Assembly: GCA_963714975.1 (NCBI GenBank)
Contig: CAVQQD010000001.1
Coordinates: 288,001 to 352,000, forward strand
Reading direction: 5' to 3'
Origin: an uncultured Gammaproteobacteria bacterium
Lineage (GTDB): Bacteria > Pseudomonadota > Gammaproteobacteria > JAURND01
DNA length: 64,000 nt
This document shows positions 1 through 64,000 of the stretch, piece after piece. The first letter of the stretch is position 1; each line of letters opens with the position of its first letter. The position numbers and the translations under genes are program-made. The notes under the pieces are model-generated. The model ran no database searches. It was not told where the DNA came from and saw nothing but the letters and a program-made list of their open reading frames with translations.

Positions 1-1
1 G

Positions 2-1342
2 TTAGCGCAGCAAGGCCCAGCCTTGCTGTTTGCAAAGCCAGTAGGCAGCGCTATTCCCCTGCTAGCAAACCTGTTCGGAACTACTAGGCGAGTAGCCTTG
101 GCCATGGGTAAGTCAGATCTGCAGGGTATTCGCGAATTAGGGGAGCTACTGGCCTTTCTTTCTGCGCCCACTCCTCCACAAAACCTGCGCGAGGCTTGGA
201 AAAGCCTGCCGATTGTACAAAAAATTCTAACTATGTCACCAAAAATCGTGAAATCCGGTGACTGCCAAGAATTCGTCCTTGAAAAAAATCAGATCGACTT
301 GCGCAACTTTCCTATTCAAACCTGCTGGCCAGAAGATGCCGGACCGTTGATCACTTGGGGTTTGGTGGTTACCCAAGGTCCTTTACGAAAACGTCAAAAT
401 CTAGGCATTTATCGTCAGCAAGTCATTGCGCCTAACAAGGTGATTATGCGTTGGCTGTCTCATCGAGGGGGGGCTTTAGATTTTCAAGCCTGGCAGCAGG
501 CTCACCCACAGCAACCTTTTCCTGTAGCTGTGGTATTAGGCTGTGATCCTGGGACTTTGCTGGCTGCTGTGACGCCGATCCCGGACTCAATTTCCGAATA
601 CGCTTTTGCGGGATTATTGTCCGGCTATAAAACGGAATTAGTTCCTTGTCTTACTCACGAATTACCGGTTCCAGCAAAAGCAGAGATCATACTGGAAGGA
701 TATATTTATCCGAATGAAACAGCCCTAGAAGGGCCTTTTGGCGATCATACTGGTTATTATAATGAAACAGAAAGATTTCCGGTATTTACCATTGAACGCA
801 TGACTCACCGTCGCAATCCCATTTATCACAGCACCTATACTGGCAGGCCCCCGGATGAACCTTCGGTCCTTGGAGTGGCATTGAATGAACTGTTTATACC
901 TTTATTACAAAAACAATTTCCTGAGATTACTGATTTTTATTTACCTCCTGAAGCTTGTTCTTATCGAATCAGCATTGTATCGATCAAAAAGCACTATGCG
1001 GGCCACGCACAACGCATCATGATGGGTATCTGGTCGTTTTTGCGACAATTCATGTATACCAAATGGATTATTGTCACAGACAACGATATTAATATTCGCG
1101 ATTGGAAAGAGGTCATGTGGGCTGTCAGCACCCGCGCCGACCCCAGTCGAGATACCACTTTAATCGAAAATTCGCCAATCGATTATTTAGACTTTGCCTC
1201 GAAAGTGGCAGGCCTGGGCTCGAAAATAGGCATTGATGCTACGAATAAATGGCCCGGAGAAACCCAGCGCGAGTGGGGGAGGGTCATTACCCAGGACGAG
1301 GCCGTAAAAAAGAGAATCGATCAAATTTGGGAGCAGTTGTAG
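2..1342 (+). CDS. ubiD: 4-hydroxy-3-polyprenylbenzoate decarboxylase (5' end outside window)
   Basis: UbiD motifs [19 protein letters not shown] and GSKIGIDAT; the frame is open back to the window edge. Confidence 0.95.
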
Positions 1343-1370
1343 TAGTGCACCTCTACCAGAGGCGTGCCCC

Positions 1371-4300
1371 TCAGCTCACCCCCGGCCCAGAGAGTGTATT
1401 ATCCTCATCGTTATCCTCATCGTTATCATCCGGGTCTTTGTCTTTAATCGCAACAGCTGCGCATAACCTTGCTAAATCTTGTAACTGATCCACCATTTTC
1501 TTCAGGACATCTTGATACTCAGCGGACTCTCCGCCTGTAGTCTTTGCAAAATTATATAATCGTTGCAATGCCAGTTTCATCGTATCAAGCGTACTCAGTG
1601 ATTCAAGGTTTTTTTCCCATGTGTTCGTCAAGGCTATATACTGAGCACTGATGAGGGTAACGATATCCGAGCGCTTTATTTCGAATGCAGTTAGCGCAGC
1701 GTGAATTTGTTTATCATAAGCCATGACTTCTGAATCTTGCTTCAGTTCGCGCAATACCAAAGCTTGCTTATGTTCATGCTGTGTGCTGTGAAAATTGCCA
1801 AATATTTCTTGTAAATTGACTGTAGGTGCAAGCGTATCGGGTGACTTGAATTCCCTTAAAAAAGTATCGGCTGCCGCATTTAAAGCTTGCGCATTAGCTA
1901 AATGTTTCTCCCAGATAGAGATACGTTTTGCTCTCTCCATCATCTCTTTATCGACCTGATCATTGGCTACATTGGACAAACTTTGCAGGAATTTCTGGAA
2001 ATTATCCAACTTGGCTGCGCGCAACCCGTCTAAGGTTTGCTTTATTGTCTGCGAATACCTATCTTTACAACTAAAGTTTGGTCCTAGCTTTGATGCAAAT
2101 TGTTGCAATCGCTCCAATTGCTTTATATACCCAGCAACCTCGGCGCCCCCTTGAAGATTACCAATCTTACTCCACAAGGTTTTCAATTGTTCGTCTATGA
2201 CTCTGACAATTTCCTTGCCTGTTTCGTTCCATTGAAATATGGCAACACGAATCAGCCCATTGTATTTCTCAGCGTCCGCTCCCTTTCCCGATATTACTAG
2301 ATCAAAAGCTTTCTTGTGCTCATTAACTCTGTCTTCTATTGTTCCTGTGTTTAACAAATCTACCGTAGGATCACGGGATGTTTTCAGTTCGTCTAAAAAA
2401 ATAGTGGCTTTCTCATGGCAAAACTCTATGTCACGTAAATGCTGTTCCCAGATAGATATAGTCTCTACATCATGGCCAATCGCAACAGAAGAGGGTTGAG
2501 CATGCAGCCCTAAAGAGTTAGTTACTCTTTGCTTTTTTTCATCCGATCGAGGAGGAGAAGGATGGTGGAAATGAGAAGGGCTCCAACTCCAGGTTGCAGG
2601 AGAACTACTATTTGCAGTGCGGCTGGAAGCACTACTAGCAGATGAGGAACTGGCGGATGCATGCTGAGCTGATGTTATCTTCAAGGGCGTCTTATCCTCA
2701 TCCGCGACAGTACTCGCAACAAGAGCTCCGTGAAGGGCATTCAATTCTCCTGAGTGTTGCACTATTTCCTGCCTGATAGCTTGATACTGAGGTGACTCTT
2801 CGACTCCTTCCATTGTAAAATTATATAATCGTTGCAATTTCTTTTTAATCTCATTTACCTCACTGAGTGATACAGGCTTGTTTTCCCAGCTGTTTTTTAA
2901 GGCTATATTCTGCTTAGCTATGCGGTCAGCAATTTCCGAGCGCTTTTTTCTGACTTCAGCTAGCGCAGTGTCAATTTGTTTGCCATAGTTATCTTCATCC
3001 GATTGGAGTACAGGAGCTTGCCCAGACTCAGTTTGGCTTCTGTACATAGTTCTTATTTTTTCTGATAAATCAACTGTAGGTATAAGCTTATCGGGTGAGT
3101 TGAATTCCATGAAAAAAGTATCGGTTGCCGCCTTTAAAGCTTGCGCGTTAGCTAGCTGTTTCTTCAAGACAGAGATACGTTTTTCTCTTTCTGTCAGCTT
3201 TTTAGCGTCCTGATCATTGGCTCCATCGAGCTCACTACATTGCTGGGAATCACGCGACCTGACTGAGTGCAACACGACTAAGGCTTGCGTTATTTGCTGC
3301 AAATACACATCTTTACCACGAAAGTTTACTCCTAGCCTTGATGCAAATTGCTGTAATCGTTCCAATTGCTTTATATAACCAACACACTCATCGCCCCATT
3401 GAGAATTACCAATCTTCCCCTGCAAGGCTTGTAATTGTTTCTTTATGACGTTGTTAATATTCTCGCATTTTTCATCCCATTTATACAGGGCAGCACACAT
3501 TAGTGCAACGTATTGCTCAGCGTCCGCTCCCGTGCCCGAGTATAGTAGTGCAAAAGCTTTCGGATCCTTATTCAATCTGTTTTCCATTGTAGTTACTTTT
3601 CCCAAATCTACCGTGGGATCACGGAATGTTTCCAGTTCTTTTAAAAAAGTAGCAGCTTTCTCATGGCAATCTTCCAGATCACGTAAATGCTCTTTCCAGA
3701 TAGATGGAATATCTACATCACGGCCAATCGCAACAGAAGTGCGTTGAACATGCAGCTCTAAAGAGTTAGTTACTCTGTTCTTTTTTTCCTCATCCTTCGA
3801 ATGCGAAAGATTTGAGTATTCGTACTCAGGGTCTAAAAATAGTAAAGCTTTTTTTATGCGCTGCAAAGTAGCTTGATACTCCGCTGGGTTTCTCCGCAGA
3901 TTTTTTGCAAAATTATGCCATTGTTCCAATTGCGCTATAGCACCAGGCACTTGCTCTTTACCCCAATTATCAGATTTGAATTTCTTAATCAAGGCTGTAT
4001 GCTGCTGATTTATGCTGTGTATAATTTCCTTGCGTATTTGCTGAACTAGGATATCGAGCGTTTGCTGCTGATAGCGCGTGGTTTCCTGGCTTTTATCCCT
4101 GCTTCGCAGGGCAAAAGCTTCCAGATGCTTTTCCCAGCTGTTAGTCAATTCCCCCTCTATTGCTTGTACATTGACTGTAAGTGCAAGATTAAGGGGTGAG
4201 TCAAGTTCTGCAATAGGAAGAGAAAGATGATCTAAAGGAAAAGTGTTACAGATTGCAGGAGAACTCATACTATTTGAAGAGAGGCTGGAAGTACTACTAG

Positions 4301-5858
4301 CAGATGGGGAACTGGCAGATGCTTGCTGAGCTGATTCTGGAGCCAAAAGTGTAATAATTTTTGCTGCCATACGTATTCTGAACTCACCCTCCTGGTCCTT
4401 GGGTAAACTTTTCCAGTATTGTACCAGGAACTCTAAATGTAAATGTGCCTGTGCATTTTGTGACTGTAATAACGGAATTATGCTGCTTAGCGCCAATAAA
4501 AATTTATCTCTCGCCCACTGCCTCCTATTGTCAAGTGAGACTCGTAACTTTTGAAATTGTTCTGTTATTTGGGATTCAGTTAAGTCACCTCCAAGATCTG
4601 TGGTCCGATCGCTAATAAAGTTTCTTAACCCTTGTTCACCCTCTATTAATTCAGGCGGTAGCATTTCTTGTGGTATTTGTTCTTCTTCAGGTAATTTGTG
4701 GCTTGTTAAAAAGCCCATCACCTTGCTTTGACAATAACCTGCATCCGGTAATTGTTTTGCAAAATCAAATAATTGCTGCTTTCGCATTTTAGTGAGCGAG
4801 CTATTACATTGCCCCTGAAAGTAATCTGTAATTTCAGAGAGTACTCTCCTATATTGCTCAAAACCGTTATTAATTAATTCGTAATAACGTTTAGCGTCAG
4901 AGCTTGCTTTCATATCTAGCGCACGAAAAGCCTTTGAATTCCGTTCCATTGTTCCCTGTAAATCCAAGTCTGTAGTTTTTTCTCGTAAATTAACCGTGCG
5001 TCTGCCGGGTGTCCTAAGCTCAATTAAAAAAGTTTCAGCTGCTGTTTTTAACTTTTCCACTTTATTTACATAATCCTCCCACACAGATAAATAATTTTCT
5101 GCTAAAGGTGCTGCTTTGGGGCTTTTTTCATCAAGCCTCGGAGAGGGATTCGGAGAGGAATGATGAAAATAAGAAGAATAAGCACGGGAAACTTGAGAAC
5201 TAATGTGGCTTGAAGAAACATGAGATGTTAGGTCATTTTTAAGAATTTTTTCATAATCAATCCAACGTGCAGTATCAGCTGGTTCAAATGTTATCAAACG
5301 ACGTTGAGTGTCAACTATCTGTTGCTTTAAATACTCAATAGCATTATTTGCTTCTTCTATTTTAGGATCATTTTGATAATTGGGTAAACTTGTCCAGTAT
5401 TTCGCAAGGAACTCTATTTGCATTTTTGCGAGGACGCAGCTACGCAGTGTAGATTCATTATCGTCTGATTGCAACAGAGATGCTGCCCCTAGGATCTTTG
5501 AAAAATTTTCCTCTGCCGATGCTTTTGCCTTAGCAAGGGAGGCTCGCGATTCTTGAACGCGCGAAACTGTTATTTTAATTTCGTCTGATGTTAAGTTACC
5601 CTGAGCCCATTCGGAGATAAATGCTGCCAATTGTCCTTGATCGCCCTCTAACAATTCCCGCGGTAAAGTTTCTTGTTTAATTTTTGGTATCGGTTGTTCT
5701 TGAAACTCAGTTTTTTTTGCTAGAGATGAAAATTCATTATAAGCTATGCTCAACGCCGTCATTGCATCAACATAAGTTTTTATTAATAATTTGGGATCTA
5801 AAACATTATCCATCTCTTCAGGTATTTTTATTTTCTTTTCTTTTTGTTCTAATTCCAT
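1371..5858 (-). CDS. 1495-aa orphan helical-repeat protein, candidate Dot/Icm-type effector
   Basis: Long ORF with internally duplicated modules (S[IV]W.[KE]HL...A..TF..E....PTV[DN]L), Ser-rich linkers and an acidic C-terminus. Confidence 0.8.
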   Translation of the reverse strand: MELEQKEKKIKIPEEMDNVLDPKLLIKTYVDAMTALSIAYNEFSSLAKKTEFQEQPIPKIKQETLPRELLEGDQGQLAAFISEWAQGNLTSDEIKITVSRVQESRASLAKAKASAEENFSKILGAASLLQSDDNESTLRSCVLAKMQIEFLAKYWTSLPNYQNDPKIEEANNAIEYLKQQIVDTQRRLITFEPADTARWIDYEKILKNDLTSHVSSSHISSQVSRAYSSYFHHSSPNPSPRLDEKSPKAAPLAENYLSVWEDYVNKVEKLKTAAETFLIELRTPGRRTVNLREKTTDLDLQGTMERNSKAFRALDMKASSDAKRYYELINNGFEQYRRVLSEITDYFQGQCNSSLTKMRKQQLFDFAKQLPDAGYCQSKVMGFLTSHKLPEEEQIPQEMLPPELIEGEQGLRNFISDRTTDLGGDLTESQITEQFQKLRVSLDNRRQWARDKFLLALSSIIPLLQSQNAQAHLHLEFLVQYWKSLPKDQEGEFRIRMAAKIITLLAPESAQQASASSPSASSTSSLSSNSMSSPAICNTFPLDHLSLPIAELDSPLNLALTVNVQAIEGELTNSWEKHLEAFALRSRDKSQETTRYQQQTLDILVQQIRKEIIHSINQQHTALIKKFKSDNWGKEQVPGAIAQLEQWHNFAKNLRRNPAEYQATLQRIKKALLFLDPEYEYSNLSHSKDEEKKNRVTNSLELHVQRTSVAIGRDVDIPSIWKEHLRDLEDCHEKAATFLKELETFRDPTVDLGKVTTMENRLNKDPKAFALLYSGTGADAEQYVALMCAALYKWDEKCENINNVIKKQLQALQGKIGNSQWGDECVGYIKQLERLQQFASRLGVNFRGKDVYLQQITQALVVLHSVRSRDSQQCSELDGANDQDAKKLTEREKRISVLKKQLANAQALKAATDTFFMEFNSPDKLIPTVDLSEKIRTMYRSQTESGQAPVLQSDEDNYGKQIDTALAEVRKKRSEIADRIAKQNIALKNSWENKPVSLSEVNEIKKKLQRLYNFTMEGVEESPQYQAIRQEIVQHSGELNALHGALVASTVADEDKTPLKITSAQHASASSSSASSASSRTANSSSPATWSWSPSHFHHPSPPRSDEKKQRVTNSLGLHAQPSSVAIGHDVETISIWEQHLRDIEFCHEKATIFLDELKTSRDPTVDLLNTGTIEDRVNEHKKAFDLVISGKGADAEKYNGLIRVAIFQWNETGKEIVRVIDEQLKTLWSKIGNLQGGAEVAGYIKQLERLQQFASKLGPNFSCKDRYSQTIKQTLDGLRAAKLDNFQKFLQSLSNVANDQVDKEMMERAKRISIWEKHLANAQALNAAADTFLREFKSPDTLAPTVNLQEIFGNFHSTQHEHKQALVLRELKQDSEVMAYDKQIHAALTAFEIKRSDIVTLISAQYIALTNTWEKNLESLSTLDTMKLALQRLYNFAKTTGGESAEYQDVLKKMVDQLQDLARLCAAVAIKDKDPDDNDEDNDEDNTLSGPGVS

Positions 5859-5933
5859 ATTTCGTTAATCTCACATGGTATATTTTTATTAATGAATGTT
5901 ACCGTTAAAATGATTATGGCGCAAAGGGATTAT

Positions 5934-6920
5934 TCAACAGCGCCCAAAACTGACTACTTCGGCAATGGATTGTGCTTGAGCTGCTAGCATGATCAGGCGA
6001 TCAACGCCAAGGGCTACTCCAGCGCAAGCAGGTAAGCCATGAGATAAAGCGGCTAATAGCGCCTCGTCATTAGGAATTTGTGCCAAACCTAGCTTGTGGC
6101 GTTTTTGGTTATCCGCGACAAAGCGGCGTTTTTGTTCTGCCGCATCGGTTAATTCATGATATCCATTGGCTAACTCGACTTGTCGGAAATATAACTCAAA
6201 CCGTTCTGCCACAGGGGGTTTACCAGGACGAATCTTTGCCAAAGCTGCTTGGCTTGCAGGGAAGTCCGTAATAAATACCGGTCGCTCTTGTCCAAGATAA
6301 GGTTCAATACAATGTGAAAGTAATACATGCAGCCAAAAATCCTTCTGAGCAGGATCTGCCGTATTAAGCTGGATCCCTTGGGTTATGGCAAGTTGTTGCA
6401 GCTCCTGCACTTTGGCTGAATGAGGATTCACGCCTAAATAATGCTGAAAGATTTCCTGATAAGTAACGCGATCCGACTTCTGAGTTTGCAACACCAGCTG
6501 CAACAACTCATCGATCTCATCCATCAATTGGTGATGATTAAATCCCACGCGATACCATTCCAAAATGGTAAATTCAGGATGATGCAGCCGTCCCTGCTCT
6601 TCGCATCGAAATGCCTTACAGAGTTGATAAATGCAACCACTTCCTGCCGCCAGCAAGCGTTTCATGGCAAACTCAGGGGAGGTCTGTAAAAACCACGGCC
6701 CAACTGACATACTGGCGATATGGGGATCAGTCGCGGTGGTGGAAGACAACAAGGGGGTTTCTACCTCTAACACCCCCCTGGCTAAAAAGAAATTACGGAT
6801 AGCGTGGATGATTTGGTTACGCAAACGCAAGGAAGATAATTGAGCACTAGGTCTCCACTGCACATTAGAGGCGTTTATTGCTTGTTTTGTTGACTTTGTT
6901 TTTGGCGCTCTAATATCCAC
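5934..6920 (-). CDS. epmA: EF-P beta-lysine ligase (EpmA/GenX/PoxA); true start may be GTG at 6863
   Basis: LQTSPEFAMKRLLAAG, HHPEFTILEWYR and GVALGVDRL motifs; no anticodon-binding domain; close to efp. Confidence 0.93.
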   Translation of the reverse strand: MDIRAPKTKSTKQAINASNVQWRPSAQLSSLRLRNQIIHAIRNFFLARGVLEVETPLLSSTTATDPHIASMSVGPWFLQTSPEFAMKRLLAAGSGCIYQLCKAFRCEEQGRLHHPEFTILEWYRVGFNHHQLMDEIDELLQLVLQTQKSDRVTYQEIFQHYLGVNPHSAKVQELQQLAITQGIQLNTADPAQKDFWLHVLLSHCIEPYLGQERPVFITDFPASQAALAKIRPGKPPVAERFELYFRQVELANGYHELTDAAEQKRRFVADNQKRHKLGLAQIPNDEALLAALSHGLPACAGVALGVDRLIMLAAQAQSIAEVVSFGRC

Positions 6921-7366
6921 AGCCTTTCCTTAATTGGCAATGACTGCCAATATTCTTGTGATTGTAATTGGATCGAACGCTGTTGTTCTGGGGTAAGCGC
7001 CTCCCATTGCGCCTTAATTGATTTCAAGATGGCGATTCGTTGTTCTGGAGTCATTTGCAACAGAGCTTCTTTTATTTTCATCCGCGCCTCTTCGCGTTCC
7101 TCTGCAGTAAGTGCCATCCACCGCTCATGTATCGCTTCCATCACCTTTTCTTTTTGCGCAGGTGATAATTGGTCTAATACTTCTTTATTGAGGGGTGAGG
7201 AAGAGGTCGCCGGCGGGGGGCTGGAACCTTCTGTTGAATTAACCACATGCGGGATGGTTTCAGAAGATTGAGGAGCCGAAACGAAACTATCTTCTGCTGT
7301 TTGGGCAAGCGAAAGGGGGGCATAGCAGCTGCAAGCCAATACAATAGGAACTAAGGCTTTTTTCAT
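6875..7366 (-). CDS. Secreted protein with ~22-aa W..L[TP].E[EQ]R helical repeats (DUF3106-like)
   Basis: N-terminal signal peptide MKKALVPIVLAC...LSLA; repeats RWMALTAEER, QWEALTPEQQ, YWQSLPIKER. Confidence 0.65.
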   Translation of the reverse strand: MKKALVPIVLACSCYAPLSLAQTAEDSFVSAPQSSETIPHVVNSTEGSSPPPATSSSPLNKEVLDQLSPAQKEKVMEAIHERWMALTAEEREEARMKIKEALLQMTPEQRIAILKSIKAQWEALTPEQQRSIQLQSQEYWQSLPIKERLWILERQKQSQQNKQ

Positions 7367-7444
7367 AATAGAGATCTCTTACATTAATAGAATATTAAAA
7401 TTGTTTATATTTTAGCATTTTTTAGCGCAAAAGGCCAGATAAAT

Positions 7445-7487
7445 CCCCTCATCCGCCTTCGGCACCTTCTCCCACAAGGGGAGAAGG
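7445..7487 (+). repeat. 43-bp REP/CIR-like palindromic unit (family A)
   Basis: CCCCTCATCCGCCTTCGGCACCTTCTCCCACAAGGGGAGAAGG; identical copy at 46770-46812. Confidence 0.9.
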
Positions 7488-7522
7488 ATAAAAGTCAAAG
7501 GCTATTAGTGAGAAGGGATACC

Positions 7523-8084
7523 TCACTCCTTAACCCGCGAGACATATTGACCCGTGCGGGTATCTACCTTCAGCAAATCCCCCTCATTCACAAACAAAGG
7601 CACCAATGCTCACTCCGGTTTCTAAAATCGCAGGCTTGGTAGCTCCACTTACGGTATCTCCTTTGATTCCAGGCTCAGTTTCTCTGACGCGTAGGATGGC
7701 AAAATTGGGGGCGACCAGAGATAAGGGTTGTCCGTTCCATAGCATAACCATGCAAATATCTTGGGGTTTAATCCACAGAGCCGCATCCTCCATCAAGCGA
7801 GCAGAAATGGCATGTTGCTCGAAGGTTTCGTGCACCATAAAATACCAGGATTCTCCATCATTATAGAGGTACTCCATTTCCACCTCGACAATATCCGCCC
7901 CCGGTAAGACATCACCAGACTTGAAGGTTTTTTCCAAAACTCTCCCGGTCTTTAAGTTGCGCAGCTTCACGCGATTAAAAGCCTGGCCCTTGCCTGGTTT
8001 TACAAATTCATTTTCCAAAATACTGCAAGGGTCTCCATCCAGCAGTACTTTTAATCCTGCTTTAAATTCATTAGTTGAATACAT
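7523..8084 (-). CDS. efp: Elongation factor P, frameshifted near 7604 (true C-terminus [26 protein letters not shown] is in another frame)
   Basis: YSTNEFK and KPGKG motifs; the conserved C-terminus is readable after a frameshift, with TGA at 7523-7525. Confidence 0.92.
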
Positions 8085-8093
8085 AGCTCCTCA

Positions 8094-8783
8094 CTAGTTA
8101 TCACGCCATTTTACCGCCAACCCATTTTCATAGCGTAGATCAATTCGTTCTGCTTGTGCTTCTGCTCTAGTAAATATTTGGGGATAAACCTTAACAAAAC
8201 GTTGTAATCGAGGCAATGATTCTTTGGTTCCAAAAAACATTTGGGTACCGTTACTCAGCACTGCACTGAGAGCTTGACGCTCGTCCATCGCTAATTTTAC
8301 GACGGTTAAACGCAATGGAGCCAATAAACGAGCCATGGTTTGATAAAACCCCCAAACTTGCTTTTGCTCTGATTCGGGCCCATTTAGCAATGGAAGATTT
8401 TGAGTATAACGATCCGGCGGAGCGGTAAATAATTGACCTGACACATCAATAAACTTTGTATCACCCCAGCGTACCGCCGGTTTACGCTCCGTAATCTTGA
8501 TAATGACCTGGTTGGGCCAAACACGTTGCGACTCTACTTTAGCGATCCAGGGCAATTGCGATGACAAACTCCGTCTTAAATGAGCCTCATTTAGCCCAAA
8601 AAATCCTTGTCGAACAAAGGGAATAATTTGCTGTTGTAATTGGCGACGATCCACATGCTGATGTTCTGCTTGTAACTTAACCACTCGAATTGGAAAGCGA
8701 GCAGGATCAGTCAAAAAATGCCAACCCACAAGAATACCGCCGATGAACCCACCTACGATCAATATTTGGAAAATTCGGTACAT
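8094..8783 (-). CDS. ftsQ: Cell division protein FtsQ/DivIB
   Basis: N-terminal TM helix, POTRA LPWI....RVWP.....I.ER, C-terminal IDLRYENGLAVKW; GAGGAG RBS before ATG 8783. Confidence 0.88.
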   Translation of the reverse strand: MYRIFQILIVGGFIGGILVGWHFLTDPARFPIRVVKLQAEHQHVDRRQLQQQIIPFVRQGFFGLNEAHLRRSLSSQLPWIAKVESQRVWPNQVIIKITERKPAVRWGDTKFIDVSGQLFTAPPDRYTQNLPLLNGPESEQKQVWGFYQTMARLLAPLRLTVVKLAMDERQALSAVLSNGTQMFFGTKESLPRLQRFVKVYPQIFTRAEAQAERIDLRYENGLAVKWRDN

Positions 8784-8878
8784 TAATATCCCCTCCTCTG
8801 CCCTAGACAAAAAATGAGCGCGGGCACGCAATCGGGCACGTTTACTTTAATGAGGGTGTCCTTAATATGCTGGGAAGC

Positions 8879-9037
8879 TTACTCGTAACAAGTACTCACA
8901 GCCTGATCAGTTTGCTGCCTATTTACGGATATTCCCGCCAAATAAGCGGATACAAAAACCTGCGTCCCGATTGCATCAAATAAATAATCATTTTGACTAA
9001 TTACTTGATTTACTAAATCCATGCTGCCTGGTTCCAT
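8879..9037 (-). CDS. 52-aa small ORF of unknown function (MEPGSMDLVNQVISQNDY...)
   Basis: AAGGAG RBS 7 nt before the ATG; too short for the ORF track. Confidence 0.4.
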   Translation of the reverse strand: MEPGSMDLVNQVISQNDYLFDAIGTQVFVSAYLAGISVNRQQTDQAVSTCYE

Positions 9038-9049
9038 ACTATTACTCCT

Positions 9050-9838
9050 TTAAAAAGTGTTACTCCAAAACATCCCTAATAACTGCCAAGGCATCTTAGC
9101 AAAGAACTCAGGGAGAATCCTAGCCCCAGGGGGGGCCCTCTCCCCCACCCGCAAGCCCTCCTGCAACTGGTAGGCTTGTGCGGCTTGCGGATCATGAATT
9201 TTATCGACAACTTGCACTTCGAGATAGTGGTTCCCAGAACCCAAGGTTCCCACTTCACTGCGCTGGCGTTTTTTAGCCAGATCAGAAACATGTTCCGGCA
9301 TGGCCCCTGCCATTTTGCCTTGTTCTTCAATAAAGAGCAGATCTTCTTTGCTACCAAATCCTTGCTGCACCGCCCATTGCGCACCCCCTCTCAGCATAGC
9401 GTCTAACTCACGGGGCGATAAACATATTTTACCTTCGACACCCACTCCAGCCGGGATATGGGCGTATAATAAATCGGCTAGTTGTTCCGCCTGAGGAAAT
9501 AAATCGGACCAATAAAGATTAGTGCGTAAACAGCGAATACCACAGGAAATATCAAAACCTACCCCGCCAGCCGAAATAATGCCACCTGCGTCAGGATCAA
9601 AAGCGGCTACGCCACCAATAGGGAAGCCGTAACCCCAGTGCGCATCCGGCATCGTCATAGCCGCGCCAACTAAACCAGGCAATTGTGCTACATTTTTAAT
9701 CTGCTCGAGAACTTTCGCATCCATGGTCTCCAACAAGGATTGATCGGCATATAGTTGGATCGGCAAAGGCGAAGTACCTGGCTCAGCTTGTACTGACCAG
9801 CAATAGTCATTAATTTTAGTCAGTTGATTTAAGTCCAT
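9050..9838 (-). pseudogene. rtcB: RtcB RNA ligase, C-terminally truncated (~228 aa of homology)
   Basis: PDAHWGYGFPIG, VGFDISCG and GTLGSGNHYLE motifs; homology ends at a repeat fragment near 9151. Confidence 0.88.
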
Positions 9839-9839
9839 T

Positions 9840-10310
9840 TTAAACGTCCACCACGCAGCGAGCTTCCCATAACTGATCGTTTTGTTGCGCGACGGAAAGC
9901 ATCGTCAAGGTGGCTCCCTTGACTTCAGTACCCCGTTGCATATCCTCACGCCAGGGTTCTCCCCAAGCTTGCCCTTGCCAATGGTCATTATGACGCGTCA
10001 GAGCAAAACGCCCTAAAATTAAGCCATGATGCCGTGCTTCAGCCAACAGTAAGTTAAGCCAGGTAATGAAAGCTAACTCTACATCCGCCTCAACAAATTC
10101 AATCGCAATATTGTTTTTCGCTTCGATAGAAGCTAAATCAGTCATGATCGCGAACATTGATTCCGCAGCAGACACAAAGGCCTCGACCTCAGTTTTGCCA
10201 CGGCCAATGATTCCAATATCTGCTTCATGAGAGAAATAGGGTTCACATTTAGCGGGGATAGTACACCTCGTTTTGGCTTCCTCCTGCATTCTCCTGTTGC
10301 AATTCATCAT
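9840..10310 (-). CDS. Archease (start uncertain)
   Basis: HEADIGI motif, EVKGAT, C-terminal VVDV; directly upstream of rtcB. Confidence 0.9.
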   Translation of the reverse strand: MMNCNRRMQEEAKTRCTIPAKCEPYFSHEADIGIIGRGKTEVEAFVSAAESMFAIMTDLASIEAKNNIAIEFVEADVELAFITWLNLLLAEARHHGLILGRFALTRHNDHWQGQAWGEPWREDMQRGTEVKGATLTMLSVAQQNDQLWEARCVVDV

Positions 10311-10803
10311 CTGGACCTAGATCAAAATCTTCCACACCAAGACATCGCATACATTCGTCGTAATAGCGATGCAGCAGCAAACAGAGTAGGCAACTGCCTA
10401 ATATAACCCCGGCGACCGTAGCTAATAGCTCTCCGTGTTGCGCTATAAAAGCCGAATCGCGATGATAATAAGTAAAATTGCCCAAATAAAGTATCCCTGA
10501 GCAGGCAATAACACCGACAATTTTAAGATAGGTATGCTGGTCTTCGACGGCTTCAAGGTCCAAATTTAACAGGGCATAATGCTCATGGGCTTTTTTTGCC
10601 AAAAAAACCAGCAGCAACGCTAAAAACCCCAGCGCAAGAACTGGATTTGCTACTAGCCAATTCCAAACCTCACTTAGCCCTTGCGCCGAAGCTTCGGGGT
10701 GACGGGTAGCCACACAAATCGTATAAATAATGGCTGTGGCTAAGGGTAAACTAATCGCGGCAATAGCCAATGGCTTTTTGTATTGAGAATAACACTGCTC
10801 CAT
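10249..10803 (-). CDS. Hypothetical multi-pass membrane protein
   Basis: About 4 hydrophobic helices; GAGGAGG RBS. Confidence 0.7.
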   Translation of the reverse strand: MEQCYSQYKKPLAIAAISLPLATAIIYTICVATRHPEASAQGLSEVWNWLVANPVLALGFLALLLVFLAKKAHEHYALLNLDLEAVEDQHTYLKIVGVIACSGILYLGNFTYYHRDSAFIAQHGELLATVAGVILGSCLLCLLLHRYYDECMRCLGVEDFDLGPDDELQQENAGGSQNEVYYPR

Positions 10804-10854
10804 AATGACCTCCTCAAAATATTCCTAACAACGCCAGGTAAGCAGCCCATTCTT

Positions 10855-10893
10855 CCTTCTCCTTCTAGGAAAAGTGCCGAAGGCGGATGAGGG
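10855..10893 (-). repeat. Degenerate family A unit
   Basis: ...GTGCCGAAGGCGGATGAGGG is the reverse complement of the family A 5' arm. Confidence 0.75.
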
Positions 10894-10938
10894 TGAGCCA
10901 AGTCTAGCACTCCGAACCAAGGGCAACAACCCAATACG

Positions 10939-11772
10939 TTACCACTCCCCCTTAGATGCACCAAGGGGAGGACCAGCATATTTCGGGGATCGTTTAAAGC
11001 AACTCTCATAAAAAAAATGTGTCACCAGTGCCCCCACAGCGACCATCCCAATCCCCAGCGCATACTCAAAATCGATCAAATCATTTTTCCATAACATATA
11101 CGGAGTAATCACCCCTACTGCAGCCAACACACCCAAAGGGCGAAGCCGTGCGAATGATTTTTCTTCTGAGTGCTCTGCCTTTTCAATCGCAGCTTTCTCC
11201 TCCGGTGAGGGTTTCTCAGCCGAACAACAACAGCTGCAATATACAAACCAACTTATAACTGCTATCAGGGCAATTACACTCAAAAATACTAGAGATGTAA
11301 CCGCCGTTTCGAATGGCTGAGGAGTACTTATCACATCATAAAGTCCATAAGCCAGCATACCTACTGCAATCACAGCATACCATGCGGCTTCTCCTTCCCT
11401 GAGCCTAGCTGCCGCGATACAATCCTCTGGCCTTGACCTCCTCCGATTCTCGTGAAAGTCTGCAGTATTCCATTTCCAGAGCGCATAGCAACCCACTAGG
11501 GCTAGACTAAGTAATTCAAGCGAATTATTCATCATAAACTTGTCAGCGCCAGAAACTTCAAGCCACACAGCAATGCCTGAAGCAGCACTACCCACTAATA
11601 AAAAAAACGAGGCGATAAGTTTTTTGTTATTAAAAAGAGGAATAGGAGAGGGGTCGGTTACATTAGAATGATTATTCCGGACAATAGGCTTGCCATTGTA
11701 ATCAAGATCCTTTTCTACAGAAAAATCTTGTTCATCAGAACCTTTAATTTGAGAGCTTTCCATCGTATTCAC
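10939..11772 (-). CDS. Hypothetical multi-pass membrane protein with a juxtamembrane Cys cluster
   Basis: About 6 TM helices; YCSCCCS after a TM helix. Confidence 0.7.
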   Translation of the reverse strand: MNTMESSQIKGSDEQDFSVEKDLDYNGKPIVRNNHSNVTDPSPIPLFNNKKLIASFFLLVGSAASGIAVWLEVSGADKFMMNNSLELLSLALVGCYALWKWNTADFHENRRRSRPEDCIAAARLREGEAAWYAVIAVGMLAYGLYDVISTPQPFETAVTSLVFLSVIALIAVISWFVYCSCCCSAEKPSPEEKAAIEKAEHSEEKSFARLRPLGVLAAVGVITPYMLWKNDLIDFEYALGIGMVAVGALVTHFFYESCFKRSPKYAGPPLGASKGEW

Positions 11773-11960
11773 CTAAAATTTTAGCATCTAAAATGTGCTT
11801 ATTATACATAACTTACAAAAAAATAACCAGCCTCGCCTACCCAAAGAGAGAGAATTCGTTGTTCCAAAATTAAATTGTCTGCCTGCCTAAGATGTTTTAT
11901 GATTGACCCCTTTTCGCGGTCGTCCTGGCAGGATGACGCTTTTACAAAAGAGGTTTAAAA

Positions 11961-12875
11961 ATGAATCAATTTATTGGAATTGAAGGCGGTGGGACAAAAT
12001 TCGTTTGTGCTTATGGCTCAGGCCCTGCTGATTTACAAGGACGCACCGTCATTCGCACTCAAAAGCCCGAAGACACCATGCCGGAAATTTTAGATTATAT
12101 TCGTTCCGTACAGACCAAAACTAAGATTTCAGCTATCGGCGTCTCTGTGTTTGGTCCCTTGGATTTAGACAAACAGTCCCTCACTTATGGCCATATAATG
12201 CCTACCGCAAAAGTAGAGTGGTCTGATTTTGATATGGTGGGAACTTTACGCAAGCACTTTAATCTTCCCATCGGTTTCGATACCGACGTCAACGGTGCTG
12301 CCATTGGCGAATATCGTTGGGGAGCAGCCCAAGGGTTGAGCGACTTTCTGTATTTAACCATTGGCACAGGCATCGGCGGAGGGGCTATCGTCAATGGAAA
12401 ACTGTTACACGGAGCACAACATCCTGAAATGGGCCATATTATGATTCCGCAAGACAGGGCTCAAGATGCATTTGAAGGGGTCTGCGCTTATCATAAAAAT
12501 TGCTTTGAAGGCTTGGCCTCCGGCCCATCTATGAAAGTTCGGTGGCATGTGGATTCAGCTTTGGATCTGCCTAAAGAACATCCGGCCTGGGACTTAGAAG
12601 CCTATTACCTGGGTACGGCCTTATCGATTTACACCTTTGTCCTATCCCCTAAGCGCATTATTTTGGGCGGAGGAGTGATGCGCCAAGAGCATTTACTTGC
12701 TAAAGTTCGCACGCAAATGGTCGTCGCTCTAAAGGCTTATGTGCGCAATTACCGAGTAAGCGATCCTGAAAGTTATGTGGTTAGCCCTGGAGTTGGGGAA
12801 AATTCCGGCGTGCTTGGCGCCATCGCTTTGGCAGAAAGTAGCTATTTGGAATGGAAAGCCCAAGCCAATGAATGA
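11961..12875 (+). CDS. ROK-family sugar kinase (fructokinase-like)
   Basis: GIEGGGTKF, DTDVNGAA, TIGTGIGGG, HPEMGH and C..H..CFEGLASG motifs. Confidence 0.9.
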   Translation: MNQFIGIEGGGTKFVCAYGSGPADLQGRTVIRTQKPEDTMPEILDYIRSVQTKTKISAIGVSVFGPLDLDKQSLTYGHIMPTAKVEWSDFDMVGTLRKHFNLPIGFDTDVNGAAIGEYRWGAAQGLSDFLYLTIGTGIGGGAIVNGKLLHGAQHPEMGHIMIPQDRAQDAFEGVCAYHKNCFEGLASGPSMKVRWHVDSALDLPKEHPAWDLEAYYLGTALSIYTFVLSPKRIILGGGVMRQEHLLAKVRTQMVVALKAYVRNYRVSDPESYVVSPGVGENSGVLGAIALAESSYLEWKAQANE

Positions 12876-13218
12876 AGTTGGGCTTACTTACAAGCGTCCC
12901 TGGGGTTGTTACCAAATCTTAGCCTTGGGCCCTGGCTACCAGGTTAAAAATCTGACCATCCAACCAGGGGAGCGTCTTTCTTTACAAAAGCATTCTCATC
13001 GCTCAGAGCATTGGGTGGTGATTGCCGGCAGCCCGACTTTAACCATCGGAGAAACGCGGAGAATCTACGAGGTTAATGAAAGCGCCTATATCCCAAAAGA
13101 AGCTATCCATCGAATCGAAAATTTCACTGCTGAAATTTGCAGCTTAATCGAAGTACAAGTAGGGGATTATTTGGGTGAGGATGATATTGTGCGCATTGCC
13201 GATGTTTATGGGAGATGA
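12868..13218 (+). CDS. Phosphomannose isomerase type II C-terminal cupin-domain protein
   Basis: RPWG, LSLQKHSHRSEHWVV and IEVQVGDYLGEDDIVR motifs; ATG overlaps the ROK gene end. Confidence 0.88.
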   Translation: MNEVGLTYKRPWGCYQILALGPGYQVKNLTIQPGERLSLQKHSHRSEHWVVIAGSPTLTIGETRRIYEVNESAYIPKEAIHRIENFTAEICSLIEVQVGDYLGEDDIVRIADVYGR

Positions 13219-13251
13219 TCCCCCTCCTTTGATTTGAAAAAGGGGGAAAGT

Positions 13252-13440
13252 TTAAAGAAGTCTTACCAACACCCAAACAAACACAATCAGCAATAACGCC
13301 AGGATTCCCAGCACATAAAAACTTTTACTTAAGTTCTCCTTCGAGAAAGCTTCAGGATGGTGGCGAATCTGGCGAAATAGCAGCCAGCCCAACAAGGCAG
13401 CACCCACAATCAGGAGCAGTATTCCCCATTCTCCACTCAT
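13252..13440 (-). CDS. Small 2-TM membrane protein
   Basis: Two hydrophobic helices; ATGA coupling to the pyk stop. Confidence 0.7.
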   Translation of the reverse strand: MSGEWGILLLIVGAALLGWLLFRQIRHHPEAFSKENLSKSFYVLGILALLLIVFVWVLVRLL

Positions 13441-14873
13441 GAGTCTCCCTCATTTACCCGAATGATTTTCATCGTATTAGTGCCACCATGCACCCCCATT
13501 TGTTCCCCCATAGTGAGCAGGATTAAATCTCCTTCAGCAACTACCCCTTGATTTTTCAAAACGGCCACTGATTCTTGATTCATATGGCTTTTATCAATAG
13601 CCGTTGAATCAAAATACACCGGATTGACATCTCGATATAAGGTCATTTTGCCTAGGGTGTGAATATTGCGACTCAAGGCATAAATGGGAATCCCCGTACG
13701 CACCCGTGACATCATTAAGGGTGTCGCACCCGACTCTGTCAAAGCAATGATTGCTTTGATGGCTAAGCGATTGGCCGCGTAAACTGTTGCCATCGCAATT
13801 GCTTCATCAATGCGGCTAAATTCTTGTTCCAAACGCTGCCCAGAAACTTGAGTCACGCGCTCTTTTTCGGCAGCAATGCAGATACGCGCCATGGTTTCGA
13901 CGACCAAATCAGGATGTGCGCCCACAGCTGTTTCGGCAGACAGCATCACTGCATCGGTTTGATCAAGCACCGCATTGGCGACGTCAGAAACTTCCGCGCG
14001 AGTGGGCACTGGACTGCTGATCATACTTTCCATCATCTGCGTAGCGGTGATCACTGGTCGATTGCCGGCACGCGAACGACGAATAATCAATTTTTGTACT
14101 GCTGGCACGGCGGCTTCACCAATTTCTACCGCTAAATCACCTCGCGCCACCATCACCCCATCCGAAGCAGCAATAATTTCATTAATGTTGGTCACGGCTT
14201 CGGCACGTTCAATTTTAGCAATGATGCCAGCCGTACTGCCCGCCGCAGTTAATAATTTTCTGGCTTCATTGATATCATTGGCATCGCGGGGAAAAGACAC
14301 TGCAACATAATCGACATCCGCTGCTACAGCAACTAATAGATCAGCCTTATCTTTTTCGGTCAAGGCGGTCGCAGACAACCCTCCTCCTAGGCGGTTAATA
14401 CCTTTATTGTTCGACAATTCCCCACCTATTTTAACCTGGCAAATCACTCGCGGGCCTTCCACTTGTTTTACTACTAAGACAATCCGACCATCATCTAATA
14501 ATAGGGTATCCCCGGCGACCACATCGGCAGGCAGTTCTTTATAATCAATCCCAACACTCACATCAGTACCCGCAGTAGGGGGTAGACTGGCATCTAAAAT
14601 AAATTGCGCGCCTTTTTGCAACACCGCCTTCCCTCGTTGAAAACGTGCAATGCGGATTTTAGGGCCCTGCAAATCAGCCATAATTCCTACCATTAAGCCT
14701 AGCTTGTCAGCACAATTCCGCACCGCTTGAATTCGCCCTTGCACCAGTTCGGCACCATGCGAAAAATTGACTCGCACTAAGTTAGTACCCGCTTTTAATA
14801 AGCGTTCTAAAACACCAGGAGTATCCGTAGCTGGACCTAAGGTAGCTACAATTTTTGTTCGACGTACACGCAT
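13437..14873 (-). CDS. pyk: Pyruvate kinase
   Basis: RRTKIVATLGP, DLQGPKIR, MVARGDL and ATQMMESM motifs. Confidence 0.96.
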   Translation of the reverse strand: MRVRRTKIVATLGPATDTPGVLERLLKAGTNLVRVNFSHGAELVQGRIQAVRNCADKLGLMVGIMADLQGPKIRIARFQRGKAVLQKGAQFILDASLPPTAGTDVSVGIDYKELPADVVAGDTLLLDDGRIVLVVKQVEGPRVICQVKIGGELSNNKGINRLGGGLSATALTEKDKADLLVAVAADVDYVAVSFPRDANDINEARKLLTAAGSTAGIIAKIERAEAVTNINEIIAASDGVMVARGDLAVEIGEAAVPAVQKLIIRRSRAGNRPVITATQMMESMISSPVPTRAEVSDVANAVLDQTDAVMLSAETAVGAHPDLVVETMARICIAAEKERVTQVSGQRLEQEFSRIDEAIAMATVYAANRLAIKAIIALTESGATPLMMSRVRTGIPIYALSRNIHTLGKMTLYRDVNPVYFDSTAIDKSHMNQESVAVLKNQGVVAEGDLILLTMGEQMGVHGGTNTMKIIRVNEGDS

Positions 14874-14900
14874 ATTTTTGTTCCTCATTTTTCTGCTTTC

Positions 14901-14969
14901 GTAACCATTCACCACGATTTTGCCTCTCCCCTTGTGGGAGAAGGATTTTTACCCACAAAGGATGATTAC
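14901..14969 (+). mobile_element. Internally collapsed copy of the GTAA-ended MITE; its end supplies the pgk stop codon
   Basis: Left end GTAACCATTCACCACGATTTTGCCTCTCCCC and right end AGGATTTTTACCCACAAAGGATGATTAC match the copies at 26716 and 55715. Confidence 0.8.
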
Positions 14970-16141
14970 CATTTTTCTTTATTTTCCAGCACCGCAATCG
15001 CGGGTAATGTTTTCCCTTCTAAATATTCTAAAAAAGCCCCTCCACCGGTGGAGATGTAAGATATTCGATCCTGAAGATTAAATTTTTCAATCGCCGCTAG
15101 AGTGTCTCCTCCGCCTGCCACTGAAAAGGCATGGCTGTTGGCGATTGCCTGAGCTAAAGTCTTAGTTCCATTAGCAAAGGCATCCCACTCAAAAACACCC
15201 ACTGGACCATTCCAAATAATCGTGCCCGCCTGAGCCAGTTGGGTGGCTAAAGCCTCCGCTGTGCTAGGTCCAATATCCAGAATCAAATCATCTCCTGAAA
15301 TTTGATCGACAGGTTTAATAGTTGCTTGCGCGTCAGCAGCAAATGCTCTGGCAACGACCACATCAACCGGAATAGGGATCAAAGCATTTTTTTCTTTCGC
15401 TAATTGCAGCAATTGCCTTGCCTCTGGTAGCAACTCAGGCTCACATAAAGAAGCACCCACCGGAAAACCGGCTGCAGCAATAAAGGTATTGGCGATTCCG
15501 CCTCCCACAATCAATTGATCTACTTTTTGCAACAGTGACTGTAATAAAATCAACTTCGAAGAGACCTTAGAACCACCGACAATAGCAACTATGGGGTGTT
15601 TTGGATTCTTTAAGACCTGCTCTAATGCCTCAATTTCCTTGAGCAACAACGGCCCAGCACAAGCAATTGGGGCAAACTCCGCTACGCCATAAGTCGAAGC
15701 CTCACAGCGATGGGCGGTAGCAAATGCATCCATGACAAAGATATCGCACAGCTGCGCCATTTTTGTTGCCAACTGAGGGTCATTGCTTTTTTCACCGACA
15801 TTAAACCGCACATTTTCTAGCACCACCACCTCATTGTCACCAGCAAGATCGGTCTTGTCTAGCCAATCACGAACAAATCGTACCGGATAACCTAGGAGAT
15901 GTTCCAATTGCTCTGCGACTGGCTCAAGCGAATAGCGTTCCTCATAGTTTCCTTCCGTTGGCCGCCCCAAATGCGACATGACGATCACGTGGGCATTTTT
16001 TTGCAGACAATATTCAATCGTAGGTAATGCGGCCAAAATCCGCGTATCACTGGTAATTTTACCCGCTTCCATCGGGACATTGAGATCCTCACGAATCAAC
16101 ACTCGGCGATTTTCGATATCCAGATCCGTGAGCTTTAGCAT
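14966..16141 (-). CDS. pgk: Phosphoglycerate kinase
   Basis: REDLNVP, SHLGRP, IWNGPVG and [10 protein letters not shown] motifs. Confidence 0.96.
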
Positions 16142-17151
16142 GTCGATGCCTTCATCAAGGCGATGGTCGTATCGATCATGCGGTTGGAAAAACCCCATTC
16201 ATTATCATACCAACCCAGCACTTTCACCGTATTGCCAATCACTTTGGTAAGCGTAGCGTCAAAGGTACAGGAAACAGGATCATGATTAAAATCAACCGAC
16301 ACGAAAGGTTCTTCGCAGTAATGCATGATGCCTTTTAATTTACCGTCAGCGGCTTCTTTCATAATCGCGTTTACTTCTTCGGCGCTGCTTTTTTTGACCG
16401 ACTGACAGGTGAAATCAATTAAAGACACGTTGATCGTCGGAACCCGCACGGCAAACCCATCGAGCTTGCCAGCCAATTCAGGAATTACTAAGCCCACAGC
16501 CGCAGCTGCACCGGTTTTAGTCGGGATCATCGAGTGGGTTGCCGAACGCGATCGACGGATATCCGGATGATAGACATCAATCAGCCGTTGATCATTGGTA
16601 TAAGAATGAATTGTCGTCATCAACCCTTCGACTACCCCGATGGTTTCATGCAGGGCTTTAACCATGGGAGCAATGCAATTAGTCGTACAGGAAGCATTGG
16701 AAATCACCGTATCGGTGGCTTTTAATATCTGATGATTCACACCAAAAACGATAGTAGCATCGACGTCATTTCCTGCCGGCGCCGAGATGATGACTTTCTT
16801 GGCTCCAGCCGTTAAATGCGGGCTGGCGTCCTTTTTACTGGTAAATAATCCGGTGCATTCCAAGACCACATCAATTCCCAAAGCTTTCCAGGGGAGTTTA
16901 CTAGGATCGCGCTCGGCAACCACTTTAATTTTATCGCCATTAATGACCAGGTTATCTCCTGCGACTTCCACAGTGCCAGGAAATTTACCATGAACGGTGT
17001 CATGGCGCGTGAGATAGGCATTGATCTTGGCATCTCCTAAATCGTTGATAGCAACTATTTGAATTTGATCACGATAATTGCTTTCATAAATTGCCCGCAA
17101 AATATTTCGGCCAATTCGGCCATATCCGTTAATAGCGGCTTTAATTGTCAT
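16135..17151 (-). CDS. gap: Glyceraldehyde-3-phosphate dehydrogenase
   Basis: [18 protein letters not shown] and WYDNEWG motifs. Confidence 0.96.
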
Positions 17152-17161
17152 AAGGGGTCTC

Positions 17162-19156
17162 CTAAAGTAAACTTTTTATTGCTTTTTCGATATGCTCCAC
17201 CGTCATCCCAAGTGCCTCATAGACCTCTTGATAGGGAGCTGACTCGCCATAGCGATTTAAACCGATAATCTTGCCATCGATTCCGACATATTTATACCAA
17301 AAATCCGTACTACCTGCTTCTACCGCTACCCGGGCCTTAACTCGTTTCGGCAGCACTTCTTCCTGATAACTGTGGTCCTGCTGATCAAAGAGGGAAGTGC
17401 AGGGCATCGAAACCAAGCGAATTTTATGCCCCTGGTTGGTCAAATGCTGGGCTGCTAATCGAGCTAGCGGAACTTCAGACCCTGTCGCAATCAGAATAGC
17501 GTCAGGAATACCTTTGCAGTCCTCTAAAATATAGCCCCCGCGTGAGATATGATGCAAGGACTTGGGATCACGCAGCTGTTGTGGGATTGCTTGTCGAGTT
17601 AACAAAAGACAAGTAGGGCCATCCAACCTTTCGATGGCGTATTTCCACGCTTCAGCAGTTTCCACAATATCACAAGGACGCCAAACGCTAACATTTGGGG
17701 TTAGCCGTAGGCCAGAGGCATGTTCGATCGGTTGATGAGTGGGACCATCTTCACCCAGACCAATTGAATCATGCGTGAGGACATAAATAACCCGTTGCTT
17801 CATAAATCCAGCTAACCGCAGCGCATTGCGCCCATAATCCACAAAGGCCAGAAATGTGCCTCCATAAGGAATAATGCCACCATACACCGCCATGCCATTC
17901 ATAATAGCAAACATGCCAAACTCACGGACACCATAATGAATGTAGTTTCCTTCGGGATGTTCCTGGTTAAATATTCGCGATTGCGACCACCAGGTGTTAT
18001 TTGACCCGGTGAGATCTGCAGACCCCCCCATTAATTCTGGCAACATGGCGCCATAAGCGTTAAGACAAAGTTCGGATGCTTTGCGAGTCGCAATATCGTG
18101 ATTTTCTTTGGCGACATTGCGGATGAATAACTGGGTTTTTTGCTCCCATTCTTTCGGCAACTGCTTTTCAATGCGCCGTTCAAATTCTTTAGCCAAGGGA
18201 GCATTAGCTTTGGCGTATTCATTGTATTTTTCCAGCCATTGCTCTTCAAATTCAGCCCCCATCTTAGTGGCATCAAAAGCCGCATAAATTTCGAGAGGAA
18301 TCACAAAGGGGAGATGTTTCCAACCCAAAGCTTCGCGGACCGCTGCTATCTCAGGCTCTCCCAGAGGAGAGCCATGGGTTTTGGCGGTGCCTACATAGTT
18401 GGGTGAGCCAAAACCAATTTGAGTTTTGCAACATAAAATACTGGGTTTTTCAGTAAAATAACGGGCTTCTTCAATTGCATCGCGGATGGCATCAGAATCA
18501 TGTCCATCTAGAGCGGGAATAACATGCCAATTATAAGCAGTAAAGCGTTCGGCAGTATTATCAGTGAACCAACCGGCTACATTGCCATCAATTGAAATGC
18601 CGTTGTCGTCGTAGAAAACAATGAGCTTCCCCAAACCCAAGGTGCCCGCTAAAGAAGCCACTTCATGCGAGATACCTTCCATTAAACAACCATCACCGGC
18701 AAAGACATAAGTATAATGATCAATAATGTCATAGTGGCCCCGATTGAACTGTGCGGCTAGGGATCTTTCGGCAATCGCCATACCGACCGCATTGGCAAGC
18801 CCTTGCCCGAGCGGGCCGGTGGTGGTTTCGACTCCAGGGGTATAGCCTAATTCAGGATGCCCAGGGGTTTTAGAGCGTAGCTGGCGGAAGCGTTTGATTT
18901 CATCGATGCTAAGATCGTAGCCACTCAGATGCAGGAGGGCATAGTGCAGCATTGAGCCATGACCATTGGATAAAATAAAGCGATCGCGATTAACCCAATC
19001 TGGGTTAGTGGGGTTATGTTTTAAAAAATCATTCCATAGCACTTCGGCAATATCGGCCATGCCCATGGGCATACCCGGATGACCTGAATTAGCTTTTTGC
19101 ACAGCATCGATGCTAAGCATACGGATGGCATTAGCAAGGTCACGGCGTTCTGGCAT
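17162..19156 (-). CDS. tkt: Transketolase
   Basis: [13 protein letters not shown] and [15 protein letters not shown] motifs. Confidence 0.97.
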
Positions 19157-19250
19157 TTTTGGCTCCCTATCAGCAGTTCAAATCAGGACCGAAATCATAA
19201 CATGCAGGAAATTTTATGTGTATAATTTTTGCTCGAGAGAGGAGGAACGA

Positions 19251-20639
19251 ATGCAGTCCGATTGTTTAGTAGAATTATCGTGGCGAGACGTTAGAACTGA
19301 GGTAGCGAAAAAAAATCCCGAATTTGCGCAAATAGCAGATCAATTTAATCCTCAAGGCGATTTTAAGGTATATAAAGCACGCTATCCTTTTGGATCTCGC
19401 ATCATTAAACACGGAGTGTTTCATTTACCTATTGATGGAACCTTAAAAGCCATCAACGATCCTGACATTCCTGCACGGCTGCGTCAGCAACTGCACTACA
19501 ACCATGATACAGCTCCTCTGTCCATGATGCTAAAGCGTTCTGCTGAGCTATCTATCTATACGGAAAATCGTCTAATCCCGCATTTTGTATTAAATGCCGG
19601 CTCGTTATTTGCGCTTTGGACCATTTTAGATCCCGATGTTTCCTACCATAATCACAACCTCTGGTATCTCACTGCTGGCGCTCACAACTTATTTGTCGTA
19701 CCCAAAATTAAAGATTTTTATGCTTATAAAAGACTATGTCACAGCCGAGGGATCCGGCTGGGATTGCCGAACACGCTGCTTGAACAGCATCAATTGCTGA
19801 TGGCCATGTCACAACATGCTGACTACCCGGAATGGCACTGCGAGATATTGCTATTTACTGCAGAATGGCTAAAGACGCATTCCGACTTAAATTGGCATAT
19901 GTTTCATCATTTTTTATATAAGTACGCGTGGATCCGTTCTTCCTATTGGCGCAATACCTTTTCGTTTTATACCACCTGGGACTCTTTTATTAGGGGATGT
20001 TCTAGGGTAAGAGTAAAAGTAACCCCGCGTGCTGCCGATATTTTGAAGCACTTACTGGCCACTGCTTTAGGAGCGGTACCTGGTTTTGCACCAGCCCTAA
20101 ACGATGAGCAGGGGCCGGTTGCAGCTTGGCAGAAAGACTTTTATGAAATTTATGAGCTGGATCATTACGTTGCTACCATTATGGCGCCCCGACATTTTTC
20201 CCTGACCAGGCCGGATCAACCGGTTTATTGGTCCTTTCATTTACCGTCTTATTTTGAATCAATTTCCCCCAAAGGTGAAAAAACCACTTTGTCGCTGATT
20301 CACGAAGTACATGAATTGTTAGTACATTTTCGTGAGATGGGGTTAGCAGGCAAATTATCGGGGATCTGCAATACCCCCATTGAAACTGTGTTAAAGCAGC
20401 TTCAGTTTAATTTCTATCACAGCGACCAGGATGCTCGAAAAATTACTAGGCCAGTGCATATGCTTGCTCAAGAAGACCCCAGTTTCCTACAGTGCCCACA
20501 ACAATATGGCATTCGTGAAATTTCAGAAATGGGTCCCTTTCGTGCGGGGTTGTGTGCGAATCAAAAAAATCCCCTCTCCGGATTAACCCTCGACATTATT
20601 CCTTCTCCCCTTGGGGGAGAAAGTGCCGAAGGCGGATGA
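19251..20639 (+). CDS. Hypothetical protein (~450 aa); probable frameshift near 20540, annotated tail is repeat-derived
   Basis: GGAGG RBS before ATG 19251; a shifted frame gives VRGCVRIK, resembling a C-terminal motif I recall from Legionellales hypothetical proteins. Confidence 0.7.
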   Translation: MQSDCLVELSWRDVRTEVAKKNPEFAQIADQFNPQGDFKVYKARYPFGSRIIKHGVFHLPIDGTLKAINDPDIPARLRQQLHYNHDTAPLSMMLKRSAELSIYTENRLIPHFVLNAGSLFALWTILDPDVSYHNHNLWYLTAGAHNLFVVPKIKDFYAYKRLCHSRGIRLGLPNTLLEQHQLLMAMSQHADYPEWHCEILLFTAEWLKTHSDLNWHMFHHFLYKYAWIRSSYWRNTFSFYTTWDSFIRGCSRVRVKVTPRAADILKHLLATALGAVPGFAPALNDEQGPVAAWQKDFYEIYELDHYVATIMAPRHFSLTRPDQPVYWSFHLPSYFESISPKGEKTTLSLIHEVHELLVHFREMGLAGKLSGICNTPIETVLKQLQFNFYHSDQDARKITRPVHMLAQEDPSFLQCPQQYGIREISEMGPFRAGLCANQKNPLSGLTLDIIPSPLGGESAEGG

Positions 20640-20643
20640 GGGG
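20601..20643 (-). repeat. Family A unit
   Basis: Two mismatches to 7445-7487. Confidence 0.9.
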
Positions 20644-20652
20644 AATAAAATA

Positions 20653-21057
20653 TTATTCACCACTGGCAGCTACTGGAGCTGGAGATTTCCCGAATCTTTC
20701 TTGCAATTTATTTAACTCAGTTACAGAGTCTGTCGACTTTTGATTATTAGCTCGACTGAAAAAACCACCATTAAACTTCAGCGATTGATAAGAGTTCTCA
20801 GGAAGAGAAGATTTCACTGGAGCATTCCCAATACCGCCTAATGCATCTTTTGCAGCCTGAATTTGTTCCCTCACTTGCGCAAGTCTAGCCTGGGTTGCGA
20901 CATCCTCGTTACCAGATTGCTGAAATTCACGGTCTAAACCTTCAATAATCTTGCTAGCGCTACTAACAACAATGCGTTTCTCTACGCCTTTAGTCGTGTT
21001 TAGTTGGGCTTCCAGGGCAGTTAGCTTGTAATTTATATCCGACAATTTATCTGACAT
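20653..21057 (-). CDS. 134-aa helical orphan protein, candidate PmrA-regulated effector
   Basis: GAGG RBS; upstream PmrA-like box and -10 element. Confidence 0.7.
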   Translation of the reverse strand: MSDKLSDINYKLTALEAQLNTTKGVEKRIVVSSASKIIEGLDREFQQSGNEDVATQARLAQVREQIQAAKDALGGIGNAPVKSSLPENSYQSLKFNGGFFSRANNQKSTDSVTELNKLQERFGKSPAPVAASGE

Positions 21058-21099
21058 TTTGATGGTCCTCGTTCGTTGACTAATTTTTTACAAGAATCC

Positions 21100-21132
21100 A
21101 TTAAACCATACTCATCTTAAGATAGAATTAAG
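21100..21132 (-). promoter_or_regulatory. PmrA-like box plus -10 element
   Basis: CTTAATTCT-AT-CTTAAGATG-N7-TTTAAT, compared with the Legionella/Coxiella consensus cTTAATatT-N2-cTTAATatT. Confidence 0.65.
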
Positions 21133-21148
21133 AGCTGAAAAAAAATTT

Positions 21149-21210
21149 GTAACCATTCAGCATAATGGAGCGAACTCCTTCCCCCCTTGTGGGAGAAGGG
21201 GAGAAGGAGT
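21149..21210 (+). mobile_element. Relic of the GTAA-ended MITE with a family A arm
   Basis: GTAACCATTCAG followed by CCCCTTGTGGGAGAAGG. Confidence 0.55.
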
Positions 21211-21242
21211 ATTGCAACCGCAGGAGAGGAGGGTCAGGAACC

Positions 21243-24200
21243 TCATGACGCAGCCACGTGGGGCGAATTTTCCGAAGAGAAATGCTGGGTTATTTTTCCG
21301 GTAATATTAAACTTAGAATCAAGCAGCCCCCCCAAAACGCATCCCAGCATAAGACCTACAAGCAGAGGCAATTCATTGCCAAAAGGAAAATCCAGTTTCG
21401 ATTCTAAAAGATAGGAATTAATTACCGCACCAGTAATAAGGCCAAACGTCCCCCAACTTGCATAATACCCCACTAATACTTTACGCGTGGCAATGGGCTC
21501 GCTGGTTTCTTCTTGTTCTTGGCGCTTTTGCTCTGCTTGGCGTGTTTGCTCTTCTTGAGGTTGTGCAGCAATGCTCCGCTGTTCCTCGAGGGCTTTGAGG
21601 GTTTTATATTCGGCTGCAAGGCTGGAGTACTGGTTATTTAAAGAGGCCATAATACCTTGTAGTCGTTTTTCCTCCCCTTGCAAACTAAAAATTGTCGCAT
21701 CTTTTTGTGCCAAGCTGGAGAGCTTAGTTTGCGCCTCTTGTAACTGCGCCTGTAAATTAAGAATTTGTTGCTGACGCTCTTTAAACGCTTTCTCAAATTT
21801 TTCCTTATCTTGCTGAGTGATTGCTTGGTTGTTTACAATTTCCTGACATAGTGTTTCAGCTTGTTTTGCATTGCTTTCTAAGTTTTTAATTTTCTCATTG
21901 GTTTCTTGGATTTTCTTTTGTAAAGCGTCATTAGTTTGTTTTAAGTGTTGGACCTCTCCTTTTAATAACTTTGTTTCTTCCCGCGACGTATTGTCTGGGG
22001 GAAGATTCTCTAGCACTTGTTGCCCTTGCTTAGGTATATTATTTTCCTTCACCTCAACAAGAGGACCAGGAGGCACACTGAGGCTTACACGCTTTTCATA
22101 TTGCTTTTTTAGATGTTTATCCAAACAAGGCATGATATTCACAGCCACTTGCGCAGCCACTTGCGGCCCACAGTTACCATCGTGCATCGACGAACTCCAG
22201 GAGGCAGGAGTGACTGATACTGTCATATTATCGGGAGAATGCTTTACTACGTTCTTAACGAGAAATTGCGCCAAGGAAGCCGGGCTCGTAGTCTTTGCTG
22301 CTTCTTGCTGCATAAACTCTTTTAGCATCCCCCGCAGCTGCCCGGCCGCTTCTACAGGAGGCACACCGGTCTCTTTGTGAGCAGGAGTACTGTGTGGAAA
22401 TATTCCGTCTGAAGCGTTGATGATAAACGCTTCAGCATCCGCGGGCACAGGAACGTAGCTATGGAAAATCTCGGGCTCATGACTCAACCCATCCTGCTCA
22501 TAACCCGTTTGGCCGAAGCAGCGCGTGGGGACAATACCCGCTTCCTGCTGGGGATCCTTAACCTCATCCGGAGCGCCCTGTTTAAAACGATTTTCGCCTA
22601 ATTTTTTAGCATCAACCATTACTATGTGTTTCTTAGCCAAGTCACTTTTAATTCTGTTTTTTTCAGACTTATTGGACAAAGTATGAATGGACCGGCTTAG
22701 AGGGTGGACTTCTAAGACAATTGTTCTGATGTTCTTTTCTTCCTTTACCGTTTTAACCACTAAAAAGGAATAGCTATCGCCTAATTGGGCATTTACAGCA
22801 GTGATGATATCTCCTTTACCATTACCCGCAGGAACTCGTTGGGACACTGTAGTACAGCCCGTGGAACCTACCCATGGCTGCTGCCCATAGCCTTGCTGTA
22901 TTTCGGCATAGGTGTCACGCAGCGCCACTGCAATCTCATCCTGAGTCAGTAACGACGACCAAAGCAAGGGTTGGGCCACAGCCCGATCTTCCTGGCGAGT
23001 TCTTTCACCTTTAATACTGCAAACCGCAGCAGCTTCGGCTTCACTAGTGCCCACCCTTATTTTTTCAAAAACATCATTCCATCCCAATTTATCTTGTAAC
23101 GCCCCATCTTCCCAAAGCAGGTGAGCAGCATCTGTTACCTTGATCGGCAAAGAGCAATCCTTGGAATCACTGAGCTTATTCTCCATCGAGGGCTGAGAGG
23201 GTAACTGCGACACAAAATTGTGCTGAACGTTACTTAACTTTTGAATTACGCCCTGCTGATCCACTGCATCCAAAGGATGCAAGTTATTTTCTTGAATAAA
23301 CGTCCTCAGAAACTCTAGAGTTAGGGGAGATGAAAATAGGTCTTGCTGTGCTAAAAGCAAGGAACTTAACCGAGCCAGCTCTGTGGCACTCTTACAATCC
23401 TGGAAATAGCGGATTATTCTGCCCGCCCTAATCTTTTGTTGCGATAGCGCAGATTTTGTTTCCCCCCTTAATTCCAATAAATCCTTGGCCACTTGTTCTC
23501 TGAAGGCATCCTTGTCTGCTATAGTGGCTTTTTTCTCAACTTGTAGCTTAATTTCTCGCGGTGGAACAACCGACTGTAGAAGATCCCGATTTTGATGTTG
23601 ATTTTGATTTTGCTCTAGAACAAGGCTTGGGTTTATACCCGTATGTTTGCGCAGAGCTGCTTGAAGGGCTGTTATAGGGCCAAATTGGCTCAGATAGCGT
23701 ACTGCAGCAGGGTCTTGAACCAAATTTATTAAAAAACCCTGCATCTGCGTGCAAAAATATTGTTTTCCTCCTCCCTGAGAGGTAGTATGTTTAGCACCTA
23801 AGTACTTAAGTATTTCCCCTCTTTTGATACTTCCAGCGCCCAACAAATCGATGATCATTTGCAGCTTAGTTAATTCTTGATAGCCCTTGGAATGATAGTA
23901 GTGGTCTTTTCCGAGAGCTTTCATTGTGTCTGGAGGAAATACAGGAAAATTAAAATCTTTCGTCTCGTACAGGCTCGGGGTTGCTGCCGCATAGGCTTTG
24001 TCGTCTCTTGGCCAAAACATTTTGTTAACTAAATGGATTTCTGCCAAGATCTCTCGATATCTATTAAATTGTGCAGTTAGTATAGGGGTAGGGGTAGTGC
24101 CACAAGAGGAGAGCCCAACTAACTGATCTAAAGTCGGTATTTTATAATTGGCCCCTGTGGTATTTTTCTCTATTGTGTGGAGCAAAGCGGTAATATGCGG

Positions 24201-26666
24201 CGTGCCAAAACTTTTTTGCCGATTAAGGATAGCTAGTCTTTCCTTATGATCTTCTACCCTCAACAAACCAATTAAAAATCGCTCCTGCTGCGAAGTAGTT
24301 AAATTGCCATAAGGTTGAGCATGAAGGGTTTTAAAGCCAGCTAAAGAAGTCACTTCCTCAAGCGCTACCTGATAGTTAGCAGCAAAACTTTGCTGATACA
24401 TTGCCATTACCGGCCCTAGAGCCGATAGTTCGCGTTTTAAGTGTGCAAAACTGCTGGGGTAATAAATAAAGGTTTGTCGTATTACTGCCCTGATTTCAGC
24501 GGCAGACTTAGTGAATAAAACCGCAATAAAAGCATATCTTTTCTCCGGAATAGCATCGCCCAACATAATAGCAATGCTAACCGGCATACTTGCAGGCTTC
24601 CCAAAGTAATCCACAGCATCCACAAACGCTTGAGCTTCTAGAGAAAATTGGGTCAGGTTCCTTGCTTGTTGCATTTGGGGAAGGAAAGTGTCCTTCATTG
24701 CCTGAACCGCCAGTTCTTGGTTCATAGTCATATTATTAAGATGGAATTCCTCAGGGCCACATTTCGCCCAACTATTAATCAACTCGATACCTCGATTCCT
24801 AGTACCAGTTATGTTGTTCTCAGAATTTCGCATTTGGGCAGTCAATATTCGTAATCTGCTGAGTTGACCTAACTGCAATAATCCCCAAATAAATTGCTTT
24901 TTCTGTTGGAAGGCGGAAGGGTTGAGGGTTGCAAATGCTGTGCGATGCAAAGCGGGTGTAGACTGCACGAGGGCAATATCTTCCTGTAAATTTTTTATGG
25001 CTGCTGAGGGATTCTTCTCTTCGGCTAATTTGGACTGTAATAATTCTAAACTATGAGCTGACTGGTTGTTGCAGGCAAGCCATTGTTCTGTAGGAGAGAG
25101 GGAGGATAAATGCTTCACCATTTCCAAACGCTCATCAGGATCAGTAATGTTTGCGTACTGCTGTTGACTCATCTGCTTTGTTCGCGCCTCCAAGGCATTC
25201 AGCAACACTTGATATTCCCATATTCCTCGTAAGCTCTTGTTAGTGCGTTTAAGTTTGAGATAGGCAATTAAGGCTTTTAACTCTTCCGCACGTTCCGGCT
25301 TGGCCCAAAATTTCAATTGATCTTGTTTAGAACGTCGAGAGAGGGCAAAAATATACGAATCTTTTTCCTCGGGTTTTGACTCTGCTTGGAATTGCTGCTT
25401 TTCTAAATCACACAGATAGCGGAGTATTTGCTGACCTTGGGCAATAATCTGCTGTTTTCTTGGGTCCCAACCGAGCATCCCAAAGGTTGCATGTTGCAAG
25501 TGTTCAAGTAATTTACTGACATTGCCCATTTCCGCTGGAGGTAAGCCTGCCTGATAGAATAAAAACTTTCTGATATTTTCAGGGGAATCAAACTGAGGAT
25601 CTGAAACAAGCTGGAAAAGAAATAAATAATTATTTTGGAAATCATTTGAATCATACTGGGTATAACTCTGCTTAAGTAAAATCGGGAATTTAGATAGATC
25701 TTCATGTATTCCCAATTCTTCATTGGCTTGGTTTTTGTAATGATCCACCAGCAAGTTAAGATAGCCGATAATCGGTTCTTGGGTCATACAATAGGTCGGG
25801 GTTTGTTTTGCGGTCAGTGCAAAGATACCTTCATCTTCCCAACCATAAAAGGCTTCTGCAGTATTGCCTTGCTTAACACGCTTCGGATGTATCCTCACGA
25901 TATCATCAAGCGTAATGCGGTAACCATTTTTAAAGGTGATACCATTAGGCCATGTTGCTCTAACTTTCTCCTTCCTGAGCATCTCGCCATCGTATTCTTC
26001 TGAAGGCACTAGGGCAGACGAATTTTGAGCGAAGTTTCCCAGCTTTTTAATATCCTCTGGTTTCAATAGCCTATGGAAATCATTTCCACTTAAAGCATAA
26101 TAGATTTGTGTTTTACCATGAATCTGTCTGGGCTGACCACGACCATAAGCATTTGCAGCACCATAATCTTTGCGATTTTGTGGCTTGGGGTGCTGCAGGA
26201 TTTTTCGCAATTCTTGAATTGGATCCTCTACTCTTAATTTTTTAAATTCCTGGTCCTCGCCTGGTTTGGGATGCTGAATGGCTTGCAAGGCCCGAAGTTT
26301 TTGTTCCGGTGATAAGGCAGGCATATTTTTGCCTTTTTCATCCACGGGGCAGTCCATAATGGAATCAAAAAGATGTTCGACGCTAAATTTAATTTCGGAT
26401 AATTCATGAATTTGAGAATGCCAATCTGCAGCAGGTATGCTATTCAAAAAAGGCGCTTGTACTAAAGCTAAGATTAGTGGGTCTTCCATTCCCTCTTTAA
26501 CGGCGGCAATCAAATTTGGCGCCTTATCTAGGCGCTGCCTAATGACAGGTGATTTTTCTACTAGAGCTAGTAAGTCTGCATCACCTTCAAGTTCTTGCTT
26601 AAGCGTGGGATGTTTTTTCAATGCGGCTATGGTAATGTTTTCTTTGTTTTCTGGGAAAAATTGCAT
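21243..26666 (-). CDS. 1807-aa multidomain effector-like protein: PP2C-like domain, coiled coil, two C-terminal TM helices
   Basis: RQEDR, GSTG, LGDS, ASDG and PDN motifs; heptad-rich segment; hydrophobic tail. Confidence 0.8.
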   Translation of the reverse strand: MQFFPENKENITIAALKKHPTLKQELEGDADLLALVEKSPVIRQRLDKAPNLIAAVKEGMEDPLILALVQAPFLNSIPAADWHSQIHELSEIKFSVEHLFDSIMDCPVDEKGKNMPALSPEQKLRALQAIQHPKPGEDQEFKKLRVEDPIQELRKILQHPKPQNRKDYGAANAYGRGQPRQIHGKTQIYYALSGNDFHRLLKPEDIKKLGNFAQNSSALVPSEEYDGEMLRKEKVRATWPNGITFKNGYRITLDDIVRIHPKRVKQGNTAEAFYGWEDEGIFALTAKQTPTYCMTQEPIIGYLNLLVDHYKNQANEELGIHEDLSKFPILLKQSYTQYDSNDFQNNYLFLFQLVSDPQFDSPENIRKFLFYQAGLPPAEMGNVSKLLEHLQHATFGMLGWDPRKQQIIAQGQQILRYLCDLEKQQFQAESKPEEKDSYIFALSRRSKQDQLKFWAKPERAEELKALIAYLKLKRTNKSLRGIWEYQVLLNALEARTKQMSQQQYANITDPDERLEMVKHLSSLSPTEQWLACNNQSAHSLELLQSKLAEEKNPSAAIKNLQEDIALVQSTPALHRTAFATLNPSAFQQKKQFIWGLLQLGQLSRLRILTAQMRNSENNITGTRNRGIELINSWAKCGPEEFHLNNMTMNQELAVQAMKDTFLPQMQQARNLTQFSLEAQAFVDAVDYFGKPASMPVSIAIMLGDAIPEKRYAFIAVLFTKSAAEIRAVIRQTFIYYPSSFAHLKRELSALGPVMAMYQQSFAANYQVALEEVTSLAGFKTLHAQPYGNLTTSQQERFLIGLLRVEDHKERLAILNRQKSFGTPHITALLHTIEKNTTGANYKIPTLDQLVGLSSCGTTPTPILTAQFNRYREILAEIHLVNKMFWPRDDKAYAAATPSLYETKDFNFPVFPPDTMKALGKDHYYHSKGYQELTKLQMIIDLLGAGSIKRGEILKYLGAKHTTSQGGGKQYFCTQMQGFLINLVQDPAAVRYLSQFGPITALQAALRKHTGINPSLVLEQNQNQHQNRDLLQSVVPPREIKLQVEKKATIADKDAFREQVAKDLLELRGETKSALSQQKIRAGRIIRYFQDCKSATELARLSSLLLAQQDLFSSPLTLEFLRTFIQENNLHPLDAVDQQGVIQKLSNVQHNFVSQLPSQPSMENKLSDSKDCSLPIKVTDAAHLLWEDGALQDKLGWNDVFEKIRVGTSEAEAAAVCSIKGERTRQEDRAVAQPLLWSSLLTQDEIAVALRDTYAEIQQGYGQQPWVGSTGCTTVSQRVPAGNGKGDIITAVNAQLGDSYSFLVVKTVKEEKNIRTIVLEVHPLSRSIHTLSNKSEKNRIKSDLAKKHIVMVDAKKLGENRFKQGAPDEVKDPQQEAGIVPTRCFGQTGYEQDGLSHEPEIFHSYVPVPADAEAFIINASDGIFPHSTPAHKETGVPPVEAAGQLRGMLKEFMQQEAAKTTSPASLAQFLVKNVVKHSPDNMTVSVTPASWSSSMHDGNCGPQVAAQVAVNIMPCLDKHLKKQYEKRVSLSVPPGPLVEVKENNIPKQGQQVLENLPPDNTSREETKLLKGEVQHLKQTNDALQKKIQETNEKIKNLESNAKQAETLCQEIVNNQAITQQDKEKFEKAFKERQQQILNLQAQLQEAQTKLSSLAQKDATIFSLQGEEKRLQGIMASLNNQYSSLAAEYKTLKALEEQRSIAAQPQEEQTRQAEQKRQEQEETSEPIATRKVLVGYYASWGTFGLITGAVINSYLLESKLDFPFGNELPLLVGLMLGCVLGGLLDSKFNITGKITQHFSSENSPHVAAS

Positions 26667-26715
26667 AGAAAAAACCTCATGCGTGCAATGAAAAAATCAA
26701 TTAAATGTAAGAGTA

Positions 26716-26914
26716 GTAACTATTCACCACGATTTTGCCTCTCCCCTTGTGGGAGAGGCCGCCGCGCCGTAAGGCGCGCGGGTGATGGGTAGGCAGAGCA
26801 GTTAGCATTTGGCTAACAAAATGCTCCTTGCTGATTTCAAGTTTACCCCTCCCGCCCTTTCGGGCACCTTCTCCCACAAAAGGATTTGTATGCACAAAGA
26901 GGGTGAATGATTAC
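26716..26914 (+). mobile_element. ~200-bp MITE with imperfect 13-bp TIRs enclosing two inverted family A units
   Basis: GTAACTATTCACC...GGTGAATGATTAC; a near-identical inverted copy lies at 55715-55920. Confidence 0.85.
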
Positions 26915-26969
26915 AACCATTTAAAAGCGTTTATTTTATACAAAAAATAGAGAGAGATCAAATTTTTCA

Positions 26970-27440
26970 CTATTTTTTAATTAGCCGACTTTTTTCGCGT
27001 TCCCAGTCCCGACGTTTCTCGGTTTCACGTTTGTCATAGAGTTTTTTTCCTTTGGCGAGAGCAAATTCAACTTTAGCGCGATTTTTCTTCCAATATAGGG
27101 CCAGGGGAACTAAGGTATAGCCTTTGCGTTGCACTGCACCCGCTAAGAAACATAATTCACGGGCATGTAATAATAACTTGCGACTGCGTTCGGGATCAGG
27201 ATGGATATGGGTGGACACTGTGGAGAGCGGCGAGATATGGGCATTAAGCAACCAAGCTTCTCCGCTACGAATGATTACATAGCTATCTTTCAATTGCGCG
27301 CGTCCAGCGCGTAGGCTTTTTACTTCCCAACCTTGAAGCATAAGCCCGGCTTCAAAGCGATCTTCAATGAGATAATCATGATGCGCCTTCCGATTCGTGG
27401 CGATAGTGGATTGATTCGGCGTTGTCTTCTGTGTTTTCAT
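26970..27440 (-). CDS. smpB: SsrA-binding protein
   Basis: [15 protein letters not shown] and GKKLYDKR motifs. Confidence 0.97.
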
Positions 27441-27464
27441 ATAGTTAATCTAGCAATTTTAGAG
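27392..27464. repeat. 73-bp direct repeat, copy 1 (smpB 5' end plus upstream sequence)
   Basis: 69/73 identical to 28563-28635. Confidence 0.92.
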
Positions 27465-27506
27465 GACGTCACAGTGACCATGATGCTCGAAAATTACTAG
27501 CCAGTG

Positions 27507-27704
27507 TTATACAGGTCTCTTAATGTTAAAATTTAGCTCTTGCTCTAACATAGCCACTATGTCTGTAGGCATATTGGTTAGTTGCACCACTTGTTGAATA
27601 GGCACACCGCTTTGTAGGAGCTTTATTGCGCTTGCTGCCTCCCACCACCCCTCTTGATGCCCCTTCTGGCGTCCTTCTTCTCTAATTTGTTGTGCTATAG
27701 TCAT
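27507..27704 (-). CDS. Predicted internally initiated short Rpn product (RpnS-like, 65 aa)
   Basis: In-frame ATG ACT ATA GCA preceded by GGGAG-N6. Confidence 0.65.
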   Translation of the reverse strand: MTIAQQIREEGRQKGHQEGWWEAASAIKLLQSGVPIQQVVQLTNMPTDIVAMLEQELNFNIKRPV

Positions 27705-28442
27705 AACATTCTCCCGAGCATGATTGGAATATAAATTTTTTTGGATTACCTTCAGTAATTTATTGTAGTCCTTCACATTTGCTGCTGTAAATAAATAATT
27801 AAACGTTCCTTCTAAAAAATCATAGCCACCCGCTTGATCCACGGCATACCAAGCATCTGCTAGCTTTTCAATATGCGGCAATATATCTAGGACATAAATA
27901 TACTTCATGACCGTATGCATAATGTTTAACCAAGGATTATTAGTGGTTAATCTCTCATCGGCAATGGTATTTAAGTTAACCAAGTGGATTTGTGAGCATA
28001 GTATTGGCGGGGTCATGTCTTGCGGACAATCAAATAGTTTAGATAATTCACTAACCCGAGGATAAGATTTTTTTCCGTGGTAAAACACCATGGGATAAAT
28101 TGTTGGTAAGTACCGATCTTTAGTTTGTTTACGGTAATGTTCCATAGTACGAACTAAATAAACTAAAATAATAAATACTTGCCAACGGGTAGGTTTGCTT
28201 CGATGTTCAGGAAGAAAAAACAACAGCCCTGGTCTATGAGCATACTCTGCAGAAAAAAGCATATCTGTCGCTGCTAATTTTAACCTGGCATTTACAAAGT
28301 TGTCTTTACATGATTGCAGGGTATCTAATTTAATTATGCTTTTAATTTTTTCTGGTAAGTGACACTCAAAAAATGCTCTAGCCACTTGCGGCTCGCTCAT
28401 CGCCAAACGAAAAAAATGATCGTGTACTGAACCTTTTTTCAT
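27507..28442 (-). CDS. Rpn/YhgA-like recombination-promoting nuclease (Transposase_31)
   Basis: HDHFF, DML and EHRS (usually EHQS) motifs, P.VFYHG, C-terminal MTIAQQ.REEG. Confidence 0.9.
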   Translation of the reverse strand: MKKGSVHDHFFRLAMSEPQVARAFFECHLPEKIKSIIKLDTLQSCKDNFVNARLKLAATDMLFSAEYAHRPGLLFFLPEHRSKPTRWQVFIILVYLVRTMEHYRKQTKDRYLPTIYPMVFYHGKKSYPRVSELSKLFDCPQDMTPPILCSQIHLVNLNTIADERLTTNNPWLNIMHTVMKYIYVLDILPHIEKLADAWYAVDQAGGYDFLEGTFNYLFTAANVKDYNKLLKVIQKNLYSNHARENVMTIAQQIREEGRQKGHQEGWWEAASAIKLLQSGVPIQQVVQLTNMPTDIVAMLEQELNFNIKRPV

Positions 28443-28466
28443 ATTACCTCCTCTGATAGAAGAAGT

Positions 28467-28502
28467 AATTTAGAGCTTCAATAATTAATGTTCAATACCG
28501 TA
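28467..28502 (-). promoter_or_regulatory. Sigma70-like promoter of Rpn-1 with TACGGTA abutting the -35
   Basis: TACGGTA-TTGAAC-N17-TAAATT. Confidence 0.6.
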
Positions 28503-28527
28503 GTTATCAGAAAATCCCTTCTTTCAA

Positions 28528-28566
28528 CCCCCTACCCCCCTTTTCCAAAGGGGGGTAGGGGGGATT
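28528..28566. repeat. C/G-rich hairpin CCCCCTACCCCCCTTT..AAAGGGGGGTAGGGGG
   Basis: Perfect 16-bp stem at the junction of the 73-bp duplication. Confidence 0.8.
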
Positions 28567-28635
28567 CGTGGCGATAGTGGATTGATTCGGTGTTGTCTTC
28601 TGTGTTTTCATATAGCTAATCTACTAATTTTAGAG
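28563..28635. repeat. 73-bp direct repeat, copy 2 (orphan smpB start)
   Basis: Encodes [16 protein letters not shown] on the minus strand, then runs into the hairpin. Confidence 0.92.
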
Positions 28636-28643
28636 TTGACCTT

Positions 28644-29078
28644 ATGACTATTATTAACAAAGCTGCCAAGGTGGTTTATTCCCCTGATCAAATGTATGAG
28701 CTGGTAAATCGGATAGAGGATTATCCTCATTTCGTGCCCTGGTGTAAATCTACAGAGATCCTAAGCCGTGATCCAGATGAAATCAAAGCGCGATTATTTT
28801 TTGCGCGGGGGGGGCTGGAGAAATCTTTTACTACCTGTAATCGCTTGCAAGAAAATAAAATGGTGGAAATCCGCTTACTGGACGGCCCGTTTCGGATGTT
28901 GGAGGGGTTTTGGCGTTTTGAGACGATTCCAGAGGGGTGCCGTATTAGTTTAGACTTGGAATTTGAATTTTCTAACAAAGTGGTGGGGATGATGTTTTCT
29001 CATCTGTTTAACCCGATTGCCAACATGTTGGTGGATGTATTTTGTCAGCGCGCGAAGGATGTTTATGGAGAAAACTAA
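28644..29078 (+). CDS. ratA: RatA/PasT (START/Coq10-like)
   Basis: MYELVN.IEDYP.FVPWC and GPF..LEG.W motifs; divergent from smpB. Confidence 0.92.
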   Translation: MTIINKAAKVVYSPDQMYELVNRIEDYPHFVPWCKSTEILSRDPDEIKARLFFARGGLEKSFTTCNRLQENKMVEIRLLDGPFRMLEGFWRFETIPEGCRISLDLEFEFSNKVVGMMFSHLFNPIANMLVDVFCQRAKDVYGEN

Positions 29079-29466
29079 ACCCCCTCTCCCCCGAAGGTGG
29101 GAGAGGGGGGAAATGCAAGATCAGGCTCACCCCTCATCCGGCCTGCGGCCACCTTCTCCCACAAGGGGAGAAGGAATAAGGTCAAAGGTTTATGCGGGGT
29201 TAATAACCATCGAAGTCGCCTATGGATCCTCGGATCAGCAAACTTTGATCAATTTAGCCGTGCCACCTACCTGCACCGTCGAGCAAGCCATCATTCAGTC
29301 TGGAATTTTACAGTGCTTCCCCGCTATTAGTCTGACTCAAAATAAAGTCGGTATTTTTGGCCAAATCGTATCCTTAAAACATCCGCTTGCTCCTGGGGAT
29401 CGAATCGAGCTCTATCGCCCTGTCAACGACCCCAAACAAGCTAGGCGGAGGAGAGGGGATATTTAA
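29065..29466 (+). CDS. ratB: RatB/RnfH ubiquitin-like protein with a repeat-derived N-terminal insertion
   Basis: IEVAY, VGIFG and GDRIELYRP..DPK.ARR motifs; about 35-40 extra residues come from the hairpins at 29080-29174. Confidence 0.85.
   Translation: MEKTKPPLPRRWERGEMQDQAHPSSGLRPPSPTRGEGIRSKVYAGLITIEVAYGSSDQQTLINLAVPPTCTVEQAIIQSGILQCFPAISLTQNKVGIFGQIVSLKHPLAPGDRIELYRPVNDPKQARRRRGDI
29080..29174 (+). repeat. Family A hairpins in-frame within ratB
   Basis: CCCCCTCTCCCC..GGGAGAGGGGG and CCCCTCATCCGGCCTGCGGCCACCTTCTCCCACAAGGGGAGAAGG. Confidence 0.88.
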
Positions 29467-31364
29467 TCTTCCAAATAAGTATATCCTTGCAGCCCTTCGG
29501 TAAGTGTTTCTAAGTGATCTTGGGTTTCTTCTGCACTTAAATTCGCTCTTTTAAACTGATCCCGATAAGAATCAAGTAGCTCATTACTGTCGAATTGCAC
29601 ATAACGTAAAGCATTCTCCACCACATCCCCCCTGACAGGGTGCACCAAGCGATACCCCCCTTCTGGCAATAATTCCACATTGACGGAATGGGTGTCCCCA
29701 AACAAATTATGCATATCCCCCAAAATTTCTTGATAAGCACCGACTAAAAAAATGCCTAACAAGTAGGGTTTGTTTGCGTCATAAGGCAACAATGGTAAGG
29801 TGGTTTCAATACCTTCGCCATCTACATAACAATCAATGCGCCCATCCGAATCGCAGGTAATATCCTGCAATATGCCACGGCAACTCGGCTTGTGCTCTAG
29901 CCCAGCTAACGGGATGATCGGGAATACTTGATCGATTGCCCATGCATCAGGTAAGGATTGAAAAAGGGAAAAATTACAAAAATATTTATCAGCCAATTTC
30001 TCATTTAATTCATCTAACACTTCACGATGTGAGCGCACACTATGCTTTAATAAATCACGCACGCGAATGCAAGTGTTCATGTAAATTTGCTCAGCACGTG
30101 CCCGCTCAGTCAGGCTGATGATCCCATGGTTATACATGCTGCGCACTTCCCCCATCCAGTGACAGGCATCATGATAAACCTCAAGGGCGGAACGTTCGGA
30201 CAAATTCACGAACCCATCCCATAATTCTCGCAACACCAAAGCCTCATCAGGTTGTACCGGACTCAAATCACCCTTTGGCAGGATGCTCTCTACCTCGGTG
30301 ACATTGACAATTAATACCGCATGATGGGCCACCATGGCTCGACCTGATTCAGTAATAATTTGGGGGTGAGGCAAATTATTCTCTTTGCAAATCTCTTCCA
30401 AGGTATACACCACATTATTGGCATATTCCTGAATGCTGTAATTCATTGAAGTATAACTACGCGAACGTGTCCCTTCATAATCTACCGCCAAACCACCACC
30501 CACATTTACTGTGGTAATTGGCACACCCAAAGCTCGCAACTCACTATAATAACGAGCACATTCACGCATTCCGCGTTGGATGTCCGCAATGTTAGCGATT
30601 TGTGAACCTAGCATGAAATGCAACAATTGCAATAACGCTAGACACCCTTCCGCACGTAAACGTTCTACCACATCTAATACCTGGGCGGCTGAAAAGCCAA
30701 ATTTGGATTTTTCTCCGCCGGTATGCTGCCACTTTCCTGCCGCAACCGATGCTAAACGCAAGCGAATCCCCAAACAAGGCTCTACTCCCATCTTGCGCGC
30801 TTCATCAAGCACCACATCCAATTCAGACATCTTTTCTAAAACGATATACACGCGGTGTCCTAAACGCTGGCCAATGAGAGCCAGACGAATGTACTCACGA
30901 TCTTTGTAGCCATTGCAAATAATGACTGAATCCGGTTGCGTGGAAAGCCCAAGCACTGCTAGTAATTCAGGCTTACTTCCAGCCTCTAAACCGATCGGGT
31001 TGCCCTCGGCGCCATAACGCACGATTTCTTCTAATACCCGACGCTGTTGATTAGCCTTGATCGGATAAACACCCATATATTGACCCTGATAGCCATATTC
31101 CTGCATCGCTCGACCAAAAGCATTTTGTAAGCGCTTAAATCTCTGTCGCAAAATATCCACAAAACGCACTAAAATCGGCAAACTTAAGCCAATTTCATAC
31201 ATTGCATCCACTAATTCTTGCAAATTAATACTCGTGCGATCGCGTTTGCCATCAGGATAGGCAACTACTTGCCCCTGCTCATTGATATCAAAATAACCAT
31301 CACCCCAATGAGCAATATTGTACAATTCGCGGCTTTGCGTTACGGACCAATTAGTCTTAGTCAT
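29463..31364 (-). CDS. speA: Biosynthetic arginine decarboxylase
   Basis: YPIK.NQ, GLEAGSKPEL, DITCDSDG and GAYQEILG motifs. Confidence 0.95.
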   Translation of the reverse strand: MTKTNWSVTQSRELYNIAHWGDGYFDINEQGQVVAYPDGKRDRTSINLQELVDAMYEIGLSLPILVRFVDILRQRFKRLQNAFGRAMQEYGYQGQYMGVYPIKANQQRRVLEEIVRYGAEGNPIGLEAGSKPELLAVLGLSTQPDSVIICNGYKDREYIRLALIGQRLGHRVYIVLEKMSELDVVLDEARKMGVEPCLGIRLRLASVAAGKWQHTGGEKSKFGFSAAQVLDVVERLRAEGCLALLQLLHFMLGSQIANIADIQRGMRECARYYSELRALGVPITTVNVGGGLAVDYEGTRSRSYTSMNYSIQEYANNVVYTLEEICKENNLPHPQIITESGRAMVAHHAVLIVNVTEVESILPKGDLSPVQPDEALVLRELWDGFVNLSERSALEVYHDACHWMGEVRSMYNHGIISLTERARAEQIYMNTCIRVRDLLKHSVRSHREVLDELNEKLADKYFCNFSLFQSLPDAWAIDQVFPIIPLAGLEHKPSCRGILQDITCDSDGRIDCYVDGEGIETTLPLLPYDANKPYLLGIFLVGAYQEILGDMHNLFGDTHSVNVELLPEGGYRLVHPVRGDVVENALRYVQFDSNELLDSYRDQFKRANLSAEETQDHLETLTEGLQGYTYLED

Positions 31365-31367
31365 TGC

Positions 31368-32426
31368 TTATAACTCAACATTTAATTGACGTGGTTTGCG
31401 GTTTTTCCATGCCCCTTTATGGTAGGCGTATCCTGCAATTAAAGGTAATGCGATCGTCGCTTCACAAAATACCATTTGTTCATACACCGTAGATACCTTC
31501 CCCCAGGAACAGGCTTCGCGTAAGGTAGATCCCGAGAGCGCGCCATCTCGCTCATCAGCCACAGTAATTTGTATGGCATATTTATGTAAGGGCGCCGACT
31601 CCCCGAGCAATTCCGCAGCAACCACAATATCCTGAGCAAAATTTTTCGGCACGCCGCCTCCAACCATCAGTAAGCCCGTGTCTTTACTCTTCACTTTAAG
31701 CGCCGTCAATTCTCGAAAATCTTTCACCGAATCGATGCTGACATGCTGAGCAGGATTTTGTACCTGATGCATGACTAACCCAAATCCAGCACTACAATCA
31801 CTGAAGGCCGGCACGAAAATGGGCACTTGCTGTTGATACGCCGTCGCTACAATCGAATTTGCTTGCGGATGCTTGTTTGCTAAATATTCGCCCATGGCGT
31901 AAATAAACTCTCGAGAAGAAAAGGACCGTTTTTCTAGCTGATCGGCAATTTGCGCAATAGTATGGTCACAGACGCGCAAAGAATCTTCATCAATCAAAGT
32001 ATCATAAATTCTATCGATCGCTAATGCCTGTAATTGTTGGTCATCAAGCAGCGCTGAGCCCTGATAATGCTTAAAGCCCAATCCTTCAAAAAAATCTTGA
32101 TCGACAATATTAGCTCCGGTGGAAACAATGGCATCTACCATTTGATTTTTCAGTAAGTCTATGACGATTTGTTTTAATCCCGCACTAATCAGCGAACCTG
32201 CCAAACAGAGGATGATCGTGCATTCAGTATCCTCAAGCATTTGGTGGTAAATCTCTGCTGCACGCGCTAAATTTCTGCCTTGAAATGCGGTATCAGCCAT
32301 CGCTTCCACCAAGGGAACCACATTGGTTTGGGTGATATCAAGATGCTTCACTTCTTGACTGAGCAATTTTTGCTTGCTCAAGTGCTCTTGAGTTGCATTG
32401 GAATCTTCAAGCTTGGTTTCAAGCAT
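31368..32426 (-). CDS. Deoxyhypusine-synthase-like protein (SpeY-like, homospermidine pathway)
   Basis: STGAN, GGGVPKNF and DGALSGSTLREACSWGK motifs; co-transcribed with speA. Confidence 0.9.
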   Translation of the reverse strand: MLETKLEDSNATQEHLSKQKLLSQEVKHLDITQTNVVPLVEAMADTAFQGRNLARAAEIYHQMLEDTECTIILCLAGSLISAGLKQIVIDLLKNQMVDAIVSTGANIVDQDFFEGLGFKHYQGSALLDDQQLQALAIDRIYDTLIDEDSLRVCDHTIAQIADQLEKRSFSSREFIYAMGEYLANKHPQANSIVATAYQQQVPIFVPAFSDCSAGFGLVMHQVQNPAQHVSIDSVKDFRELTALKVKSKDTGLLMVGGGVPKNFAQDIVVAAELLGESAPLHKYAIQITVADERDGALSGSTLREACSWGKVSTVYEQMVFCEATIALPLIAGYAYHKGAWKNRKPRQLNVEL

Positions 32427-32489
32427 GACTAGGCCTCCTCAAAGTAAAATGGATCGCTCTTTTACCATATTTTTTACTTAAAAACAAAT

Positions 32490-32580
32490 CCCTTCTCCCC
32501 TCGGGGAGAAGGTGCCGAAAGCGGACCAGCCTGCCCTGAGCTTGTCGAAGGGGCGCCCTCTCCCGCAAGCGGACGAGGGG
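32490..32580. repeat. Chimeric repeat: family A arms plus a CCTGAGCTTGTCGAAGG element
   Basis: Read directly from the sequence. Confidence 0.75.
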
Positions 32581-32582
32581 AT

Positions 32583-33005
32583 TTAAGGCCCAGGCTTAAG
32601 TTCACTCTGCAAAATCTTATCGATTAACTCCAATTTCGTATCACAGTTTAATTTAGCCCTCATGTTCTTGAGATAAAACTCAACCGTCCTCCGTGATAAG
32701 TTCATTTCTTTGCTTACTTCATTAGCGGTTTTACCCTGCAAAAAATAGTACATTGCCTGAGTTTCTCTTGCAGTAAAATAAACGCCAGGATATTTCTTAC
32801 CTAGTGGGTATTTTACCAATTCGCGCCGCAGTTTATTTACGGTAAAAGTACCTCGTTTTTCTCGCACCTGACCACGTGCGGTTTCATGTTTGTATTTATA
32901 ATCCTTAATGTTAGTAACGGTATATTTACACGGTTTATCGTCCTTATCCTTGTTCTTGTCCTTATCCTGATTAAGCACTTCCTTTAATACAGCATCCCAG
33001 TACAT
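32583..33005 (-). CDS. LuxR-type helix-turn-helix transcriptional regulator
   Basis: FTARE....GKT.NEVS..MNLSRRTVEFYLKNMRAKL.C; GGAGGAG RBS. Confidence 0.85.
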   Translation of the reverse strand: MYWDAVLKEVLNQDKDKNKDKDDKPCKYTVTNIKDYKYKHETARGQVREKRGTFTVNKLRRELVKYPLGKKYPGVYFTARETQAMYYFLQGKTANEVSKEMNLSRRTVEFYLKNMRAKLNCDTKLELIDKILQSELKPGP

Positions 33006-33019
33006 AGTCTCCTCCTGCC

Positions 33020-33039
33020 CTTAAGCTTTTTTTAATATT
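33020..33039. promoter_or_regulatory. PmrA-like box between the LuxR gene promoter and its RBS
   Basis: CTTAAGCTT-TT-TTTAATATT on the + strand. Confidence 0.5.
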
Positions 33040-33223
33040 ATTAGCATAGGAAAATTTGTGCTCAATACCGTAATCCTCTGCCTATATTTTATACAATTAC
33101 TTTACGACCTATTTTGAGCGCTAAATATTAATTTCATTTTCAGCAATAGACTACATTTTTATTCAAATTTCTATGTTTGAATTTCGGTTTTTATAAAAAC
33201 GATCCATTTTAGAGCATAAAAAC

Positions 33224-33394
33224 ATGTTAAGAGATTTACCAGAGCCAATTCAGCAACAAATACTTGACCTGCTTGAAACTGACTTTGTAGCAGCTAAAGA
33301 GTTACGGGACCGGTATCAAAAGCAGAAAGCCTTCCCCCCCCACCAGTCTGAACCCCCAAATTTAGTCATTGACAAAAATTACACTTTTAGCTAA
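33224..33394 (+). CDS. 56-aa small protein (MLRDLPEPIQQQILDLLETDFVAAKELRDRY...)
   Basis: Protein-like amphipathic helices; too short for the ORF track. Confidence 0.55.
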   Translation: MLRDLPEPIQQQILDLLETDFVAAKELRDRYQKQKAFPPHQSEPPNLVIDKNYTFS

Positions 33395-33565
33395 ATAGAC
33401 AATCAAGTTGCAAGGATAACGTGGCCAAGGAAGAGAATTATAAATCTTCATGAACAGGTCTATTCATCCTGTTCATCTCATAATTGAGGAGTTAACCATG
33501 CTTGCGACGAGGGATGACGGAGAGAGCGGGAGAGGGGATTTCTAATTGAATAACTGAGAAACTTA

Positions 33566-34990
33566 ATGCAAATACGCACTCGCTTTGCTCCAAGCCCTAC
33601 CGGGTTTTTACATATTGGTAGTGCACGTACCGCTCTTTATTGTTGGCTTCTCGCGCGTCAACAGCAAGGAACATTCATTCTGCGGATTGAAGATACTGAC
33701 GTGGAACGTTCCACAGCGGAATTTGCCACTTCCATTGTGGAATCCATGGCTTGGTTAGGACTCGACTACCAAGAAGGTCCTTTCTATCAGTCGCAACGTT
33801 TTGACCGTTATCATGAAGCCACCGAAATTTTATTGGCTCAAGACAAAGCGTACCGTTGTTACTGCAGCAAGGAACGGCTTGAAAAACTACGTGAAGCACA
33901 ATTAGCGCGCAAAGAAAAACCGCGCTACGATGGCCATTGTCGCACTCTCACTCACGCACCTGAAAATACTACTTTTGTCATCCGCTTTGCCAATCCCTTA
34001 ACAGGAAGCGTCAGCTTTGACGATCCTGTTCGCGGCAACTTGTGTTTTCAAAACTCGGAATTAGATGATTTAATTATTGCTCGCAGTGATGGCACTCCCA
34101 CGTATAATTTTACCGTAGTGGTAGATGACTGGGATATGAAAATTACTCACGTCATTCGCGGTGACGATCACATCAATAATACGCCAAGACAAATTAATAT
34201 CCTCCAAGCATTTGGCGCTCCATTGCCCTTTTATGCTCATTTACCGATGATTTTAGGTTCTGATGGTAAGCGCTTATCAAAACGGCATGGGGCTGTCAGC
34301 GTTTTGCAATACCGCGATGAAGGATTTTTACCGGAAGCACTAATTAATTATTTAGTACGCCTAGGTTGGTCGCATGGCGATCAGGAAATTTTCGCGCGCC
34401 AGGAACTTATCGACTATTTTAGCCTGCAGGAAATTAATCGCTCTCCCGCTGCTTTTAATCCTGAAAAATTGCTGTGGCTCAATCAATATTACTTGAAGCA
34501 TCAAGACCCCAATGCAGTAGCTACACATCTGTTGTGGCATATGAACCGGTTAGGTATTGACATTCAGCAAGGTCCACCGCTTGCTGAAGTAGTACAAGCA
34601 CAGAGTGAGCGCTGCAAGACTTTATTGGAAATGGCTGAAAAAAGCCGGTTTCTGTATCAAACAGCAATTAATTATGATCCAGAACTTGCGCAAAAACATT
34701 TTACTCCAGAAGCACAAGCTGCCTTGCAGGCACTCCATGCCCATTTCAGCGCAGTCTCAGATTGGCAGAAAGAAACCCTGCACATGGCAATTTCCGACAC
34801 CGCCGCAGAACTCGGAGTTGGCTTGGGTAAAGTAGCACAGCCGTTACGCGTCGCACTAACCGGCGGCACCGTCTCTCCCCCCATTGATGTTACAGTGGCA
34901 TTACTAGGGAAAGCTAAAACTTTGCAGCGGATTGAGAATCTCCTCTCCCGCTTGCGGGAGAGGGTGCCGAAGGCGGGTGAGGGTGTTTGA
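33566..34990 (+). CDS. gltX: Glutamate--tRNA ligase
   Basis: RFAPSPTG.LHIG (HIGH) and RLSKR (KMSKS) motifs; the last ~15 codons are repeat-derived. Confidence 0.96.
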   Translation: MQIRTRFAPSPTGFLHIGSARTALYCWLLARQQQGTFILRIEDTDVERSTAEFATSIVESMAWLGLDYQEGPFYQSQRFDRYHEATEILLAQDKAYRCYCSKERLEKLREAQLARKEKPRYDGHCRTLTHAPENTTFVIRFANPLTGSVSFDDPVRGNLCFQNSELDDLIIARSDGTPTYNFTVVVDDWDMKITHVIRGDDHINNTPRQINILQAFGAPLPFYAHLPMILGSDGKRLSKRHGAVSVLQYRDEGFLPEALINYLVRLGWSHGDQEIFARQELIDYFSLQEINRSPAAFNPEKLLWLNQYYLKHQDPNAVATHLLWHMNRLGIDIQQGPPLAEVVQAQSERCKTLLEMAEKSRFLYQTAINYDPELAQKHFTPEAQAALQALHAHFSAVSDWQKETLHMAISDTAAELGVGLGKVAQPLRVALTGGTVSPPIDVTVALLGKAKTLQRIENLLSRLRERVPKAGEGV

Positions 34991-35078
34991 AATCCCTTAA
35001 AACCACGAAAGAACACCCTCACCCGGCCTACGGTCACCTTCTCCCAAATCCCCTTTTTCACAGGGGATTTGGGAGAAG
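34942..35078. repeat. Inverted pair of family A units (REPIN-like) with a nested hairpin
   Basis: ...GCGGGTGAGGGTGTT / AACACCCTCACCCG...; overlaps the gltX 3' end. Confidence 0.85.
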
Positions 35079-35187
35079 AGATATGATAGTAGTGACAGCC
35101 GCTGAATCTTTTGCTACGATTAAGCCTTCCAAATAAGTCAACAGGATGTTGACATCCAGCCAGCCAGCAACACAAGGAGTGTGAGAT

Positions 35188-37164
35188 ATGGACTCAGAGC
35201 GCAAAGAAACACCTTCACCCCGAAAACCCAAACCCATGTACATAAGCCCAAATTTTACAAACATTAACCAAAAAATGCAGCAGATCTCCGATGAGTTTTC
35301 TGAAAAAAAAGACCCAACCAAACTAATACAACTCAAAGAAGAGCTGGAAGCCATGCAAGCGGAGATTGTCACGAATACTGGCGCAAAAAATTTATCTCTA
35401 AAAGATACGATCAACAAAATCCGTTACAGAGTAATTAACCACCAAGCGAAGGAGCTAATCGATGAGTTTTCTCGGCAAGGAGAACCAAAGGATGATACTA
35501 AGCTAATAAGCTACCAAAAAGAGCTGGAACAAATCCAAGATCTAGTTTTAACCAGCACAATCAACAAAATCAAATATGCACTAAACCCAATCCCTGGCAA
35601 CACACCTCCACCGTCTCCTGGTCCTTCTCCTATACCATCTATCCTAACCCGCAGCACTTTTTCCATACCAGAAGAGTCCAACTCCACTTTTCACATTCCA
35701 TCGCAATATGCCGTGAGCACAGTACGCCGAAGCATGACTCCCACCAGTAATTCCAGAGGCCTGGAACCATTCTCTCCTAAAGGGCCCCCATTAACATCGC
35801 ATCAGAGGCCATTATCTCCGTTTATACGGCCTATATCACCACTTGAACGTCCGCGGAGTGCTTTTGATGTCTTCCCGCATGGACCCACCTCACCAACGAA
35901 GACGTTATTACAACACACTGCTACTACCCCATACCCAGGGCAACGACCTAGATCAGGGACGAGCACATATCCACACAATGATCTGTACAACACACCAAAA
36001 AAAACATTAATTTCGCCATCTCAAACTAGATATAATCCAACATCGCCGTCCAGCCAGCTCCACACTACTTTCACCTTCCCTTCACCGTCTCCGACCACCA
36101 CCCGCGCACCACTACGATCCTCTTACTCTGCAGATCAACTTCCCCCCAAGGCCCAGACTAACTCTACCTCACCTCCAATCCCAGACAAACTGCCAGAAAA
36201 CATATTAAGCTTTTCTCGAACTCAGAGTAGCCGTGATTCGGCGCCTACGCCTTCATCTCAGGGATGTACAAGAGCGGTACGCGCCTCTAGCGACTCTGCT
36301 CTTCTCTCTGATGCAGCTAAAACCACGATAATTCCCAGTAAAGACTTTCCGACTTCTGAGACCACCACTCCGAGAGCAAGTCCACAAACATTGCAATTGG
36401 AGAATAAAGACCCGAGCCTAGGACCTTCCGGTAGAATTTCAAGAAATTCCAATCGAAGTACCTCATCAGACGAATTTTCCGCCACATTCCCCCCAAATAG
36501 TCAACCAGACTCATCTCCAAGACCAATGCCACCCAAAAGTCCCAGCCCTGGCACTGTACTGCAAACATTGCGAACAGGAGATCACGATGCAACTCCAGTA
36601 AAGCCGCTGCCTGATGACACACCCCCTACGTCACCTCCTCCTCAAAATGCAATGATTAGCCAAGTTAGCGAAGGCGATTCTCCAAACAGCCCAATTGCCA
36701 CTCTTTCCCACCAGCCAACCGAGGAGAAGCAGGGAACAAACCCACAAACACCTTTATTGGAACCAACCCTCAATAGTAGTAGTGAAGAACCAAAGACCAC
36801 CACAACAACTGCCACCGAATTTCAAAGACCTCATAGTCCCGGCAGGGATTGGTCTTGTTATAACTTTTTTCAACACTACAAACGCCCATTGCTCAGCTTA
36901 GCTATGGTGGGTACTGCGGCTGCACTTAGTGTCATCGTTTACGAAATTATTGCTTATTGCAATCGATTAGAGGAGTGTCGTAAATTTTTTACCCAAGGAC
37001 TCACTGCTGGCTTAACGAAACCACAGGTCCACATTCCAATTGAGACTATGGTCGGGCTAGTCTTAATTGCTGCGCTTATTTTTTATTGCCGACGAAAAAA
37101 TTCTGCAAAGGATGAGGCGACGGCTGGAGCAGAGCGGGGGCGTGAATCCCTTCTCCCGCAGTGA
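35188..37164 (+). CDS. Pro/Ser/Thr-rich disordered protein with a duplicated N-terminal helical module and two C-terminal TM helices; effector-like
   Basis: AAGGAG RBS; amino-acid composition; DEFS...TKLI....ELE...TINKI.Y occurs twice. Confidence 0.78.
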   Translation: MDSERKETPSPRKPKPMYISPNFTNINQKMQQISDEFSEKKDPTKLIQLKEELEAMQAEIVTNTGAKNLSLKDTINKIRYRVINHQAKELIDEFSRQGEPKDDTKLISYQKELEQIQDLVLTSTINKIKYALNPIPGNTPPPSPGPSPIPSILTRSTFSIPEESNSTFHIPSQYAVSTVRRSMTPTSNSRGLEPFSPKGPPLTSHQRPLSPFIRPISPLERPRSAFDVFPHGPTSPTKTLLQHTATTPYPGQRPRSGTSTYPHNDLYNTPKKTLISPSQTRYNPTSPSSQLHTTFTFPSPSPTTTRAPLRSSYSADQLPPKAQTNSTSPPIPDKLPENILSFSRTQSSRDSAPTPSSQGCTRAVRASSDSALLSDAAKTTIIPSKDFPTSETTTPRASPQTLQLENKDPSLGPSGRISRNSNRSTSSDEFSATFPPNSQPDSSPRPMPPKSPSPGTVLQTLRTGDHDATPVKPLPDDTPPTSPPPQNAMISQVSEGDSPNSPIATLSHQPTEEKQGTNPQTPLLEPTLNSSSEEPKTTTTTATEFQRPHSPGRDWSCYNFFQHYKRPLLSLAMVGTAAALSVIVYEIIAYCNRLEECRKFFTQGLTAGLTKPQVHIPIETMVGLVLIAALIFYCRRKNSAKDEATAGAERGRESLLPQ

Positions 37165-37185
37165 TTGTCTGTGGGAGAAGGGATT
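37145..37185. repeat. Family A-derived hairpin between convergent genes
   Basis: AATCCCTTCTCCCGCAG...CTGTGGGAGAAGGGATT; contains the stop codon of the upstream ORF. Confidence 0.8.
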
Positions 37186-37186
37186 T

Positions 37187-38221
37187 TTAAAAAAAAGCCA
37201 GCACAGCACTTTTCTGCACGCTGGCTAAATCAGGAGGATTCCAGCGCGGCGAGCGGTCTTTATCGATCACCGCAGCTCGGACACCTTCATAAAAATCCGG
37301 CGTGCGTAAGAAACGCAGGGCAATGCTATATTCCATTTGCGAGCATTCATCAAAGCTCAGCTGCGCACCCCGTCGCAATTGTTCACACACCACTTTTAAG
37401 CTGGTGGGTGAGCGCGTGAGCAACAGTTTAACTACTTCATCAGCCCAAGAATCGGCTTGCTCCCGTAACCGCTTCAGTATTTCCTCGATATCAGAGACAG
37501 CAAAACAATGATCAATACCAGCTTGATGCTGAGCTAATTCAGCCACTCCTGGAGCAACCGCCACTTCGCTAATAACATTTTTAACTACAGTATGCGGATC
37601 GATAGACCAACGCGCCTTGGTTAGAGCCTCTATTAACCCCGGCATGGCTTGACTTGGCACCTGAGAGTGAATTAATCCCGCATGGCAAGCATCTGCGGGA
37701 TTGATCACTTGAGCGGTCAAACCCAAATACCAGCCAATCTTGCCAGTACAGCGCGGTAAAAAATAACTCCCCCCTACATCAGGAAAAAAACCAATCCCTG
37801 TTTCTGGCATCGCCAATTTTAATTTTTCGCTCGCAATTCGAAACGAACCATTAATCGAAATGCCCGCCCCACCGCCCATCGTTAAACCATCCAGCAAGGC
37901 AATATATGGCTTGGGAAAATGATAAATACGCCGATTCATGCGATATTCGTGCCAAAAAAAAGTCTGCTCTGGAATAGGTTGATCACGCAGAGCATATAAG
38001 CTGCGGATATCACCTCCAGCGCAAAAAGCACGATCGCCTGCTGCACGAATCACTACCGCTTTAATATCAGCGGTTTTTTCCCAGACAGTAAGCTGCCTAT
38101 CCAAGTCAATGCACATTTCTTGGGTCAAGGCATTGAGAAATTGCGGACGATTGAGTGTGATGAGACCCAGTTGGCCATAAGGCCCTTCGAGGATGTTAAA
38201 GAGAATGTCGTTCAGATTCAT
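37187..38221 (-). CDS. 3-hydroxyisobutyryl-CoA hydrolase (enoyl-CoA hydratase family)
   Basis: AFCAGGDIR, MGGG, AMPETGIGFFPDVG and DFYEGVRA..IDKD..P.W motifs. Confidence 0.9.
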   Translation of the reverse strand: MNLNDILFNILEGPYGQLGLITLNRPQFLNALTQEMCIDLDRQLTVWEKTADIKAVVIRAAGDRAFCAGGDIRSLYALRDQPIPEQTFFWHEYRMNRRIYHFPKPYIALLDGLTMGGGAGISINGSFRIASEKLKLAMPETGIGFFPDVGGSYFLPRCTGKIGWYLGLTAQVINPADACHAGLIHSQVPSQAMPGLIEALTKARWSIDPHTVVKNVISEVAVAPGVAELAQHQAGIDHCFAVSDIEEILKRLREQADSWADEVVKLLLTRSPTSLKVVCEQLRRGAQLSFDECSQMEYSIALRFLRTPDFYEGVRAAVIDKDRSPRWNPPDLASVQKSAVLAFF

Positions 38222-38303
38222 GACTATATTCAGTTAAAGAAACACTTCGTTTTTTATTGATTGATTGTATATTGGCTCTTGCTCTTTGGGAAGAGAGCGG
38301 AAC

Positions 38304-38436
38304 CAGCAATTCTCGGCGAATACGTCGTCCCGCTCCCGCGACTTGATCGCGGGATTGTCCGCGGGATCCATGCTGATGAGAAACACGAAACCTTAACTTT
38401 CCTGTTCCCTGCATCCATGCAGGGACGACGGGGGCT
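38304..38436 (+). mobile_element. MITE-like element (left end CAGCAATTCTCGGCGAAT) containing RPE-like TCCCGCGACTTGATCGCGGGA palindromes
   Basis: Same left end and AGGGACGACGGGG internal motif as 40435-40501. Confidence 0.7.
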
Positions 38437-39105
38437 AAATCTAATGCTGCTCCTGTTGCGAGTGAAATAACAGCGACAATACGTGACAGTGGGAATCCAA
38501 CTCCTTTATTTTGGGCATCAGGTTGTGGATAGGTGGCTTGATTTTCAGGAGTATCTGGCATTGATATACATGAACCATCAATTAATTTTACATGCCGTTC
38601 TCTCCATAACCATTCTAATGGAGTTTGTCCTTCCAATTGTTCAGCTGACTCTCTTGTTAATCCTGATAAAACTTCTTCTGGCAAGCGTGACCTTGCTTTG
38701 CAGTAACCCGCTGTATTGGCAGAAACCTCATCTTCTTGCTTAGCAAAATGCGCTATCACTTGAGCAACCGCTGCCTGGCATGACTGATCTTCTGCAATAA
38801 CCTGCGATAAAAATGCAAAAATGGTTAATTCAGGGGTAAAAATACGTGACCGATGAGGGATAGACGCAATATGTTTGTAGATTTCATCGGGTGATAGTAC
38901 ATCTTGAAAAGGTAAATCATTACTTGATCTCAGAGTGGTTAAGATTGATTCTGCATGATTAATTGTTGATTTTGTGGTATTAATATTCACAGGCATCTCC
39001 TTTAGCGTTTTTTAGTTTTTTGCGAAAACCAAGCATACGTTAATTCGAGATGCCTTTTACTAATTAATTGTTTTGAAATAAGTTTTTCTTAAGTTAGTGC
39101 CATTG
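38437..39105 (-). mobile_element. IS4-family element remnant (left TIR plus N-terminal ~188 aa of transposase)
   Basis: End CAATGGCACTAACTTAAG; R.RIFTP..T...FLSQV, YCKAR.RL and LIDGS (first D of DDE); homology stops at the repeat. Confidence 0.85.
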
Positions 39106-39160
39106 GGTTATGAAGGCTCTTGAGGAATAGATATTTAAACCGAAAAACGACCAGTGCACA

Positions 39161-39376
39161 TCAAATTATATAGAAAAAAGTGATCTTAACAACGCCAAAG
39201 TGGCGGCTCGTCGCACGTTCCGTACCTTAGCGCCTATCAGGTGTCGGGACGCAAGCCTGTTTGTTTTTTTGCGGGAAAAACTTGGATTTAATGTTATTGA
39301 TGGGAATCATCGGCTGGAAAGAGCTTATCGTGATGGAATAAGCAAGATTTTTGCCTATAAAGTGCGGAATGAGTAA
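39161..39376 (+). pseudogene. ParB/Srx-like N-terminal-domain gene fragment
   Basis: FNVIDGNHRLERAYRDG at 39287-39376; upstream fragment YIEKSDLNN. Confidence 0.55.
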
Positions 39377-39381
39377 ATAGT

Positions 39382-40395
39382 TTGAATCAAAAACACCTTA
39401 AATTTATTTGTGCCACATTAGAGCTAGGTATACCTATAGGAAGTGTATCAAGTGTTCAGGGTTGTCGAGGCGGTTCCTTTATGTGGCGAGCCAGTACTGA
39501 GAAGGCAACTTATGCTATCAAACAGCTAGCGCCTGTTATTGATCTAAAAAGCGAAAAGATTGTCACTAAGTACGAATTGAGTGAAAAGATTGCTTATCAA
39601 TTCTCACAGCAAGGGATCCAGGCAGTCTCCGCGATACAAAAATATGGAAAGCGTCTTATACTCATCGATAATACGGGGTATTTAGTTTATCCTTGGGTAG
39701 AGGGATATACCTTGGGTCGGGGTGAAGTTTCAGAGACTCATGCCATTAAGATTGCTGAAGTAATAGCAAAACTACATCGTATTAATTTGATCGTTCCTGA
39801 AATGGCAGACCCTCGTGTTGATGTACATACGAATGAAAGTATTATAAAAGCAATTGCAAGAGCAACATCTTGTAAATGCTCTTTTGCAAAAATACTAACT
39901 GAAAATCAACAAAATATATTGTCCCTGAATAATGCTTATCAAGATGTCATCCCTTTACTTTTAGAAGATACCTTGGTTACTCATGGCGACTTGGATCAGT
40001 TAAATATTTTGTGGGATAAAAACGATCAACCGATTTTGGTGGATTGGGAATCTGCTAGAAAATTAAATCCAACTCGTGAAATTGTTCGCGCGAGCCTAGA
40101 TTGGAGTGGTACCAGTACAGAATATTTTTCGCCAATCTATATCCGTATGTTGGAAACTTATATTAAATCAGGTGGTACCTTGAATACCAATCATGTGAAT
40201 GCCGCCTTACACAGTTTGTTTGGTAGTACGATAAATTGGATGCTTTATAATATTGAACTTGCCTGCACCAGTGTTGCTCAAGAAGAAAGGGACACGGCAG
40301 CAAAAGAAATTAATGGCGCTTTGAATAGCATGATGAGCTTGAAAATATTGATTCCTGATTTACTCGCAATCTCAATAAAAATTAATCCATATTAA
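39382..40395 (+). CDS. Aminoglycoside/choline-kinase-like phosphotransferase
   Basis: AIK, HGDLDQLN (Brenner motif) and VDWE. Confidence 0.85.
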   Translation: MNQKHLKFICATLELGIPIGSVSSVQGCRGGSFMWRASTEKATYAIKQLAPVIDLKSEKIVTKYELSEKIAYQFSQQGIQAVSAIQKYGKRLILIDNTGYLVYPWVEGYTLGRGEVSETHAIKIAEVIAKLHRINLIVPEMADPRVDVHTNESIIKAIARATSCKCSFAKILTENQQNILSLNNAYQDVIPLLLEDTLVTHGDLDQLNILWDKNDQPILVDWESARKLNPTREIVRASLDWSGTSTEYFSPIYIRMLETYIKSGGTLNTNHVNAALHSLFGSTINWMLYNIELACTSVAQEERDTAAKEINGALNSMMSLKILIPDLLAISIKINPY

Positions 40396-40434
40396 CAATA
40401 TTGGTTTTACTCTTCATTCGCTATTATAAATGTG

Positions 40435-40501
40435 CAGTAATTCTCGGCGAATACGTCGTGGGAGGGACGACGGGGCTGCGGTGATTCGCCGAGAATTGCT
40501 G
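40435..40501. mobile_element. 67-bp miniature element with 18-bp TIRs
   Basis: CAGTAATTCTCGGCGAAT...ATTCGCCGAGAATTGCTG. Confidence 0.75.
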
Positions 40502-40518
40502 ATAAATGTGGCACAAAT

Positions 40519-42306
40519 TCATTCAGATAAAAATCCTTGCTGCATATTCCACAATTGAGGATAAATGATACCATTTTCCAATAGACGTTGATGAGTACCT
40601 TCTTCTATTATATGGCCTTTATCAAATACTAAAATTCTATCCATTGATTTAATAGTAGAAAGTCGGTGAGCAACTACTATCACTGTCTTATTCTTCATGG
40701 CGATTTGCAATGATTCTTGAATTAATGCCTCTGTAACAGAATCCAATGCACTTGTGGCTTCATCCAAAATCAGTATAGGTGCATTTTTAAGAATGGTTCT
40801 TGCAATTGCAATACGTTGACGTTGACCACCTGAAAGTTTTACGCCTCTTTCACCAACCAATGTTTGATATCCATTTGGTAACTGCATTGTAAATTCGTGT
40901 GCATGTGCTTGTTTTGCGGCTTCAATAACTTCTTCATCAGTTGCATCAAATTTTCCATATCGGATATTATCTATGATACTTCGGTGAAATAAGCTGGGAT
41001 CCTGCGGTATAAAACCAATATTTTTTCTGAGGCTGGCGAGAGTAATGGACTGAATAGATTGATTATCAATTAAAATATCACCTTTTTGGATGTCAAACAT
41101 TCGCGTGATTAGGTTTACAAAAGTGGTTTTGCCACTGCCTGAATAACCTACTAATCCAACTTTTTCTCCGCCAGTGATTATCAATGTTTTATCTTCAAAT
41201 AACCTTTGTGACTCGGTATAATAGAAATTAACATGAGAAAATACGATTTCACCATTTTCTATTTTGAGAGGAAAAACATTAGGGAAATCAAAGATGTCCG
41301 GCTTCTGAGATAAAAATTTAATTGCTTGATTAAAAATCCCTAATTGTTCTGAAACTCTAAAAAATACCTCAGTAATACTCCAGACCTGCTCTATTACATT
41401 AATTGAAAGTAGGAAGATAAGTGCAAAATCTCCAATTGTTAGCATCCCTTTTGACCCTAAAAAAATCAACGGGAAAATGGTAAAAATTTCGATGAATACT
41501 GTCATTACACTCATGGAAATTGCATATTTCATTAATCTTTTTTGTAGATTAATGTCTTTCTTTACCATGTCATCTAACGATGTCTTCAGGTATTTTCTTT
41601 CAAAATGTTTTCCTGAAAATAAAATAACGCTAACAGCATTTGCAAAACTATCTACTACGTTCCCGATAGAATGACTGCGGGATTCAGCAAAAATATTGGA
41701 GAGTGGTTCTATTTTTTTATTAAAATAAACAGCCATACCTATTACAGATAGAGTCCAAATTAAAAAAATAGCAGAAAACAATGGGCTCACTACAGACGCT
41801 ATAAAAATTGCGCTGATCAAAATTACAAAACGCACTAAAAGCTCTCTTGCCGACTGAACTAAACTATCTGTATTATTTGCCAAATCGATTATTCTATTGC
41901 TAATTGCACCACTTAAATTGTCTTGAAAAAATTTAAATGAGTGCCCATGAACATAATCTGATGTTTGATTAATAATGTCTGCTTTAAGTTTTGGAACACT
42001 TTTTAAAATCACATAGTTATTTAAACGCCATGCAAAGTTATTAACTATGGTAAGAATGATTAATATCAATGCGGGTAAAATTGTTGCGCCGATCAATGCT
42101 TGTTTTCCCAGCAATGGAGTTGCTGCATCGATTAGCTTTTTTAAGATATAAGGTTGTACCGTGCTATAGCTTGCAACAACAAGAATAATAAAAAACAATA
42201 TTAAAAAATAAATGCGATAAGGTCTAAAAAAATAACTAATAAATGCTCGCGCTGATTTCGGATATTCTTTTATAGCATTTTGGCTTTCGGTTTTATCTCT
42301 CATCAT
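40519..42306 (-). CDS. ABC exporter, fused permease-ATPase
   Basis: Six TM helices, GYSGSGKT, LSGGQRQR and ILDEATSALD; GGAG before ATG 42306. Confidence 0.92.
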   Translation of the reverse strand: MMRDKTESQNAIKEYPKSARAFISYFFRPYRIYFLILFFIILVVASYSTVQPYILKKLIDAATPLLGKQALIGATILPALILIILTIVNNFAWRLNNYVILKSVPKLKADIINQTSDYVHGHSFKFFQDNLSGAISNRIIDLANNTDSLVQSARELLVRFVILISAIFIASVVSPLFSAIFLIWTLSVIGMAVYFNKKIEPLSNIFAESRSHSIGNVVDSFANAVSVILFSGKHFERKYLKTSLDDMVKKDINLQKRLMKYAISMSVMTVFIEIFTIFPLIFLGSKGMLTIGDFALIFLLSINVIEQVWSITEVFFRVSEQLGIFNQAIKFLSQKPDIFDFPNVFPLKIENGEIVFSHVNFYYTESQRLFEDKTLIITGGEKVGLVGYSGSGKTTFVNLITRMFDIQKGDILIDNQSIQSITLASLRKNIGFIPQDPSLFHRSIIDNIRYGKFDATDEEVIEAAKQAHAHEFTMQLPNGYQTLVGERGVKLSGGQRQRIAIARTILKNAPILILDEATSALDSVTEALIQESLQIAMKNKTVIVVAHRLSTIKSMDRILVFDKGHIIEEGTHQRLLENGIIYPQLWNMQQGFLSE

Positions 42307-42698
42307 GTCTGCTCCACTTGGTCGATAAAGAATGGCAACGAACGGTTTCAAGGTTGACTTGACAATGCCGTTGTCATATTTTTACTTACCAGATTCTTGA
42401 TAATTATGTGAGGAATGTCGGATTAACCACAATAACGGTAGCGCCTTCCATTGCACAATGGCTAATGCTTTGAGTATAGGGATCATGTTCATAGTAGCCA
42501 CTATTATATCGTATTTTTGCGATATGCCAATAAGATGCCTACTTGTGATGGCCGGGTGACCAAACGTGGCGTTATAATGGGCATAGGTAAGTAAGGGGAT
42601 CGGCTGCATGACTAGATGTTTTCACGGATAGTTGTGTGTCGAAAAATTAGCAGGGCAAAACCCACTATTATTATATGATAAAAAGGAGGACAGATAAT

Positions 42699-43760
42699 AT
42701 GAATATTATTGTTTTAGAAACAAACAGATTGGTTCTTAAACCCATATCATTATCTGATTTTGATAATTTACTTGCATTGCGATCTGATCCAGAAGTTATG
42801 AAGTACATTGGTGATGGTTCTGTAAAAACAAAAGAAGAAGTGCTTGATTTTATTCAATGCGGATTAGAAGTTGAGCCGGGATTAAGTTATTATAAAAAAT
42901 ATGGCTTAGATTTTTTTTCAGTATTTGAAAAAGACACGGGCATATTTATAGGACAAGCCGGTTTATTTCATCTTGGTTTTGATGTAAAACAATCTGAAAT
43001 TGAGCTGGCGTACAGATTACATAAGAAATATTGGCATCGAGGATATGCAACCGAACTTGCAAAAGCGCTGATTAATTATGGATTTAATCAATTGTCACTT
43101 TCAAGAATTATAGCCGCCGTTCGTCAAGAAAATGAGCGTTCAAGAAAAGTACTAGAGAAGGCTGGCATGTCTTATCAGGGACTGATTGATTTTCGTGGGA
43201 GTCCGTGGCCATGTTACGAAATCTATAAAAATGCTATTGATCATTCTAAAATTCAATTGATTCCAGCATTATTTGAAGATTACCCCACTGTTCAAAATAT
43301 GGGACGATTTTATGTCTATGATATGAGCGAATATCTAGGGCAAGAAAAAGGCTGGGAAATACCGAACAATGGTTTATACGAGTGTATTGATTTTAAAAAA
43401 TATTGGGAGGTGGATAATACATTTCCATTCTTAATCCATTACAAAAATGAATTGGCTGGATTTGTCATTATTGATAAGAAAGGCAGTAACTCAACAATTG
43501 ATTTTAATATGGCCCAATTTTTTATTTTGAAAAAGTTTAAGAGTAAAGGGCTTGGTCGCGCTGTTGCTTTTCAATGTTTTAATAAATTTCGTGGGATCTG
43601 GGAAGTTATGGTAATGCCTGGCAATGAAGGTGCTTATCGTTTTTGGCGAACAATTATAAAGCATTATACCAATAATCATTTTAGTGAATATACCTGCGAA
43701 ATAGCTCATTTCAATAATAACAGAAAAAATATTTTCAAATTTGATACGAGAAAAAATTAG
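42699..43760 (+). CDS. Tandem GNAT acetyltransferase (RimJ/RimL-type plus a second GNAT domain)
   Basis: LETNRL.L, YW.RGYATE, N.RS..VLEK.G; second motif F.SKGLG; AGGAGG RBS. Confidence 0.88.
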   Translation: MNIIVLETNRLVLKPISLSDFDNLLALRSDPEVMKYIGDGSVKTKEEVLDFIQCGLEVEPGLSYYKKYGLDFFSVFEKDTGIFIGQAGLFHLGFDVKQSEIELAYRLHKKYWHRGYATELAKALINYGFNQLSLSRIIAAVRQENERSRKVLEKAGMSYQGLIDFRGSPWPCYEIYKNAIDHSKIQLIPALFEDYPTVQNMGRFYVYDMSEYLGQEKGWEIPNNGLYECIDFKKYWEVDNTFPFLIHYKNELAGFVIIDKKGSNSTIDFNMAQFFILKKFKSKGLGRAVAFQCFNKFRGIWEVMVMPGNEGAYRFWRTIIKHYTNNHFSEYTCEIAHFNNNRKNIFKFDTRKN

Positions 43761-43799
43761 GTTGCGATGCCCTTAAGTCGGTTGGCTGTTCCGTTGCTC

Positions 43800-43932
43800 C
43801 CCAAACCCCTAATCGTGCCAAGAATAACGTCTCAAAAAACGGCATTAATGCTTGTGATAGCCCTGTCAGCACTAAAGGGACCGCTAGCCGCCATAACGGC
43901 AGCGCATCATTTTTAAAATAGGAACGCCGCAT
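43800..43932 (-). pseudogene. MATE efflux transporter N-terminal fragment
   Basis: LWRLAVPLVLTGL......ETLFLARLG, then an abrupt end. Confidence 0.65.
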
Positions 43933-43942
43933 CAATCACACC

Positions 43943-44483
43943 TCAATGTGTTAACACTTGTTTAATCTCTGTAACCATGTCTTGAATACTGAGTACACCG
44001 CTATCCAACATCAGTGATCGATGTGCAAACGCTTGTTGGCGCAAATACTGTGCCCAATGATCCATTTCCTGATGAATTAATTCGGGTTGTTGGCGGAATT
44101 CTGCCAGTCTTTGATGTCGAACAGCATCATCACAATGCACTAATACGATGTGATAATCCTGGATACCCCAACCTCTGCACGCTGCCACAATAAAATCTAA
44201 ATTAATTTGTCCCTCCAGGATAACCGCTTCTTTATCAGCATCCTGCTGTTGTATGCGCAAAACCCAGTGATAGGTCATCGCTTTTTGCCATTCACTACCA
44301 GAACCATAGACCTTATTCATTTCTTCGACGGTAGGGACACCTATGCTATCAAAATAGTGAAAAACATTTGCAGTGTTGCCTAATTCACGTTCCCGTACCT
44401 TAAGTAATGTCGTTTTACCTGCACCAGAACTACCAGTGATAAAGATAACTTTTGGAGTTAAGCGACTGGTGAGTTTACTACTC
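43943..44483 (-). pseudogene. P-loop nucleotide-kinase/AAA-family protein with no start codon upstream of the Walker A motif
   Basis: In-frame VIFITGSSGAGKTT lies upstream of the tracked ATG; in-frame TAG just upstream and no ATG/GTG/TTG. Confidence 0.7.
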
Positions 44484-44488
44484 TAAAT

Positions 44489-44617
44489 TGGCCCCATATT
44501 ATTATTTTATTTTGGCTCCACCATGGTCGAGTTGTGAGCTCAAACTGAACTGAAGTCCTGCCGCGCGGGCGGCGGGACTTCAGTTCAGTTTGAGCTCACA
44601 AAAATTAAATGGGGCCA
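44489..44617. repeat. 129-bp element: 9-bp outer IR plus a 33-bp internal hairpin
   Basis: TGGCCCCAT/ATGGGGCCA; stem 44532-44564 pairs with 44569-44601 with one G-T pair. Confidence 0.85.
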
Positions 44618-44664
44618 GGCCGGAATAGCAAAATCAAATGCCTGCGGAAAAAGAAATTTGCATG

Positions 44665-45066
44665 CTACTCCCAAAAATCCGTTTCTCCTTTTTGCACTCC
44701 TGCTAATAACCTCGCGCACAATTCATCGGTAAAAGGCTTATCAAACAGGCCATTGAGTTTTAGTGCCTTGGCTCGCGTGTAACAGCTTTCCTCATGCACC
44801 GCATGGGCGGACAAAATAACAATCGGCACATTGGCATTACCACTTAAATGTTTGCGCATGAGTTGGGCCAGATCGAGGCCATAGTAATCCGGGAGTCCAA
44901 GATCAAGTAAGACCAGATCATAACGATGTGAAAATAATTGAATGGCTTGAGTGCCATTCATAGCTAAATCGACTTGGCAATTTGCTGCAGTGAAAATAGA
45001 TTCGGCCGCTTTACTGGCCATTTTGTTATCCTCAACGGCGAGGACTCTGAATTGCTTGGTATTCAT
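44665..45066 (-). CDS. Single-domain response regulator (CheY-like receiver)
   Basis: VLAVEDN, LLDLGLPD..G, ILSAH and DKPF motifs. Confidence 0.9.
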   Translation of the reverse strand: MNTKQFRVLAVEDNKMASKAAESIFTAANCQVDLAMNGTQAIQLFSHRYDLVLLDLGLPDYYGLDLAQLMRKHLSGNANVPIVILSAHAVHEESCYTRAKALKLNGLFDKPFTDELCARLLAGVQKGETDFWE

Positions 45067-45202
45067 GATGGGTTGCTCCTATTGTTATCGTTAAAATGGA
45101 TTCATCAAACCAAGAAATCTTAAGGAGTAATAGTGGCAGAGATTAAAGAGATGACAGAGCAGGAGATCAAATCGCTGCCCCGCCACCGCTACCTCTGCCA
45201 CT

Positions 45203-45406
45203 TTATCGACCCAACCTCACCATCCTCCTTCCACACCCCAAATCGCTACAAAATGCTGCCCTACCACCCCACAATGGCTGCGAGGATTTAAAGCAGACAA
45301 CATTCTGATTTGACAATGGAAATACCACGAACGATTGGCACGTAAGAGAAAAATAATTGAAGCTGTTTTGCACGGACGCAAGATGCGTTAAACTGACAAC
45401 AGCCAT
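45203..45406 (-). CDS. 67-aa small ORF under a SymR-like antisense RNA (candidate type I toxin or relic)
   Basis: AAGGAG RBS; promoter TTGCTA-N17-GATAAT at 45509-45481; no SymE motif. Confidence 0.5.
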   Translation of the reverse strand: MAVVSLTHLASVQNSFNYFSLTCQSFVVFPLSNQNVVCFKSSQPLWGGRAAFCSDLGCGRRMVRLGR

Positions 45407-45479
45407 TGTTGAATCTCCTTGGTTAGATTCCAGTGGTTAGCGTGTGGATCAGGTGTTTGACGCACCTACCACACGCGCT
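45401..45479 (+). ncRNA. SymR-like cis-antisense sRNA
   Basis: AGCCAT start, GAATCT-ccttggtt-AGATTC hairpin, GTGGTTAGCG linker, GGTGTTTGACGCACC hairpin, GCGCT end; -10 TAAACT at 45389-45394. Confidence 0.7.
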
Positions 45480-45559
45480 TATTATCCTCAGATTATTTTA
45501 ATCTAGCAACTGTTTTTTGTGCTAAATAATCCTAACTACACGAGAGGAATGTTAACAAT

Positions 45560-45595
45560 TACGGTATTGTTTGTTCACTGTTGTGATTATAGATT
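45560..45595 (+). promoter_or_regulatory. Promoter of Rpn-2 with TACGGTA abutting the -35
   Basis: TACGGTA-TTGTTT-N17-TAGATT. Confidence 0.55.
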
Positions 45596-45630
45596 AGCCT
45601 TCTTTAATAAAAAGAAGGCTAATTTACCCC

Positions 45631-46590
45631 ATGACTCAAAATAAAATTTCTAACACCGTAAATTATAGCGATAATTTTTTTGTGCGATCTCTATCTGATT
45701 TAACTGTCGCCAAAGATTTTTTACAGCAGCATCTTCCTCAGCCATTATTGGAAGCGCTTGATTTATCTACTCTGCGTATTTGTAAGGATCGTCTGGTTGA
45801 TGAAACCTTGAGCTCCCGTTACACGGATGTAGTTTTTGAATTACAGCTCAAAGATTCTACGCAGACTGTCTACGTAATTGCCCATATCGAACATCAATCG
45901 GAGCCAGAAGCCGATATGCCAGTGCGCGCTTTTTTGTATGAAAGTGGAATCATTCGTGATCATGGGAGCAATCATAAACAAGTTCCCTTAGTCTATACTA
46001 TTGTTTACTACAATGGTGCAAAGGACTGGCGTTATCCTACGGATCTCAAGGCCTTAATTAATGCACCAACAGATTTAATTGATCGTTATTTTCTACAGCC
46101 TTTTCACTTGGTCCAGTTAAAGAAAATTCCTGATGAAGTATTAAGAAAACGACTATGGTCAGGCCTGCTAGGGTTAGCTATGAAACACATTTATGATCGA
46201 GATATCCTGCCTGCATTAGAAAAGTTCATCGACATGCTGCGGCAAGTAGAACAGCAAGGCAGGCAAGACTTCTGTCTCAGCATTTTGTATTATATTATAA
46301 AAAAAGGGGAGATCAGGGATAAAGCAGCATTTAAAACCTTGATTGACTCGCGTTTATCTCAGGAAACCAGGGGGGAAATTATGACTATAGCACAACAATG
46401 GCGGGAAGAAGGGCGGGAAGAGGGATTGACCATAGCGCAGCAATGGCGGGAAGAAGGGTGGCAGGAAGCAGCGAAGGCAATAAGACTTTTAGAAAAAGGT
46501 TTTCCCGTTGAGCAAGTAGCGCAATTAACCAAATTGCCGGTAGAAATAGTAGCTAGGTTAGAGCAAGAACAAGCGGAAGATATTACTTGA
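45631..46590 (+). CDS. Rpn/YhgA-like recombination-promoting nuclease (Transposase_31)
   Basis: TDVVF, IEHQS and VYYNG motifs; C-terminal TIAQQWREEG occurs twice. Confidence 0.92.
   Translation: MTQNKISNTVNYSDNFFVRSLSDLTVAKDFLQQHLPQPLLEALDLSTLRICKDRLVDETLSSRYTDVVFELQLKDSTQTVYVIAHIEHQSEPEADMPVRAFLYESGIIRDHGSNHKQVPLVYTIVYYNGAKDWRYPTDLKALINAPTDLIDRYFLQPFHLVQLKKIPDEVLRKRLWSGLLGLAMKHIYDRDILPALEKFIDMLRQVEQQGRQDFCLSILYYIIKKGEIRDKAAFKTLIDSRLSQETRGEIMTIAQQWREEGREEGLTIAQQWREEGWQEAAKAIRLLEKGFPVEQVAQLTKLPVEIVARLEQEQAEDIT
46381..46590 (+). CDS. Predicted internally initiated short Rpn product (RpnS-like, 69 aa)
   Basis: AGGGGGG-AAATT-ATG ACT ATA GCA in frame. Confidence 0.65.
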   Translation: MTIAQQWREEGREEGLTIAQQWREEGWQEAAKAIRLLEKGFPVEQVAQLTKLPVEIVARLEQEQAEDIT

Positions 46591-46597
46591 AGCATTT

Positions 46598-48475
46598 CTA
46601 ACAGCAATCTTCCTTATAAATTTCGACGACAGCAAATTTTACAAGGTTATATCGTGATTTTGTTTGCTTAGAAAAGAAGTTGATTATCGAATTGGACGGT
46701 GGACAGCATGCCGAGCAAATAGAATGAATTGTTGTATAAGGCCTAAGATAAGAGCGCATAATGAGCTTACCCCTCATCCGCCTTCGGCACCTTCTCCCAC
46801 AAGGGGAGAAGGATATATTGCCGAAATTAGCCTGGAGTGGTACGCCATTTGTGCTCAGGAGGGGAAGAGAGGACTTAGGCTGCCTCAAACTGCGCTGCTG
46901 GTAGATATCCACTAATTCCTGGGTGTAAGGATGCTGGGGGTTAAATAGAATTTGTGCCACATCACCTTGCTCAACAATTTTTCCTTGCTGCATCACTGCC
47001 ACCTCATGCGCCATATAGGCCACTACGGCAAGATTATGCGTGATTAACAAATAAGATAGGCCTATGTCGCGTTGTAATTCGCGCAGCAATTGTAAAATTT
47101 CCATTTGCACGACCACATCGAGAGCACTGGTGGGCTCGTCACAAATAATGAGTCGTGGTTTCATCGCCAAAGCCCTGGCAATGCAGATTCTCTGGCGTTG
47201 CCCTCCTGAAAATTCATGGGGATAACGATTTTTGCAGTTGGTAGGCAAACCCACTCGGCGCAATAATTCATCAATCTCAGGCAGGCATTCTTCTAAGTTT
47301 ATAGCCAATTTTTGTGCCAACATCCCCTCGGCGATAATGCTCGCTATCTTCAGGCGCGGGTTCATTGAGGCATAGGGATCTTGAAATACCATCTGTAATT
47401 GGCCTTTGACTTTGTCCCAGGATTTAGTGGACAAAAATTCAACCTTCCCACCCGTAGGCTTGACCAAACGTAAAATTCCCTTGGCCGTGCTGGTCTTGCC
47501 GCAACCTGACTCACCCACTAATGCTAGCGTCTTCGCCACAGACACCGTAAAACTAACATCATCGACGGCTTTTACATAACCGACTGTGCGCTGCAGAATC
47601 CCCTTACGAATAGGATAATGTATCTGGAAATGACTAACCTTGAGCAGCGTAGACGTTGGAAAATTAGTAGTTTGCGGTCGATTATCCCAACCAGGTAAGG
47701 CGGTAAATAATTGCCGACTGTACAAATGTTGGGGGTGCTGAAAAAAATCCAGTACGCTAGCCTGCTCGACAATTTTACCGTGGGCAATGACAGCAATGCG
47801 ATTCGCTATTTGTTGGATAATGCTTAAATCATGGGTAATGAATAACATTCCCATTTTCGTCTCACGCTGAATTTCTTTTAACAAGGTGAGAATTTGCGCC
47901 TGTAAAGTCACATCGAGTGCGGTAGTTGGCTCATCCGCAATCAAGAGTTCAGGTTCAGGCGCCAAAGCCATTGCGATCATTGCTCGTTGCCGCATTCCTC
48001 CTGATAATGTATGAGGATAAGATTTGGCACAGCGCTTGGGATCAGCAATGCCCACTTGACTCAATAAAGACAAAACGCGTGCTTTACAGGCTCGCCGGCT
48101 TAATTGGCAATGATAGCGTAAAGATTCGGTGATTTGTTGGCCGATGGTCAATACCGGATTCAATGCTAAACTGGCTTCTTGAAAAATAATCCCAATCCGA
48201 CGACCACGAATTTTTCTCAAAACCAATTCTGGAAAATCTAATAAATTTTGTTGCTCCCAAAAAATGCGACTTGCCATACTCACCTGCGCCCCAGCTGGCA
48301 ACAATTGCAATATCGACAACGCAGTTAAAGTCTTGCCACTGCCAGACTCCCCAACCAAAGCCAAAGTTTCACCACGCGCTAACTTAAACTGGACATTGTC
48401 TAGGGCATTAAAAAAGCCATTTTCCTGGGGCAATCGCACACTCAGATGATTTACTTCTAATAATGATTCAGCCAT
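46598..48475 (-). CDS. Peptide ABC transporter ATPase with duplicated NBDs (DppD/F-like fusion); ~95-aa non-homologous tail
   Basis: Two GESG.GK and SGG.RQR sets; homology ends at HPYTQEL near 46900. Confidence 0.9.
46612..46746 (+). pseudogene. DUF559 (Vsr-like) endonuclease remnant
   Basis: [14 protein letters not shown] / [23 protein letters not shown] across a 1-nt frameshift at ~46656. Confidence 0.85.
46770..46812 (+). repeat. Family A unit, identical to 7445-7487
   Basis: Exact 43-bp match, about 25 nt from the DUF559 relic. Confidence 0.92.
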
Positions 48476-49793
48476 CACTGCTCCGTTTGGGGTCAAAAGC
48501 ATCACGCACCGCATCTGAAAATAAATTAGCCGACAGCACCAAGATAAACATAAACGCAAATGCTGCAGCTAATGGCCACCAGACGACGGGTTCGCGCGCT
48601 AATTCCATCCGTGCGCTGTTAATCATATTTCCCCAACTCATCGTCGAAGGATCTACGCCAACTCCTACATACGATAAAACAGCCTCTGCCAAAACCAACA
48701 TACTAAAATCCAAAACTAAAGTAATTAAGATAATGTGTTGCACATTACGCACGATATGCCGGGTAATAATTCGACCATTAGACACTCCCATCACCTTCGC
48801 TGCTTGGACAAAATCTATTTCCCGCAACTTCAGAGTTTCACCACGAATCAATCGACACAAGTCAGTCCAACTGGTAATTCCCAATATCGCGCAGAGAATA
48901 AACAAGCGTGCATCTGCTCGCGTCGCCAAATCAGGAAATAAATACAAATGGCTGCCAATAAAAACTTGCAGAGATAAAATTGCAGCGGTAATTAATAACA
49001 CGCCAGGAATGGAACTTAGGGTGGTATAAACATATTGAATGATATCGTCCACCCAACCGCCAAAATAACCGGCTAAAGTACCAAAAAATATGGCGAATGG
49101 CAGCATAAATAACGTGGTCAAAGTTCCAATGACTACTCCGGTCCGAATACTTTTTAAACTCGCATAAAACATATCTTGGCCAACTTTATCAGTGCCAAAG
49201 ATCGCATAAAATTTCGACAAATCTAAAGTCACAACAGCAGCCACTAACACTAAAGCAAGTCCGAGAAAAAAACTGCGCACCGCCAGTTTGCTCCGCCCGC
49301 TTAATACCATGCGAAATTGTCGAAAAATAGTTTCATGAGCCTGTTTAGCTGCATAAATAATAGTGAAACCCAATAATATCAGCCATGCTAACCCCACCTT
49401 TGCCAAATCAATACCAATATGACTAACAATTTTCTCCCAGGAAATTCCTGGTTGTAACGCAACCGCAAAAGGCGCTGTATAAGTTTCTTGTGAAATTTCA
49501 CCCAATGGCCATACCAATACATCGAATAAACTCTTTACCTGAGTAGAATAATAAATAACTCCAGATTCGGATACTGGCAATGCAGGATGAAAGTGCAAAG
49601 AGTCCAGTAAAGCTATCAAGAAAAAAACAACTAATAAGACCAGTGAAAACATCGCGATTGGACCGGCCAATACCCTCTGCCAAGTTTCTCGCAGCAATTC
49701 ATTCCGACGTGAATAAACCACAAAAATTAAGATAAATAATGTCAATACATAAAATAAAACATCGGTCACTAGTAGCACTGGTTGCACTGTCAT
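48468..49793 (-). CDS. Peptide ABC transporter permease (DppC/OppC-like)
   Basis: GTDKVGQD, EAA-like FVQAAKVMG and SWGNMI motifs. Confidence 0.9.
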   Translation of the reverse strand: MTVQPVLLVTDVLFYVLTLFILIFVVYSRRNELLRETWQRVLAGPIAMFSLVLLVVFFLIALLDSLHFHPALPVSESGVIYYSTQVKSLFDVLVWPLGEISQETYTAPFAVALQPGISWEKIVSHIGIDLAKVGLAWLILLGFTIIYAAKQAHETIFRQFRMVLSGRSKLAVRSFFLGLALVLVAAVVTLDLSKFYAIFGTDKVGQDMFYASLKSIRTGVVIGTLTTLFMLPFAIFFGTLAGYFGGWVDDIIQYVYTTLSSIPGVLLITAAILSLQVFIGSHLYLFPDLATRADARLFILCAILGITSWTDLCRLIRGETLKLREIDFVQAAKVMGVSNGRIITRHIVRNVQHIILITLVLDFSMLVLAEAVLSYVGVGVDPSTMSWGNMINSARMELAREPVVWWPLAAAFAFMFILVLSANLFSDAVRDAFDPKRSSDG

Positions 49794-49802
49794 GTTTTAA
49801 AT

Positions 49803-49925
49803 CCTCCTCTCCCCACCCTCGAGGCTCGTCGTCCCGGCATTTGACCCCATCTCCTCAACCCTCCCCCACTTTCCCGAGTACACATGTACTCGGGATGCCG
49901 TGTGCTCGGGCGGGAGAGAGGGAGC
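49803..49925. repeat. Mosaic of family A and GTCGTCCCG repeat fragments with a TCCCGAGTACACATGTACTCGGGA palindrome
   Basis: Read directly from the sequence; intra-operonic. Confidence 0.65.
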
Positions 49926-49926
49926 A

Positions 49927-50907
49927 TTAATTATGGAACCTAATCCGAGGGTCAACTATCGTATAAGAAATATCAGTCAAAATAAGTCCCAAGACATACA
50001 GCACTGTTCCCAGATACACCATAACTCGCACAATATCAAAATCCTGCTGTGCAATAGCATCAATGGTATAACTTCCCAGTCCTGGAATTCCAAAAAAGGA
50101 TTCCAAAATTAAACTACCCATAAATAAGGTCGGAATAACCACCACCACCCCGGTTAAAATAGGAATTAAGCCATTTTTCAATACATGCTTAAATAAAACC
50201 CTGACCTCAGATAAGCCTTTTGATCGCGCGGTGGTGACATACTCTTTATGCACTTCTTCTAAAAAAATCGTGCGGTACCAACGTGTTCCCGCACCGATGC
50301 CACTTAATACACCCACTAAGATCGGCAAAATCACGAATTTGCTCGCAGCAAGACCACTTTCGTAACCTGAAATCGGCACGATTTGCAGCACCTTGGCAAA
50401 TAAATATTGCCCACCAATGATATAAAATAAGCTAGAAATCGACATCAACACGACACACATCACAACGCCCCAGACATCAACGTAGGCACCACGAAAAAAA
50501 GCCATAAATAAAGCAAAGCTAATATTAACTGCTAATCCTAGTAATAAAGTCGGCAAGGCAATCGCTAGGCTCGGCCACATTCGCTGACCAATATCATAAC
50601 CAATATCACGCCCACGTTGTGAGGTACCAAAATCAAACGCGAATAATCCCAGCGATTTTTTATAAAACAAAGTTTCAGTAAACTGCCCCCAACCCGCTGC
50701 TTGGTCGTTAAAAAACAGCGGTACATCATAGCCCTTGCTATGTTTCCATTGTTCGATGGCAGCCGGCGTTGCATATTTTTGTCCCAACTGAAATCGGGCC
50801 ATATCATCCGGGCTATTCACCATAAAAAACAACATGAAGGTGATCAGGTTTACCCCGATTAACACCGGAATCGCATAAAATAAACGCCTTATAATGTAAG
50901 CAAGCAT
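49927..50907 (-). CDS. Peptide ABC transporter permease (DppB/OppB-like)
   Basis: YIIRRL, YVTTARSKGL, E..F.IPGLG and DPRIR motifs. Confidence 0.92.
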   Translation of the reverse strand: MLAYIIRRLFYAIPVLIGVNLITFMLFFMVNSPDDMARFQLGQKYATPAAIEQWKHSKGYDVPLFFNDQAAGWGQFTETLFYKKSLGLFAFDFGTSQRGRDIGYDIGQRMWPSLAIALPTLLLGLAVNISFALFMAFFRGAYVDVWGVVMCVVLMSISSLFYIIGGQYLFAKVLQIVPISGYESGLAASKFVILPILVGVLSGIGAGTRWYRTIFLEEVHKEYVTTARSKGLSEVRVLFKHVLKNGLIPILTGVVVVIPTLFMGSLILESFFGIPGLGSYTIDAIAQQDFDIVRVMVYLGTVLYVLGLILTDISYTIVDPRIRFHN

Positions 50908-50909
50908 CT

Positions 50910-53114
50910 TTATCCTACTGAATATCTTTTAATAGGTCGGCGGATAGCCCTGCGATACTGGCCATAGGCCGGTAGCAATAAACCCAACAACACTAGCAAG
51001 AAAATCAACAGCGGCCAAATAATCGGCTGATTCCATGCCACTATTGATTGTACGCGCAAAGCCGGATCCAAGCTTTGATATTTAAGCGCGTTGACAATGA
51101 TCGAGTTAGGCTTTAAAGGCTGTAACCATGCCTGCGCCAATAAAAAATCTTTAGGGAAAACTCCCCAAATCCAAGGGCTGTCTTGCCGCGCAATAGCGAG
51201 CATTTTTTGCAACAAGCGCAAACGCTCCGGCCCATTGGGCAAAGCTTTCATCTGTAAAAACAGGGTATCAAAGCGGTCGTTTTGATAATTCGCTGCATTA
51301 TTCCCCCCAAATCTTACTTGACCATTTGGTCCATAGAGTAAATTTAAAAAATTTTCTGGATCTGGGTAATCCGCCACCCAGCCAAAGGGAAAAATTTGCA
51401 CATTCCCCGTGCGCAGCTTATCCAAAAATCGATTGTAATCGGTACTTTGAATCAACAGCTCAATGCCTAATTGAGCAAATTGTTTGCGCATCCAGCCAAA
51501 TTCATCTTTGTCCGCTGGAGTAAGAGATGACGTGTCGTAATGCAACACCAACGGCTTGCCAGTTTGCGCACTCCTGCCATTGGGATAACCGGCTTGCGCC
51601 AATAATTGCCTGGCCATCGCAATCGATTTGCGTTTCGGTTCCCCATTGATCACATCATACACGTAGGGGTTAACACCCTCTTTTCCCGCTAAAAATCCAA
51701 ATATCCCAGGCGGAATTGGCCCTTGAGCTGGAATGCCACGACCGTTGAGAAAAATAGTAATGAATTGTTCCTCATTTAATGCAATAGAAATGGCTTGGCG
51801 TAGTTTTCGTGCTGATTCACTGTAGCCCCCAACCACCGGGTCAAGCATATTAAACCCGAAAGAAAAGCTGGCCGTTTGAATGCTAGTCTGTAAGCGAATA
51901 TTGCGGTCTTTTAATCTTGGCGTTAATTGGGGGTTGCCTGTCGCATCTAATTGAATTGCTTCACCAAAGGTATCGGAACTAATTTGCGACTGATCGTAAT
52001 AGCCTTGTAAAAATTTATTCCAACGCGGGATGGATTCTTTTTCCAAGCTAAATACATATTTATCGATTAAAGGCAGCCGTTTACCCGCATTCGCTAAATA
52101 TCCGGCTTGCTGATCTCCTGGCTCTCCTTCGGATGGGTAATAGGCCGGATGAAAATTAGGATTTTTGACTAACACCATTTGCCGATTCGGATTATTCTCG
52201 GCCAATAAATAGGGCCCGGTTCCTACCGGATACCAACTAAAACTTAAATTTTTCTTCCTCATACCGGGTTGCGAATAAAACAGATCTGCTTCCCAGGGAA
52301 TAGGGACAAAATAGGGCATGGCTAGCCAATATATGAACTGACGATATTGCCCTTGCAAAATAATGCGATAAGTATATCGATCTAATACTATCGCTCCCTC
52401 TAACGGATAATTTCTTAAGTCTAAAAAGGCATCGGATTTGCGTGAATTGTATAAGCCCTGTAATTGCTGTGAATACGCGGTTAACCCAAGAACATATTTT
52501 TGCAATAAGCCCAGAACAGGAGAATTTAAGCCTGGATGAGCCAAACGTTTTATGCCATAAACATAATCTTCGGCCGTCAGTTCGCGAGTTCCGGTCTGTT
52601 TAAAGTCGGATAAAGTAGTAATCTCGGCCATTGGTGCTGGGGAAAGATTTAGGTACAGGTAGTTTCCACTGCTATCTTGAGCAAATGCAGGATGAGGTTG
52701 ATAATAAATTCCTGGCTGAATTTGAATATCGTAGGTGGTATAGGCAATTTGCTTTTGCGGCGCATCATCCGGTAATTTCCGGCGTTTAGCGTCCCAATAA
52801 CGAACCATCGGCATGGTTTTGGCAGTTTGCGGTATTAAAGTAAAAGGGCGTTTCAGATAGTGGTATTGCAGCGGCGCTTCATAGATTTGCGCAATGAATA
52901 CCAGTTCATCTTCAGACATCGACTGCGCAGGGTCTAAGCTCTTGGGAGAGCTGGCAAAAGAACCGTAACGGATATTTTCCGCATAATCCTGCAAAGAATG
53001 GGGATTATTGATGACTTGATCTTTGCATCCTACTAGTAATGTCATCCCGAAAGCTGTCATCCCGAGCAAGCTGTCATCCCGAGCGAAGCGAGGGATCTCA
53101 CTAGGTTGTGCCAC
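50910..53114 (-). CDS. Peptide ABC transporter substrate-binding lipoprotein (SBP family 5); start region is repeat-derived, alternative start at 53206
   Basis: Lipobox LVGC; SLDPA, PVGTGPY and GWVADYPDPENF motifs. Confidence 0.88.
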   Translation of the reverse strand: MAQPSEIPRFARDDSLLGMTAFGMTLLVGCKDQVINNPHSLQDYAENIRYGSFASSPKSLDPAQSMSEDELVFIAQIYEAPLQYHYLKRPFTLIPQTAKTMPMVRYWDAKRRKLPDDAPQKQIAYTTYDIQIQPGIYYQPHPAFAQDSSGNYLYLNLSPAPMAEITTLSDFKQTGTRELTAEDYVYGIKRLAHPGLNSPVLGLLQKYVLGLTAYSQQLQGLYNSRKSDAFLDLRNYPLEGAIVLDRYTYRIILQGQYRQFIYWLAMPYFVPIPWEADLFYSQPGMRKKNLSFSWYPVGTGPYLLAENNPNRQMVLVKNPNFHPAYYPSEGEPGDQQAGYLANAGKRLPLIDKYVFSLEKESIPRWNKFLQGYYDQSQISSDTFGEAIQLDATGNPQLTPRLKDRNIRLQTSIQTASFSFGFNMLDPVVGGYSESARKLRQAISIALNEEQFITIFLNGRGIPAQGPIPPGIFGFLAGKEGVNPYVYDVINGEPKRKSIAMARQLLAQAGYPNGRSAQTGKPLVLHYDTSSLTPADKDEFGWMRKQFAQLGIELLIQSTDYNRFLDKLRTGNVQIFPFGWVADYPDPENFLNLLYGPNGQVRFGGNNAANYQNDRFDTLFLQMKALPNGPERLRLLQKMLAIARQDSPWIWGVFPKDFLLAQAWLQPLKPNSIIVNALKYQSLDPALRVQSIVAWNQPIIWPLLIFLLVLLGLLLPAYGQYRRAIRRPIKRYSVG

Positions 53115-53197
53115 ATTAATGAGATCCCTCGCTTCGCTCGGGATGACAGCTGTGCTTGGGATGACAACAGCTGCGCGCGGGATAACAGCTGCGGGGA
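53041..53197. repeat. GTCATCCCGAGCGAAGCGAGGGATCT-family palindrome with tandemly reiterated ends
   Basis: Perfect 32-bp IR at 53069-53100 / 53120-53151; extra end units at spacings 17 and 15 (left) and 18, 21, 15 (right). Confidence 0.92.
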
Positions 53198-53202
53198 TTT
53201 AG

Positions 53203-54477
53203 TCATTTCCATCGATATTTCGTCCAAGATATCACTGCGACCACCGCGTTAATGATACCGACAACTAAAAATAGTTCAACTGTGGAAAATTTCAGGGATA
53301 AAAACCCCACGGCAAAGATCGAAGCGACCACCATAAATAACGCAGTAACAATATTGTTACAAGCAATCACGCGCGAACGAAACTCTGGGATGCTCTGCGC
53401 TTGCAATAGCGTATATAAAGGGACCGTGTAAAACCCGCCAAAAAAAGCCATGATAAATAAATCCAGAGCAATCCGCCCCCCAGACAGTGTCCCCAAAAAG
53501 CCAGCAACACTCGCATCAGGCAAGGGGACAAAATTATGGCTGACCCAGCATAAATCAAGCATAAAAATTGACATGCCCAAGATCCCTAAGGGTACATATT
53601 TCGCCGTAATGCTTCCTTTCAGCAAGCGGGCGCAAAACAAACTCCCTATACCAATACCCACGGTGAACAATAATAAAAATAAACTGACCACGTATTTATT
53701 GCCACCAATGCTTTCTTTAACATACACCGGAAATTGCGTCACAAAAATTAGGCCAATAAACCAAAACCAAGAAATCAGTCCAATAGTAAAGGGAATACCA
53801 GACATCCCGGTAACTTCCTGCCACAAGGCTTTTAGGTCGCGAACCAGATTAAATGTTAGCTGCAGGTGGGGACGTGCCAAAGGGATCGGCGGAATCAATA
53901 AGCTACTGAACCAGCCTATTACTGCCACGACAATGCTAATCCCAGCCAGGACTAACGCTTCACCATGGGAAGCACCCAAGGTGCTGCCTAATAAAGTGCC
54001 CACTAAAATGGCGATAAAGGTACTCGCCTCAATTATGCCATTACCGGTAAGTAACTCCCCTGGGCGCAACAAATAAGGTAAGGAAGAATATTTAATTGGC
54101 CCAAAAAAACTTGAATGGGTGCCCATCAAAAAAACAGTGAGCATTAAAACCCAGGTACTTTGATAGTAAAACCCCAGAGCAGCAATGAGCATAAACAAGA
54201 TTTCGCACAGCTTAATAATGCGAATAATTCGGGTGCGTGAGAATTTATCGGCTAATTGACCCGCAAGGGCTGAAAACAACAAAAAAGGAAGAATGAATAT
54301 CCCTGCCAATAGGTTAATTAATAGTTGGGCATGGTGGGTATCCTGAACTAATTGGAAGGTGATCAACATGGCTAAACCGGTCTTGAACAAGTTGTCGTTA
54401 AAGGCGCCGGCAAATTGAGTCAGAAATAAGGGGAAAAACCGCTTGGTATTAAAGAATTGAAATTGCGCTTGAGGCAC
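53203..54477 (-). CDS. MFS transporter (LplT/Aas-associated type)
   Basis: FLTQF.GAFNDN.FK, AGQLADK, FFGP.KY and RSRVIA.NNI motifs. Confidence 0.88.
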   Translation of the reverse strand: MPQAQFQFFNTKRFFPLFLTQFAGAFNDNLFKTGLAMLITFQLVQDTHHAQLLINLLAGIFILPFLLFSALAGQLADKFSRTRIIRIIKLCEILFMLIAALGFYYQSTWVLMLTVFLMGTHSSFFGPIKYSSLPYLLRPGELLTGNGIIEASTFIAILVGTLLGSTLGASHGEALVLAGISIVVAVIGWFSSLLIPPIPLARPHLQLTFNLVRDLKALWQEVTGMSGIPFTIGLISWFWFIGLIFVTQFPVYVKESIGGNKYVVSLFLLLFTVGIGIGSLFCARLLKGSITAKYVPLGILGMSIFMLDLCWVSHNFVPLPDASVAGFLGTLSGGRIALDLFIMAFFGGFYTVPLYTLLQAQSIPEFRSRVIACNNIVTALFMVVASIFAVGFLSLKFSTVELFLVVGIINAVVAVISWTKYRWK

Positions 54478-54491
54478 TGGTGTCTCCGAAC

Positions 54492-54528
54492 TAGAATCTC
54501 TCTCCCGCTTGCGGGAGAAGGGATTCTA
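54492..54528. repeat. Family A-derived hairpin
   Basis: TAGAATC..TCTCCCGCTTGCGGGAGA...GATTCTA. Confidence 0.75.
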
Positions 54529-54540
54529 TCATGGCGCCAA

Positions 54541-54564
54541 TAAAAAAACCCGCTCATCGCGGGT
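54541..54564 (-). terminator. Rho-independent terminator
   Basis: ACCCGC-GATGA-GCGGGT followed by a T run on the minus strand. Confidence 0.75.
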
Positions 54565-54795
54565 CAAAAAAAGGTGTTGCGAAGATACCGTACACTGAGC
54601 CATTCCAAGTTGTACGGCGGAAAATAACCACGCCACATTAGGCTTTCTGCTCATTGACAGCTATGCACACAATGGCTTGAGTCAAGTTCCTTATCTTCTA
54701 TTAATATCGGTTCAGGACAAGTATCACCCCAACACCTAATATAACTATAGCAAGGATTAAGACTTTTGCAATTCGGCTCAGAAAAACTACGAGCT

Positions 54796-55146
54796 TCAGA
54801 AATAATTATTGCCCGTAGCTTCTTTATCCCCTGCTTGGGTAATTGGTGTTTCAACGGTGTAGCTTCTACTAATAGCATAAGCATAAGTTAACAAGGCAAT
54901 CAGAATAATTCCACCCATGACACTACCATAAATTTCAGCAGCTAATTTTAAGGAATCTGACTGAACAAACTCAGGAAACCCCTGTAATCCTTTCAACTGG
55001 AACTCCGGATCACTAAGTTTCGCAATTTGCTCAATTAGCGTCATGATGCCATAAGCCAGGGCGATACCTAAGGGCGGCATCACACCGAGTATAGCGGTTT
55101 TTTTTGCGATATTGATTGCGCGATTTTTAATGGGATAAAAAAACAC
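54796..55146 (-). CDS. Hypothetical 2-TM membrane protein
   Basis: Two hydrophobic helices; overlaps the upstream gene. Confidence 0.6.
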   Translation of the reverse strand: MFFYPIKNRAINIAKKTAILGVMPPLGIALAYGIMTLIEQIAKLSDPEFQLKGLQGFPEFVQSDSLKLAAEIYGSVMGGIILIALLTYAYAISRSYTVETPITQAGDKEATGNNYF

Positions 55147-55519
55147 TAGTATTTATTAGTTGTTGGTTACGTTGATTAAAAGCTGCCTGCCCTATGCCTT
55201 GCCATTCTCCTCGTTCCACGAACTCACCCATCTGAGTCCAGCCGGCTACTTGGTTATTATATGTCGCTCCTTTCCTGCTATTGCTACCTATTACTGCTTG
55301 ATCAAAATCGTTCATAATAGCTATTAGATGGCTACAAATTTCCTTTGTCTCGCGCCTAAGTACAGCTTGTGTTTCCTCCTCGGCTTTAGGTTCTAAACAG
55401 TTTGCCAATTGAGTTAAATTAGGATTTTCAGATCCGCGAGGTATTTGCCAGGCTTTAATCTCTGTAATAAGCGTGGTTACGTCCTGTCGCGTAAACTCAA
55501 CACTACTCTGAATACTCAT
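55127..55519 (-). CDS. 130-aa orphan protein, candidate PmrA-regulated effector
   Basis: GAGG RBS; upstream PmrA-like box and TATAAT. Confidence 0.7.
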   Translation of the reverse strand: MSIQSSVEFTRQDVTTLITEIKAWQIPRGSENPNLTQLANCLEPKAEEETQAVLRRETKEICSHLIAIMNDFDQAVIGSNSRKGATYNNQVAGWTQMGEFVERGEWQGIGQAAFNQRNQQLINTSVFLSH

Positions 55520-55551
55520 AAATTTATCCTCTTAGTTAGTAATTAGGAGAC

Positions 55552-55584
55552 ATTATAGTCGGAAAACCTTATTGAAATATTAAT
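55552..55584 (-). promoter_or_regulatory. PmrA-like box plus -10 element
   Basis: ATTAATATT-TC-AATAAGGTT-N7-TATAAT. Confidence 0.7.
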
Positions 55585-55714
55585 GCTTTACCCGGAATCA
55601 CGGAATCACTTCTTCACTAGCCACTGCATTGGATTTTAGGCTAGAATCTAAAGGCCTCCTTGTCTCGGCAGGGATGCCAGGATCCACAGCGCATGCAGGA
55701 TACAAAGTTTTTTT

Positions 55715-55920
55715 GTAATCATTCACCATCCTTTGTGTGTAAAAATCCTTCTCCCCTTGTGGGAGAAGGTGCCCGAAAGGGCGGATGAGGGGTAAACTTG
55801 AAAACAGCAAAAAGCATTTTATTAGCTAAATGCTAACTGTTGCTTACCCCTCACCCGCGCGCCTTATGGCGCGGCGGCCTCTCCCACAAGGGAAGAGGCA
55901 AAATCGTGGTGAATAGCTTC
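55715..55920 (-). mobile_element. Inverted copy of the ~200-bp GTAA-ended MITE
   Basis: GTAATCATTCACC...GGTGAATAG; shares the unique internal spacer with 26716-26914. Confidence 0.85.
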
Positions 55921-55956
55921 CTTGCAAAAACGACGCTTTCACAAGCAGGTGCTTTT

Positions 55957-57672
55957 ATGCGACTACCCGTAGGTTATGATGATTTTAAAGCCATTGTCGA
56001 CAGAGGGATGGATTTTGTTGATAAGAGTTTATTAATTCAAGAAATCCTGGATGATGTTGCTCAGGTAGCAGTAATTACCCGCCCCCGCCGTTTTGGCAAG
56101 ACCTTAAATTTGTCCATGCTGCATTACTTTTTGGCGGCTAAAGCCCATGGTCAATCTACTCAAAATTTATTCGAGGGCTTAAAAATTACTGCTTTGGGTG
56201 ACGACTATATGCAACACCAGGGCCGATATCCTGTGATCTTTGTCACCTTTAAGGAGGTGAAAAATAATCACTTTGAAGCTGCTTACGGCATGATGAAGAA
56301 ACTCATGTCACAGCTTTATCGAGAATACCAGCATGAACTACCAAATAGTCCACGATTAACCTCGAGTGATAAAGAAAAATTTCTTGCTGTGCTGGAAGAG
56401 CGGGTTGATGAACCAGCAGTTCGTTCGGCATTGGTTGATTTATGCTATTACCTGTATCAGCATTATCAAGTCAAACCTTGGTTGCTGATCGATGAGTACG
56501 ATACTCCGATTCAAGCTGCTTATGTGCATAACTACTATGACCCAATGCTCAATCTAATGCGGGGGATCTTTGGCGCTGCTTTAAAAACTAATCCCTATCT
56601 TGAAAAAGCAGTGATTACCGGCATTTTACGGGTTGCCAAAGAAAGTTTATTTTCAGGGTTAAATAATTTAGAAGTCTATACCCTGACCAATTCTAAATAT
56701 GGGCAGTATTTTGGTTTTACCGAAGATGAGGTAGAAAATTTATTACAGCAAGCAGGCTTACAAGCACAGGCGCCTGCAATTCGTGATTGGTACAATGGCT
56801 ATAAGGCAGGAACCTATACCGTCTACAATCCCTGGTCGATTGTCAAATGCATTCGCGAACAAGGAGAATTAGCTCCTTACTGGGTTAATACGAGTGATAA
56901 TCACCTGATTAAAACCCTATTACTGGGATCGAGTGAAGGCTTTAGAACTCAATTTGAGGATTTATTACAGGGCAAGACGATTGAAAAAACAATTGATGAA
57001 ACTTTGGCATTTGCTGACCTAAATCCCCAGCGAGGCAGAGGAGACTCAGCAGGTTGGAGTTTATTGTTTGCAGCGGGTTACTTGAAAGTAGTTTCTTCAC
57101 AACGGGTTGAAGAAGAATTGCAGTGTCAGTTAGATATTCCCAACCGCGAAGTACGTGGATTGTATCGACAAATCATCCGGGAATGGTTAGCTGATGGCCA
57201 CGACACGAAATGGTTTGATACGTTCTTAAATCATTTACTCACAGGTGACTTAATCGCCTTTGAGCATGATTTAAAACAGCTAGTGGAACAAACGTTTAGT
57301 GTTCACGATACCTCCAAAGATTCTGAAGTTTTTTATCATGGCTTTATGATTGGTGCGACAGCAAGTCTGTATCACAATAAAAATTATGAAATTAAATCGA
57401 ATAGGGAGAGTGGCTATGGTCGCTACGACTATATGATTTTTTCTCACGATGAAAATAAACTGACGATTTTAATTGAACTCAAACGAGTACCCAAAGAGAC
57501 GCCTAATTTCGATCAAGCCTTGGAGCAAGCGGCACAACACGCTTTGGAACAAATGGAATTGCAAAATTATGCGGCTGAAGCAAGGCAGCGTGGCAGAACT
57601 AAGATACTGCAGATTGGTCTAGCGTTTTCGGGTAAGCGGTTTATTTTAAAAAGCACATCCCCCCTTCCTTAG
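55957..57672 (+). CDS. AAA-ATPase-like domain plus C-terminal PD-(D/E)XK nuclease (DUF1703 type)
   Basis: VDKS, RPRRFGKT, LIDEYD, SGLNN and SNRESGYGRYD...IELK motifs; the tracked upstream start is MITE-derived. Confidence 0.92.
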   Translation: MRLPVGYDDFKAIVDRGMDFVDKSLLIQEILDDVAQVAVITRPRRFGKTLNLSMLHYFLAAKAHGQSTQNLFEGLKITALGDDYMQHQGRYPVIFVTFKEVKNNHFEAAYGMMKKLMSQLYREYQHELPNSPRLTSSDKEKFLAVLEERVDEPAVRSALVDLCYYLYQHYQVKPWLLIDEYDTPIQAAYVHNYYDPMLNLMRGIFGAALKTNPYLEKAVITGILRVAKESLFSGLNNLEVYTLTNSKYGQYFGFTEDEVENLLQQAGLQAQAPAIRDWYNGYKAGTYTVYNPWSIVKCIREQGELAPYWVNTSDNHLIKTLLLGSSEGFRTQFEDLLQGKTIEKTIDETLAFADLNPQRGRGDSAGWSLLFAAGYLKVVSSQRVEEELQCQLDIPNREVRGLYRQIIREWLADGHDTKWFDTFLNHLLTGDLIAFEHDLKQLVEQTFSVHDTSKDSEVFYHGFMIGATASLYHNKNYEIKSNRESGYGRYDYMIFSHDENKLTILIELKRVPKETPNFDQALEQAAQHALEQMELQNYAAEARQRGRTKILQIGLAFSGKRFILKSTSPLP

Positions 57673-57713
57673 CCCACCCTACAACTTAAAACATTTTGAA
57701 GCTAACATACCTC

Positions 57714-64000: not shown

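Follow-up and report, generated by a model that had tools for sequence, protein, structure and literature searches.

What does an antisense RNA of the SymR type control when the gene that it faces is not symE? This question is raised by a locus in a 64,000-nucleotide stretch of DNA from an uncultured gammaproteobacterium (hereinafter the window), where a predicted two-hairpin RNA on the + strand overlaps the start of a 67-codon open reading frame (ORF) on the - strand. The initial annotation proposed a SymR-type control module that is portable and acts on a new type I toxin or a leader, or else a decayed one. Comparison of the locus with its paralogs and with related genomes partly bears out this interpretation: the control module stands, a leader is favored over a toxin, and decay is disfavored. 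Judged from these comparisons, the locus appears to be best explained as a translated and highly structured 5' leader that is gated in cis by an antisense RNA and belongs to a receiver-only response regulator gene; we give this explanation about an even chance of being right. The features involved are the following.

44637..45518, no strand: one copy of a repeated unit consisting of promoter, antisense RNA, leader and receiver gene (blastn against own genome)
44665..45066, - strand: receiver-only (CheY-like) response regulator gene, 133 aa (Pfam Response_reg, E 1e-16)
45108..45127, - strand: segment CUCCUUAAGAUUUCUUGGUU, complementary to the leader 5' UTR and Shine-Dalgarno sequence (SD); predicted fold-back
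45133..45201, - strand: long terminal hairpin, 69 nt (predicted fold), starting 1 nt past the ORF stop
45203..45406, - strand: 67-codon leader ORF (ORF list), stop TAA at 45205-45203
45366..45394, + strand: predicted antisense RNA promoter, read from the sequence, within codons 5-14 of the leader ORF
45401..45479, + strand: predicted SymR-like two-hairpin cis-antisense RNA (Rfam symR match, fold, models R1 and R2, covariation)
45416..45421, - strand: leader ORF SD AAGGAG, read from the sequence, covered by the antisense RNA
45481..45509, - strand: predicted leader mRNA promoter TTGCTA-N17-GATAAT (promoter scan, 9 of 12 matches)
45631-46590, + strand: Transposase_31/YhgA-like (Rpn-type) gene (E 3e-36), neighbor of the leader ORF

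The antisense RNA lies opposite the leader 5' UTR, the SD, the AUG and the second codon, and its start at 45401 is 3 nt inside the opposite ORF relative to the complement of the start codon (45404-45406). The hexamer AGCCAT at 45401-45406, antisense to ATGGCT, the GTGGTTAGCG element at 45434-45443, the GGTGTTTGACGCACC hairpin and the terminal GCGCT at 45479 are all found as originally described; the 5' end is predicted, and the 3' end may extend a few bases into UUAUUAU. Two hairpins are predicted for the 79-nt RNA, with a folding energy of -36.1 kcal/mol (z -5.2) that is equaled by 0 of 200 shuffles. Loop 1 is CCUUGGUU, so that the anti-SD CUCCUU, placed in a loop by the initial annotation, is divided equally between stem and loop. 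With 20 family members aligned by fitting to the model, pairing in the two-hairpin structure amounts to 95.9%, both-sided changes occur in 21 of the 28 pairs, and the covariation score reaches 0.53 compared to 0.215 for shuffles (0 of 500 attain 0.53) and to 0.05-0.10 for slid controls. Folding is more stable for the + strand than for the - strand, with the clearest difference in the diverged copy (-39.3 vs -23.4 kcal/mol), and the G-U pairs of the family point to the + strand as well. The two covariance models of the family, R1 and R2, give this RNA 100.5 and 86.9 bits, respectively.

The proposed likeness to SymR, tested by Infernal with the Rfam symR model (RF01809), proves to be full-length, reciprocal and below threshold. 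The model is placed by cmscan at exactly 45401-45479 on the + strand, over positions 1-77 of 77, with 28.5 bits (E 0.0029 for a 701-nt search); the Rfam scan of the whole window at gathering thresholds lists no symR because this score is under the gathering score of 61 bits. The same cut-off is missed by other copies in the genome (34.1, 32.3 and 31.0 bits) and by the relatives (36.4-38.6 bits). That the symR match is so far below the cut-off is an observation that counts against the leader explanation. In the opposite direction, model R2, built from relatives of the antisense RNA only, without any E. coli sequence, recovers the annotated symR of E. coli K-12 exactly (4836-4912 of the 10-kb locus L076; 35.5 bits; E 1.5e-5 in 80 kb) as the sole match within that locus. 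The start codon of symE is at 4839-4841 and symR starts at 4836, which is the same register as in the window. With R2 run over the entire K-12 chromosome, nothing gets through the first-look filter, which makes that run uninformative. When plasmids and all complete E. coli genomes are searched by blastn with the RNA region, or plasmids with a PtaRNA1-like copy, chance-level matches or none are obtained; the likeness to SymR is seen only by covariance models.

This likeness may stem from shared architecture rather than descent because PtaRNA1, R1162 and FinP give similar sub-threshold scores to members of the family. PtaRNA1 (RF01811) has no match in positions 45000-45700 of the window at E up to 10 or in genome G000 at E 0.001; the copies in the sister genomes score 27.2-43.1 bits vs the cut-off of 47. 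R1162 (RF00043) reaches 21.6 bits here and 34.4 and 40.7 bits in relatives, and FinP (RF00107) 39.4 bits in one relative, all below threshold.

The control region has two convergent predicted promoters, approximately 90 nt apart. That of the antisense RNA combines TTTTGC/TTGCAC, a small palindrome (TTGC..GCAA) and the -10 element TAAACT, found at 45389-45394, inside the ORF as had been noted; with its weak -35 element, it was missed by the consensus promoter scan. The block TTTTGCRC-N4-GC-N7-KKTAHWMT is common to the copies in G000, G002 and G004. The promoter scan recovers the facing mRNA promoter reported earlier at 45509-45481 on the - strand, and its -10 element (TATTATC on the + strand) follows the 3' end of the RNA in W-type, D7-type, G002 and G003 copies. 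Across lineages, the leader keeps its SD, AAGGAG, here 8 nt ahead of the ATG (45406-45404). The consensus of the LexA box is CTG-N10-CAG. None of the 12 such sites in the window is near the locus, in agreement with the initial annotation: the nearest ones are at 31738 and 53280, and none occurs from 31753 to 53280, for a consensus that may differ from the organism's own box.

The locus, regarded as single in the initial annotation, belongs to a large repeat family. Apart from five full copies of the unit at 87-100% identity, each with the receiver gene and the window locus among them, blastn against the own genome detects a partial copy that covers 45187-45518 and does not include the receiver gene. 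The six close copies differ mainly in the two loops of the antisense RNA. With a broader model, up to 27 related RNAs are found in the 2.56-Mb genome, 19 of them 335-530 nt upstream of receiver-only paralogs in one orientation; 14 of the 35 receiver tblastn matches have an opposite-strand R2 match upstream, and 5 more receiver-linked RNAs come from an unfiltered search of 20 further upstream regions. No receiver match lies downstream of the remaining 8 of the 27 RNA loci, and this, like the copy that lacks the receiver gene, speaks against the leader explanation. The diverged RNA/leader subfamilies W, D7 and subfamily 3 are each found upstream of receiver genes, and in G002, G003 and G004, which represent sister genera, a homologous cassette precedes DUF3050 genes. 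Beyond this group, blastn of the leader against 40 relatives gives no match outside G000, and a pattern scan of 185,579 species genomes, with the own genome left out, returns 35 loci that are real by model R1 only in two metagenome-assembled genomes of the same order; the other loci were discarded as chance matches by the same model. A word-based search of sequencing runs lists two of soil-metagenome DNA, with a share of 0.05 of the words, and no RNA run.

The annotated claim that the ORF is not SymE is corroborated: its product has no match in Pfam or NCBIfam and no SymE similarity in any of the three frames, which rules out a frameshifted symE. A six-frame search of the whole genome with SymE_toxin (PF08845) finds nothing at the locus, and the best match elsewhere scores 14.4 bits vs the cut-off of 29. 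The absence of a SymE gene from the genome and the low Rfam scores would be expected of a decayed symE-symR pair or a plasmid-type remnant without present function. Such decay is, however, highly improbable because all six close copies and the diverged subfamilies have retained the SD, the start codon and the open frame, the two hairpins of the RNA along with compensatory changes in them, the terminal hairpin and the promoters. Furthermore, the leader is more conserved than the synonymous sites of the adjacent receiver gene, in which variable sites among five copies are distributed over the three codon positions as 11/8/67, that is, 67 of 134 third positions vary.

Within the leader ORF, the corresponding distribution is 8/10/9 (27 of 204 sites in total), and the predicted peptide is not conserved at the sequence level. 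All six close copies, and 2 of 4 D7-type copies, have the frame itself open over 67 codons; ORFs of 66-75 codons are present in 14 of the 17 family loci and in all 6 loci of subfamily 3, and broken ones, of 31, 51 and 59 codons, are a minority limited to 3 loci. Frameshifts are compensated in the pairs G4a/G4b (1 nt, then 2 nt) and G2a1/G2a2 (+1, then -1), and the length differences among three group-B copies are all multiples of 3. The frame stays open while the predicted peptide drifts freely. In this region, the leader strand is stop-poor and largely open in a second frame too; the shortage of stops weakens the argument for a leader. Two further small ORFs were considered and rejected. The first, a 52-codon ORF on the + strand (45133-45291), carries a frameshift in C2a and is shortened in D7, and what looks like its SD is the fold-back segment read on the opposite strand. 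The other begins at the leader stop, within the hairpin; its 36-codon frame in W is interrupted in C2a, and other lineages lack it.

The state of the peptide bears directly on a type I toxin-antitoxin system, in which the ~67-codon ORF would encode a toxic peptide, the SymR-like RNA would be the antitoxin and the receiver gene a long-standing neighbor. Such a system would account for the frame being kept open and for the predicted cis-antisense RNA covering the translation start, and the loci are multi-copy, as are many type I loci. The mRNA is compactly folded, and its predicted 5'-3' fold-back covers the SD, a feature of hok and other type I toxin mRNAs. In addition, SymR and PtaRNA1, the named RNA families that come closest, are classed as type I antitoxins, and the NCBI 'ptaRNA1 family toxin' genes, according to PMC11278526, consist of about 74 codons, close to the size of the leader ORF. 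A toxin would, however, hardly be expected to lack conservation and third-position bias and to tolerate compensated frameshift stretches. There is no consistent hydrophobic helix in the leader peptides, as judged by eye, and AlphaFold2 run on the 67-aa product with 8 sequences returns no usable model (pLDDT 41.5, pTM 0.14), which is a weak negative result. Moreover, diverged subfamilies agree in orientation and in spacing where the cassette precedes the 19 receiver genes and several DUF3050 genes. With these observations taken together, we consider a toxin unlikely. The leader is favored because the peptide is unconserved, the frameshifts are compensated and the cassette retains its place ahead of receiver or DUF3050 genes.

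The predicted structure of the transcript is conserved as well. The terminal hairpin folds at -47 to -68 kcal/mol (z -4.2 to -9.3) in all 14 leaders tested, and the leader stop is located at or within its 5' arm in the same 14 of 14 and likewise in subfamily 3. In every examined lineage of the order, the first in-frame stop is found at the foot of this hairpin, with the motif (stop)-GCAGAGG common to several lineages. The other-family loci L119 and L120 have no long hairpin past the stop (z -1.1 and -0.5) and therefore the full leader plan is supported within the order only. The ORF region is, in itself, a long conserved hairpin with many covarying pairs; RNAalifold on the leaders yields 90 consensus pairs, 19 of them with double changes. 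In the W and D7 leaders, the CUCCUUAAGAUUUCUUGGUU segment pairs with the SD region in the minimum-energy fold and in the centroid fold, and the RNAalifold fold-back helix (columns 52-61 with 380-389) shows both-sided changes between W-type and D7-type sequences in 4 of 10 pairs. The fold-back is not predicted in the DUF3050-type leaders or in subfamily 3, and this limitation to the W and D7 types is a point against the leader explanation. The receiver SD (45076-45081) is located about 50 nt beyond the hairpin and is unpaired with it in the predicted fold; the leader stop is 135 nt from the receiver start codon, and the terminator scan reports no site between the leader ORF and the receiver start. 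In two copies, palindromic insertions of approximately 110 nt separate the leader from the receiver gene, and these would be easier to tolerate if the leader and the receiver gene were separate units.

Given this extent of structure, the leader of about 400 nt could act as RNA only, either as a structured element or through transcription interference between the convergent promoters, with the ORF an untranslated by-product of a stop-poor, G-rich hairpin arm. Equal constraint at the three codon positions, the covarying hairpin in the ORF region, the other largely open frame on the same strand and the short distance between the facing promoters would all fit. An RNA-only element would, however, leave unaccounted for the strong SD kept across lineages exactly under the antisense loop region, the indels that are multiples of three or compensated, the stop at the hairpin foot in each lineage examined within the order and the small number of broken ORFs. 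We regard this possibility, too, as quite unlikely.

If the locus is indeed an antisense-gated, translated leader, the predicted antisense RNA would pair with the nascent 5' UTR, as SymR does on symE, block ribosome entry and probably trigger cleavage of the duplex, and the transcript would be silent until mRNA synthesis outruns the antisense RNA. Ribosomes that are loaded would then read through the hairpin-forming ORF until the stop, which lies at the terminal hairpin base, and their passage would remodel the leader, including, in the W and D7 types, the fold-back of the segment past the hairpin onto the SD region. Such remodeling could set the expression level of the receiver gene or the lifetime of the mRNA, and each of the six close RNAs would be tied to its own leader by its particular loops. 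That the stop is 135 nt off and the receiver SD outside the hairpin counts against the leader explanation, since it leaves no simple coupling of the kind found with plasmid leader peptides.

The closest functional precedents for a gated leader are plasmid leader peptides, namely those of the CopA/tap-repA system of plasmid R1 and the Inc RNA/repY-repZ system of ColIb-P9, in which an antisense RNA blocks translation of the leader ORF and reading to its stop opens the downstream gene. As with tap and repY, the antisense RNA covers the start of the leader ORF; unlike in those systems, where short leader ORFs end beside the downstream start, the ORF here has 67 codons and stops 135 nt short of the receiver gene, and the stop-adjacent hairpin does not hide the receiver ribosome-binding site in the predicted fold. 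If the leader explanation is correct, the locus would represent a chromosomal counterpart of the antisense and leader-peptide logic of plasmid replication, applied to a whole family of orphan response regulators, and the near-identical antisense/target pairs with differing loops would be natural material for the study of pair specificity. A literature search on antisense RNA, leader peptide, response regulator and translational coupling gave papers that are unrelated by title and abstract. In hok/sok-type systems, the type I toxin mRNA is compact and long-range pairing hides the SD. The window locus resembles these systems in its predicted compact fold and long-range pairing, the frame of around 70 codons, the start covered by a short antisense RNA and the many copies per genome; it differs in having neither a conserved hydrophobic toxin peptide nor a kept overlapping second frame, and its transcript apparently continues into another gene.

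Among the antisense RNA families, PtaRNA1 shares the size, the two-hairpin plan and the covered start codon with the window family, which differs from it in being chromosomal, expanded and linked to receiver or DUF3050 genes; two sets of small ORFs, of 10 and of 4, have no relevant match among the NCBIfam models searched, which may not include that of the ptaRNA1 toxin. The copy-control RNA of R1162/RSF1010 (IncQ) and FinP are likewise RNAs of about 75-79 nt with two hairpins that cover the SD and first codons of the target; the R1162 model matches the strand opposite to the window antisense RNA, and its consensus carries GGAG..AUGGCU, so that the model was apparently built on the target strand. 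The targets of these two RNAs are plasmid replication or transfer genes, in contrast to the chromosomal paralogs of the window family. The SymR, PtaRNA1, R1162 and FinP families are joined by no Rfam clan. No paper naming both SymR and ptaRNA1 was found in the literature search, and SymR is absent from the 15 listed of the 36 papers that pair names from SymR, ptaRNA1, R1162 and RSF1010. The sequences described here link these four Rfam families that now stand apart, and their similarity suggests that the family may be one broad class of two-hairpin antisense RNAs covering 5' UTRs. A bolder proposal, which we consider possible but rather doubtful, is that SymR, PtaRNA1, the IncQ RNA and perhaps FinP belong to one old mobile class that has been domesticated as a standard gate by an uncultured gammaproteobacterial order. 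Such a gate would consist of copy-specific antisense loops, a leader ORF that is read regardless of its peptide and a stop-codon hairpin, and would precede DUF3050 genes in the sister genera as well as at least 19 orphan CheY-like receivers in this genome. If so, dozens of signaling genes would be under private, threshold-type RNA control. A more general caution is that 'type I toxin' labels on ORFs opposite such RNAs may sometimes mark leaders.

The most informative comparison is with SymR itself (RF01809; Kawano et al., 2007, PMC1891008). SymR and the window RNA each form two hairpins, carry the common linker GUG(A/G)UUAGCG and the 3' end CGCGCU, and start 3 nt past the start codon of the target; covariance-model matches run both ways, with Rfam scores here at half of the cut-off. 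The portable SymR-type module postulated in the initial annotation is recognizable as the same type of RNA that, in the same register over the SD and start codon, faces unrelated ORFs (57 to 154 codons) within this genome, elsewhere in its order and in other families. The target of SymR is SymE, whereas the window target matches no known family and, unlike symE, is a leader that is not conserved and has a hairpin and a further gene behind it. The promoter of the SymR target is LexA-controlled, in contrast to the window locus with no LexA box. SymR, which is single-copy, has so far been viewed as a one-off enterobacterial antitoxin; its relative in the window genome is used approximately 27 times, and not on SymE.

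The antisense RNA and the small ORF at this locus belong to a repeated unit that ends with a receiver gene, and the interpretation favored here, in which confidence and doubt are about equal, is that of an antisense-gated translated leader of the receiver gene. The features of the locus are:

45509-45481, minus strand: predicted mRNA promoter TTGCTA-N17-GATAAT
45401-45479, plus strand: predicted antisense RNA, 79 nt
45389-45394, plus strand: -10 element (TAAACT) of the predicted antisense RNA promoter
45203-45406, minus strand: leader ORF, 67 codons, with a strong SD (AAGGAG) 8 nt before the ATG
45205-45203, minus strand: stop of the ORF, at the foot of the terminal hairpin
45201-45133, minus strand: terminal hairpin (predicted fold)
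45108-45127: fold-back segment just beyond the hairpin, predicted to pair with the 5' UTR around the SD
44665-45066: receiver-only response-regulator gene, 133 aa (Pfam Response_reg)

All features listed in the initial annotation were recovered in their places. The antisense RNA folds into two hairpins (-36.1 kcal/mol, z -5.2), a stability reached by 0 of 200 shuffled sequences. The claim of convergent promoters held for the mRNA promoter, which was called by the promoter scan, whereas the antisense promoter, with its -10 present, was missed because its -35 is weak. As claimed, no LexA box is seen, none of the 12 CTG-N10-CAG sites of the window being near the locus. The -35 and -10 of the antisense promoter flank a small inverted repeat (45368-45381, ORF codons 9-13), which is found at this place in all subfamilies, with a changing sequence but preserved symmetry (TTGCAC..GCAA, TTGCGC..GCGCAA, TTGCCC..GGCAA, TTACGC..GCGTAA); it may form a hairpin in the mRNA or serve as a site for protein binding. 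Among six close copies, most variable columns of the RNA belong to one of the two loops or to a bulge, and both sides have changed in one stem pair (the alignment behind the covariation counts for the RNA family had been fitted to the model). Pairing specificity in antisense systems is usually set by loops.

When 44600-46700 was compared by blastn with the genome of the organism itself (2.56 Mb, 3 contigs), 44637-45518 proved to be a repeat with five full copies (87-100% identity) and one partial copy that keeps only 45187-45518 and is flanked by two DUF4351 proteins. The unit comprises the mRNA promoter, antisense RNA, ORF and ~135 nt of further leader, through the end of the receiver gene; its anatomy, conservation and linkage to downstream genes are direct observations. 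R2, a covariance model built from 20 relatives of the window RNA with E. coli sequences excluded, gave 24 rows in this genome at E <=1, two of them opposite-strand echoes, leaving 22 loci, 13 of which are at E <=0.001 (E-values of our own models are rough, the calibration having been shortened). Five more RNAs came from an R2 search, run without filters, of 20 regions that precede further receiver paralogs; for 19 of 35 tblastn matches to the receiver protein, such an RNA is encoded on the opposite strand at a distance of 335-530 nt upstream. These fall into subfamilies, six W-type (the window locus and its close copies), four D7-type and six of subfamily 3, the ORFs of which start with GTG; all three oppose ORFs of ~67-75 codons followed by receiver genes. 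In three further copies, a conserved 152-aa protein of no Pfam family has its start directly under the RNA (G000:C2:117639-117711, C2:66589-66662 and C2:568462-568536, contig 2 of the same genome; loci L078, L079 and L082), with a 128-aa HVO_A0114/HTH protein behind the 152-aa protein in L082. In another locus (L084), the gene behind the receiver gene encodes a SocA/Panacea-domain protein. Just downstream of the window receiver gene, at about 44530-44610 by alignment, there is a long near-perfect palindrome (GTGAGCTCAAACTGAACTGAAGTCC...GGACTTCAGTTCAGTTTGAGCTCAC) that may act as a terminator or represent a palindromic repeat. GC-rich palindromic insertions of ~110 nt interrupt some cassette copies, between leader and receiver gene in those on contig 3 (L002, L005) and inside the terminal hairpin in L085 and L088.

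The neighboring Rpn-like gene (45631-46590, Transposase_31/YhgA-like) is part of another repeat, and its junction with the unit lies between 45518 and 45557. Three of the 8 Transposase_31/YhgA-like matches in the genome are within ~1 kb of a leader-receiver unit (the window gene and those at G000:C2:319730-320311 and G000:C3:425572-426099), and a YhgA-like ORF was seen by eye near the L032 locus of a sister genome (G004). This adjacency may not be due to chance.

Among the nine species genomes of the order, six contain R2 matches at E <=0.001 (13, 12, 7, 7, 6 and 2 copies); at the same threshold, none was found in the other three, which are 95, 63 and 63% complete. In three sister genomes (G002, G003, G004), a homologous cassette precedes DUF3050 genes; a DUF3050 search of the organism's own genome gave no match and was also silent in control genomes. 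In G002, one cassette (L034) is adjoined at 2418-2495 by a group II intron domain (RF00029, 60.3 bits, cut-off 40). In a class-wide survey with a single genome per family for 149 other families, one or two R2 matches were obtained in 11 genomes. At four of these loci, the ORF on the opposite strand likewise has its start at RNA positions 4-6, and the ORFs (69, 154, 75 and 57 codons) are unrelated; the same register over unrelated ORFs across families thus identifies the RNA as a portable module, in agreement with the initial annotation. In one locus from another family (L120, G084:C143), the 57-codon ORF ends in ATGGCTAG (1734-1741), at the start of a 92-aa ORF, an overlap suggestive of translational coupling; the similarity of the 92-aa product to a small ORF directly under the RNA in L072 is no more than marginal (27% over 51 aa, E 0.015).

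The ORF is neither SymE, as already claimed, nor a frameshifted symE: no resemblance to SymE is found in any frame of its strand, and the best SymE_toxin match in a six-frame search of the whole genome (14.4 bits) lies elsewhere. Its product has no Pfam or NCBIfam match, and AlphaFold2 does not predict a fold with confidence (pLDDT 41.5). Among close copies, variable sites are spread over the codon positions as 8/10/9 in the ORF (204 nt), which argues that there is no selection on the amino acid sequence, compared to 11/8/67 in the receiver gene (402 nt); leader variation (13% of sites) is below that at receiver-gene third positions (50%). The frame has 67 codons in all six close copies and two D7-type copies; most copies from sister genomes have 66-73 codons, and all six of subfamily 3 have 74-75. 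In G4a/G4b, a 1-nt frameshift is compensated by one of 2 nt, and in G2a1/G2a2, a +1 shift by a -1 shift; between the shifts, the peptides are unrelated and the DNA is similar. Length differences among three group-B copies are all multiples of three. A 15-nt block, CTGCGAGGATTTAAA (45273-45287, plus strand), is identical in W-type and D7-type leaders, which otherwise have ~35% of the peptide in common; in the ORF, the block codes for FKSSQ. The simplest reading of these sequences is that the ORF would have to be read through, the encoded peptide being immaterial; that the element acts as RNA only and the ORF is incidental appears quite unlikely. A few copies have broken ORFs (31, 51 and 59 codons), one through an IS605-type insertion; in L080 (G000:C1:102438-105516), an IS605-family TnpB gene replaces the region behind a D7-type leader and the ORF is cut to 59 codons. 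That the window locus is a dead remnant is highly improbable.

In all lineages of the order, subfamily 3 included, a long stable hairpin (-47 to -68 kcal/mol for all 14 leaders folded) has the first in-frame stop either at its base or in its 5' arm, and the motif stop-GCAGAGG is common to lineages; two loci from other families have no hairpin after the stop. The fold-back appears in predicted whole-leader folds of W and D7 types and is absent from those of DUF3050-type leaders and subfamily 3. RNAalifold of three W-type and three D7-type leaders yields 90 consensus pairs, 19 of them changed on both sides, including 4 of the 10 pairs of the long-range SD/fold-back helix, with the ORF region as a long hairpin of its own; MAFFT alignments of diverged leaders are uncertain.

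Under the gated-leader interpretation, the leader would be co-transcribed with the receiver gene, and the antisense RNA would pair with the 5' UTR, SD and AUG of the nascent leader, leaving it untranslated and probably short-lived. SymR acts likewise on symE, according to Kawano 2007 (PMC1891008). When leader transcripts exceed the antisense RNA, ribosomes would read the ORF up to the hairpin foot, and their passage could remodel the folded leader and thereby set, upward or downward, the expression of the receiver gene. The main rival, a type I toxin-antitoxin pair, is unlikely. It is supported by the families to which the RNA is closest, by the number of copies and by a fold-back like that of hok, but weakened by a peptide without constraint and by a position that stays constant in front of two gene families.

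With respect to known systems, no Rfam family matches anywhere in the window at gathering thresholds. In an E-value scan of 45000-45700, the symR model (RF01809) aligns with exactly 45401-45479 (plus strand) over its full length (1-77/77) at 28.5 bits (E 0.0029), below the family cut-off of 61 bits, so that the RNA is not an RF01809 member by Rfam's own criterion. Conversely, the sole R2 match in a 10-kb piece of E. coli K-12 is the annotated symR, end to end (L076, 4836-4912; 35.5 bits, E 1.5e-5, 80 kb searched). The symE start codon is at 4839-4841; therefore, SymR begins 3 nt inside the ORF, exactly like the window RNA (AGC-CAT, 45401-45406). The two RNAs have in common the linker GUG(A/G)UUAGCG and the 3' end CGCGCU, which are not dictated by covering a ribosome-binding site. 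Family members also score below cut-off with the models of PtaRNA1 (27-43 bits, cut-off 47), FinP (39.4 bits for one member, cut-off 45) and, on the opposite strand, R1162 plasmid RNA (21.6-40.7 bits). SymR, PtaRNA1, FinP and R1162 RNA are all ~75-nt, two-hairpin RNAs over an SD and start codon. The comparable scores speak against simple descent; given the plan common to all four, the window RNA is filed as SymR-like in plan and probably related. The R1162 'antisense RNA' family (RF00043) may have been modeled on the target strand, because its consensus carries GGAG..AUGGCU, that is, an SD and AUGGCU, and it is the mRNA strand that is matched here, a question that matters to anyone annotating with this model. 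A literature search found no paper joining SymR with PtaRNA1 and, judged by title and abstract, no description of response-regulator paralogs with antisense-gated leaders. The kind of system, with a cis-antisense RNA covering the start of translation, is well known; what appears to be new is the expansion of such a system, its use on a non-coding-like, predicted translated leader before families of paralogs, and the bridge that its sequences form between four Rfam families.
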